DNA of 63,552 nucleotides, the filler included, from Ministeria vibrans ATCC 50519 (Eukaryota > Protista > Filasterea), in NCBI GenBank assembly GCA_943704425.1. It is 5 parts of 5 records of this genome, joined end to end, with 100 filler letters (N's around TTAATTAATTAA, not from the genome) between each part and the next. Parts side by side here need not be neighbours in the genome. Positions count along the whole stretch, not along the records: positions 1 to 7,252 come from CALSCP010000073.1; 4 more parts are not named here. One strand, given 5' to 3'. The notes under the pieces are model-generated. The model ran no database searches, had not been told where the DNA came from, and worked only from the letters and a program-made list of their open reading frames with translations. Each line of letters begins with the position of its first letter. Positions within the stretch are counted from its first letter, which is position 1. The translations under genes were made by a program, and so were the position numbers. Below are positions 1 to 63,552 of this stretch, piece by piece.

Positions 1-210
1 TCTCACTATTCACAAATCTTACCCGCTAAGACAATGCAAAGAAGAACACAAGAGTCCAAAACACAGTCCAAATCAGTCACTCACGATTTCTCACTATTCA
101 CAAATCTTACTCCCTAAGACAATGCAAAGAAGAACACAAGAGTCCAAAACACAGTCCAAATCAGTCACTCACTCATTCGAACTATTCACAAAACGTACCC
201 CCTAAGACCA
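1..210 (-). repeat. ~88-bp tandem intron repeat with a variable 3-nt core (micro-exon array B)
   Basis: Unit on the + strand is CTATTCACAAATCTTAC-nnn-CTAAGACAATGCAAAGAAGAACACAAGAGTCCAAAACACAGTCCAAATCAGTCAC. It shares motifs with the 80-bp repeat at 4650-7252. Confidence 0.85.
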
Positions 211-883
211 TGGCCCAGAGCAGCGAATCAATACAAACGCGTGTCAGGTATACACTCACACAGCCGATATATCAAAATAGAAAATCTTACAGTCTACAAA
301 GTGGTCAGGCCATCAGAGAATTTCAAACGAGCATATGTTCTCTTACAAACTGCAAAACACAGAGCGCCACCCATTCAGGAGCAAGAAAAACAAGTTAGAA
401 CCGATCAGTATCCTTTGTCAAGCAAATCACGAACCTTCTACAGACAAGTTTATTGTTTTAGTCATTGTCGACCAAACCGACTTTTCGTCTTACTTGCACA
501 GAGATTGTCGAGAGACGGCGAGAATCCCTCATTCCCCCTGTACGTAATCTCCTCCAGGTGCCCACGCAAATCTAAAATAGCTGTTGGGAGCGTCTTGAGC
601 TTGCAATTCCCAACGTCCAGAAGCTTCGTCCAGAAAAAGAAAAAAAAAACGAGCCAACTCGTGAGAAATCCTGGCCTTTCTCTCCCCCTTCCCATACCTT
701 GAGCTTCTTGAACTGTCCAATCCAGCCGGGAATGACCCTAAGCGGGTTGTCTGTCAGCAGCAATTCCTGTAGAGTGTCAGCAAGAACAAGAATTTCGTCT
801 GGGAGAGAAGTGAGCCCCATCTTCCTCAGGTTCAAGGAATGGGACGTCTGCGCGGCTTGAATGCATTCCTGTAGTGAAGACAT
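1..883 (-). CDS. 5' part of an LRR-containing gene (gene B, probable Roco-caspase paralog) running into a 3-nt micro-exon array; truncated by the window start
   Basis: ATG at 883. Exon 883-698 (MSSLQECIQAAQTSHSLNLRKMGLTSLPDEILVLADTLQELLLTDNPLRVIPGWIGQFKKLK) and exon 623-494 (LLDVGNCKLKTLPTAILDLRGHLEEITYRGNEGFSPSLDNLCA+A) carry LxxLxLxxNxLxxLP LRR motifs. The second exon ends in phase 1 at GTAAG. AG/3-nt/GT micro-exons follow at 437-435 AAG, 349-347 TTT, 293-291 ACT, 201-199 GGG, 113-111 GGA and 25-23 CGG. Confidence 0.8.
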
Positions 884-1292
884 GCTTTGGCGACAAAGAA
901 ACAGATAAAGATTGGTGTTAATCTGACTGTTTTCTTTTGAAAAGGGTCGTTTTTGTTCGATCAACCTGGCTGAACCTCCTCCTAGCCAAGAAAATTCGGG
1001 AGAACGTCTGGGCTCAACATCAACACCGCAGAGTGTGCGTTGGTGGCCGCAACCCCCTGAGACCACTGAAGGGCTAAAGGAGTCACTACAAGAGTTGCGA
1101 CGGTCATCGCAGAAAGTAAACGGAAAAAAAATTGTTCCTGGGATAAATCAAAAATAATTATTAATGTGCAGGTATCAATATGAATGTACTATAAAAATAG
1201 GGTCGAGCTCTTCTCTCTTCTCCTCACACTGTTACTCACCCACTCTCTTCCTCTATGCCTCTCTCCATGTTTCATCTCTCGGTCTCTCTCTG

Positions 1293-4200
1293 TCACTTCC
1301 CGTCCCGAAACAACAGAATGTCTCCGTCGTTGCGAGTACCCAGCCACTCGTCCCAAATGCGCCCCACCACCATCGCCTGGTACGTGTGCGCCGTGTCCAT
1401 CTCCCGCAGTCTCTGTCGCAGTCCCACCGCAGTGATGTGCTCTTCTCCCGTGCGAAACGCACTCAGTGTCGTCGGTCCCAGTGCGCGCAGAAGCAGCTCA
1501 GTCAGACGAGTGTACTTGGACGTCTTCACCACAGTCCCATCTGCTTTGGTCCAATTCACTTGCTCCTGCGACATGAAACTGCTCGTGTCCGCCAGTGAGC
1601 TCGCCAGCAGCTGACGCGAGTACCCGTGTTGCGCATCTGTGCTCGAGAACGATAGGTCGTCCTCTGCCTTGAGCAGTGCACCAGACCAGCAGAAGTCGCA
1701 CACGACCAGAATGTTGCAGCCGGGCCATTGCACAGTCGCCGTCAAAAGGCCTTTCAGTGCGTCGAGATTGAATCGCGAAAACGGACTGAAGGTGTTGGGG
1801 GCGAACACAGTCCGCTCTGCATCACTGAGCAACAGACCGCCCTGACTGTCCTCCGCCCCATGGCCCAGCAAGTGCACAATCAGCAGTGCGTCTCGTCCCA
1901 CTCCGTCTCCCACATCTCCTATCAAACGACGTGCCGCTGCCGCAATCTCCACCGCAGTCACCCGGTCTCCAGCCTGAGTGTCCGTCACACTCTGCACTTT
2001 AAACCCGCGTCCCTTCCACAGACTCTCCAGTGCACTCACACTCCGACGCACTCCAGGTAAGTCAGCAAACGCCGCCAAGTGAGGGTTACTTGTCGATTCG
2101 TACCGACTCACACCCACAATCAGTGACGCTGCATGGACATACCGCCGCGACATAGGGCCACCTTAAATGAGAGGGAATAGATACTTGAGTCAATGAAAAA
2201 GGATATTTCTGATCTTACAGAGTCGCTTGGTCCACCACTCTTCCACTTTCACATTGCACACGCGCGGTTCTTCACTGTGCAGCACCGCAGCCAACGTCCC
2301 TTCTTCACGGTACATCTCCGGCGACGCAGCCACGTCCAAAGGACGGAACAGAGGCAGTGACGGTTTGGACGGATGGGCAGGCACAAGCACAGCCACACCA
2401 CGCCATCCCCACCGAAGACTCTGCGTCCGCTCACACACTCGCGTGCTCACCCGTTGCAACGTCGCCATCACTCGTTCAGCTGGTCCCCCGTCGTCGCACA
2501 CCTCCACACGAATGCATTCCTCACCCACATTCAGACGCAGTCGCACAGGAGCACACCCGTCCATCACAAGTAAGTCTGTGCATCGTTGAGTCGCTCGGAT
2601 CTCGCACACTTTCATCGTCTCCCACCACAGTGCCACCACAACCAGATGGAAAGTCGCCAATGACACGGGAAGCACAGATCGCGTGTCCTCCTCGTCTTTC
2701 ACCACCTGGTACAGCATCACCTGCACAGGAGCGGGTGTCGCTCGCTCAACAAATGGCGCATGTTCAGGCAGCAACATCGGCACGAGCAGACGACTGCCGT
2801 GTCGGAACACAAGACTCAGTCGCTTAAGTGCCGAAAACAGTGCGGGGCCATCGCGCACGTCTGCACCGGCAAGAACTGGCTCGCCCTTTGCTTCACGCGC
2901 TGCTGCAGTCCACACAAGCCACAATGCAACCTCAACAGGGAATCCCTCCTCAGACCGCTCTCGTGACTCGTCCAGCTCGCGAAACAGCTTCAGTGTCTTC
3001 TTGTTGTCCAGTCGCCGTCCTGCCGCCTTCACCAGGTCAAGCATGTCGAGCGCGCGTTCGCTTGTCGCTCGCTCCCACTGTGCCATCACTACCGAGCACA
3101 GCAACTCGACAGCTGCAATCAGTCGTGGCACATCAAACACAATCGTGTCTACCGCGGCGACACCTCGTGCACTCGAGTCCTCGCGGCACACCAGCACATC
3201 CGCTGCTTCCTCCAAGTACGGCACCAGTCCCGTGCGCAGTGCTTGCTCGTCGGGAACCAGCGACCCGACAGTGATGACGGGCGTGGTCTCGCTCAGTACG
3301 ACACTCGGCAGATCACCAACAGACGACAGCAACTCAATGCGGCCCATCCGCGACCACCGACCAACCAGATCCTGCGCACACACATATTCCAGTGGCAGAG
3401 TGCGGCGACGCACCGCAGCATGCATCCCCTCGCTCAGTTCGCGCAGCCCAATGCCCTTGACACTGCCCACTTGGAAGAACGGAGTGCGACCAGACCCAGG
3501 CAGAATCAAGTGGTTGCCCAACACGGGTCCCACAAGACGATCAATCCCTTTCGCGACAGTACGCAGCAGTGATTGTGGTGCGGTGTCATCGGGAAACGTG
3601 TCGACATGAGTGCCCACAATGAGCACACGGAAGTACGACGAGAGCGTCTCGGGCACTTGGTGTGCAATCACATGAGCCCACTTGGACAGGTGCTCGTACT
3701 GTCGCTGTGCCGCTGTGCGATCGTCCATGACAGACAGGTCGAAGACGAGGATGTACGCGGACTCGGACCCCATGAAGAGCGCGGGGAGAGAGTCAAACAT
3801 GGGCTCACCTGAGTGAGTGTAAAATTGAGAAGAGGAAGTACAAAAGGTAAACTCTCACCTGCAAAGTCGAAGGTGTCCAGGTCAACGTGTTGCTCGCTCA
3901 GCTCGCCAATAAGAAGATCTTGAACAGCGCTCATAGTCAGCGCGACGGGAGCGGGAGAGGTGGGGAGCGTGGGTGCATTGGGGACGAATGTCGAAGAGGA
4001 CGCGGCTGTTGTTGGGACTGGTGGGACTGGTGGGGGAGTCACGACAGTAGGGCTCATCAGTGACTCCTCTTCGCCTCCGTCATCGCGTGGGTCTGTGGCA
4101 GTCGCATCTCTTGGAGTGCCGATCATGCTGGCCAGGCGATACTCCTCGAGCGGCACAGCCTCAAAGAAGCCTCCTTCACAGTTGAGGACGAGTCGCACGC

Positions 4201-7200
4201 GCTTCATCCGTGTCGCCACTGAGCGGTCTTTCTCCTCGGGCAATGGTTCTCCCTGTAGAGCTGCAAGCAGTGCTGTCTTGCCTGCCATCACTGCACCCAG
4301 AAATAGCACTTTGAGTGAGTGCGACTCGACTGAGCCGCGGGAGAGGGCCGCCTTGAACGCTGACTGAAAGATTGCATCACTGACAAACAAGGGTAAAGAT
4401 TTGAGTGGAGAGTTGGGTTCCACTTTGCAGATATCTCTTACGGATCTAAAAAAAAATATGTCAGATCAAAAGGTTGACAGCAATGTTAACACCTTTTGTC
4501 ACTGTGTAGAGCGCCTGCAACAGTTCCTGCGTGTGTCGCTTCCAGACCGCACGGTCTGCAATCCCCATGGAAATAAGCGATACAACCTACTCGTCCCACT
4601 TACCAACTAGAACAAAAGTGTCACTAACTCGTTGTCACTATTCACAAATCTTACCAACTAAAACAATGCAAAGAAGAGTTCAAATCACAGTCCAAATCAG
4701 TCACCATCCATTTCCATCTATTCTTCAAACTTACCCCCTAAAACAATGCAAAGAAGAGTCCAAATCACAGTCCAAATCAGTCACCATCCAATTCGATCTA
4801 TTCTTCAAACTTACACGCTAAAACAATGCAAAGAAGAGTCCAAATCACAGTCCAAATCAGTCACCATCCAATTCCATCTATTCTTCAAACTTACTCTCTA
4901 AAACAATGCAAAGAAGAGTCCAAATCACAGTCCAAATCAGTCACCATCCATTTCCATCTATTCTTCAAACTTACCCGCTAAAATAATGCAAAGAAGAGTC
5001 CAAATCACAGTCCAAATCAGTCACCATCCATTTCCATCTATTCTTCAAACTTACTCGCTAAAACAATGCAAAGAAGAGTCCAAATCACAGTCCAAATCAG
5101 TCACCATCCATTTCCATCTATTCTTCAAACTTACCCCCTAAAACAATGCAAAGAAGAGTCCAAATCACAGTCCAAATCAGTCACCATCCATTTCCATCTA
5201 TTCTGCAAACTTACCCGCTAAAATAATGCAAAGAAGAGTCCAAATCACAGTCCAAATCAGTCACCATCCATTTCCATCTATTCTTCAAACTTACGAACTA
5301 AAACAATGCAAAGAAGAGTCCAAATCACAGTCCAAATCAGTCACCATCCATTTCCATCTATTCTTCAAACTTACTCCCTAAAACAATGCAAATCACAGTC
5401 CAAATCAGTCACCATCCATTTCCATCTATTCTTCAAACTTACAGTCTAATAAAACAATGCAAAGAAGAGTCCAAATCACAGTCCAAATCACAGTCCAAAT
5501 CAGTCACCATCCATTTCGATCTATTCTTCAAACTTACACCCTAAAACAATGCAAAGAACAGTCCAAATCACAGTCCAAATCAGTCACCATCCATTTCGAT
5601 CGATTCTTCAAACTTACCCCCTAAAACAATGCAAAGAACAGTGCAAATCACAGTCCAAATCAGTCACCATCCATTTCGATCTATTCTTCAAACTTACACG
5701 CTAAAACAATGCAAAGAAGAGTCCAAATCACAGTCCAAATCAGTCACCATCCATTTCGATCTATTCTTCAAACTTACTCCCTAAAACAATGCAAAGAACA
5801 GTCCAAATCACAGTCCAAATCAGTCACCATCCATTTCGATCTATTCTTCAAACTTACTCCCTAAAACAATGCAAAGAACAGTCCAAATCACAGTCCAAAT
5901 CAGTCACCATCCATTTCGATCTATTCTTCAAACTTACCAGCTAAATCAATGCAAAGAAGAGTCCAAATCACAGTCCAAATCAGTCACCATCCATTTCGAT
6001 CGATTCTTCAAACTTACCAACTAAAATAATGCAAAGAACAGTCCAAATCACAGTCCGAATCAGTCACCATCCATATCCATCTATTCTTCAAACTTACAGT
6101 CTAAAACAATGCAAAGAACAGTCCAAATCACAGTCCAAATCAGTCACCATCCATTTCGATCTATTCTTCAAACTTACCAACTAAAACAATGCAAAGAACA
6201 GTCCAAATCACAGTCCAAATCAGTCACCATCCATTTCGATCTATTCTTCAAACTTACTCCCTAAAACAATGCAAAGAAGAGTCCAAATCACAGTCCAAAT
6301 CAGTCACCATCCATTTCGATCTATTCTTCAAACTTACGAACTAAAACAATGCAAAGAAGAGTGCAAATCACAGTCCAAATCAGTCACCATCCATTTCGAT
6401 CTATTCTTCAAACTTACACCCTAAAACAATGCAAAGAACAGTGCAAATCACAGTCCAAATCAGTCACCATCCATTTCCATCTATTCTTCAAACTTACTCC
6501 CTAAAACAATGCAAAGAAGAGTCCAAATCACAGTCCAAATCAGTCACCATCCATTTCGATCTCTATTCTTCAAACTTACTCCCTAAAACAATGCAAAGAA
6601 CAGTCCAAATCACAGTCCAAATCAGTCACCATCCATTTCCATCTATTCTTCAAACTTACGCCCTAAACCAATGCAAAGAAGAGTCCAAATCACAGTCCAA
6701 ATCAGTCACCATCCATTTCGATCTATTCTTCAAACTTACGAACTAAAACAATGCAAAGAAGAGTGCAAATCACAGTCCAAATCAGTCACCATCCATTTCG
6801 ATCTATTCTTCAAACTTACACCCTAAAACAATGCAAAGAACAGTGCAAATCACAGTCCAAATCAGTCACCATCCATTTCCATCTATTCTTCAAACCTACT
6901 CCCTAAAACAATGCAAATCACAGTCCAAATCAGTCACCATCCATTTCCATCTATTCTTCAAACTTACAGTCTAATAAAACAATGCAAAGAAGAGTCCAAA
7001 TCACAGTCCAAATCAGTCACCATCCATTTCCATCTATTCTTCAAACTTACGGTCTAATAAAACAATGCAAAGAAGAGTCCAAATCACAGTCCAAATCAGT
7101 CACCATCCATTTCCATCTATTCTTCAAACTTACCCGCTAAAATAATGCAAAGAAGAGTCCAAATCACAGTCCAAATCAGTCACCATCCATTTCCATCTAT

Positions 7201-7252
7201 TCTTCAAACTTACCCGCTAAAACAATGCAAAGAAGAGTCCAAATCACAGTCC
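1293..7252 (-). CDS. Roco-type GTPase fused to a C-terminal caspase/metacaspase-like (peptidase C14-like) domain, preceded by a micro-exon array (gene A); 5' end lost in the gap
   Basis: Predicted exons are 34 x 3-nt micro-exons (7216..4604), 4555-4493, a 4-nt exon 4445-4442, 4379-3859, 3808-2219 and 2161-1293. All introns are GT-AG and all frames join. ROC motifs are the P-loop KVLFLGAVMAGKT, G3 DTFDFAG|EPMFDSL, AYILVFDLS and G4 LIVGTHVD, followed by a COR-like region. The C-terminus has ASLIVGVSRY, LIVHLLGHG and LVVCDFCWSG (His-Gly / Asp-x-Cys dyad). Confidence 0.85.
4604..7252 (-). repeat. 80-bp tandem repeat = 77-nt spliceosomal intron + variable 3-nt micro-exon (array A; 34 micro-exons)
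   Basis: Minus-strand unit is GTAAGTTTGAAGAATAGATGGAAATGGATGGTGACTGATTTGGACTGTGATTTGGACTCTTCTTTGCATTGTTTTAG-NNN. It has a canonical donor, a CTGAT branch-like motif, a pyrimidine tract and a TAG acceptor. Only the 3 nt between AG and GT are hypervariable, with 13 distinct triplets. Confidence 0.9.
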
Positions 7253-7352
7253 NNNNNNNNNNNNNNNNNNNNNNNNNNNNNNNNNNNNNNNNNNNNTTAA
7301 TTAATTAANNNNNNNNNNNNNNNNNNNNNNNNNNNNNNNNNNNNNNNNNNNN
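7253..7352. other. Artificial scaffold linker (N44-TTAATTAATTAA-N44)
   Basis: An all-frame stop palindrome between N runs. The same linker recurs at 34923, 56124 and 58301. Confidence 0.95.
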
Positions 7353-7353
7353 G

Positions 7354-7440
7354 CACGCCAAGCGCAAGACTGTCACCTCCATGGACGTCGTCTACGCGCT
7401 CAAGCGTCAGGGCCGCACCCTCTACGGTTTCGGCGGATAA
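7354..7440 (+). CDS. H4: Histone H4, C-terminal fragment (5' part in gap)
   Basis: Translates to HAKRKTVTSMDVVYALKRQGRTLYGFGG*, the near-invariant H4 C-terminus. Confidence 0.97.
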   Translation, partial: HAKRKTVTSMDVVYALKRQGRTLYGFGG

Positions 7441-8111
7441 ATTTCTTTTTATCCGGCCCCGCTGCCCCGTACAACAGCGTCTTCTCGGCGTGCATCCGCG
7501 AGAGACAAACAAACCAAAACCAAAACCAAAAAACTGGTGTTTTTCAACACCACCACATTGTCAAAGAAGGAGAACGAAACGAACTGCGTAATTGATTCTG
7601 TGTGTGTCAGCTGTTGGGAGGGAAATGGGCGTGTACTTTTGGAGTTCATGTCGTGTTGGTAGTGAGTGTCTCTTCTTTCTTCAACCATATATTGCATGGG
7701 TACATGAGCACACATCTCGAAATGACCAGTGTGCCTACCAGTCCACTCCTGAGCGTTCTGTGAGTGTCAGCACGCGTGAGCAGTTTGTGAGGCGGGAGAG
7801 CGTTAGTTGATGAGAGGCAGCGACTTGGTGAGTGGCTCTTGTACTTGCGCGTGTTGGGTGAGCACAGTGACAGCACAGACACATTCTGGCGAAATGATTC
7901 CAGTCTTGGCGTTCTGCCTTCTGTGCGCGTATCAGCACGCGTGTGCAGTTGGGTTTAGAGTGGCAACCGTCGGCTGACGACTGGGCGAGTTTGCGTTTGT
8001 CTTTATATTTTTGTACATTGAAAAAGAATGCGAATAATTCTACTAATTATAAAAGCGTAATCAGTGAGTAATCTCAATCTGTTCAGTTTCAAATTTTCTA
8101 CTCACCTCAAC

Positions 8112-8200
8112 ATGCCAAGCCTCCGTGACATCCGCATGGTCACCGCCCAGATCAGAAGAGCTCCCAAAGGACAATGGGAGGTAGATAAAAGTTCTTTGAC

Positions 8201-8234
<34 letters not shown>

Positions 8235-9516
8235 TTGAAACTCGTTTTGTAAGGTCGCGTCACGTTGTCCTTCGGGGCACCCTCAGACGCTCAAGGTCTA
8301 CCCGCTCGTCTCAGGCAAACCCTTTCCTACCCTCTACTGGCTCGTGTGTCCAGACCTGATCAGACAAATCGGCACAATGGAGGTGAGACACTTCTCTCTA
8401 TCACTTTGTTCTCTCTCTATCACTCGTTGTCTCTCTATCACTTTGTTCTCTCTCTATTTGTCTCTCTTTATCTGTGTTCTCTCTCTCTATCACTTTGTCT
8501 CTCTCTCTATCACTATTTGTCTCTCTATCACTTTGTCTCTCTCTATCACTTTGTTCTCTCTCTATCACTTTTGTCTCTCTATCACTTTGTTCTCTCTCTC
8601 TATCACTTTGTTCTCTCTCTTTATCACTTTGTTCTCTCTCTATCACTTTTGTCTCTCTATCACTTTGTTCTCTCTCTCTATCACTTTGTTCTCTCTCTTT
8701 ATCACTTTGTTCTCTCTCTATCACTTTGTTCTCTCTCTATCACTTTTGTCTCTCTATCACTTTGTTCTCTCTCTATCACTTTTGTTTCTCTCTCCCTCTC
8801 TCTCCCTTCCATCTCTCTATCTCCCCCTCCCATCTCCCTCTCTCTCTCCCTCCCATCTATCATCTCTCATCTGTCTCCCGCTCTCTTCTCCTCTTTGCAG
8901 AGCCAAGGCCCCCTCGACCGCGTCAGAGCCGCCATGGATGCCGACGACAAGATGATGCAGCGCAACCTCGAAGACCACAAACAATACGCAAGGGTATAAT
9001 ACTTATTATTACAATTATCATGATAGGGTCGTGTCATCATTCGTTTCGTCATCCTTCTTGCATGCAGGACCGATGGGACTACCTCAACGACGAGGACAAG
9101 GCATACTGCGAGCGGGCAGGCTACAAAAGCTCACTTCAGGACCGTGGCATCGGCGGCACACAGTTCCCCGAGACCACTCGTTGCCTCGTACCCCACTCAA
9201 ATCAAATCAATTTCAATAATGTCTCCTATTTCTTCCTTCTTGCCTCTCCCAGCATTGTATGTACGCAGCTCACTTTGGATCAGCACACCGACTTGTCGTG
9301 TGCGACTGGGTTGACGACGACGCAGGCAAGCCCCTTCAGTGTGAAATGACAGAGGGACGCATCGAACGACTGCGCGACATTGCTCGCGCAGCCGACGACG
9401 AAGAAGCTTCACTCGACCAAGTCACAGTCGAGTCAGAGCCACACCCACCAACCTCCACAACTACGACTGCAGCGGCGACTGACACGGAGACAAAGAATGC
9501 AGACGACAAAGAATGA
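8112..9516 (+). CDS. DUF501 family protein (5 exons)
   Basis: Exons 8112-8180, 8254-8382, 8901-8993, 9068-9187 and 9253-9516 join in frame. Motifs SRCPSGHP, GKPFPTLYWLVCP and GIGG...RCLHCMYAAH are typical of DUF501. Confidence 0.8.
8391..8790 (+). repeat. Intronic CT-rich minisatellite (CTCTCTCTATCACTTTGTT-like unit)
   Basis: Degenerate ~16-22-bp units inside DUF501 intron 2 (8383-8900). Confidence 0.85.
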
Positions 9517-9737
9517 GCGAACAAATGTGTTGTTGTACAAAACGAACGAAAAGGAAATTTCTGCATCTTCCTAGTTATTTTTACTTTAGCATTAGTCTTT
9601 CATCTTAATGAGCTTCTATTAGTCACGATGTTCTGATATATTTTTCACTGCTCAATACGTCTTTAGAAAAAAAATCGTTCAGCATAAAAATAAGTGTATT
9701 GATTCTCTCTAACTTTTCTCTCACCCACCCTCTTCAA

Positions 9738-9766
9738 TCTCTCTCTCTCTCTCTCTCTCTATCACT

Positions 9767-9860
<94 letters not shown>
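9738..9860. repeat. (CT)n microsatellite
   Basis: Seen directly. Confidence 0.95.
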
Positions 9861-9862
<2 letters not shown>

Positions 9863-9868
9863 ACTCTC

Positions 9869-31729
<21,861 letters not shown>

Positions 31730-32378
31730 CTGAAAAAGTAGTTTGAGTGAAAAAGAGAGAAGCGACGCAAGAAAAAAAAAACGCGTGAGATGAGAGTTGC
31801 GTTGATGTGACGAAATGGGGCCCTTCGATCACGACGACGTTGCACTCAGGGGTTAGTGGTAGGCTTTGGAAAGTAGCAGAGGAGGTAGTGGACACTCTAT
31901 AGAGCGACAACGGCGCTTGCGGCGTTTTGGTTGTTTCATCGAAGAGAACAGATACGTTATTTTTTTTTGCTGGCTTGTAACNNNNNNNNNNAGAAAAAAA
32001 AAAAAAAAAAGAGAGGTACAGCTTGCGTGAAGGAGAGAGAGAAATACGTTGCATGTAAGCGGAATGGATTGTCACGATGAGAACTACAAGGGAGGCGTGG
32101 GGAAATAGGCAAAAGCGCGTTGAAATGGCAGAGGGGCGGTTTGACGACGGATTGACGCTGATTGATGTGTGGGATGAAGACAATGACAGTATTGTACCAT
32201 TTTTGGATGGTTTCACTTTTCAGGCAAATTGGGGGGTTGTGCGTTTGACGTAGCCAAGCAAAAGAAAAAAAAGTTGAAAAGTGAGAAAACTTTCACGTCT
32301 TTATACTTTTGGTATAGAGATATTATATAAAATACTCATGGGGTCTTTACTCAATGATTAATCAATAAACAATTTACA

Positions 32379-34606
32379 ATGTTGCGATGCGGCCTTATGG
32401 CTGTGACGCGGCATGGTTCTATGCGGTTGGCGTGTCGTCGTGGCGGATTGTCTTCGCTTAGAGTGGCGACCCTGACAGCAAGTCCATTTCGACACGTCTC
32501 AGCACTCTCGTCGGCCCTGGTTGCCTCTACTGCCGCACTGGTGTCGTGGCATCGGCGCGAGAATGTTCTCTGTGAAGTGGAGCCAGTCTGTGTCGTTGAA
32601 CGAGTGCCTTTGACGCAGCTGATGGAGCAGGATGACGAGAAGAAGGGAGAGGTGCTCGCCGACGTGCATTTTGAGACGTGCGACGACTCCCATCCTCCAT
32701 CCATTGCATCCTACTACTGGAATCTTATTCTTCCTGATCTTCCGGCGCTCCTAGCTGCAATTGCCGCTGCAGCCGGTAGGATTCTGTATTTTTTAAAATA
32801 AGCATTCGATTATCTTGCTTACACGGAAGTCATTTTACTACGTGTCTTTCAGGTGCGGCGTACAGCAATGTTTTGATACCCCTTCGACTGGGGCGACTTG
32901 TCGACGTGCTGGCGGTGTTTGCCGGGGCGAGTCAGGGCGACGTGTCGTTGCTGATGGGACCGGCGCTGGCGTTGATCGGTGTGTACGTTGCGCAGGGCAC
33001 GCTCACAGCGTTGTACATTGCACTGATGGGCTTTGTGGGCGAGCGACTGGCCGAGCGAGCGCGCAGTCGCTTGTTTGCCTCGTTGATGCAACAAGACATG
33101 GCGTATTTTGATGCGACGCGCACGGGCGATTGTGTCGAGTGTCTCACGAGCGACGTGCAAACCGCCAAGTCGTCGTTCAAGCAGACCGTAACGGCTGGTG
33201 TGCGTGCCGTCACGCAAATCACCGGCTCACTTGTGGCCATGTGGTATTTGTCGCCGACACTGACCATTTTGGCTGCCGTGGGTCTGCCATGCATGGTTGC
33301 TGTGGGCAACGTACTGTCACGCGCGTTGCATCGGCTGTCGCGGCGCGCCCAGGAGGAGCACAGCTTGGCGACGGCCCACGCCGTCGAGCGTCTCTCTGCG
33401 ATTCGCACGGTGCACTCGTTTGGTGCCGAAGAGCGTGAATGGTCGACGTACTCGCGATTGCTTGAGCGCGCGCGTGCCTCATCGGTGTGGCTTGCCTTTG
33501 GCATTGGCATGTTCCAGGGCATTGCCAATGTCGCTCTCAATGCCACTGTGTTGGGCATACTCTCGCTGGGTGGCAAGCTCATGGCCGAGCAAACTCTGAG
33601 TGCGGGTCAGCTCATGAGTTTTCTCGTGGCCTCACAGAGTATTCAGCGGGCGATGGCGCAAATGACAGTGATGCTTGGGCATGCAGTGTCGGGTGCAGCG
33701 GCCGCCGCGCGTGTCCACCACATGACAGTACAACTGCAACCGGCCATTCCGCTGCACGCGCACCAGCAAAGTATGCTGTTGGAAGGCTGCGATAGCAATA
33801 GTGGCAGTGCCATTGCTTTGTGTGACTTTGACTCGGTGTCGACGATGCGACTGGAGGACGTGTCGTTTTCGTATGCAACGCGCACCGGTGAGACACCAGT
33901 GCTCGCGCACATCTCGCTCGCATTGCCGCCGGGAAAAGTCGTGGCGCTCGTGGGCTCGTCGGGCAGTGGCAAGTCTACAATTGCGGCTTTGCTCGAACGT
34001 TTGTACGACCCTACCGAGGGGCGTGTCATGTTGGTGCTCGACGATGGTCGTGCGGTAGATGTCCGCGAAGTGGATGCGCAATGGCTTCGGCGTCGCGTCG
34101 TTGGTGCCATTGAGCAGCAACCGGTACTCTTTGACGTGTCGCTTCTGGAGAACATTCGCTATGGGGCACCCGAGGCGACGGTGGAGCAGGTAGAGGCAGC
34201 GGCGCGCCTTGCCAATGCCGACGCGTTCATTCGCGCCTTTCCTGAAGGCTACAACACACGTGCTGGGGAGCGTGGTCTCGCTCTGTCGGGTGGCCAGCGA
34301 CAGCGCATTGCCATTGCCCGTGCACTCGTGGCCAATCCGCGTGTTCTTGTTCTTGACGAGGCCACGAGCGCACTGGATGCGCAATCGGAGGCACTGGTGC
34401 AGCGTGCGCTCGACCAGGCCATGCAGGGTCGCACGACACTTGTCATTGCCCATCGCCTCTCGACCGTGCGCCAGGCCCACCTCATCTGTGTGGTAGACGC
34501 CGGTCGAATTGTCGAACAGGGCACCCACGACGAACTGATGCGACGCAATGGCGCCTACGCTCGTCTGGTGCACACACAGTTGTCCGATTCGGAGAAGAAT
34601 GAATAA
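32379..34606 (+). CDS. ABCB8: Mitochondrial half-size ABC transporter, ABCB8-like
   Basis: Arg-rich presequence, one intron at ~32776-32852, and a TMD with LMSFLVASQSIQRAM. NBD motifs GSSGSGKST, LSGGQRQRIAIARAL, LVLDEATSALD and VIAHRLST. Confidence 0.85.
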
Positions 34607-34922
34607 AGACGTAATATTATTAGTTATTTTGGTAATGGGTATATATATATGCTGACTCAGGCGCATCTGTGAGCCCAAGCCAGTGTGGCAACTTCAACAA
34701 ACAGGCGTGAGACGTATGAGAGAAAAGTGATTCATCGACAAGGTTAACTTGCACACAAAATGTTTCCGCAAGTACAGAGACAAATAAATAACCGAGTACA
34801 GACCAATTAAATTTTTTTTCTTCTTTTTTTCTCCTTATCCATCAGTGGACAGCGACACCCCTATCGTTTTGCTTCTCTCTTCTTCACCCATCTTTTTTTT
34901 TTTTTTTTTTTTTTTTCTTTTT

Positions 34923-35022
34923 NNNNNNNNNNNNNNNNNNNNNNNNNNNNNNNNNNNNNNNNNNNNTTAATTAATTAANNNNNNNNNNNNNNNNNNNNNN
35001 NNNNNNNNNNNNNNNNNNNNNN
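34923..35022. other. Artificial scaffold linker
   Basis: N44-TTAATTAATTAA-N44. Confidence 0.95.
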
Positions 35023-35173
35023 CAGTCGTACCCAGGTATCTCAACGTACGCCAGGTTGTCACGGTGCATCTCCCGAATAAGCACCGCCAGTGCTGTTGGC
35101 ACACCCAGCGCCACAAGAGCGGGCGCAATCGTCTCATGACGGATGCGGTCAAAGCACTTAGCAATGTCAAACG
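35023..35173 (-). mobile_element. 5'-truncated non-LTR retrotransposon reverse-transcriptase fragment abutting telomeric repeats
   Basis: The minus frame reads FDIAKCFDRIRHETIAPALVALGVPTALAVLIREMHRDNLAYVEIPGYD, matching the LINE RT motif D(h)xKAFDxhxH...LGhP...hIxxhY. It starts 2 nt after (TTAGGG)n. Confidence 0.7.
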
Positions 35174-35220
35174 TAACCCTAACCCTAACCCTAACCCTAA
35201 CCCTAACCCTAACCCTAACC
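35174..35220 (+). repeat. Interstitial telomeric repeat (CCCTAA)~8
   Basis: Seen directly. Confidence 0.95.
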
Positions 35221-35340
35221 GAGACATGAACTTTACGATTGTATTCAGACGTTTAACACATACTCAAGCAGCTTATGGGGCCCACTCGGAATACATCGCG
35301 ATCCTCAACACACACATCAAACACAAAAACACACAAGAGG

Positions 35341-35369
35341 AACCCTAACCCTAACCCTAACCCTAACCC
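35341..35369 (+). repeat. Interstitial telomeric repeat (CCCTAA)~5
   Basis: Seen directly. Confidence 0.9.
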
Positions 35370-36238
35370 CACTTCGCGCGGCGAATGACGAGTTCGGTGC
35401 TCACGGACATCTACACGGCGACGAAACGTCCGTTTACGGCGGTCTGGGGCATCGCGTCTTGTTAGCAAAGGCCGCGGCAAAGGTCGCGGCCTCATGCCCG
35501 CTCCATACACCAGCTACATCGAGAGGCCAGCCTATGTGCTCGCGGACGACACGGAAACGCGCATGAACAGCGACGAATAGCTCTATCAACCGCTGAAAAT
35601 CAGCAGGCAAAATATAGATGAGATTGTAGAGGCTGTAGAACGGTATTTGCAAAATGTTATGCATTTAGCGACACGTCCATATACGTAGGACTTCTGATGA
35701 ACTATTATTTAATTTAGAATGGACGATTTGCGTCGAAAGAGTGGCTCTCTGCCGCCAAGAAGAGGGAAGTCGAAGTATACTTTCGCGGAGCAGGTAAAAC
35801 AATGTAAAATATTCTTGTTGCTTACTCTGTTTCATATCGCCAGGTCTTTATCTCTCTGCATCACTTTCAAAAGGTGTCGTATCCTCAGTTGGGCGCGAGA
35901 TTTAATATTCAGGTCAGTACTGTCTCCTCTTACTTTCTTCGGACCTCCTTCGGACGGTTTTGGCTCTCGCCTCACTCAAGTCGGCGTATCAGACTCAAGA
36001 CTAGCCTGCGACCCTATGATTTAGTCTGTTTAGTCTGTTTTCTTTTTCGGCGTAATATGAACACATTCCCACTAGACAGCTAAAACAGAAAGGGTTATTG
36101 AAATCTCCCACCCGCCCAAAAAAACACACAAGGACACACGCACAGTCTGTCTGTCTGTTATTAAAGATGAGGTACAAACATACAGAATCGCCGTGCAAGG
36201 GTTAGAAATTTAAAAAGATACTTTGTGTATTGGAATTC

Positions 36239-37421
36239 TCACAGACTGTAGCGAGGTACGAGCAAGATACCGTAGGCACAAAAAATGCGCGCCTGAGTCT
36301 CTTGTCGTGTTGAAGAGGAGACGCGCAGAGATCGACACCGAAATGAGTTTTTGGCACATGTAAACTTGTAGGAGCCCCTTTGCGTGCTTGTCGAGCCGGG
36401 CATGCGACACCAGGTGGTCGAGGAACCATCCCTTGGACTCGCGCCCTGAACTTCGAGCGTAACTTCCTTTGACTCACGCCCTCCGTAGTCGCCCATAGAG
36501 CATGTGACAACGCTCAAAATTGCTAGCATTTCACCCAGGTGAACTTCTCCCTGCTTCCGGGAGCGTGGGCGGCCTTGCTCCTGGTGGGATTTATTAATCC
36601 ACTGAAGTATATCCTCTGCGTGACCATCACCCACAAAGTCGAACTCCTTTCGCTCATATCGTGCAAGCTCAGCAAGAGCAGGACAGCCGAAGAAGTCTGC
36701 TTCTTTTGCGAGTAAACGGCACTCACGGGCGCTCTCAGGAGCGACAAAGTCGTCATCGCCATCACGCAGGTAGTTGAGAATGTAAGAAAAGTGAGTTCCG
36801 TCACGGTCAATCGCGACAGAGCCATCACTTTGCTGCTGTACAGTATGGCGGCCAGAGAACATCGCAGTGAGCATCTCCGAGCGGCCATTAGTCAGGGTTG
36901 ACATATACGTTTTGTATGGCTTTCCACCGACATCGAGAAGAGTCCAGGGGTTGGCGTCGTCAAACTTATGAATCATCGCGATCGCAGCCTGGGGTTGAGA
37001 ACGACGATATGCGAGGAGTAAAACTCTTGAAAACAACGCGTCGTCGTACCTTCTCTTCCTCCCACGCCTTTGCTTCAGCGGTAACCGCAGCCTTCATGTT
37101 GATGATATCTTTTTCTGCATCAGTGACGAGTTGCTTCGCTTTCGCTTTCGCCAGTGCAGCTTCTTTAAGACTTCTTTTTTTCGTCTCTTCTGCGCTTGCC
37201 ATAGCCGACTTTGCGACGCTACTGGCGGCAGATTTCGCGTTACTCAGCATCTCCTCCGCCTTCGCAGCGGCAGTGTGTTCCGCCTGCTGCATGGCTACTC
37301 CACGCTGCTCGAGAGATTTTTTCTCCTCAACGACGGCCGCAATCAGAGTCGCTACTGAAGAAGATGCGGCAGACACAAGGTCTGAGAAGTCTCCGTCTTC
37401 GGTGACGGAGAGTTTCGACAT
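36239..37421 (-). CDS. Coiled-coil + KCTD-type BTB/POZ domain protein (2 exons)
   Basis: Exon 37421-37050 (Ala/Lys/Glu-rich helix), intron 37049-36989, exon 36988-36239 with LDVGGKPYKT...SEMLTAMFSG...IDRDGTHFSYILNYLRDG...EADFF. Confidence 0.85.
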
Positions 37422-38379
37422 GGAAAGATCAGAAAGTGAGTGGTCAGTGACTGTGCGCTCATAAACGAGCCTGAAAAAAATAATTCCGGAAAAAATCAGC
37501 AACTTGGGCTCAATCGTCTGCATAGGTCATGAGAGCGCCCTCACGACATATGCAGTTAGCTACACGACAGCCCGCTTCTACACTCACGCAGCGGACTGCG
37601 TTTTTCAGATTGCGAGTTCAACACATTCTCGGCCAATTGCAGTCATTACAACGGAAGAAAGAATGTAGGCCACATGTACACGTCTTACTGTTCCATTAAC
37701 CCGTTGTATAAAATGGATTTGGATCACAAATTACAAAATTGAAAATTGAAATTATGAACTTCGAAGACGGAAGATCGAAATAAAAAATTAAAAAATAATC
37801 GCGACTATGATTTTTTAGTTTTTTTTTTTTCGTCCATTCATCTCAATAAGTGAAATCGATCCCCCTTGTCATAGCACACTACTACAGACTACACCAAGTA
37901 CTCTCAACTTTCAAGCATGTCCGACATCAAAACGTACCGAATTGTAAGAGGTCTTCGTTTATGGCGCCACAATAATAATGAGCACATTCAACCTCTCTTT
38001 CGTCGCACTACCAGGACGCCTCGTCCACCGGCTGCTCCGGTCTGTTCTGGCGAACCGAGCCTGTGTATTCCTCAACCAGCCGGGACTATTCGTGGCCAAA
38101 GTGCGTGGTTGGTCCACTGCAGGGCGGCAAATTCAACTCATCATGACCCTCTCATAGGAATGGCACCATTGTCAAGGGGGTGGAAGCACAGCCTGGATGG
38201 ATCAAGATTGACGGAACCGACTACTGGCTCCCTATTGAGCACGGGGGACACACCTTTGTACACGCTGTTAGTGCCAGTACAAAATAATCAATCTCTCTCT
38301 GTCTATTGTAATCAACAGCTGTTTCATTATTCACAATGTCTTGGCCTCGGGCACACGCCAATACGCGTCGGGATGTTTC

Positions 38380-41117
38380 TCAATGCGCCGCGCCGTCCGA
38401 TGCACGTACAACGCATAGACTACGCAGCATCATTAAAATTATACACCAGACTACCGCAAGACATCGACTTACTTGCAACGCCCAAAGCAAGACAACCAAT
38501 GGCAACTGGATAATACCCATCACGCACAATGGAGCACACGCCATGTGCCGCCACACATTGCGCTTTCTCTGCCGCATTTGCACACGTGATGGACGCCAGT
38601 GACGCTGGTTCGTGCAACAAAAAAAAAATATGGGATGAGCACACAAGTGAGTCACGCCACACAAAACGACAACATTGCTCAGTCAGTACCCGAATCGACA
38701 TCGACACCACTTGGGCTGGGAATGCACTCGCTAACAGTCGCATAGTCCACTGCCAAGAACACAAAATACTTGGGCCAGGTCCCTCCAAAATTACTCAGCG
38801 TGTTGAGCAACTGTAAGATCGGTGTCAGAAGAGCATCCACGAGTCAATCATGGTTCGATTATACCGTGAGATACGTGCCGCCTATGGATGGATCGCTGAT
38901 GCGCGCAAAGAAAGCACCCTAAAGAACGACACGGTGCATGAGCGTAAACAGCATCAGTTGGCAAGATGCACTTACGGTGGCAACAAACATGGCCGTGGCA
39001 GTCATGCTGGTGAGGAGGAAAGTGGCGACGAGCGCATAGTAGTAGCCGTCACCATGGACGGCCGGCGAGTAGTTCTCGGGGAACACCGCCACAAGAACAA
39101 GCCCCACGACGCACATGACCATGCGTCCATACGCACCATAAAGATACTATCCAAAAACAATCACAGTTACTCTTCAATCCATCCATCACACAACGGGCAA
39201 ACTGATCCGGCTCCTCATACCGGTTTCATGGCGCGTCCACCGCTTGCCCATTTGGCAACAGAGATTCCAAGAACAATTTGAAATGGAAAATCAATAATTG
39301 CGACCAAACCTGAAAAGAAAGCAAATCCCCGTGTCAACGAGACGCCAAAGCGGCCCTCTCAGCTTTGTCGCGTACCAAGATCCTTCTTGTCAATTCCCCG
39401 CTCAAGCAACTTCAGACCGGTCACTGCTTCGTGAGCCATAAAGCCAACCTGCAACACAACGTCGCTCAGAACCACGCTCGCCACAGACACAGACACTCTC
39501 ACACTCGAATATGTATAAAATATTATTATAAATTATATCTGAAACTCTCTCTCTATCACTTTGTTTTTTTTCTCCTCTCTCTCTCACTTATTCTCTCTCA
39601 CTTGTTCTCTCTCTCTCTTTCTTTCTTTCTTTCATCCTTTCTTTCTCTCTTTCTCTCTCTCTTTCTTTCTCCTCTCTCTCTCTCTCTTTCTTTCTCTCTC
39701 TCCTTCTTTCTCCTCTCTCACTTGTTCTCTCTCTCTCTTTCTTTCTTCCTCTCTTTCTTTCTTTCTCCTCCCTCTCCCTCTCATTGGCCCTTTCATTTCT
39801 CTCTGTCATACCTTGGCCACGAGTAACAGCACAATCAGCGAGCGCATGTGCGGCAGTTGAATGACACTCCACATTTGGCCATACACTGTGCGCATGGACA
39901 GTCGCTCGCTCTCCTCAATGACACTCTACAACAGAAACAATTCAATGCCCACGGTTTCACCTTTTCCCGTCGACTACCTCTCGATTGAAAATCAAAAGAA
40001 TGACGGTCGACACGACAAACAGAGCCGCCCAAAACATGAAGAAAGGTCCCAGTTGCAACAATCCTAAAGTGTTCGTGAGTGACGCTCCGGCAGCAGTCTT
40101 TGTCAGCGGCTACCTTTAGACTGGGGCTCCGAAAAGACGTAGTGGTTGCAAAACTCGGGCGAGTTGAAAGCAAGAAAGACGGTAAAGGCCAGAAAGTAGC
40201 CGGTGTTGAGGCCAATGCTTTGGCATGTAGACGCGTAGGTGCGATTCCCTAAGGGGCATTTGTGGGAGAAGGGCAATGCATTAGAGAGGGATTGTCAACA
40301 AACGTGGTTTGTGTACGTGGCGAAAGAATCTCCAAGGCAAGACCGTCAACAGCAATGTCTTGTGTGGCCGCGCAAACAATGCACATGAAAAAGATGATGG
40401 CCATCAGCGTCACGTTTGTTGATTCAGCCTAGTGAAGAAACATTCATTTAGCTACTCGACAAACAAGACGTTTTTCCCACTCCCGTACATCCATGAGAGC
40501 ATCAATGTTGTGGCCAAGCAGGAAAAAGGCTCCGGCAAGAACAATTTGAACGGGAACAATCCACGACTTGCGACGACCCAGCCAAGGGGAGTACACCGAA
40601 TCGACGATGGGTGACCAGAGCAATTTCAGCGAGTACGGGTAGCCCGCCAGCGAGAACACTGCCATGTCTGCCATGCTCACATGGGGCTGCAGTAGAATGG
40701 GCAGCGTGCCCATGACAAGACCAATGGGAACACCTTGCAAGAGATAGAGCAAGACAAGGAGCGCCAGATTGCCCTTCTCGTCTCGCCATGACACCGCCAC
40801 GCCGTCCTCCGTCTCCTGCCGCCTGCCCTGTCTCGGCACATCGGGATAAATGGCGTCGTCGTGGGCACTGTAGCGGGACTCAACCAGCCCCAATTCGGCA
40901 TCTAGCACGAGAGATCAACACTGTGCGTTTTGGCCACGAAGCGTACCTTGCGTCGCGACGCTCTCCGCTCCACCCATCTCTTCTGCTTCAAGTCGCTCAC
41001 GAGCAGACTGGCTCCGCAATCGATACGGTGTTCTGCATTGTCTCGGCAACGTCCACGTCAGGAGCGAGTGGAGTGTGTTTATTGTAATGTAAGTACGTAC
41101 GTTCGTCGTGCGGACAT
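38380..41117 (-). CDS. SLC33A1: Acetyl-CoA transporter (SLC33A1/AT-1, MFS), multi-exon; ends approximate
   Basis: NLALLVLLYLLQGVPIGL, YPYSLKLLWSPIVDSVY, GRRKSWIVPVQ, ATQDIAVDGLAL, YASTCQSIGLNTGYFLAFTVFLAFNSPEF and a late DGYY motif. Confidence 0.85.
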
Positions 41118-41341
41118 CCAAACCAAAACCCGTCACCTTTGTCCACTAGCGCCAAGATCAAGCAACAGCTGATATTCAAACGCAGTGTAAGCGACAAAAT
41201 AAACAGATCTAAGTTCTCGAATGGTTTTCGGGCCGTTCTCCCGAATTCTAAGTTCTAAAATATTTAAAATATTTTGAATTTTCCAATTAAATTGCTTAGT
41301 CTCAACTCTTACGTTTGCATACATAGATAGCTAGTATCAAT

Positions 41342-44300
41342 ATGGAGTATCCCGACCATTCTGATCGCTCGTACCTGCGTGCCGTCGTCAAGATGGTATG
41401 TGTTTTGCTCAAGTTTTCCCTCAAACTTGACCTTCAGCCCGAGTTCTTTCCTCACAATCGACCTACCTCTTCGTGGTGTACCCTATCGTGGTTCTTTCAT
41501 GTCCCAATATTGCCTTACTCGCTCATTGCCACGTGTGAGAATCGTTTCGTTTCCCGTCCTTCGTTTACCCAACGCCCCCCTCTCCCTTCTCCCTTGCTCC
41601 CTGCTGGCCCCTTCTTCCCGGTTTCACCTCGCATTGGTCGGTGTAGCCGACCGCCCCCCGACGTCGCTGGCGCGATGGTATCTCAAGTGTTTGGTGTGAA
41701 ACGGTTTTTTTTTCGTCATCATTGACGACAAAATCGACCGCTTTGGTGCTGTCTGTCCGAGCACCCATGCCTCTTCTACGTTGGATCGTGTATTTTGCCG
41801 GGTTCCTTGTTACATTGCGCGGCAAACCAGTGGGCACTGTATTTTTTTTTTTGTCCAGCTCACTCTCACTGCAACACCCACTCCACTTGTACACGTAGGC
41901 GCAATCTGGTGACACCCTCATCCTGCGCGGCAAGCCGCAAGGCGGACCCCCGCCGGAGCGTACGCTTTGCCTGGCAAACATCATTGTGCCTAAGCTTGCG
42001 CGCAACACGTACGCCTCACAGACAAGACATGTCGAGAAAAACACACCAACGAGCCTTGTGAACTATGTGTAGTGGTCCTAACACGGGCACGGTTGACGAA
42101 CCCTGTGCATGGGAGGCGCGTGAGTTGTTGCGCAAGACTCTTGTTGGCAAGGAGGTGCGCTTCAAGGTGGAGTACACGATTCCGTCTGGTCGCGAGTTTG
42201 GCTCGGTGTTTACCATTGATGGGCTCGCCGGCGAGAGCGTTGCTGCCATGCTCATCGATGCTGGTCTGGCCAAGGCCAAGCCCATGCAGGCTGACCGTGA
42301 GGCGACAGGAAACCGTGCCGAGCTGGAACGACGTCAAGCTGCCGCTGAACAGCGAAAGGTTGGCATGTGGGCTGACGACGCGAGTTCACACGTCCGCAAC
42401 ATCACTTGGGGTGTCGAGAAGGAGTCCGGTATGACAATCAGTTTTTTCTTAATATTTGTGTTTCAATTCTCTGTTGAATAACAACTGATAGAGAGGAAGG
42501 AATATTACGACAAAAGAGAACCAGAGAATCATTGTTTCTGTGCGTTAAAAATAATAATATTAATTCTTTCCAGCCCGCCGTTTGGTCGATCAACACAAGG
42601 GAAAGCCTGTTGATGCTATTGTCGAGTTTGTCCGTGATCCTTCGACTGTTCGCGTCGAATTGCTTCCGTCTCACACAGTAAAGATGATTAATTTGATGCA
42701 ATACGTTGCGCTTGCCGCACTTACCAGTGTTTTTTTTAGATTGTGTTGGTCTCTTTGACTGGCATCAAAGGTCCCTCAATGAAGCGTGCTGACAAGGGCG
42801 AGACCCCCGAGCCGTTTGCGGCGGAAGGCAAGTACTTTGTCGAGAGCCGTCTGTTGCAGCGTGACGTCCAGGTGCTTCTTGAGGCCGAGCAGAACAACGG
42901 TGTTCTCGGCACGCTTGTCCACCCTGCCGGAAACATCACCGAGGCGCTGCTTCAGCAAGGTTTTGCCAAGTGTGTCGACTGGAGGTACATATTTATTTAT
43001 TGTTATTATCTTTCTTCTCATGTTTTTCTTCGCTGTAGCATGGCCAAGGTGTCGTCGTCGGCGACACGAGATGCAATGCGACACGCCGAGAAGGCCGCCA
43101 AGAACGCTCGTATGCGCATGTGGAAGACGTACGTTGCGCCTGTACCTGCCGCTATCACTGCTGTCCCTTCCCAGCTTGCCGGTCAGTTTGTCGCAAAGGT
43201 ACCAGCAACACGACACGACAAAGCAGCTTAAAAAAAAAAAAAAAAAATACGAAGCGAAACAAAAATCACAATTTTTTTTGCATGCATTTAGGTGCTTGAG
43301 ATTGCGAGCCCCGAGGCTATTGTGGTACGATTGGCAAGCGGTCCCGAGGAAATCCACAAAATCTTCTTGGCGAGTGTACGACAGCCTCGCGCCGAGAAGA
43401 AGGAGTCGTCCGAAGAGGCTGGTCCGTCGTCAAACAAGGAGGCCGGCGGTGGTGGCCATCGTCTGCCACCACTTTTTCAGGTCCCGCACATGTTTGAGGC
43501 GCGCGAGTTCTTGCGCACCAAGCTGCTGGGCAAGAAGGTCACCGTCTCGGTCGACTACATGAAGCCTGCACAGGACAACTTCCCCGCCAAGACGTGCGCC
43601 ACCGTACACATTGGCGAAATCAACATTGGCGAGGCGCTCGTGAGCAAGGGCTTGGCAACGGTCGTGCGTCACCATGCCGACGACGAGAACCGTGCCAGTA
43701 ACTACGACGATTTGTTGGTTGCCGAGAACCGTGCGCAAAAGGCCAAGAAGGGCGTTTTCTCGGCAAACGCTCCCGTCCACCACGTCAACGACCTCTCGCA
43801 GGGCCTCCTCGAGAAGTCTCGCCAGTTCTTGCCCTTCCTCACCAAGGTCAAGCGTGTCCAGGGCGTCGTCGAATTTGTCAGTTCGGCATCGCGCTTCAAG
43901 ATTTACCTGCCCAAGGAGACGGCACTCATCACTTTTGTGCTCAGCGGCATCAACGCACCTCGTGCCCCCGATCAGAAGGGCCAAGGCGGCGAGCCTTTTG
44001 GCAGCGAGTCGGTTGTCTTTGCCAAGCGCCAGTGTATGCAGTGCAGTGTCGAGCTTGAGGTGGAGACGGTGGACAAGCGCGGAGGCTTTGTCGGCCAGCT
44101 CTTTGTGGACGGACGCAACCTCGCCGTGGCGCTTGTCACTTCGGGGTTCGCCAAGGTGCACGCCAGCGCTCACTATGGTCATTACGAGCGACAGCTTACC
44201 TCTGCCGAGGCGGCCGCACAGGAGAGTCACCTGAACATCTGGCACGACTATGTGGCGCCCGATCCTGAGGCGGAGGCGGCCGCCTTGGCCGCTTCACAGG

Positions 44301-45165
44301 CCGCCGAGCAAGCGCCCGAGCGAACCGTTTCGCTCGAACAGCGCACCCCCGTGCTCGTCACCCACGTCGACGCACCCACTTCCTGCTTTGTACAACTGTG
44401 TAGCGATGAATCGGCTCTTGCCACGCTGATGACGGCCTTGGCCGAGCACCTGGCCGCAAGCCCGCCTCTGCCGGGCGCGTACAAGCCCAAGAAGAACGAG
44501 TTGTGTGCTGCCAAGTATGCCGAAGACGGCGCCTGGTACCGCGCCAAGATCACAGCACTGTCGGGCGATCGCGCCACCGTCACCTACAGCGACTATGGCA
44601 ATGCCGCTACCGTTCTCATCGCCACCGAACTCGCTCCGCTCCCCTCCGACCTTGCCAAGACAAACGCTCCCTTTGCTCATGAGGTATCGCTTGCCTATGT
44701 GACGCCTCCCCCCGGTGACGACTACACCAGCGACGCTACCACTTTTTTCCGCGAGCTCGTTCTTAACCGCGTTGCCCTTATGCACAAGGAAAACCAGCGT
44801 GATGGCACTGTCTCTCTCGTCGACGCGTACGTTTTTTTTTTTGTTTGATTTTTCTTTCTTACTTTTTTTTCGTTCCCTTTTGTGTCTGGTTTCATTTTGT
44901 AGCGAAACTCAAACAGACGTGGCGACGGACATGGTGAGTGCAGGTCTGGCAGTGGTGGATGAGAAGAACCGTCGTGCTGCGCGTGCCGTTGCGCAGCTCA
45001 AGGCCGCGCAGGAGAGTGCCAAGAACAACCGCGTAAGACTGATTGTGTGTGAGAGCCATTTCCCTTTTCACACTTCCTATCTTTTTTTTTCATTGTTAGT
45101 ACGGAATCTGGGAGTACGGTGACGTGACTGGTGACGATGCTAAGGAGTTTGGATGGAAGAAGTAA
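41342..45165 (+). CDS. SND1: Tudor staphylococcal nuclease (Tudor-SN/p100), multi-exon
   Basis: RAVVKM|AQSGDTLILRGKPQGGPPPERTLCL, DEPCAWEARELLRKTLVGKEV, AKYAEDGAWYRAKI...YSDYGN (Tudor) and the C-terminal IWEYGDVTGDDAKEFG. Confidence 0.93.
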
Positions 45166-45260
45166 ACCACAACGAATTCCGACTCGTTTCAATCCATCTT
45201 TTCTTGTTTTGTCTTTTGACGTCATTTATTTTACAATAATTTGATTTATACAGAGCTTGA

Positions 45261-46683
45261 TTACGTGTTCGCGCTTACGTCATTGCTCTCCCTCTCAAAA
45301 TCCGCCGTTTCGTTTGGCGTATCAGCATAGTCTTCGCACCACTTCCACGGAAAGGGAAAATTCATCTTGTCGGTGAATAGAACTATGCCAACGATTAAGA
45401 GGAACAGCCCACACAGCTCGAGCGGCGAGTACTGGCCCCACTGTTCGCCTGTGTGACCGTGTGTCACACTGAATATGACAAGTTCGGATGCCCAGACAGT
45501 TATCATTCGCATGCTGCTCAGTGTTGCACGATGCACTATTTTGCAGAGTAGCTCCGTCAATCTTTTCCATTCGACACTTCCACGAAAAAAAGTCACTTAC
45601 CAGCGGTCATTTGCTCGCCAACTCGCTCCGAAAGATACGAATAAATAGCTAGACTGAGTGTGGCGCCAACGGACAAAAAGATCAAAGTGTGGTCGTTATT
45701 CATCATCAAAATGGAATCGTGCGAGTTTTCCCACACCTAAAAAAAAATAAAGATTCCAACAACACAAAAATAAAAGCAAACGAGCTCGAGTGAGTGAGTG
45801 CCGTAAACTCATTTTTCCCGCTTACTCCTCCCACGTCGCCAAAGGGAGCGCCCATTTTTACATGCTGAGCGACGACCATTAGTACGGTCATGATGAGCAG
45901 TCCAAAGATGCCCTCGTAGCCGTTGTTCTCGGCTGCCGTGAAGCCGTACTCTTTAATAAACTTCTCCTCCAGTACCGCCTGTAACGCTTGTACAACCTCC
46001 GCAACCAGAGTGAGACCTAGAAACACAATTGAACAACATCGGAATGGGGAAGAGTCCACTCTCTTCTTACACACTCCAAGAAGCGACGAGTGGATTTGTG
46101 CATGGCTTTCGCTCAAGACTGCAGTTAGACTGGCTACAACAACACCAAGGACGCAAACGACGACGGCCAGCCAGCGACGAGGACACATTCGCGAGATTTC
46201 CGGCTTGAGAAGGAGGCGTCGGAGAACAGCAGTCAACATAATGGAACTGGCGCGAATCATAAGCCAAATCGACACGGCCAGGAGTTGCAGACTCATCATC
46301 AAGAGAACGGTTGCCGTGACGTCCAAAACGGCCGGGATGATCAGAATGGCAACGCGAGAGGGACGACGACGCCACGCATTGCGTTCGTCCGGTTTGGGCG
46401 CAGTCGACTCCAGTTGCGCCTCCTGAATCAACAACGGCGTCTCTTCCTCCCTTCCCCGTTTACCAAAGCGCCAATCATAGAACACCAGCAGCATGGAGAG
46501 GCTCATGGCCAGGAAGCAGAGCCACGACTGATACAGCGGCTTGTTGAAGTGGTGCGGCTGAACACCTTGCAAGCCCATCGCCTCCTGTTGAAAGGCCGAC
46601 TTGAAACACACACTCGCAGCCGTGCCAAAGAGAAGCGTGACCACAGCCAACGTCAACTTCGCCACAGACGACCATTCTGCCAT
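45261..46683 (-). CDS. SLC35F6-like drug/metabolite (nucleotide-sugar type) transporter, multi-exon
   Basis: Multiple TM helices; motifs FNKPLYQSWLCFLAMSL, IPAVLDVTAT, SIWLMIRASSI, QAVLEEKF, GYEGIFG and HRATLSSMRMITVW. Confidence 0.75.
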
Positions 46684-46912
46684 TGGTGTTGAAGGAGCGT
46701 CTCGTAACAAGGAATAAAAGACTAATCTTAATAATTATATTACTTATGAATACAATGAATACAATACTTGCGCCGTGGATCATAATAATGTTTCTCATAG
46801 ATAACAATAATAAATTAATAATGAGTTTATCAACTACCATAGGATTAAACATGATAAGACAAAACAATTTATAATAATAATAATAATAATAATAATTGTT
46901 ATTTTCAATTTT

Positions 46913-48266
46913 TCATCTTTCCTTTTTATCCAGCGTTACAATTTCAACAAAATTTTGATTTGCCGGAGTAAGCACAGTTGATTCGTTGTAGCGCTGACAG
47001 GTCAGAGGCAGCGTCGAAATCAGCATGAGTGTAGTCTCGGAGACAACCTTTAAGCGAGAACGTGACAGAGCACCCGCCGCCTGAGGAGGGAAGAGCACGA
47101 CGCCATCGACGTCAAAGTACGAGTTGGACGCAATCGCCTCGGTAACATTCCAGCTTGGAGAGCACTGTCGCTCGCCCAAAATGAAAGTTTCACTGACCAA
47201 CGAAAAGCCCGGCCCTTTGTAGGTTGTTGCATCGTCCCCAATGTTGAGTGACACCAGCGAGCCCTCGGAGCTGATGCCTTCGAAAAAGCCTTTGATCAGA
47301 TGACACTTTCCGACCACAGGCGGATGGCTGGGGCACGGCGGGTCGCAAAAATGTCCCGAACTCCCCGTAGCGTAGCACGTCTCTCCATTGGAGCACGGAT
47401 TGGAGGCACACTCGTCGACAATCGACTCACATTGCGCGCCCGAATACGGTGATGGACAAATGCAGTGAAATAACTCGTTTGACACCTCGCGACAAGTGCC
47501 GCCATTGTGGCATATTGCGGAACACGGACCTGTGTACGTCTCGCAATCGGAACCAGTCGTGTCGGAGGGACACGTGCATGTGTATGACAGTGTACCGTCG
47601 TGGCAGGTCCCGCCATTTAGGCACGGCAACGACTCGCACGGCAACGTCGCGTCACACAGCGCCCCGGTAAATCCTGCGCTGCACAAGCACACAAAAGTAT
47701 CGTACATGCGCGAACACGTGCCAGAGTTCTGGCAGGGCGACGACACGCACACATCCTGCTCTGTCTCACAGAAGTCGCCCACAAAGCCGTTCGAACACAC
47801 ACAATTCAAGTGTCCATCGTCGCCAACACTGCATGTGCCAGCATTCTGACAGGGTGACGAGCTGCACACGCTACAACCGCACGTGCTTTCCAGCCGGGAG
47901 CGAAGCGCAGTGACTTGCGCGCGCAGGAGACTCGCCTACGAGACAAGGCCATCGTGAACACACACACATACACACAAGTTGGAAATGTACCGTGTCTGCC
48001 ATTGCCTTCAGAGCAGCCAAGTCTGCTTCGTCAATGGTAATGTTCCCTATCCGCACCGACGAAGGGCCCAGCGCCGCCGACGCGTCCCCCGTCTGTACGA
48101 CCACATCGCTTGCGTGGAAGACCAGAGAGGCGTCGTCCTTGGCAATGGACACTGCTCCTCCTGAGCCGCCGCCGCCGCCGCCGCCGCCGCCGCCTTCATC
48201 GACAACGCCCAATGAGCCCTGTATAAGAACTACGCAGAGGCCAAGCACAAGTACGCGTCGGCTCAT
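46913..48266 (-). CDS. Small secreted EGF-repeat protein
   Basis: Signal peptide MSRRVLVLGLCVVLIQGSLG and a Gly linker, then about 5 EGF repeats (ORF 46913-47869) and a non-repetitive tail. Intron boundaries are uncertain. Confidence 0.7.
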
Positions 48267-48389
48267 GAACAAAATAATTCTGTTAAAAGTAAATTATCTC
48301 GAACGTCTTTATGACACTTGTCAAGAATGAAGAACTGATCAAATAAATATCAATTATCGATTCATTTTTCTTACATTCTACACTGTATC

Positions 48390-50586
48390 ATGCGTCGATC
48401 GGGCCCGGCCACTTCGCGACCATGGTGGGCCTGCATGCCGCTGGGCGGTGCGTCGTGGACTCGCCTCGGAACGATGGCCTTCATTGCGCTGCTCCTCGCG
48501 TCCAACTTGCTGTTTCTCATGCATCTGCACCGCGAATCGTCGTCAGCTTCCCCCGACAGCCAACACATGGCCGCCGTCCGACGCCAAAACACACAGGCGC
48601 ACCCCCACGCAGCACTCGACGACGCTGACCATTCCGTCGCCGCTTTCGCAGAGTCGCCCTGCAGCGCCATCCCGCTTGCTTGCGCCGACAATGCCGTCGC
48701 CGTTGCCGTCTGGGCCTTCAATGGCACCGCACGCAAGCCTCGCGTGTGTCTCGGCGGTGTTGAGGTCCCTTTAGATGAGCGAACAGGCCGTGGGATGAAT
48801 GCCATCACTCTCTCCGAGGTTCGTCGCCCTTCACGCTTGCCCTTCGTTCTCATCTCTCTTGTGTGTCCAATGCAATGCAGGTCACGGGCGAAGTCATGTC
48901 GGTGCACCGGTTTGACACGTACCAAATGGCAGGCACGGGATTCCTGTCGTGGGCCGAGTCCATCAACGACGGGCGTGTCGTTGTGCTCGCCACACACGAC
49001 GATGCCTACTTCAAACTTGGCCCCGAGGGACGGCGCGCCGCCTTCCTGCTGGGCAGCTCGCGTATCGATGATCTCAACTTTCGAGGTATGTGGACAATGA
49101 TTGGCCAGAAGGGCATGTCGGTGAGTACGCTGTACGAGGAGGTGTCGCTTGGCCGTCACGACAACCCAGACGGTTCGCACAATTGGGGCGACACCGTCTC
49201 CACTGCCGCATGCGTTCCTCTCAACGCTGCGCGTCCCCTTGTCGTTGCTGACCGGGCGCGCCTCTGCCAACTGTACGAAGGCTACGGCTCCTTCTGTAGA
49301 CTTGCCCAGCGACACGCACTCGTCGTGCCGCCGCCGCAGCTGCCCGACGCCCTCGGTGAGCCGTCGCTCTCGCGTGCCACCGACTTTCCCATCGGTCTTA
49401 TTGCTGGCAACCGTCCCAACTACCTTCATCGCTGCCTCACAGCACTCTTGGCTTTGCCCGGTGTCAATCCTGCGCGAATTCTCGTCCTCGTCGACGGTCT
49501 CTTCCCCGAACCTTTTGAGGTGGCGCGTGCTTTTGGCGTGCGCGCCATCCGTCGTTTCAAGACTCACAGCACCTCGAACATGGCCGAAACGTTTCGCAAC
49601 GCCGACATGATTGCCTTGCACTACTACCAGTCGCTGTCGAAGCTCATGGACACGTTTCCCGACCACAACCATGCCATTGTGATTGAAGAGGATCTCGAAG
49701 TCGCCCCCGACCTACTGCGCTACTTTTCGCAAACTAGCCTGATCCTCGATAGCGACCCCACCCTCTTTTGCGTCAGTGCTTGGAATGACAATGCCTACGA
49801 GTACGCTGCTGGCGATCCCGCTCTCGTCTATCGCACCGGCTTCTTTCCGGGCCTTGGCTGGCTTCTCACCCGTTCCCTCTGGGCCGAAATTGAACCCAAG
49901 TGGCCACGATGCTGTCAGGGCTGGTCATGGGATTTATGGTTGCGTGACAAACGCAACACCGCCGATCGCGAATGCCTCATGCCCGATATGCCACGCACCT
50001 TCCACTTTGGCCGGCACGGCCTCAACGTCAACAACGACTATTTTTACAATGCGTACTTCAAGCGACACGCTCTTAACCGCGACGCACACGCCCGCCTCCA
50101 CGACCCCAGTCGCCTTCTCCTTGCGCCCTACGAAGAGGATGTTGAGGCGCTGCTGGCGCGCGCCGTCCTCCTCGACCACTCTCCTGCCCTCGTCTGTCGC
50201 GACCTCGACCACTGGGTGCCCGCCTCCGCCGTCCCTGCCCTTGCTTTCCACAGCTCCCCTCCTCCCCTCGCCACCCGCCCTGTCTACGTCGCTTATTATG
50301 CACAGTCCACCCCTAGCGATGAAAAGCCTCTGATCAAACTTCTTGCTTGTCTTCGCGTACGTAGAGTCATTTTTTGTTTCAGAAACTAACTCTAACACTC
50401 TTTCTCTTTCTCTCGTAGCTGTGGGATTTGGGCGCTCGTGGACTTCACATGGGACTCATTCGACTCCACGTCAACGGCGCGTCGGTGCTGCTGGTCGGTG
50501 CCAAGTCGACCTACGCCCAGAAACACATGCCCGCCAACTGCACGCCCGTCGACGTCTCCCGCACGCTTCCTCCTCAACGCGTTTAA
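48390..50586 (+). CDS. POMGNT1: POMGNT1-like GT13 GlcNAc transferase (TM anchor + ILEI/PANDER-like stem + GT-A domain)
   Basis: TM FIALLLASNLLFL. Stem RGMNAITLSE|VTGEVMSVHRFDTY...GRVVVLATHDDA...LGSSRIDDLNFRGMW. Catalytic IAGNRPNYLHRCL, IEEDLEVAPD, CVSAWNDN, FPGLGWLL, WDLWLR, RECLMPDMPRTFHFG and the tail WDLGARGLH. Confidence 0.8.
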
Positions 50587-50749
50587 GAAAAGGAAATATT
50601 ATCGGACGCATGTCTTAAGAGCCGATGTGTGCTCTGTCACGGCGTGCCTTGCACTTATATTCATGATTAATTCTGATATTGTATGAAGATGATTATATTA
50701 TTATGTACAACTGTAGAAAAGTACAAGTGTCTCGTGGCCGCGTTTTCTT

Positions 50750-53700
50750 CTACTCCTCGGCAAAGGACTTTGAAATCTTTTCAAAAAAATCATCGCTCTT
50801 AAAGAGCGAAAATGACGAGACTCGATCGGATTCACTCATGAGCGCACCAACCCCTGCTGCATGCGGACGTCGTGCCTGTGATGCGGGACTCTGCACAGGA
50901 GTGGAACCAGGCTCGGGCGACAGCAGATCCAGGCCAGGCGGAGGTGACATGGGCGGGCTGCCGCCACTTAGACGACCCAACTTTTTGTGTGTGCGCGGAG
51001 ATGCCAGGGGAGATGCCGCTGACTTGCTGGCAGCGGTAGGTGGTGCTCTCGCCATTGCTGGTGACGGTGTTGCTGTTGTTGTTGCTGCTGCTGTCGTCGT
51101 CGTGGTGACGGCACTCGATGGACCTGATGGCGGCGCTGCGCCTGCAAGATCCTCATCGTCGGTAGTGGCCACTTCCACCTCCTCGAGGCTCTTGCCAAAG
51201 GCGTCCTTAAACGCATCGTCAAACAGCGTCATGTCAGTCGCGTCGGGCGTCGCTTCATCATCATCAGCGGTCATCGAGTCAACACTGATCGAAGAAGATT
51301 CATTGCGTTGCAAACGCGGCGACGCCATAGTCACAGCCACGGCCGCATCATTGCTCACACTCGACGAGCTTACAGCACTCGACGTGCTCATCCCACGCGT
51401 CTTCACTTTCACAATCTGGTTGTCTGCCTCCGGGTCCATCTGTGGGTCGGGCACAAACTCCGTCTCGGCAAGCCAAGCGTGCTTCAGCATGTCCACCACA
51501 GGAATGCGCCGTGCACTGTTTGCCGACAGGGCCTTTTTAATCAGCTCTGCAAAAAAAAAAAAAAAAAAAAAAAAAAAATCGCGTTTGTGCACGAGCTATC
51601 GGGTTCTGTAAAATGACAATAATAGGGTACCAAGACAAGGCGGATTGATGTGAGAGGGAAAAAAGATGGCAGCATAACCACGCACGAGAGAGCTTAGCAG
51701 GCGATGGGTCGACAGTTCACCGCCCCCACCACTACACAAACATGAGTGATGAGTGCGGAAAAAGAGACAGGATGAATATACGGTCGTACGAGAAAGGAAG
51801 ATAGCCCACGACCATCGCATAGAGAATAACACCAAGGCTCCATGCGTCAACAAGAACACCGCTGTACTCCTTTTGCCTACATCAAACACACAATGAATAC
51901 AAAGTGGGCATTTGACAGCACACACACGAGAGGTGTCCGTACATGGCCATCTCGGGTGACGCATATTCGTAGGTGCCACAATGGGTTTTCATAAGCAAAT
52001 TGGGCCCAAAAAAGCCACCCAGACCAAAATCAATCAGTTTGATCCGTTGCCCGCCGTCACACACCTGAACACACCACAATTTAGTACATCACGCCACAAT
52101 GATCAAAACCCCATATTGTATGCATACCATCACATTCTCCATTTTGAGATCACGATGCGCGATGCCTTGCTTGTGGCAGTAAGCGACAGCATCGACCAGC
52201 TAGATTTGATCGTATGTAAAACATGTGCGAGAGCAAAAAAAAGAGTCAAACAGAGGTCAAGAGAGAGAAATGAAGGAGAAGAAAAAGGACAAGAAAAAAG
52301 GAGAAGAAAAAAAAGAAGAAAAAGGAGAAAAAAAAGGAGAAGAAAAAAGAAGAAGAAAAAGGAGAAAAAAAAGGAGAAGAAAAAAGAAGAAGAAAAAGAG
52401 AAGAAAAAAGGAGAAGAAAAAAAGAGAAGAAAAAAGGAGAAAAAAAAGGAGAAGAAGAAAAACACAGTGGTGGAGAGAGTGAAAGAGAAGAGAGAAATGA
52501 CAAACAAAGTACAAAGTGATGGAAGAAGTAGAGTCGGAAAGTTGGCAAAATGCACGTACCATGTAGAAAAGTTGGTGAGCAACAGACTCGACAAGACGCT
52601 TTCCAGGAAGCTCCTACAACAGCAAACTCAGTAAGGAAGGACATATGGGCGCGTGAATGTGGCACAAGGTCCGAACCTGCATGTAGTCGTCAAGGGGGAC
52701 GCCCGAGACGTACTCCATAATAAGACAGATGTGCGCGGCCGTGTAGATGTTGTCGCGCAACTGCACAATGTTCTCGTGCTCCAGTAGCTCCATTATTTTG
52801 ATCTAGACGAACCAATACCCATATTTCAACACTCGCCATTCGCTGATCGCGTTCGGTTACCTCGCGTTGAACACGCTCGAGCAGATCATCATCAAGAGCC
52901 GCGCGTGATATCACCTACAGCGCACGAGAAAACGGCATGACTACCCAGTGTACCCGCGTATGCATCCACCTACCTTAACGGCAACAGTCTCATTGTGGCG
53001 CAAATCCTCACCCAAACGCACCACGCTGAAGCCACCCTCGCCTAACAGGCGTCCTCCGTGGGTGTAGCGTCGACCCAGCTGTGCCGGCAGCGCCAAAGCG
53101 GGCGAAAGGACCATCACCGACGCAAGGTTCTGGCGCCACTCTTCAATCTCAGCAGCATCTGGCGCAATGCAGTACCATGTGCGAAGTCGTGTCACGAGCG
53201 CAAAGCAGTTGTCTCTGTTGAACTTGCTCTTGGGAATCTGTTGGAACTTGGTGACGTCCGCAACCGCAAAAGCGCCCTTGAGCGTTGACTTGTCAATGTC
53301 CGAATAGTACTGGAATACTGTCTTGGTCAACACACAATAACGCCGCTTCCAGTTCTTCACGTGTTTTCCTACGCGCCAAATAATAATAATTATTATAACA
53401 AACAGAAGAAAAAAAAACAGTGCGACGCGTTGAGCAACTGATCACATCAAAAACAGTGCTCACGGACCTCTCTTCTCGAGCCACCCTTGGTAAAGAATGT
53501 CCTTGTCATCAACCTGCGACGATATCGGCGAGTCTTTCTTCCTAGAGCTCTGTCAACGAAGGAGCAACTGCATGTTAAGCGGTGGAGAGAAAGATGAAAA
53601 CACAAGATGCTTACCTTTTCTTTCTTGGCCGAGTCTGACGTCTTGCTGCTTCCAATGCCCGAGCCAATGCGCTTTCGTGCCGATGGAGGAGTGGTTGAGC

Positions 53701-54598
53701 CAGGAATGGGCGAAATGGAGGAGTCGGTGCGCGACGAGCGTTTCTCCTTGGTGGAGCGACGCGACCGAGGAGAGCGAAGACGCAGAAAGGATGTCGGTGA
53801 TGATGGCTGACTCGTCTCGGCCAGGTCCACCGCCGAAAACGTGTCTGACGACGATGCGATCGCGGCAGGCACGGAGGAAAGGGACTGGGAGAGAGCACGT
53901 CTGTCGGGAGCCTCTTGCACTGCGTTCGCCGAGAGGGCCGTCGACGACGAGGCGCGATGGCTGCGGCTTTGCTTGAGGTCTTGCAGGGTGTCCTCGCCAT
54001 CGCTGACAGATCGCTTCGCCGCCAGGTGCGCGTGCGTCTTCTCAGACGACCCATCGGCGCTGCTGAGGGTGAGGTTGTGGACAGACGCGGCCGCCGGGCG
54101 CTCTTGTGTCAGCGTAACATTCTGGTCGGCGTCACTCTCGGCTCCCTCTGAGTCCTGGGACGCGTCCAGGCCGATGGCGCTCATGCTGATCAGACCCCAC
54201 TCACTGGTCGCAACGACAGGCACCGGGTCGCTACGACGCACGGCTGCGGCGGAGGGCACGGCAGTCGCAGGCGCAATCCGCTTGGCGGTTTCCCCATCGG
54301 CCCTTTTCGAGTCGCAACGACCGTTCGCCTCCGCATCCACGCCCTGCTCCCCATCGGCCGTCGATTCGGGGCGGACCGGGCAGAAGGGCGACGGGGGGGG
54401 CGTGGACGTCGACAGGGGAGCCGCAGAAGGGTCCTGAGCGAAAACACTTCAGCCTCTTTTTTTTTTTTTGTCTCTCTTGACGTATTTGGTCAGATGTGGG
54501 AAAACAAGACACACCTTCGGAATCGGAGACGAGGGCTGCGACGAAAAGCCCAGCTCACGAGCGATCTCATCGGCAAGCGAGAGTGAGAAATCGTCCAT
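50750..54598 (-). CDS. PH-domain Ser/Thr protein kinase (CAMK-group-like), multi-exon, with Ser-rich termini
   Basis: PH motif KNWKRRYCVL...EIEEWRQNL. Kinase motifs LGEGGFSVV, VAVK, HRDLKMEN, KLIDFGLG and THCGTYEYASPE. The start is approximate. Confidence 0.85.
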
Positions 54599-54925
54599 CG
54601 CCAAACGAAAAGAAAGTGAAAGATGTCACAAAATAATAATCAATTCAGAGTGAGTAGTGACTGACTGTCTACTTCGCAGAGACGATCGAAGTACAATCGC
54701 TCCGGGCGCCTGCTTTGCTTTGAACTACTCGCATGCCACAGCCGCCTTACCCCGCCCGCTGGGAGTGCGCATCTGTAGGTCGATGCGCTCTCTCTTGATC
54801 GGGTGAGTCGATAGCGGACATTATGCATTTCTGCAATCTTCATTAACTGTTCAAAACATATTAATAATTTCACAATGATTTTCATTCACGATTGACAAGT
54901 TACAAGACACAACTACAAGATACAA

Positions 54926-56123
54926 CTATACAAACGTCGAGGATGCAAGATTCTCCATCAGCAATGTCGACGGAGCGCTCTCTTCTTTGACTCCGAAAGG
55001 ATGCTCTGCAGCACTCTCCTCTCCCGGCTGATGCGCAACCACGTCCTGCCATAAGAAGTGATGTGGGATCGAGGGCACATGGGCACGACTCTTGACGACG
55101 TACGTCCGAGTGCTTGCCGAGAAGAAATCTCCGTCTTCGCTATCAAGAATAACAGTCGCACGAGAAGCAGGACGCGCTTGTGTCTCGTCTGTTGGCCCGA
55201 CACGACGAGTCTGTCTCTTTGATCGAAGAACCAAGAACAGCAAAAGAAGCAGCAACAAGAACAATCCACCGACAACAGTCACAACAATGGCGATGACACG
55301 CACGCCAGAGCTGTCCTGTGGAGCACCGGTCTCGCCTGAGTTTGAGCCCGTGACACATGATAGTTCCCACGATACTGAAAAGGGTGGAACAGAGAGACCG
55401 AGCGAATCCTGAGCAAAGCCTGGCAACGATATCACCGACACGTTGCCACAACGCACCGGCACGAGCTCAAGAACCCACACACAAGAATTATTCATCGAGC
55501 AATTCGACACATTAATAATTGCCAGAACCGCATTGTCGACTTCGAGTAAGGAGAGGTTACGAAGCGTGACAGACTGTGACCACAATAACTTGAAAGTAAC
55601 ACGGGTATTCGACGATTCGTTGAATTGGACCTCGGCGAATGCAGTGGAAAAAAAAACAGAAACATCACAACGAGCGCCAGAGAAACCTTGACTACAGAGG
55701 CACTGAAACGTTGAAAAACCTTGAACACACGTTGCACCATTCAAACATGGACCTGAGGCACACTCGTCGACGTCTGTCTCGCACAGCACGCCGGTGTAGC
55801 CAGATGCACATTGACACACATACCCGTCGATCGTGTCGACACAGCTGGCGCCGTTGCTGCACGGACTCGACCCGCACTCGTCCGTGTCCGTCTCACAGTG
55901 CACGCCGTGCCATCCAGACGCACACTCGCACGTGTAGCCGTCCACTGCGTCAACACACGTTGCACCATTCAAACATGGACTTGAGGCACACTCGTCGACG
56001 TCTGTCTCGCACAACACGCCGGTGTAGCCAGATGCACATTGACACACATACCCGTCGATCGTGTCGACACAGCTGGCGCCGTTGCTGCACGGACTCGACC
56101 CGCACTCGTCCGTGTCCGTCTCA
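54926..56123 (-). CDS. 3' part of a single-pass membrane protein with Ca-binding EGF repeats
   Basis: EGF repeats, a ~110-aa beta-rich spacer, TM VIAIVVTVVGGLFLLLLLLLFLVL followed by RSKRQTRR, and a cytoplasmic tail ending STFV. The 5' end is in the gap. Confidence 0.85.
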
Positions 56124-56223
56124 NNNNNNNNNNNNNNNNNNNNNNNNNNNNNNNNNNNNNNNNNNNNTTAATTAATTAANNNNNNNNNNNNNNNNNNNNN
56201 NNNNNNNNNNNNNNNNNNNNNNN
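56124..56223. other. Artificial scaffold linker
   Basis: N-run-TTAATTAATTAA-N-run. Confidence 0.95.
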
Positions 56224-56331
<108 letters not shown>

Positions 56332-56356
56332 TCGAAGAAGAATATTATTATTATCA

Positions 56357-58121
56357 TTAATATTGTGGGTGTCCATGCAAATGATAGAACAAATTGAGAT
56401 TTGAGCAACACGCGGCTTTGTTTTGGCTGTTGTTGTTATGAACCTTGGTAGCAATCTGTTCAATATGGGCATCGCGGAAGAGGACAACGTCGGTGCTCTC
56501 GGGACCAGGCACAGAGAAGCGCGTCGGAAGCAATGCGACGTTGATGGGTTGTTGCTGTTGTTGTTGTTGTTGCTGCTGCTGCGGCTGCTGCGGCTGTTTC
56601 TGCTTCTTTTGAGCCTGAGTCTGCTTGGGGGCCATGAGGCTGGGTGTTTTGAGGAAGTGGTTGACGGCACGCCGGAGCGAGGCGACCATATCTTCGCGAA
56701 GCAGTCGGAACTGCGTGTCAAGAAGACGGTCGACGGGATTGGCGACAAAGCGTTGGTTCTCGGCAATGGCCCATGCCTCGCGGTCAAGGCAGTGAACAGG
56801 CAAGAACGGGGGGTGAGTGCAGCGGATCTCGGCGTCGGTGGGCAGAACCGAAATGGCGCGAAAATCGACGAAATCGTTGTCATGGCGAGGACCATCAGGG
56901 CGAATCTCACCGGGTCCAGGCTCCTGCTCAAGTGGAATCGACACGCCCATCTGCAAGGCATACGCTAGACGTTCGTCCTCGCGGTCCTGCGACGTCGCCT
57001 TGGCTCGTGCCGCGAACTCGTCGCCCTTGCGCACACCCTCAACTACGCGAACGAGTCGCTGCGCCTCTCTCTCGAGAAAGCGCAATTCCTGCTGCGACGT
57101 TGGATCGGCCAGTTGCACAAGGGACGATAGTTTGATTTGCTCAACAAGTGAACAGAGCCGCTGGGCGATCGTCCCAGTCGACAATTGAACCTGCGACGTC
57201 GTCGTCAAACAGTAAGATGCGATAGTCAGCAACGATCACAATAATTATTATAAAGTACCTTCACATCGGCCTGCAGGGACATTAAGGCGTTGAAGGACGT
57301 CAGGACAGGAATCGCAAGCTCCGTGATGCTCTTGGGCACGTACAGGACGGCCTCTGCCTCGGGGTGGCGGTACTGCGGGTCAGCAATGGAATTTCCCGCG
57401 ACCATGCGCTCCAAACACTCAATGGCACACTCAAAAAGCGGAAAGTCGTCAAGTCCCGCACAACTATCCACCAGAACAGTGCGAACGATCTTGATGGCGT
57501 CCGAGCGATTGTGCGCGCTGTAGACGTCGCGTCGCGCCAACAGTTGGAAGATCAGCGACCCGACATACTGGTACGAGTAGTGCGTCTTTTTATCGCCCGC
57601 ATCGGGTTGAAAGTGGCACCGAGCAATCTGCGTGAGAACTGTCACGCCGTCTGCAGAAGTTTCAGAAAAAAAGAAGAAAGAAAATAATAATAATAATTAT
57701 TAATAAATAAGCGAACGAAAAAACTTTTTTGCTCCTCGGAATCCATACAAGCAGGGTCACGACCGATAGTCTCGCAGAGTGTTTGCAGAGGCCGTTCGTC
57801 GTGGAGTGCGGCAAGGAGGAACCTTCGCGCTTCGTGTTGGTGTGGTGGTGTCTCAAAATCGCGATTTTTTTCGCTTCGGCGGTGCAAAAAACGGAGTTGA
57901 GCAGACAATGGGACGAGATCTGTCGCTTCTCGCGTGACATTCGTTGCGGGCGAGCCATTGTCGCGCCTCACATGGTGTCCACGACCAGCCCCGCCCCGCC
58001 CTGCGGCTGCGTGTCCGCCGCGGGAGGGAGACCCAGAAGTGTTTCCGCCTTGACCCGCCGAGGCGCTTCCGCCGCGCGCCCCCTGATGTCCACCTCGCTG
58101 TGTGTTGCGTAAATGATCCAT
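56357..58121 (-). CDS. ZNFX1-like (NFX1-type zinc-finger SF1 helicase family) N-terminal fragment
   Basis: The motifs GPRHDNDFVDFRAISVLPTDAEI...PFLP and LLDTQFRLLREDMVASLR are characteristic of the ZNFX1 pre-helicase region. RGG-rich N-terminus. The helicase core is not visible (truncated). Confidence 0.7.
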
Positions 58122-58300
58122 TGCTTTAATGCTTTTGGTTTTTTTTAAGTTAAAGTTGAGTGTGAAAATAAAAATGAAGAAGAAAATAGAAAGAAGAATA
58201 ACAAAATAATCAGAGAATACAACCCATTTAAAAATTAAAAAAAGAATACAACCCATTTATTAATGATACAAAGACACAGCCAGACCGCCTTGCAAACTCT

Positions 58301-58400
58301 NNNNNNNNNNNNNNNNNNNNNNNNNNNNNNNNNNNNNNNNNNNNTTAATTAATTAANNNNNNNNNNNNNNNNNNNNNNNNNNNNNNNNNNNNNNNNNNNN
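58301..58400. other. Artificial scaffold linker
   Basis: N44-TTAATTAATTAA-N44. Confidence 0.95.
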
Positions 58401-58422
58401 GGCTGAGGTACACCAAACCTGC

Positions 58423-58470
<48 letters not shown>

Positions 58471-59089
58471 TGTGTGTGTATGTGTGTTTGACTGGCTCGC
58501 ATAGCGCATCACTTTCAGTGTTCATTCTCATTTTTTCATTTGTGTCGGAATCTTATTGCCATTTGTCTCTGAATTCTCACTTCTGATTGTCATTTGTCAC
58601 TCAATTCTCACTCACTTCGAAATAACTTTTTATTGAGTTTGCACAATAATTTCACTTCGCTAAAACTGAACATCACTCACATTTTTCTAGACTCTGGTGG
58701 CTCGTCTGCGCACGGAAAAGAGTCGCATTAGCGGATTCATTCTATGCGGCAAACTCTAAGCAGCGTATCTAATTGCAGTGCGAGCGCAACACAGGTGAGA
58801 TCATGCGCATTCGCAATACGGCTGCCAAGCTAGAGCAGAAGATGGTGTTAAATTTGTGAAACAAGTTCCTCAAGAAATAAGCAAAAGAATAAAAACAATA
58901 ATAATAATTATTATTATTATTATTATTATTTTTACCTTTATCAAATTCTATGAGTTAAATGAGAAGTTACAATGAGTAATGTAGTTTATCTATTAGTGAG
59001 ATGGGAAAGTTTGTACCAAGAGAGAATTGCACTCACTCTTTATTCAGATGGATTGTTTGTGTCAAATACCTCAACAATAACGAAAACTT

Positions 59090-59148
<59 letters not shown>

Positions 59149-59278
59149 NNNNNNNNNNNNNNNNNNNNNNNNNNNNNNNNNNNNNNNNNNNNNNNNNNNN
59201 NNNNNNNNNNNNNNNNNNNNNNNNNNNNNNNNNNNNNNNNNNNNNNNNNNNNNNNNNNNNNNNNNNTTCTCTCTCTCA

Positions 59279-59369
<91 letters not shown>

Positions 59370-59401
59370 TTTTTTCTCTCTCGCTCTTGCCCTCTCTTCT
59401 G

Positions 59402-60851
59402 TCAAACTTCGTCCCATCGCACTACCAACCCAGCGGCAGAATACACATTGTGACCCTCCTACATAGTTGAAATTTCATGCACAGCAACGCAATTATTAAC
59501 AATTTTAATGTACCTGCGGCTCATTGCCAGTATGACTGTAATCCTCCAAACGGTAGACCTCTTTCCAGTCGTTGATGAGTCCTCCTGAGAACACAACGAC
59601 CTCGTCGACAGGCGTTTTGCTCAAGCGGAAGCTCGCCTGACTCAGAGGGAACGGAGGCGACAGGAATCTCGATAGGTGATTTGGAGCCACTCGTTCTGGC
59701 TGGCGGAAAAACACGTCGCAAGAGAGCGATGGCTCTTTCTCGTCATCGTGACGATGAGGTGCGACAGTCACCAACAGCGGCACGAGTTCGACCCAGGCGT
59801 CCTCTGACGCAAGGCACCCTTCACGCAACATGTGGTCGTTGCCGCGCAAAAGTCCCGCCTCAAGCGTCGCTAGTCCATACTGATGATCCAAGAGAAAGAC
59901 CACCGTGCTCAGGCATGGTGGTGCATCGGCTGTACGCCACTCGGTGAGAGCACGGCCAAACTCTTCGATTGCGTTGTTCAAGAGAGATGACTCATTTGCC
60001 GTCGTCGCTGTTGGCATTGTAGTCTTCGCATGTTGTAGCAAAGGTGCCTCTTGTCGCACCAGTGGCTCGCCAGTGTAGCAGTCCATTTGGGAGTACTCTT
60101 GAAAGTTTGTTTTGGAAAATTGCAAATCGTACTGCAGCACGACTCGAACACCCGATGTCACAGGCTCCACGCAGTGTGGAATGTCAGTGTAGAACGTGGC
60201 AAGTCCAAACATGAATTGCTCGTTTGACAGCACATCTGCCGTGAGACGCTCTTCTTTGCGAACCACCTCACCGAAATCGTCCTTTCCAACGCCCATCAGA
60301 ACCAAGTCGCCCCCTGTAAAGCGACTGCCAAGTTGCAGCACGGCCGTTGCCGCATGGTCTACATCGTGTACCGTGTCACGATGTACTTCAAAGTGACCTC
60401 CTTCCTTGTACAAATGCATCTTGTACAGTGTTGTCGAGACACGTCGCAGAGGAGGGACGATTTCTGCAGCATGCCGTGTGACGTTCAGTGCGAATGGAGC
60501 GTGGTTTGCAGAAGGGTCTTCCAGTTTAAGACGCGCTGCAGGTATCTCGAGAGCGCTGCGAATGGTCGAGTCAAGAACTGACTCGGTTCCCTGCCCAAAC
60601 GGCGCTGGAGTGGCGTGCGACAGAAGAACGTCAACATTTGGTTGAGAAAATGTCCCAGCGTCTTCGCCGTCTACTTCAATGCGAACGTTCTCCATTGGAC
60701 TTGTCCGAAGACTCGTCACTTTTGTGCTCTGTTGTACAGAGAGATGCTTGAGAGGTTGGACGAGGCTGTCTGAAATGGCGAGCAAAGGGAATTTTTGTTG
60801 GTCTCGCGAGACATGCTGAAACACGTCGCGGTACGCGACGAGAAACTCCAT
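59402..60851 (-). CDS. 2OG-Fe(II) oxygenase superfamily protein (copy 1)
   Basis: APFGQGTESVLDSTIR, LYKMHLYKEGGHFEVHRDT (HxD), HCVEPVTSGVRVVLQYDL (distal His, 2OG-binding Arg) and LDHQY. The last exon 59458-59402 reads EGHNVYSAAGLVVRWDEV*. Confidence 0.82.
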
Positions 60852-61181
60852 AGTGTTTTAGTTTAGCGAAGAAAATTCAAACCGTGGTCGCAAAAGTCTC
60901 GAGTGAGTGAAAAGAGCAGAGTAGAAAAAAAATTAATAAATTATTATTAGGAATAAATAAAGTCGAAAATTTTACTCTACTATTTCACTGATGATAATAT
61001 TATCGTCACCCGCGAAAACACAGCCAGACCGCTTTGAAAACTTAACCAAACCTCTAGAGGTAACATGAGTAAAAACAAAATAGTATAGCAATTGTTCATA
61101 ATAATTATTCTAAAATTAATACGAAAAACTCTGTTCAAAGGCGAAAAAAAATTCAATGTCATTATCATCACAACAAAATCA

Positions 61182-62622
61182 CTAGTGACTCCAGCGCACT
61201 ACAAGTCCCGCAGCATAAAACACAGTGAAACCATTCTGTAGTGAAGTAAAATCTACATAAGTACTTCTTTTGTCGTTTTTTTACCTTTCCGCGAAAAAGA
61301 CCATCTCTTTCGATTCGTGAAACATCGTAGATTTTCTGCCATCCATTGACTTTGCCGCTCGCAAACACAACCATCTCCTCGAAAGGCGTTTGGTAGAGTC
61401 GTTCGCAGGCGGAAGTCGAATGAAAGCCTTGTGGAAGGTCCTTCATGGCGGGATGGTAGTGTACGTCGCATGTGAGCGACGGGACGCCGTGATACTCGTG
61501 CGGCGACCAGGAGACAAGCATGTTCACCAGCTCAACTGAGGCGCCGCGAGACGCGAGACAACCTTCTCGTAACAGATGGTCGTTGTCATTGAGGTACATC
61601 TGACTGGCGTACGTGTTAGTATAGATGTGGTCGAGAAGGAAAACGACGCTTGTCGTCTCTGGGTGCAACTGATGCCAGTCGGAAAGAGCGTCACCAAACC
61701 GAGAGATGGCGTCGCCAAGGTTGGTGTGGGAGGAACGGAGCGCGACATGTTCGTACAAGCCTTCGGGGTGTTTCTGCATACGAGATTCCGCCAAGTTCAA
61801 CAAGATGCAGCTTGAATCGGAACCAAGCTGGTGAAACAATGGTGCGTTGGTGTTGGTGGGCGCGTCGAGTGGCCAAAAGCTCACGTGAAAGTGCAGTTCA
61901 AGGCGCACACCCGACTTGACCGGATCAACGCGGCGTGCAACGTTATTGAAATATATCGCCGCTTGAACTTTTCCATTTCTTGTCTGTCGGGACGCGAGAC
62001 GCAGCTCGCGACCGGACATGTCGCCCAAACTGCTCAATCTGTCACCTTCCAAGATCACCAAATCCCCTCCCGTCGATGGAGTTTGAAGTAGCAGCACGAC
62101 GGTTGCAGTGCGTTCAGCATTCTCTCCCGAGTCGCTGTGCACATTGCAATGACCACCTTTGGTGTACAGCCGCATCTTGGTAAGCGTCGATGAATAGCTG
62201 TGGAAGGCGGGAATGACGTCGCAGAAGTTGTGATCGAAATCGTTACAGAGCAGGGGATCTGTCTTGCCATTCCAATGCGTGACGGTACAATAAGAGGATG
62301 GGATCTCAAACACGTTGCAACTACTGTTCGACGATTGGGAAAGCGCGAGCGAGTCAGGCGACAAATGGGGCGTCGGCGTGGCATGAGAAAGAAGCGTCTC
62401 AATGTTGGGCTTACAACAAGTACCAGCCTCTTCGCCATTCACAGTAATAAACAGCTGATCCATACACCAGTCAAACAAAAATTCACCCACTTTCGCCTTG
62501 GGCTGTCCGGTGAGGTGCTGTAGGGGCAAGGTAAGATTTTGTGGAACGGCATGCAAATGATGCTTTCGCTCTTCTGTCGCGACTTGCTCGTGCACCTTTG
62601 TGTACGCATTCGCAAACTCCAT
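61182..62622 (-). CDS. Divergent tandem paralog of the 2OG-Fe(II) oxygenase (copy 2)
   Basis: Collinear with copy 1: MEFANAY, LLSHATP, KMRLYTKGGHCNVHSD, RRVDPVKSGVRLELHF, LDHIY and DHLLREGCLAS. The last exon reads NGFTVFYAAGLVVRWSH*. Confidence 0.78.
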
Positions 62623-63452
62623 TAAGACGTCCAACAAAGCAATCCAAGGTGATGGTGAGGGTGCCGCCGTAAAGTCTTATGGAACACAAAAAAGAGAGTA
62701 AATTAAAAATATAATTATTTATTTTCATTAAAATAAAATGTGGGGGCAACGAAACTCAATTTAAAGGTTGATTAGACGCAAGAGTCATAACAATGGGATC
62801 AAAGATGAGGTTCTCACATACCACGCAGGAGGATTGGAGGAACTAAAAGATGAAACAAACAAAAAAGGCTGTCGAAAGACAAGAATAATTAAAGAAGAAT
62901 AAATCAGACTAACTTGCAAGAACCCATTTCAACTGAGTCTTTTCTGAGATAACTGATGCATTTCATGTTATAAGTCACTCATAACCAGCTAAACAAACCA
63001 AGACCGATGTATATACCCCAGGATAACAGATTGTTTTTCTTACACTCATACAATTCAAAACGTCTTCTACCAAACACAGGCACATACAATATTAAATACA
63101 CTTCACCCTAACCCTTGATAAAGGCGCTCGCACACATACCATCACCGCTTGGCGACGTACCAGCACCATCGGTGACCAGCTCACCTATACCTAATAGGAA
63201 GCACTATTTTCCACACGCACCACTAATATTGCCCAGACATTTTTCCAGGCTTTTCTGGAAATTTCTAGCTTGGGTGTCTGTCCGAGCTGTTGCATTATAG
63301 TTTTCAATACAGCTTACGTACTAAGATAGAATATATTTGGGGAAGCAGTCAAGCCAGCAGCACAAAGACCCGGTACGAAGCGCTTCACAAATATTTATGT
63401 GCACAGATGTTTCTCGCTCATAATAATAGTAATAATAGAAATCATAATAATC

Positions 63453-63552
<100 letters not shown>

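Follow-up and report, generated by a model that had tools for sequence, protein, structure and literature searches.

Along one contig of the filasterean Ministeria vibrans ATCC 50519, groups of exactly three bases stand one after another between an acceptor-like ag and a donor-like gt, separated by short and often repeated sequences. This arrangement raises the question of whether the triplets are exons, each supplying the mRNA with the bases of a single codon, or merely the variable part of a tandem repeat lying inside a gene. The window analyzed was a stretch of 63,552 nucleotides taken from the eukaryotic assembly GCA_943704425.1 (29.7 Mb, 2,860 contigs), and its positions 1-7252 correspond to contig C73:1-7252. 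Repeats in the window were called with Tandem Repeats Finder, protein searches were run with one exon per query, and the joined reading frames were computed by script. Genome-wide, units were sought using the pattern pyrimidine tract-ag NNN gt, with a reversed control. Judged from the sequence, the triplets are probably spliced and translated as one-codon exons.

Two neighboring genes on contig C73

Two genes, designated gene A and gene B, were located on the minus strand of C73. The initial annotation had described gene B as a second gene directly beside gene A, and this was correct, since both lie on the same strand and the start of gene B is found about 410 bp downstream of the gene A stop codon, across a spacer at 884-1292. 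The two LRR exons and six triplet units that had been assigned to gene B, reading ...NLCAKVYWGT, were likewise present on the minus strand. Exon 1 (698-883) begins with the ATG at 883-881, contains 62 codons covering putative LRRs 1 and 2, and ends in phase 0 at AAG/gtatgg. Its Pfam LRR_8 match (E=0.004) was under the curated cut-off, and the pattern LxxLxLxxNxL was seen across exons 1 and 2. Intron 1 (624-697; 74 nt, gtatgg...gaag) was 54-99% identical to the corresponding introns of the paralogues. Exon 2 (494-623) comprises 43 codons and one base, covers putative LRRs 3 and 4, and ends in phase 1 before gtaaga, with a terminus that reads ...SPSLDNLCA followed by the extra base A.

Downstream of exon 2, six putative micro-exons were identified on the same strand. 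Micro-exon 1 (435-437) is AAG, with GAG at this place in C1260, and its flanking introns are unique; the donor after it, gttcgt, is non-consensus and is kept as gtt[ct]g in all paralogues. Micro-exon 2 (347-349) is TTT, or TCT in some paralogues, which in phase 1 amounts to the synonymous pair GTT/GTC. Micro-exon 3 (291-293) is ACT, while the paralogues carry ATT, TTT, or TCT, specifying Tyr or Phe in phase 1. In micro-exon 4 (199-201, GGG), the first two bases complete an invariant Trp codon with the preceding T, and this is the first unit with an 88-bp repeat intron after it. Micro-exons 5 (111-113, GGA) and 6 (23-25, CGG) are situated within the 88-bp repeat, the latter 22 nt before the contig end. 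Read in phase 1 with the extra A carried over, the six units give K-V-Y-W-G-T.

The first four introns of gene B are unique sequences, and the later ones belong to the 88-bp repeat (1-212, minus strand; 2.4 copies, 91% matches), in which 85-nt introns alternate with 3-nt exons. This repeat is cut by the contig end, and the gene B array has at least six units. The statement that the 88-bp repeat is related to, but different from, the 80-bp unit of gene A was upheld by alignment, in which the 88-bp unit differs from the 80-bp unit by 8 inserted nt and by divergence in its 5' third (81% identity).

Gene B likely continues in contig C173. A segment of this contig (C173:66221-66328), sitting directly past an 8-N gap, is identical to window positions 108 to 1 (108 nt, 100%), and the join is probable rather than proven because the overlap falls inside the repeat. 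Past the overlap, C173 proceeds from the last intron to a post-array exon (RAIWKRDTNELLQA...), which is followed by a 4-nt exon and then by a body of the ROC-COR-caspase type. Extended leftward in this way, gene B would reach the ROC-COR-caspase exons that the initial annotation had proposed to look for there, and rather than running into an unrelated protein, it would lead into a body 61-72% identical to that of gene A.

Gene A extends over 1293-7252 of the window. Its 80-bp repeat array (4638-7252, minus strand; 32.7 copies) is cut by the contig end, and its units are flanked by ...ttttag and gtaagt.... Two TTG micro-exons with 48-nt introns (4604-4657, the exons being 4657-4655 and 4606-4604) terminate the array; together with 32 further 3-nt micro-exons, they bring the count within the window to 34 units. 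TTG TTG is the end of most arrays, and the array closest to that of gene A is on C2647. The initial annotation had stated that the 3-nt exon size persists at this place although the intron sequence is unrelated. The size is indeed kept in both TTG units, but the intron at 4654-4607 is not wholly unrelated, since its first ~20 nt match those with which the 88-type unit starts at its 5' side.

The remaining exons of gene A follow on the minus strand. The post-array exon (4493-4555; 63 nt) is in phase 1 at both ends and reads RAVWKRHTQELLQALYTVTK. It is succeeded by a 4-nt micro-exon, ATCC (4442-4445), which is needed for the frame into the next exon; C173 has ATTC at the same place, and C1260 has the same Asp-Pro in an ordinary exon. 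The exon at 3859-4379 encodes the N-terminal part of a predicted ROC GTPase with the P-loop GAVMAGKT and with DFAG at the exon end, the exon at 2219-3808 covers the remaining ROC part and a COR-like region, as found with tblastn to the C1049 paralogue, and the last exon (1293-2161; stop codon TGA at 1295-1293) carries a caspase-like domain. The resulting model (4555-4493, 4445-4442, 4379-3859, 3808-2219, 2161-1293) keeps a consistent frame with all of its introns of the GT-AG type, which holds only if the micro-exons are used, the 4-nt ATCC exon being required.

Support for the individual domains differed in kind. In the paralogue C1049, the Pfam Roc match scored 19.2 bits (E=0.0015), short of the cut-off of 27. 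A Pfam search of the COR-like region of gene A gave no match, and the ten best family-bearing Atlas matches of the middle 554 aa were all COR-A/Roc, with a top score of 0.96. The last exon scored 25.1 bits for Pfam Peptidase_C14 (cut-off 21.4), and its GHG and DFCWSG dyad motifs are common to gene A and C1049. Gene A is predicted to be of the ROC-COR-caspase type.

The gene family across the genome

The suggestion of a gene family with a common mechanism was borne out by LRR exon 2, of which the genome has 13 copies, and by arrays on at least 10 contigs (C43, C73 with two, C173, C312, C915, C1049, C1260, C1600, C2414, C2596, C2647, C2854, and C1237). The unit pattern had 177 matches genome-wide, versus 0 for the reversed control, and a generic three-unit pattern with 35-65-nt gaps matched nothing beyond simple repeats and the beginning of the array on C43. 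None of the 13 copies of exon 2 showed an intronless (processed) LRR-linker junction. C1260 and C1049 each contain the entire gene without interruption, with arrays of 25 and 13 units, respectively, and the order in both is LRR exons, array, post-array exon, P-loop/ROC, long middle region, and caspase-like domain. These two genes bear out the proposal that gene B, with 3-4 LRRs before its own diverged array, displays the 5' architecture that is missing from gene A. In C915, the same head of LRRs and array leads into a coiled coil followed by a protein kinase (Pkinase E=6e-20); C43 shares the coiled-coil exon of C915, and C2596 has a kinase-like exon. The products are predicted LRR-ROCO or LRR-kinase proteins of ~1,000 residues.

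Four intron repeat families (80, 88, 89, and ~86 nt) were distinguished among the arrays, whose length ranges from 6 to at least 42 units, an order and number of units that depend on an assembly which often breaks at these repeats. Arrays adjoin N gaps or contig ends in C73 (both ends), C2121, C2362, C173, C1600, and C2414, and because this is frequent, the assembly may in part misrepresent how many units there are and in which order they stand. Two exceptions were also noted. In C312, GAT GAT creates a T/GA stop in phase 1 and there is no LRR exon upstream, while C2854 contains one unit with a 5-nt spacer; from their sequences, both of these arrays look defective.

Such defects, and the location of many arrays beside gaps, at the ends of contigs, or in junctions with unrelated sequence (C2647, C1600, C2414), would fit a reading of the arrays as assembly artefacts or as parts of decaying pseudogenes, a pattern without a biological role. 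This reading is highly improbable, given that more than 10 contigs, with four intron repeat families among them, share the architecture and that the bodies contain long open exons. Moreover, the LRR exons showed pN/pS values of 0.20-0.43 (0.2-0.43 for gene B exon 1 versus its paralogues), which indicates purifying selection and therefore live genes.

Sequence tests of the triplets as exons

Within the arrays, variability was concentrated in the triplets. The column entropy in six arrays was 1.38-1.69 bits for the triplet versus 0.017-0.091 bits for the other 77-86 columns, and the pairwise per-site difference within an array was 57-76% for the triplets versus 0.9-3.7% for the flanking introns, a 15- to 75-fold excess. 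The triplet differences within an array are close to random. Because the variability is confined to three bases, uniform mutation of a duplicated unit is excluded. The spacer was exactly 3 nt in 184 of the 185 array units, with intron lengths of 65-92 nt. Two other sources of the triplets were considered and rejected, namely a transposon or target-site-duplication origin, which predicts identical neighboring triplets and dispersed copies, and end-joining junction diversity, which predicts a variable spacer length.

The reading phase of the arrays was assessed from both flanks. All paralogues have an exon 2 that ends in phase 1, with GCA, GCT, and GCC as synonymous variants of its last codon. 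On the other side, the RAQWK portion of the post-array exon, that of gene A included, differs among paralogues by third-position variation in phase 1 only (CGT/CGC/CGA, CAA/CAG). In this phase, the 186 units of seven arrays contained 0 stops, compared with a mean of 4.24 in unit-order shuffles (P=0.005), although block duplications in the arrays weaken this test and the use of unique adjacencies yields P ~0.02-0.05. The same units had 18 stops in phase 2, as by chance, and were likewise stop-free in phase 0. Trp codons, formed as T/GG over a junction, numbered 17 versus 11.4 in shuffles (P=0.02). The phase-1 array peptides are complex and wholly different between paralogues, are rich in Trp, Tyr, Phe, Gly, Arg, and Asp, and mostly have V-V-D at the end, followed by RAQWK.

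The beginning of the arrays behaved like conserved coding sequence. The first four units specify [KR]-V-[YF]-W in every paralogue, and their codons carry synonymous changes across the exon borders (GTT TAC/GTT TAT; GTC TTC/GTT TTT/GTC TTT). The phase-1 exon end and the units AAG, TCT, TTT, and GGT (K-V-F-W) have been kept even in C1237, a divergent paralogue. Its repeat intron shares only 66-67% identity with the 80- and 88-nt units, which does not exceed the highest value among 200 shuffles. The introns among the first micro-exons differ by indels of 1, 2, 9, and 34 nt across paralogues; despite these indels, the splice sites, the micro-exons, and the CTRAY-type branch motifs are invariant.

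Under a competing reading, the repeated part of the array would be an intronic minisatellite that never enters the mRNA, whether it is excised in a single long intron or every unit is skipped, and the mRNA would keep just the flanking conventional exons and perhaps a few conserved end units. Direct joining of exon 2 to the post-array exon is likewise in frame, both being in phase 1; frame logic alone cannot prove that the repeated units are included, because whole-array skipping also stays in frame. The variation in array length without apparent harm is in keeping with a minisatellite. However, a minisatellite gives no reason for variability in exactly three columns, or for the near-constant 3-nt spacer while introns tolerate indels, and it leaves unexplained both the stop avoidance in the phase set by the flanks and the complete splice signals in nearly every unit. 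It would also entail a 3-kb intron, which is unusual where the other introns of the genome measure 47-99 nt. We therefore consider a minisatellite unlikely. The earlier claim that the arrays reflect function rather than a satellite accident was supported by five independent sequence tests, which favor the triplets being one-codon exons.

The introns themselves were also compared between loci. Among C43, C915, and C2647, the array-intron consensus differs at 2-3 of 77 positions, while synonymous sites are ~20% and first introns 16-20% different. This low consensus divergence suggests that the repeat introns are either constrained over their full length or homogenized between loci. Since three bases leave an exon no room for a splicing signal, full-length constraint is plausible. 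Near-identical introns coexist with differing 3-nt exons only 80 nt apart.

Conserved introns with variable exons are also the pattern of snoRNA host genes, as reported in PMC11608373, and CTGA and TGAT motifs occur in the units. On this basis, the introns might be the actual product, each repeat releasing a small RNA as in a SNORD115/116-type host gene, with the tiny exons as unconstrained spacers. We assign very little probability to this alternative, as no Rfam match was found at E up to 0.1, the folding of the units was no better than that of shuffles (z -0.4 to +0.6), and a 77-nt intron is too small beyond its splice sites and branch point. In addition, the arrays lie within protein-coding genes between in-frame exons, and a small-RNA function would leave the fixed 3-nt length and the phase-1 signals unexplained.

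Proposed mechanism and comparison with known systems

Gene B is best explained as supplying the 5' portion of one of ~13 receptor-like genes that make up a lineage-specific family. If the triplets are one-codon exons, each of these genes would encode 3-4 N-terminal LRRs, followed by a hypervariable Trp/aromatic-rich linker of ~7-45 residues and an effector body, which would consist either of a ROC GTPase, a COR-like region, and a caspase-like protease, or of a coiled coil and a protein kinase. The linker would be encoded by 6 to at least 42 exons of exactly three bases, and the short array introns would be unique at both ends and near-identical 77-86-nt repeat copies in mid-array. With the upstream exon ending in phase 1, each codon would straddle a junction, combining the last base of one exon with the first two of the next micro-exon. 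Since every unit would add one residue, the gain, loss, or skipping of any number of units would keep the frame. The splice signals would all be intronic, because a 3-nt exon cannot hold them, and would comprise the 5' gtaagt, a CTGAT branch-point-like motif, a pyrimidine tract, and the 3' ag. The usual pattern of conservation would thereby be reversed, with introns nearly invariant and exons saturated with differences.

The units would be spliced successively, by intron definition or by co-transcriptional recursive removal, and then translated. The repeat structure may let the linker diversify fast through unequal exchange of one-codon cassettes, and the linker may tune recognition or activation in the LRR-ROCO and LRR-kinase proteins. 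A further proposal, which we regard as quite unlikely, is that splicing of the arrays generates diversity. As the units have interchangeable splice sites and each exon has the length of a single codon, any donor could join any later acceptor in frame, giving each gene a cloud of isoforms with different linkers joining the LRR sensor to its ROCO-caspase or kinase effector. If true, this would, together with rapid germline reshuffling of the cassettes, amount to a microbial equivalent of the receptor diversification seen with Dscam or VLRs.

One-codon exons would bear on the minimum exon size, on the number of tiny exons that the spliceosome handles in a row, and on whether introns alone can carry all splicing information. 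Tandem exon-intron repeats would also offer a unicellular eukaryote a frame-safe route to evolve or splice hypervariable receptor segments. The arrays also matter for annotation, as every gene of the family will be missed or broken by gene finders and RNA-seq aligners, and assemblers break at the arrays.

Outside the genome, relatives of the effector bodies were few. The middle 554 aa of gene A had 4 matches among 1.84 billion representative proteins, and the 764-aa body exon of C1049 had 7 matches, all in ENA metagenome assemblies labelled SCHR19-1; a protein of Ministeria vibrans itself, whether genomic or derived from transcripts, was absent from the collections. The four contigs retrieved for these matches (L024-L027) bore no micro-exon arrays, and upstream WD40 repeats are present in L024 and L025. 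An alignment scan of JGI metagenomes with exon 2 found no LRR relatives, and the unit-pattern scan of the same metagenomes gave 5 single matches, which is chance level.

In domain order, the predicted proteins resemble ROCO proteins (LRR-ROC-COR, e.g. the LRRK type), with predicted LRR, ROC, COR, and output domains in the same succession and with the P-loop and DFAG motifs. Unlike in ROCO proteins, the output domain is caspase-like and the LRR-ROC linker would derive from micro-exon arrays; the Pfam Roc and LRR scores are under the curated cut-offs, and COR is without a Pfam match. As regards splicing, recursive splice sites are zero-length exons in which ag and gt are directly juxtaposed and through which a long stretch is removed stepwise. 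The acceptor and donor are juxtaposed in a similar manner in the arrays, whereas the three bases between ag and gt would here stay in the mRNA. Sequential removal would be the most plausible way in which the arrays are processed.

Introner-like elements are near-identical spliceosomal introns present in many copies in one genome (PMC3609843). They are dispersed by insertion in unrelated genes, whereas the introns described here are tandem, restricted to one gene family, and exactly 3 nt apart. The 100 pattern matches listed, of the 177, were all in tandem arrays on family contigs, as were all DNA matches of a 353-nt array stretch. Isolated 3-nt micro-exons are reported in PMC8632122, PMC7392893, and PMC12207440 for human MAP4K5, Drosophila homothorax, and RPS24. 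These cases indicate that the spliceosome can include a 3-nt exon, yet they are single and occur in otherwise ordinary genes. A consecutive array of 3-nt exons or a repeat-intron unit was not found in the literature searched (full text).

A close parallel is provided by the micro-exon genes (MEGs) of schistosomes, whose exons of 3-81 bp are described in PMC10526429. As in MEGs, variable proteins would be encoded by numerous tiny exons, symmetric in that their lengths are multiples of 3, that lie between conventional exons, with 6 to at least 42 units of exactly 3 nt found here between LRR exon 2 and the post-array exon. Unlike in MEGs, the array exons of Ministeria vibrans are all exactly 3 nt with codons split at each junction (phase 1), and the introns are short (77-86 nt), tandem, and near-identical rather than long and unique. 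Schistosome MEG products are small and secreted, whereas the proteins predicted here are of LRR-ROCO and LRR-kinase types without an obvious signal peptide, the N-terminus being by inspection a polar LRR cap (MSSLQECIQAAQ...) with no signal peptide apparent. No sequence relationship to MEGs was seen, and alternative splicing in the arrays is here only hypothetical. If confirmed by RNA, the arrays would constitute the most extreme split-gene architecture found, with dozens of consecutive one-codon exons, and an undescribed extreme form of micro-exon gene architecture.

The probable downstream half of gene B

The left end of the window overlaps contig C173 of the same assembly by 108 nt at 100% identity, directly 3' of an 8-N gap. 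Past this overlap, C173 continues into a post-array exon and then a ROC-COR-caspase body with 61-72% identity to gene A. C173:66220-69615 (plus strand; positions 5221-8616 of the fetched stretch L020) is probably the downstream half of gene B. In C73 (both ends), C2121 (L013/L010), C2362 (L014), C1600 (L035), C2414 (L040), and C2647 (L023), the arrays lie where a contig stops, at an N gap, or where unrelated sequence has been joined on. Since the assembler breaks or collapses at the array repeats, the unit numbers per array are lower bounds.

A 4-nt micro-exon is required between the post-array and ROC exons to maintain the frame in both gene A (ATCC, window 4442-4445, minus strand) and C173 (ATTC, L020 about 5499-5502). 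The Asp-Pro of this micro-exon is encoded within an ordinary exon in the paralogue C1260.

Repeat units and exceptional arrays

Every 80-nt unit contains an internal 12-nt direct repeat, with AGTCCAAATCAC occurring twice on the plus strand (window 4638-7252; for example, 5377-5445 and 6902-6970), and 68-nt and 83-nt variants of the unit were present in C73 and C915 alike. The divergent family member on C1237 (L037 = C1237:1-1641) has a CT-rich intron of roughly 390 nt following exon 2, and its repeat introns form a separate 83-nt family that aligned only marginally to the 80- and 88-nt units. Despite this divergent repeat intron, the 3-nt exons are kept, reading K-V-F-W-Y-H-L.

Among the array units found, the sole spacer that was not 3 nt long was the 5-nt CATGG of C2854 (L036, about 4800), a short contig terminating inside the array. 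The C312 array (L019, about 4147-5237 of the minus-strand reading) lacks an upstream LRR exon and carries one GC donor, and its consecutive GAT GAT exons, read in phase 1, create the stop codon T|GA. This copy may be truncated or in decay, or it may use a different first exon.

The LRR-plus-array head and its bodies

In C915 (L018, 5282-7810), C43 (L016, after 8445), and C2596 (L021, 8700-8900), the common LRR-plus-array head is followed not by ROC-COR-caspase but by bodies of the coiled-coil type, with QQRLE repeats, and the protein kinase type. Because it is joined to these bodies as well as to ROC-COR-caspase, the predicted head behaves as a swappable module.

The closest relatives of the ROC-COR-like body outside this genome were two ENA metagenome scaffolds from SCHR19-1 (L024 and L025), with 53-63% identity. 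The micro-exon array is absent from both scaffolds, and their N-termini consist of WD40 repeats with ordinary introns.

Follow-up and report, generated by a model that had tools for sequence, protein, structure and literature searches.

Tandem arrays of exons no longer than a single codon, separated by near-identical introns, occur in a receptor-like gene family of Ministeria vibrans and are joined one after the other in its RNA. It is probable that these mostly constitutive micro-exons encode a hypervariable linker whose germline diversification proceeds by duplication and by recombination inside the repeated introns. The anatomy of the array, its reading frame, the sequential inclusion of its exons in RNA and its recurrence in at least 11 loci were established. 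In the window analysed (the whole stretch of 63,552 nucleotides, filler included), positions 1 to 7,252 correspond to CALSCP010000073.1 of M. vibrans ATCC 50519 (assembly GCA_943704425.1), and the following features were assigned to them.

4604-7252, minus strand: array A, 34 three-base micro-exons with a tandem, near-identical 77-nt GT-AG intron
Micro-exon first bases of array A, minus strand: 7216, 7136, 7053, 6970, 6902, 6822, 6742, 6662, 6582, 6500, 6420, 6340, 6260, 6180, 6100, 6020, 5940, 5860, 5780, 5700, 5620, 5540, 5445, 5377, 5297, 5217, 5137, 5057, 4977, 4897, 4817, 4737, 4657, 4606
4815-5445, minus strand: nine consecutive micro-exons joined in RNA (run X6, loose end at 4659), ACT GGA TTC CGG GGG CGA CGG AGA CGT
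4654-4607 and 4603-4556, minus strand: two unique 48-nt introns at the 3' exit of array A
4493-4555, minus strand: exon E1, 63 nt, entered with two codon-completing bases (phase 1) and left with one base of the next codon (RNA joint 4379/4493 and open frame)
4442-4445, minus strand: four-base micro-exon ATCC between introns 4492-4446 and 4441-4380 (RNA joint and frame)
3859-4379, minus strand: exon E3, first half of a Roc-like GTPase, with the Walker A motif GAVMAGKT and DFAGE at the exon end (translation)
2219-3808, minus strand: exon E4, remainder of the GTPase (GTHVD motif) and a COR-like region
1293-2161, minus strand: exon E5, caspase-like (Peptidase C14) domain and stop codon 1295-1293
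494-883, minus strand: beginning of the following gene of the family, in head-to-tail arrangement, with ATG at 883, LRR exon L1 (883-698), an intron and LRR exon L2 (623-494)
1-437, minus strand: entry of array B, 85-nt intron family, with AAG 437-435, TTT 349-347, ACT 293-291, GGG 201-199, GGA 113-111 and CGG 25-23

All 34 units of array A follow the pattern AG-NNN-GT(A/G)(A/G)G on the minus strand, at the place and with the triplets described in the first-pass annotation: CGG CGG ACC ACT GGA GGT TTC GGC GGA GGA GGT TTC GGA TTG ACT TTG CTG GGA GGA CGT GGG GGT ACT GGA TTC CGG GGG CGA CGG AGA CGT GGG TTG TTG. As the array is cut at the contig end at 7252, beyond which this gene's own LRR exons lie, 34 is a minimum. 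The unit measures exactly 80 nt in 26 cases and 51, 68, 82, 83 or 95 nt in the rest, and every length change falls within an intron, as had been proposed. Each 77-nt intron combines a strong 5' site, which reads GTAGG once and GTAAG in all other units, with a branch region and a pyrimidine tract. The window contains 37 occurrences of the string YAGNNNGTAAG, whereas 200 shuffles lead to an expectation of 0.16. Tandem Repeats Finder reports a period of 80 nt with 32.7 copies and 91% matches, and the plus strand of the array resembles an 80-bp satellite. The contrast between variable triplets and near-constant introns drawn by the first-pass annotation is reflected in the per-site pairwise difference, which is 0.63 in the triplets and 0.031 in the introns (about 20-fold). 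A structured, known or small-RNA-hosting RNA within the array intron was rejected after an Rfam search with zero matches up to an E-value of 1 and folding, which gave no extra stability over shuffled sequences (z-scores 0.87 and 0.09).

The reading frame is fixed by the flanking exons and therefore all array introns are in phase 1, so that each codon consists of the last base of one micro-exon and the first two bases of the next. LRR exon L2 ends in phase 1, and a stop count over the concatenated exons leaves the 1014 codons from E1 to the stop open solely with phase-1 entry. This frame is based on the RNA joint 4379/4493 together with the open downstream exons; among the RNA rows displayed, none spans the junction of the last micro-exon with E1. 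Reading the triplets themselves as codons (phase 0) is thereby excluded, and the peptide given in the first-pass annotation has to be replaced by one of at least 34 residues that starts with A-D-H-W-R-F and ends with T-W-V-V-D. Across the family the array peptide is rich in G, V, A, W and R; 31 of the 64 possible triplets are used in 207 units, with one stop in phase 1 versus many in the third frame. The linker segment encoded by the arrays has neither a Pfam domain nor a known fold assigned to it.

Downstream of array A, exon E1 is conserved in the paralog on contig C173. The joint from 4379 to 4493 is present in RNA runs X1 and X6, where it includes GGAT (plus strand), and is missing from DNA runs X5 and X8; the corresponding ATCC micro-exon is demanded by the frame and has the counterpart ATTC in C173. 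Exon E3 gives weak P-loop GTPase matches in Pfam (EutP 0.012, Arf 0.073) when the exons are searched singly and the domain is thus split between them, and a JGI homolog bears the name “GTPase SAR1 family protein”. Introns 3858-3809 and 2218-2162 are removed in RNA. Exon E4 has no match in Pfam or among PDB sequences and only 4 representatives among 1.8 billion proteins. An AlphaFold model of E4 was built from an alignment of 11 paralog sequences (pLDDT 63), and its top Foldseek matches are the C. tepidum Roco protein, LRRK1, LRRK2 and the Roc-COR tandem (6hlu, 3dpu, 3dpt) with E-values of 2.7e-6 to 4e-4, a probability of about 1 and low TM-scores; small-GTPase folds are also among the matches. 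The model points with moderate confidence to a COR domain directly after the Roc-like region. Motifs of the Walker A, DxxG and THxD type are visible in the translation of this putative Roc domain. The translation of E5 matches PF00656 (E 1.6e-5, 25.1 bits, cutoff 21.4) and contains the His motif LLGHG (GHG) and the Cys motif DFCWSG, so that it has both the Peptidase C14 profile and the His/Cys dyad of a predicted protease. A look-up of the exact ORF returned no match.

The next gene of the family follows head to tail, with zero RNA depth at 955-1113 between the two. Its exons L1 and L2 give weak LRR_8/LRR_1 matches, and RNA runs X1 and X6 both have loose ends at 626 that indicate the joint between these exons. 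The entry of its array B, which is cut by the contig end at position 1, is homologous to that of paralog C2647, whose micro-exons are joined to the LRR exon in RNA.

The RNA evidence comes from assembled contigs of public runs, displayed with 30 letters per loose end, in which rare variants are dropped and quantities are invisible. The splice joints are found only in RNA runs X1 and X6 and are absent from DNA runs X5 and X8. In array A, an X6 contig matches the concatenated triplets from unit index 22 onwards exactly over 26 nt and in register; the same contig retains the intron preceding ACT, the first of its nine triplets. In C2647, a run of at least eight consecutive micro-exons (AAG TTT ATT GGT TTG AGG GGG TTG) follows directly on the LRR exon in RNA, and a further six consecutive micro-exons are joined elsewhere in this locus. 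The 3-nt exons are thus flanked by true GT-AG introns, and the concatenated triplets contradict a removal of the whole array as a single intron. The first-pass annotation had gone further and predicted that subsets of triplets are included combinatorially. Its exons are real, whereas the choice among subsets found no support at the level of contigs, where rare isoforms are invisible: in three stretches from two loci, every contig reaching an array carries neighbouring triplets in genomic order with zero skips, and the dominant RNA form has one fixed set, an outcome that the first-pass annotation had itself listed as counting against its idea.

At least 11 loci of the 29.7-Mb genome show the same organization, in every case preceded by a conserved LRR module of two exons, and each of the 11 loci with this module continues into an array or an assembly gap. 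Genome-wide, the pattern of three successive units has 114 matches versus 0 in a reversed control, and the intron core has 187 copies versus 1. What follows the array is either the Roc-COR-caspase body or a coiled coil with a protein kinase; contigs C1260, C1049 and C312 each carry a whole gene in which the array lies between the N-terminal LRR module and Roc-COR-caspase, in line with the architecture initially proposed. The arrays contain 13 to 43 or more units and belong to two intron families, the 77-nt type of array A and the 85-nt type of array B. The array entry K-V-[YF]-W and the exit V-V-D are conserved across the family and the LRR exons are 79-93% identical, while the array interior is unalignable and variable in length. 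Within arrays, exact repeats of 147-214 nt and repeated blocks of 3-5 triplets are found. Identical introns occur in different loci and are better conserved than the exons, and 87-90% of the pairs of 100%-identical introns differ in their flanking triplets. Different loci share no identical sequence of at least 100 nt, and recent exchange of blocks between loci is therefore unsupported. Since arrays break or gap the assembly, the number and order of units may be imperfect outside the RNA-checked stretch.

Sequence of this genome is also present in metagenome runs from algal cultures, macroalgae and seawater. Two pattern scans of JGI metagenomes for homologous arrays returned none, or two single chance matches. 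Relatives of the Roc exons in ENA metagenomes have WD40 exons and no array, and one ENA contig, 685 bp long, retains the LRR exons together with the first micro-exon and then ends.

Several other explanations were weighed against germline diversification of constitutive exons. The satellite appearance of the plus strand and the breaks that arrays cause in the assembly would fit a non-coding array, either a satellite inside one long intron or an assembly artefact, but this has hardly any probability given the predicted triplets found in register in RNA and the very high k-mer depth of the unit in independent DNA runs. An introner-like spread, in which a mobile intron was copied between successive codons of an ancestral exon, would account for identical introns at different loci that are better conserved than the exons. 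It is very improbable, as dozens of independent insertions would hardly all keep an exact 3-nt spacing and the block duplications include triplets; the detected copies are moreover all confined to the arrays of one gene family, with no solo introns elsewhere, and on this ground the array intron was rejected as a dispersed mobile element or introner.

Local block duplications, variable unit numbers and a segment without Pfam domain or known fold also agree with a neutral in-frame minisatellite, in which slippage expands an intron plus codon and is tolerated as one residue per unit in a disordered linker, the variability having no function. This appears rather unlikely: a simple recent expansion would not leave triplets so much more different than introns or different triplets beside most identical introns, and triplet use is strongly skewed with stops avoided in the true frame. 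Further evidence against it comes from an architecture retained across two intron families and at least 11 loci, in which entry and exit codons are conserved and each end carries unique old introns, and from the first micro-exon kept in a related organism. A splicing-based diversifier, in which cells include variable triplet subsets and obtain many receptor isoforms from each locus, is quite unlikely, even though every subset leaves the frame intact, whichever later 3' site a 5' site is paired with, and the splice signals are near identical among units. Alternative splicing of mini-exons is reported for the Tuber nank genes as the sole known analogue, and the retained intron beside nine spliced triplets means that splicing is not strictly ordered or complete. 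Against this stand the adjacent, genomic order of triplets in all array-reaching contigs and one contig that extends 83 nt past the LRR exon unbroken, which is hard to square with the heavy k-mer branching that mixed isoforms would cause in assembly. Short introns of 77 nt also favour pairing of the nearest sites by intron definition.

In the favoured explanation, neighbouring introns would be removed such that every 3-nt exon stays, and the resulting peptide would join the conserved N-terminal LRR module to the Roc-COR GTPase switch and the caspase-like protease as the putative hypervariable part of a receptor-like family. Germline diversity would come from duplication, loss and exchange of intron-plus-codon units via misaligned recombination in the near-identical introns, as the repeat structure of this one genome suggests, and any unit-level event would preserve the frame and give rise to a novel codon at the junction. 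This reading does not depend on subsets of triplets being chosen combinatorially during splicing. A recognition role of the array peptide is conjecture, and the peptide could be a plain spacer. We would give little credence to a more far-reaching proposal in which the near-identical introns are themselves a selected feature, a substrate on which codons are shuffled in frame, both by recombination or conversion of short tracts, acting inside single loci and among the at least 11 of them, and by occasional non-adjacent splice pairing. Each new junction would then make a new residue because every codon is split 1+2, and sensors of the LRR-Roc-COR-caspase and LRR-kinase types would carry the array as a programmable hypervariable loop, comparable in a unicellular organism to a CDR3-like region.

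Dozens of back-to-back 3-nt exons, apparently included by default, put the minimum size of exons and the closeness of introns to the test. Two spliceosomes cannot form at the same time on either side of a 3-nt exon, and intron removal must therefore be stepwise. As a natural system, the arrays also offer a clean case of introns conserved far more strongly than the coding sequence. Such arrays defeat gene finders, aligners and short-read assemblers alike, and in many protist genomes comparable genes have probably been wrongly annotated or are missing altogether.

Isolated ultra-short exons are known from the 3-bp exon of Drosophila hth (PMC7392893), from plant micro-exons (PMC8831610) and from a 1-nt exon of Arabidopsis (PMC4674806). 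They have in common with the present arrays that exons of 1-4 nt can be spliced and are usually missed by annotators and aligners, but they are single, whereas 13 to 43 or more stand back to back here and are apparently all included. Coding minisatellites or repeats of high internal conservation in fungal NLR genes diversify fast and in frame by unequal crossing-over (PMC13449251, PMC9815663). Near-identical repeats in receptor genes and in-frame diversification are shared; the homologous DNA, by contrast, is a coding repeat with few variable positions in fungal NLRs and the introns here, where the coding part is three hypervariable bases. The brown-algal LRR-ROCO genes, which combine exon shuffling with alternative splicing and have been proposed as immune receptors (PMC3341825, PMC11378527), likewise belong to a ROCO family with LRRs whose sensor diversity comes from modular exons. 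Their module is a whole LRR-encoding exon, compared to a single split codon in M. vibrans, where the LRR exons are conserved and the effector is a caspase-like protease or a kinase.

The design of a micro-exon array has previously been reported in truffle only. A literature search found no report of such arrays in a Roco-type gene, in agreement with the first-pass annotation, which had named no Roco-caspase precedent; the truffle case that it cited exists and is the nearest precedent. According to PMC9815663, PMC4986451 and PMC13449251, the nank (NACHT-ANK) genes of Tuber melanosporum have dozens of 3-bp mini-exons (Iotti et al. 2012) with reported alternative splicing, still described in 2026 as a lineage-specific mechanism of diversity. 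Both systems have tens of successive codon-sized exons in the presumed recognition part of an expanded, receptor-like and cell-death-linked family (STAND/NLR-type in Tuber). They differ in that the fungus uses a NACHT switch, whereas a Roc-COR switch or a kinase effector is found here; in position, the arrays lying after the N-terminal LRR in M. vibrans and within the C-terminal ankyrin repeats in Tuber; and in alternative splicing, of which none was seen here in RNA contigs that drop rare forms. The NACHT-ankyrin architecture is replaced by LRR, Roc-COR-like and caspase or kinase parts, and the M. vibrans arrays are an analogue, not a homologue, of those in Tuber nank. They would represent a second case in which codon-level modular coding arose, independently of the first, and the presence of such arrays as the variable part of death-domain-type receptor families in both lineages suggests convergence toward evolvable recognition segments.

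The three-base units of array A are real micro-exons that are included sequentially and read in phase 1, they recur across a gene family, and they encode a segment with a hypervariable interior. Array A lies on contig C73, taken whole (7252 bp) from an assembly of 29.7 Mb in 2860 contigs. The first-pass annotation had described an array of three-base units on the minus strand, an accurate account that lies far beyond chance: 37 copies of YAGNNNGTAAG lie in C73 where shuffled sequence would give 0.16, and TRF returns an 80-nt period with 32.7 copies and 91% matches. Exactly 80 nt are found in 26 units; the length variants (51, 68, 82, 83 and 95 nt) alter the intron alone, so that indels are confined to introns as proposed. 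Pairwise difference per site is 0.63 in the triplet as opposed to 0.031 in the 77-nt intron. As the array continues past the contig end, 34 units is a minimum. The gene model is as follows.

Features of C73 (E1, E3, E4 and E5 form a gene model with RNA-supported joints)
4604-7252, minus strand: array A, 34 units with exactly three bases between the intron-terminal AG and the next GTAAG (GTAGG in one unit)
4555-4493, minus strand: exon E1
4445-4442, minus strand: 4-nt micro-exon ATCC, seen in RNA of two runs
4379-3859, minus strand: exon E3
3808-2219, minus strand: exon E4
2161-1293, minus strand: exon E5
623-494, minus strand: second LRR exon of the downstream gene, ending with one codon base

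Splicing was assessed in contigs assembled from public sequencing runs. GT-AG joints at 2162-2218 and 3809-3858 are present in X1 (organism A) and X6 (organism B), while X5 and X8 run uninterrupted across both; the former are therefore RNA and the latter DNA. In both RNA runs four additional letters, the micro-exon ATCC, stand between 4379 and 4493, which implies that the spliceosome of this organism copes with exons that small. Its counterpart in paralog C173 is ATTC, a conserved feature, and in C1260, C312 and C1049 the same codons are continuous without a 4-nt micro-exon, hence an extra intron has been gained or lost at this site. For array A itself, an X6 contig ending in an array intron continues on the minus strand with TTAG and then ACT GGA TTC CGG GGG CGA CGG AGA CG, a 26-nt exact in-register match (by script) to units 23-31. 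The retained intron beside these nine spliced triplets is 5446-5537 (minus strand), an atypical 92-nt unit with an additional 12-nt repeat and the 3' end TTATTAG, and it may be spliced more slowly. In a second X6 contig the LRR exon of paralog C2647 is followed by AAG TTT ATT GGT TTG AGG GGG TTG T (a loose end of 83 nt, 30 letters of which were displayed), exactly the micro-exon order of that locus, and a third contig joins six further consecutive C2647 triplets before reaching a stretch where the assembled array has a gap.

It had been proposed that subsets of triplets are variably included or skipped, generating receptor diversity by splicing. The RNA contigs speak against this for the dominant RNA form: triplets are consecutive and collinear with the genome in array A and C2647, with no insert out of genomic order, and no skipped triplet was seen in the three assembled stretches covering these two loci. 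Micro-exon subsets may be chosen during splicing at low frequency, although no observation in the present analysis supports such a diversifier.

The exon model yields 1014 open codons only when E1 begins with two codon-completing bases (exons were concatenated by script solely for stop counting, homology searches being run exon by exon). Every array intron is therefore in phase 1, each codon consisting of the last base of one micro-exon and the first two of the next, and the earlier phase-0 reading of the triplets is wrong. The resulting peptide of array A starts A-D-H-W-R-F and ends T-W-V-V-D. The LRR exon at 623-494, which stops one base into a codon ahead of its micro-exons (AAG, TTT, ACT, GGG, GGA, CGG), agrees with this frame. 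Family genes stand head to tail here (883-1293, minus strand), the caspase gene ending near 1158 and the next ATG lying at 883, with zero RNA depth in 955-1113 between them; C2647 (L014 3289-5155) has the same layout.

The name Roco-caspase can be kept with moderate confidence, as E5 has a Peptidase_C14 match above the curated cutoff with visible His and Cys motifs, E3 and E4 together hold a Walker A, a DxxG and a THVD-type motif, and structure comparison points to Roc-COR. Pfam gave only weak P-loop matches for E3 and E4 as separate exons, and a set of 1.8 billion proteins contains no more than four representatives of E4. An AlphaFold model of E4 (11-sequence paralog alignment, pLDDT 63) had as top Foldseek matches C. 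tepidum Roco, LRRK1, LRRK2 and Roc-COR tandem structures (E 2.7e-6 to 4e-4).

The genome search for the periodic pattern gave 114 runs of three consecutive units against 0 in the reversed control and 187 copies of the intron core against 1. There are two intron families, of 77 and 85 nt. The LRR exon is present in 11 copies, each with an array after it or an assembly gap at the expected position. Unit numbers are 13 in C1049 and C312, 15 in C1600, 23-27 in C1260, 20 plus a gap in C2647, 41 in C915 and 43 in C43. C1260, C1049 and C312 are contigs that each contain a complete LRR-array-Roc-COR-caspase gene; other combinations also exist.

Other domain combinations
L011 (C915) 4891-7813 and L025 (C2121) 3068-5601: LRR-array module followed by coiled coil and protein kinase, replacing Roc-COR-caspase
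Paralogs C2355, C491, C986 (L002, L006, L007) and ENA metagenome relatives L022, L023: Roc-COR-caspase with intron-separated WD40 exons upstream of Roc, without micro-exon array

A near-identical relative of C2355 is present in an ENA metagenome, and a 15-nt coding repeat, (EQQRL)n, directly follows the array in C915 and C43. A related organism keeps both LRR exons and the first micro-exon, where its 685-bp contig ends; at L029 629-645 this micro-exon, AAG, is followed by GC in place of GT, possibly a GC-AG intron. N-gaps or contig ends coincide with arrays (L014 7125-7222, L020 7214-7221, L025 5842-6438, L026 6540-6546, both ends of C73), so that they are under-represented in the short-read assembly. 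The unit has a k-mer depth hundreds of times the single-copy value in the DNA runs, a figure that does not equal copy number.

Between paralogs, the phase-1 ends are conserved (entry K-V-Y/F-W, exit V-V-D) while the interior varies in length and is unalignable, in contrast to identities of 79-93% in LRR exons and 55-88% in E4. Of the 64 possible triplets, 31 occur among the 207 parsed micro-exons. Variability is lowest at the middle base, which takes the third codon position in phase 1 and is hardly ever A. G, V, A, W and R are abundant in the peptides, W accounting for about 10%. Many stops occur in the third frame and one in phase 1, where two successive GAT micro-exons in C312 (L015, about 5853-5760, minus strand) create an in-frame TGA, which means that the locus is a pseudogene or that a unit was mis-parsed or is skipped.

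Sequence is conserved more strongly in the introns than in the exons, with 171 pairs of 77-nt introns 100% identical, some between loci, and flanking triplets differing in 87-90% of these pairs. Intron divergence is 0.02-0.06 within and between loci alike; in LRR-region DNA, identity between loci reaches only 76-83%. The segment from the branch region to the 3' site is invariant in both intron families across nine loci. Within arrays, stretches of 147-214 nt recur exactly and blocks of 3-5 triplets are repeated, and no exact stretch of at least 100 nt is common to different loci. Neither a significant fold nor an Rfam match was found for the array intron. Intron-limited conversion together with selection on codons may account for this conservation, as may selection on the intron as a whole, since nothing else can carry splicing information for a 3-nt exon, or selection for homology as such. 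We propose that recognition of the short introns would be by intron definition, with stepwise removal, and that diversity would arise mainly in the germline as intron-plus-codon units are duplicated, lost and exchanged. A breakpoint anywhere within an intron would keep the frame and create a new junction codon, and in a sensor-switch-effector protein the array segment would be the part that varies.

Both precedents named in the first-pass annotation exist in the literature. In brown-algal ROCO genes entire LRR exons are shuffled (PMC3341825, PMC11378527), and the truffle (Tuber) nank family contains dozens of 3-bp mini-exons (PMC9815663, PMC4986451, PMC13449251), still termed a lineage-specific strategy in 2026. 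No report of arrays of 3-nt exons was found for algae or for ROCO genes, and the nank family is the sole comparable system in the searchable literature. The arrays described here share its principle but not homology; the differences lie in lineage, in the domains present, in where the array sits in the protein and in what is so far constitutive inclusion.

Follow-up and report, generated by a model that had tools for sequence, protein, structure and literature searches.

The three-base units of an 80-base tandem repeat in the window (the whole stretch of 63,552 nucleotides analysed here) are real spliced micro-exons, and the introns between them are removed in mature RNA. The repeat is very probably a chain of constitutively spliced one-codon exons. 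In each unit, a strong 3′ splice site (a pyrimidine tract and TTTTAG) precedes three coding bases, after which come a 5′ splice site of consensus form, GTAAGT, and 77 nt of intron. All introns being in phase 1, a codon takes its first base from the end of one micro-exon and its other two from the start of the following one. With this phase throughout, codons straddle introns and the frame is kept for any number of units. The predicted product is a linker of ~35 to 45 residues in which Gly, Trp, Tyr, Phe and Arg abound; a short LRR module would precede it at the N-terminus, and a Roc/COR GTPase-caspase body would follow.

Anatomy of the arrays and their host genes

TRF returned a single array, at 4638-7252, with a period of 80 and 32.7 copies. 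Read on the minus strand, the unit of this array A is TTTTAG, three variable bases and GTAAGT with a near-invariant 77-nt spacer. The minus-strand pattern TTAG/NNN/GTA[AG]G[TA] (slashes mark splice junctions) has 33 sites in it, and a 34th unit, at 4604-4606, reads CTAG/TTG/GTAAGT. Splice flanks (AG of the 3′ splice site, GT of the 5′ splice site) are present at 34/34 units, with AG and the GTA that opens the donor unchanged in every one; the donor deviates once as GTAGGT and once as GTAAGA. Introns are 77 nt long, with variants of 65, 79, 80 and 92 nt, and this coding tandem repeat is 96% intron. Genome-wide, a generic three-unit pattern gave 150 matches, compared to 0 for the reversed control. 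An Rfam scan of the window gave no match, and the fold of one array intron was no more stable than its shuffles (z = 0.41), indicating no special structure.

Array A, 4604..7252, minus strand: 34 three-base micro-exons; the contig end at 7252 cuts the array
Micro-exons 1-12 of array A, 3 nt each, plus-strand starts: 7214, 7134, 7051, 6968, 6900, 6820, 6740, 6660, 6580, 6498, 6418, 6338
Micro-exons 13-24, 3 nt each, plus-strand starts: 6258, 6178, 6098, 6018, 5938, 5858, 5778, 5698, 5618, 5538, 5443, 5375
Micro-exons 25-34, 3 nt each, plus-strand starts: 5295, 5215, 5135, 5055, 4975, 4895, 4815, 4735, 4655, 4604
Last array intron, 4556..4603, minus strand: 48 nt, GTAAGT...TTGCAG, unique in sequence; separates the last micro-exon (TTG) from the 63-nt exon

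Downstream of array A, a single stop-free GT-AG model describes the gene, with all introns in phase 1 and four ordinary exons that amount to 1028 codons, against ~35-45 codons from the micro-exons:

63-nt exon, 4493..4555, minus strand: phase 1 in and out; encodes RAVWKRHTQELLQALYTVTK
Exon with P-loop (GAVMAGKT) and DFAG motif, 3859..4422, minus strand: first half of a Roc-like GTPase, phase 1 to 1
Exon with the remaining GTPase (VGTHVD) and a COR-like domain, 2219..3808, minus strand: phase 1 to 1
Last exon, caspase (peptidase C14) domain, 1293..2161, minus strand: stop codon at 1293-1295

The 63-nt exon belongs to this only stop-free model, starts at 4555 (AG at 4557-4556) and reads AC CGT GCG, as a preliminary description of this DNA had it; its peptide is kept in the paralogous loci C173, C1260, C312, C1049, C43 and C915. 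That description had left an acceptor at 4527 as an alternative. The peptide RA.WK, kept in seven paralogues, and C915 RNA, in which the homologous acceptor is used, speak for 4556/4555 instead, and homology to the C915 RNA junction supports use of this acceptor in the window.

The two following exons would encode a Roc-COR unit. The Roc motifs GAVMAGKT, DFAG and VGTHVD are present and the profile weakly matches the LRRK2 Roc domain (E 0.11-0.85), while Pfam Roc, Arf and small-GTPase matches to exon 3859..4422 are all below threshold (Roc E 0.12). Exon 2219..3808 obtained a protein atlas score of 0.96 to COR-A/Roc clusters. The top Foldseek matches of its COR domain were LRRK1, the Chlorobium tepidum Roco COR domain and LRRK2 (E 1.8e-5 to 1e-3), found with a structure model of modest quality (pLDDT 62) and at low TM-scores; phmmer gave no match between this exon and PDB sequences. 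According to the model, a COR domain would directly follow Roc, the arrangement by which ROCO proteins are recognized. The caspase domain of the last exon matches Pfam PF00656 with 25.2 bits (cutoff 21.4, E 1.6e-5) and NCBIfam caspase_w_EACC1 with an E of 3.5e-8, below the latter's own cutoff.

The LRR module lies at the start of the next gene downstream, ahead of a second array:

Exon 1 (LRR), 704..886, minus strand: ATG, 61 codons
Exon 2 (LRR), 494..623, minus strand: 130 nt, ending TGT GCA A/GTAAGA with last base 494; leaves in phase 1
Array B, 1..349, minus strand: the contig end at 1 cuts the array

Exon 1 has 11 copies in the genome, and its profile matches to LRR_1 (E 0.007) and LRR_8 (E 0.022) are both below threshold. 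The end of exon 2, as previously noted, is TGT GCA A/GT; it is also found in C43, C915, C2647, C2362, C1260 and a metagenome relative. A search for homologues of the LRR exon gave only two short ENA contigs, both ending before any array. Array B opens with two micro-exons that have unique introns (TTT at 347-349, ACT at 291-293), followed by 88-nt units (GGG at 199-201, GGA at 111-113, CGG at 23-25). This leading pair and the 88-nt unit family recur in C1260 and C1049, and C173 probably carries the continuation of array B.

The host gene would have the order LRR, micro-exon linker, Roc/COR, caspase, and is one of at least 11 paralogues; of the 11 paralogous LRR modules, at least 8 are followed by such an array. 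In one paralogue the body is a coiled coil and a protein kinase, replacing the Roc/COR GTPase-caspase. The nearest relative of the Roc/COR exon, in metagenome contig L025 (88% identity), has WD40 exons upstream and no array.

Joined micro-exons in RNA and their reading frame

Contigs of three RNA runs contain joined triplets in genomic order, from the array in this window and from three paralogous arrays. For the window itself, the support is one 30-letter consensus from one run (X5), ACT GGA TTC CGG GGG CGA CGG AGA CG, corresponding to 9 consecutive units from 5443 to 4815. The C43 string, CTC GGG ACG GGT GGT ACG ACG ACG AC, represents units 8 onward; C915 gives nine units in sequence (ATC TTG TGT GGT CTC ATT GGT ACG CTC) and C2647 gives TTG AGG AGG AAT GGG TTG ACA. 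The end of the C915 array was also recovered: CTG CTC CTC GGG TTG is followed by ACCATGCGCGAT, which is the next exon. A search of the genome assembly for two of the joined strings, one being that of this window, did not find them as contiguous DNA. Runs X1, X2 and X5 have GT..AG joints at 8698>8750 and 8778>8838 (reference locus coordinates) that X6 lacks, and show zero depth across most of the array, whose introns X6 covers deeply; the joints and the missing depth identify the three runs as RNA.

Some contigs join micro-exon runs straight to a retained array intron (TTAG ACT..., ...GGT GTAAGT), as partly spliced pre-mRNA from these loci would be expected to look. These contigs suggest that array introns are not removed strictly 5′ to 3′. 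A 66-nt array intron of C43 with an in-frame stop is retained in two runs, and the C312 array has an in-frame TGA in phase 1, so some array copies may be decaying. An apparent exon skip in run X5 (joint 8091>8395) proved to involve two identical ATG units, which makes the triplets consecutive after all; Logan contigs discard rare variants, and low-level skipping could escape detection in them. Among the joints listed, none connects LRR exon 2 to the first micro-exon, and contigs reaching the first micro-exons carry the preceding intron (reference locus 4919-5001). At this 5′ end, we therefore infer the connection, with LRR exons and array on one mRNA that would be translated.

All units being 3 nt long and in phase 1, they are symmetrical exons. 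Phase 1, with codons straddling introns, had been proposed in the preliminary description and is borne out by the frames of flanking exons, by the C915 RNA junction and by substitutions at array starts. Both flanking exons give this frame in four fully assembled loci, C43, C915, C1260 and C1049 (exon 2 has one base over and the post-array exon needs one), and one side does so in the two arrays of this window and in C2647, C2362, C312 and C173. At eight loci, arrays start with A/TT or A/TC, then T/AC, T/AT, T/TT or T/TC, then T/GG, and the substitutions among them are synonymous or conservative in phase 1 only (Ile-Tyr/Phe-Trp). Full inclusion is stop-free in seven curated arrays of intact loci and in the C1600 fragment, and the earlier phase-1 translation of array A was reproduced exactly, with no stop. 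In this frame, trypsin cleavage of the linker from array A would give peptides ending in the conserved Val-Val-Asp-Arg. Phase 0 of the concatenated triplets is likewise stop-free, and hence open frames alone do not fix the phase.

Diversity of the exonic bases

The three exonic bases vary far more than the introns around them. Among the 34 units of array A their column entropies are 1.89, 1.26 and 1.94 bits, against mostly <=0.62 in the other columns (up to 1.4 in a few); among 110 units from four arrays they are 1.95, 1.51 and 1.78 bits, while intron columns average 0.12. Per site, pairwise comparison gives a difference of 0.68 for exons and 0.042 for introns, a 16-fold excess in exonic bases. 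Where the 77-nt introns of two units are identical (171 pairs), the triplet is the same in only 22 pairs and differs at all three positions in 70; distance within the array has barely any effect on intron similarity. Selection at the peptide level would keep the exonic bases diverse while introns are homogenised or recently copied, and arrays would lengthen and shorten as whole units are duplicated in tandem, every new unit bringing a codon and an intron with it. Insertion of a mobile intron (an introner, or reverse splicing) into every codon of an older coding stretch was rejected as the main process: the strict period, the recurring multi-unit blocks (a weak signal at lag 5 in array A and at lag 9 or 12 in C2647) and the array-specific intron variants fit tandem duplication.

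One can suspect that this diversity of the spliced micro-exons is not adaptive, with old arrays whose introns are under strong purifying selection and whose triplets drift under weak constraint as an unspecific spacer. Intron constancy would then follow from the need of a three-base exon for near-perfect signals, and there is almost no variation in the 5′ splice site, branch region and pyrimidine tract, RNA shows retention of a copy whose tract is shortened and whose neighbouring sites are weaker, and the linker is of low complexity. Yet there are three intron families (80, 88 and 86 nt) that differ by substitutions and indels while each is homogeneous, suggesting that intron sequence as such is not fixed by function, and several intron columns are freely polymorphic. 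Besides, the triplets are far from random (30 of 64 types, middle A in 4%, none ending in AG), and the first and last codons are conserved among paralogues. We consider this reading unlikely.

A second possibility is a combinatorial kit, in which units are skipped or included, randomly or under regulation, so that each transcript carries another junction peptide, from an alphabet selected to avoid stops. The preliminary description had argued for such selection, towards junctional diversity and few nonsense products, and its list for array A was reproduced: the leading dinucleotides are GG, CG, AC, TT, CT and AG only, all four last bases occur, and AGA is the sole stop-prone unit. The frame does survive any subset of 3-nt phase-1 exons, stops arise at just 7/528 non-adjacent junctions of array A and at none of its single-unit skips, AA-, AG- or GA-initial units make up 6.9% compared to 16.6% at codon positions 2-3 of the gene's ordinary exons, and rare isoforms are invisible in contigs. 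Selection on the alphabet is not supported, however. No skipping is seen in the RNA contigs, all five strings being strictly consecutive, and other arrays do use AA-, GA- and AG-initial units. Against the positional composition of the arrays themselves, the depletion of such units is weak (14 observed among 203 micro-exons, 20.8 expected; by triplet type 4/12 vs 26/52, Fisher p = 0.35), and duplication kinship among units makes for a small effective sample. Units ending in T, the other half of a stop, are commoner rather than rarer (25.6%, compared to 14.9% T at codon position 1 of ordinary exons). Stops fall at 53/2822 non-adjacent junctions (1.9%), near the 2.5% given by the product of ordinary-exon frequencies; C2647 reaches 11%, and two of its single-unit skips give stops. 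The coverage of 18 amino acids is also reached by 10% of all six-dinucleotide sets (P = 0.10), and the TGA of C312 is at odds with a stop-free toolkit. Combinatorial use is therefore very improbable.

Hardly credible is an origin of the joined strings in an unassembled intron-less copy (a retrogene or collapsed paralogue), with the arrays as intronic satellite: the assembly is in fragments and could lack a copy, its arrays falling at gaps and misjoins, and the RNA label of the runs was a guess, but the strings match the genomic order of four arrays (7 to 9 listed triplets each, ~15 for C43), two of them are not in the assembly, hybrid contigs join spliced runs to array introns, no such string is among the listed loose ends of DNA run X6, and the RNA runs are spliced elsewhere in the locus, with no depth over most array introns.

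Constitutive one-codon exons thus remain our preferred reading. The three-base exon sits wholly inside the stretch with which U1 snRNA normally pairs at the 5′ splice site, so both flanks can hardly be occupied simultaneously, and such exons would be handled by intron definition, one intron at a time. A further proposal, which we regard as doubtful, sees in the arrays a hypervariable module, encoded in the germline, of an immune-receptor-like family: an aromatic and glycine-rich loop would be tuned in length and sequence, codon by codon. Diversifying selection, or else a local mutational process where units meet, would confine change to the three bases between splice sites, and skipping, whether stochastic or induced, might diversify the loop further within a cell or from cell to cell. 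Such a loop recalls antibody binding loops in composition.

Comparison with known systems

Exons well below about 50 nt are usually considered hard to splice, and we know of 3-nt exons only as isolated cases. Thirty-four to 44 of them, correctly joined head to tail, are an extreme test of intron definition and of splice-site proximity. As a substrate that is compact and repeatable, the array lends itself to work on splicing order and fidelity. The literature we searched yielded no array of 3-nt exons, only single 3-nt exons and the micro-exon genes (MEGs) of schistosomes, and the conserved intron core (19 nt) had no match in JGI metagenome contigs. Recursive splicing, as in Drosophila Ubx, uses ratchet sites AG/GTAAGT. 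Like these, the units have a 3′ splice site directly before a 5′ splice site, so that simultaneous use is impossible and introns would be removed stepwise; a recursive site, however, leaves zero bases in the mRNA, whereas array units keep three per step.

Schistosoma MEGs have runs of very short symmetrical exons between ordinary end exons, and fast-evolving products (bioRxiv 10.1101/2023.06.21.545858; PMC4350168). The likeness lies in short symmetrical exons that are multiples of 3, keeping the frame whichever are included. MEG exons, however, are a mixture of 3-81 bp with long unrelated introns, are alternatively spliced and form the bulk of a small secreted protein, while here every exon is exactly 3 nt and the 77-85-nt introns are repeated in tandem, nearly unchanged. 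The array also accounts for little of a protein that has well above 1000 residues, so the host gene is not mostly micro-exons as a MEG is; its domain content (LRR N-terminus, Roc/COR, caspase) makes the protein look intracellular, and inclusion is consecutive and full in contigs, which hide rare isoforms. Single 3-nt micro-exons of animals (RPS24, homothorax, MAP4K5, cytohesin-1) have AG/GT flanks and add one codon (PMC12207440, PMC7392893, PMC8632122, PMC6314551), but they are isolated and often regulated cassettes, in contrast to 34 to 44 included together.

Tandem genomic duplication across AG/GT creates a new spliceable intron and leaves the coding sequence unharmed (PMC3265369, PMC4974935). 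Each added 80-nt unit does exactly that, yet the known duplications are single events, while dozens would have accumulated here at one place and in several paralogues, each adding one codon without risk to the frame. Brown algal LRR-ROCO candidate immune receptors combine LRR with Roc-COR, symmetric phases and small-exon duplication (PMC3341825, PMC11378527). The family described here resembles them in all three respects, but the algal unit is a 72-bp exon in phase 2 encoding one whole LRR, as opposed to a 3-bp exon in phase 1 encoding one linker residue, and the effector here is a caspase or a kinase. With an LRR or WD40 sensor, a Roc/COR switch and a caspase or kinase effector predicted, the host family resembles a set of cell-death or immune receptors, in which a linker that evolves fast could matter functionally.

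Gene finders and short-read assemblers fail on such arrays and aligners cannot place 3-nt exons; similar structures may have been overlooked elsewhere. In the present assembly, the arrays coincide with gaps and misjoins.

Anatomy and reading phase of the arrays

All features described here lie on the minus strand, and the arrays and the exons that accompany them were placed as follows (slashes here and below mark splice boundaries).

4638-7252, minus strand: array A repeat, period 80, 32.7 copies (TRF)
4555-4493, minus strand: exon 1 of the post-array model (stop-free GT-AG model)
4422-3859, minus strand: exon 2 of the same model
3808-2219, minus strand: exon 3 of the same model
2161-1293, minus strand: exon 4 of the same model
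886-704 and 623-494, minus strand: LRR exons 1 and 2 of the second gene; exon 2 ends TGT GCA A/GTAAGA, with array B next
1-212, minus strand: array B repeat, period 88 (TRF)

Read on the minus strand, each unit of array A has a pyrimidine-rich tract with a terminal TTTTAG; three variable bases come next, then GTAAGT and a near-constant spacer. A pattern search gave 33 such sites, and a 34th micro-exon, bounded by unique introns, lies at 4604-4606. Over these 34 units the AG and the GTA that opens the donor are invariant, and entropy is 1.89, 1.26 and 1.94 bits at the three variable columns, while the remaining columns mostly stay at or below 0.62 bits (a few reach 1.4). In the 110 units with a 77-nt intron, drawn from four arrays, the triplet columns reach 1.95, 1.51 and 1.78 bits, whereas intron columns average 0.12. 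Unit lengths of 68, 80 and 95 nt reflect a 12-nt intronic sub-repeat that is present once, twice or three times; variants occur in the window at 5468-5502 and in the 68-nt units preceding the micro-exons at 6900 and 5375, and the window's 65-nt intron is correctly spliced in RNA.

The micro-exons are in phase 1, as the preliminary description had proposed, and three independent lines of evidence say so. First, LRR exon 2 ends one base past a full codon, and the post-array exon lacks the first base of its opening codon: both flanks agree with phase 1 in the four fully assembled loci (contigs C43, C915, C1260 and C1049), as does the one available flank in the window's two arrays and in contigs C2647, C2362, C312 and C173. 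Second, an RNA junction from C915, set in the downstream exon's frame, reads ...G/CT C/CT C/GG G/TT G/AC CAT GCG. Third, the arrays of eight loci start with TTT or TCT, then ACT, ATT, TTT or TCT, then GGG, GGT or GGA; in phase 1 this always translates as Ile, Tyr or Phe, Trp, and only in phase 1 are the differences synonymous or conservative. Full inclusion in phase 1 is stop-free in all seven curated arrays from intact loci and in the C1600 fragment, and the earlier full-inclusion translation of array A was reproduced exactly. Phase 0 is open too, so the absence of stops would not by itself settle the phase. Of the two acceptors that the preliminary description had named, 4556 is favoured over 4527; homology places the window's own acceptor at 4555, and since the peptide that it would open is conserved among paralogues, the alternative at 4527 is not needed.

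Splicing of the arrays in RNA

The window's arrays are cut by contig ends, so four read runs were compared with the C43 paralogue, in which both array flanks are present. Runs X1, X2 and X5 contain spliced RNA: they show GT..AG joints at two ordinary introns of this locus and zero depth over most array introns, where the DNA run X6, which lacks these joints, is deep. Loose contig ends of the three RNA runs consist of concatenated triplets in exact genomic order. Such a string matches C43 from unit 8 on; another covers nine consecutive units of C915, whose last units continue, in an RNA contig, directly into ACCATGCGCGAT, where the next exon begins; and one run of triplets comes from C2647. From the window itself, X5 holds ACT GGA TTC CGG GGG CGA CGG AGA CG, corresponding to the units at 5443, 5375, 5295, 5215, 5135, 5055, 4975, 4895 and 4815, in that order.

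Two joined RNA strings, searched in the genome assembly, were absent as contiguous DNA. Several contigs join a spliced triplet run to a retained array intron, as partly processed pre-mRNA of these loci would be expected to do and a retrocopy would not. No exon skipping was seen in the RNA contigs, which cannot show rare isoforms, and the single apparent skip arose because two identical ATG units make the alignment ambiguous. The joint between LRR exon 2 and the first micro-exon is absent among the joints listed, and RNA contigs reaching the first micro-exons include the preceding intron; in the C43 locus this intron (4919-5001) turns up in contigs from three RNA runs. In C43, C915 and C2647 the pre-array intron carries an ATG in the phase-1 frame of the array (ATGTTGGGCTGCTCAG/). 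It is conserved neither in C2362 nor in the 88-nt intron family and is, on comparison of the loci, probably there by chance; an alternative start at this ATG, without the LRR, is conceivable. At 6333-6398 of the C43 locus an array intron has shrunk to 66 nt; its pyrimidine tract is shorter, and the donors beside it read GTAAAT. RNA contigs from two runs retain this intron, which would introduce an in-frame TAG, and this paralogue may be failing or regulated by intron retention.

Triplet alphabet and evolution of the units

The preliminary description had proposed that the triplets were selected for maximal junctional diversity and minimal nonsense. Its figures hold for array A, but the inference fails to extend to the other arrays. 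Across 203 curated micro-exons, representing 30 triplet types, the leading dinucleotides AT, AA, TC, CC, GA, GT, GC, TG and CA are added to those of array A. Depletion of units starting with AA, AG or GA is weak (14 observed, where positional base frequencies predict 20.8; counted by type, 4/12 vs 26/52, p = 0.35), and 18 amino acids are reached by 10% of random six-dinucleotide sets. Units ending in T, required for any stop, are enriched (25.6%, vs 14.9% T at codon position 1 of the gene's ordinary exons). Under hypothetical free skipping, stops would arise at 1.9% of junctions overall and at 11% in C2647, the reference from the product of frequencies in ordinary exons being 2.5%. The actual unit order avoids stops only modestly better than shuffled orders (product of probabilities 0.037).

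Even so, the choice of triplets departs strongly from randomness. A occupies the middle position in only 4% of units, AG-ending units are absent, and GT begins a single type; units of these last two kinds would create rival splice sites. In the predicted linkers Gly (13%), Trp (9.3%), Tyr and Phe (6.7% each) and also Arg are abundant, while Leu, Lys, Gln, Asn, Met and Cys are scarce.

Per-site pairwise difference is 0.68 in the triplets vs 0.042 in the introns, and among 171 unit pairs whose introns are identical, 70 have a different base at each of the three exonic positions. Intron similarity within an array is nearly independent of distance, and multi-unit periodicity is weak. Function does not fix the intron sequence, because three families differ from one another, yet each is homogeneous: one of 80 nt (array A, C43, C915, C2647), one of 88-89 nt (array B, C1260, C1049, C312, C1600, C173) and one of 86 nt (C1237). 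This pattern would be expected if whole units were recently copied or homogenised, with far faster change of the coding triplets or selective retention of their differences; selection and a local mutational process would fit these data equally as the cause of triplet change.

Host genes and paralogues

Downstream of array A there is a sole stop-free GT-AG exon model, of 1028 codons. Every intron of this Roc/COR-caspase gene (1293-4555, minus strand) is in phase 1, which makes every domain-sized exon a symmetric 1-1 module. Exons were queried singly in search and fold tools, joined gene models serving for frame checks only, and the single-exon Pfam matches to LRR and Roc were all below thresholds; the protein is therefore named ROCO-like on its predicted fold and motifs. 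The product contains a P-loop (GAVMAGKT), DFAG and VGTHVD; the large exon falls in COR-A/Roc clusters of a protein atlas (score 0.96), and the solved structures that best match its AlphaFold model (pLDDT 62) are LRRK1, the Chlorobium tepidum Roco COR domain and LRRK2, with E values of 1.8e-5 to 1e-3. The caspase domain in the last exon exceeds the Pfam cutoff.

The literature searched contained nothing like an array of one-codon exons; the related cases in it were isolated 3-nt exons, schistosome micro-exon genes, single cases of intron gain via tandem duplication and brown-algal ROCO exon shuffling. A generic three-unit pattern has 150 matches in the genome (29.7 Mb in 2860 contigs, positions 1-7252 being the whole of contig C73) and none in a reversed control, and LRR exon 1 has 11 copies genome-wide. 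Where the assembly continues, one order always recurs: LRR exons 1 and 2, the latter closing in phase 1; then, past an intron of ~140-210 nt, a pair of leading micro-exons whose ~50-nt introns are unique; then the homogeneous array; and finally one or two trailing micro-exons (nearly always TTG) and an exon starting in phase 1 and encoding RA.WK. Array lengths and the array count are lower bounds, because the short-read assembly breaks at arrays; those in C2362, C2647, C1260, C173, C1600 and C2414 coincide with N runs, with the ends of contigs or with sudden switches to unrelated sequence.

In C173, at 4221-4450, a gap is followed by a CGG unit identical to the window's last unit (23-25) and then by an exon ~85% identical to window 4493-4555. 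By this resemblance the stretch probably continues the window's second gene, and the two ROCO genes would then be tandem neighbours. The 14-unit array of C312 (7808-8852, minus strand) probably belongs to a copy that is truncated or decaying: it lacks upstream LRR exons, has one GC donor and, where GAT follows GAT, reads as an in-frame TGA in phase 1.

The Roc/COR-caspase body lies behind the array in the window, C1260, C1049, C312 and C173, and a coiled coil plus protein kinase behind that of C915. With the LRR-plus-array head joined to a kinase body there, and the same Roc/COR body joined to WD40 exons in a metagenome relative, these combinations look like domain shuffling among receptor-like genes. 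Two ENA metagenome contigs from a related organism contain Roc/COR-caspase genes that share 57-88% identity with the window's gene and have WD40 repeats upstream, in place of the LRR plus array.
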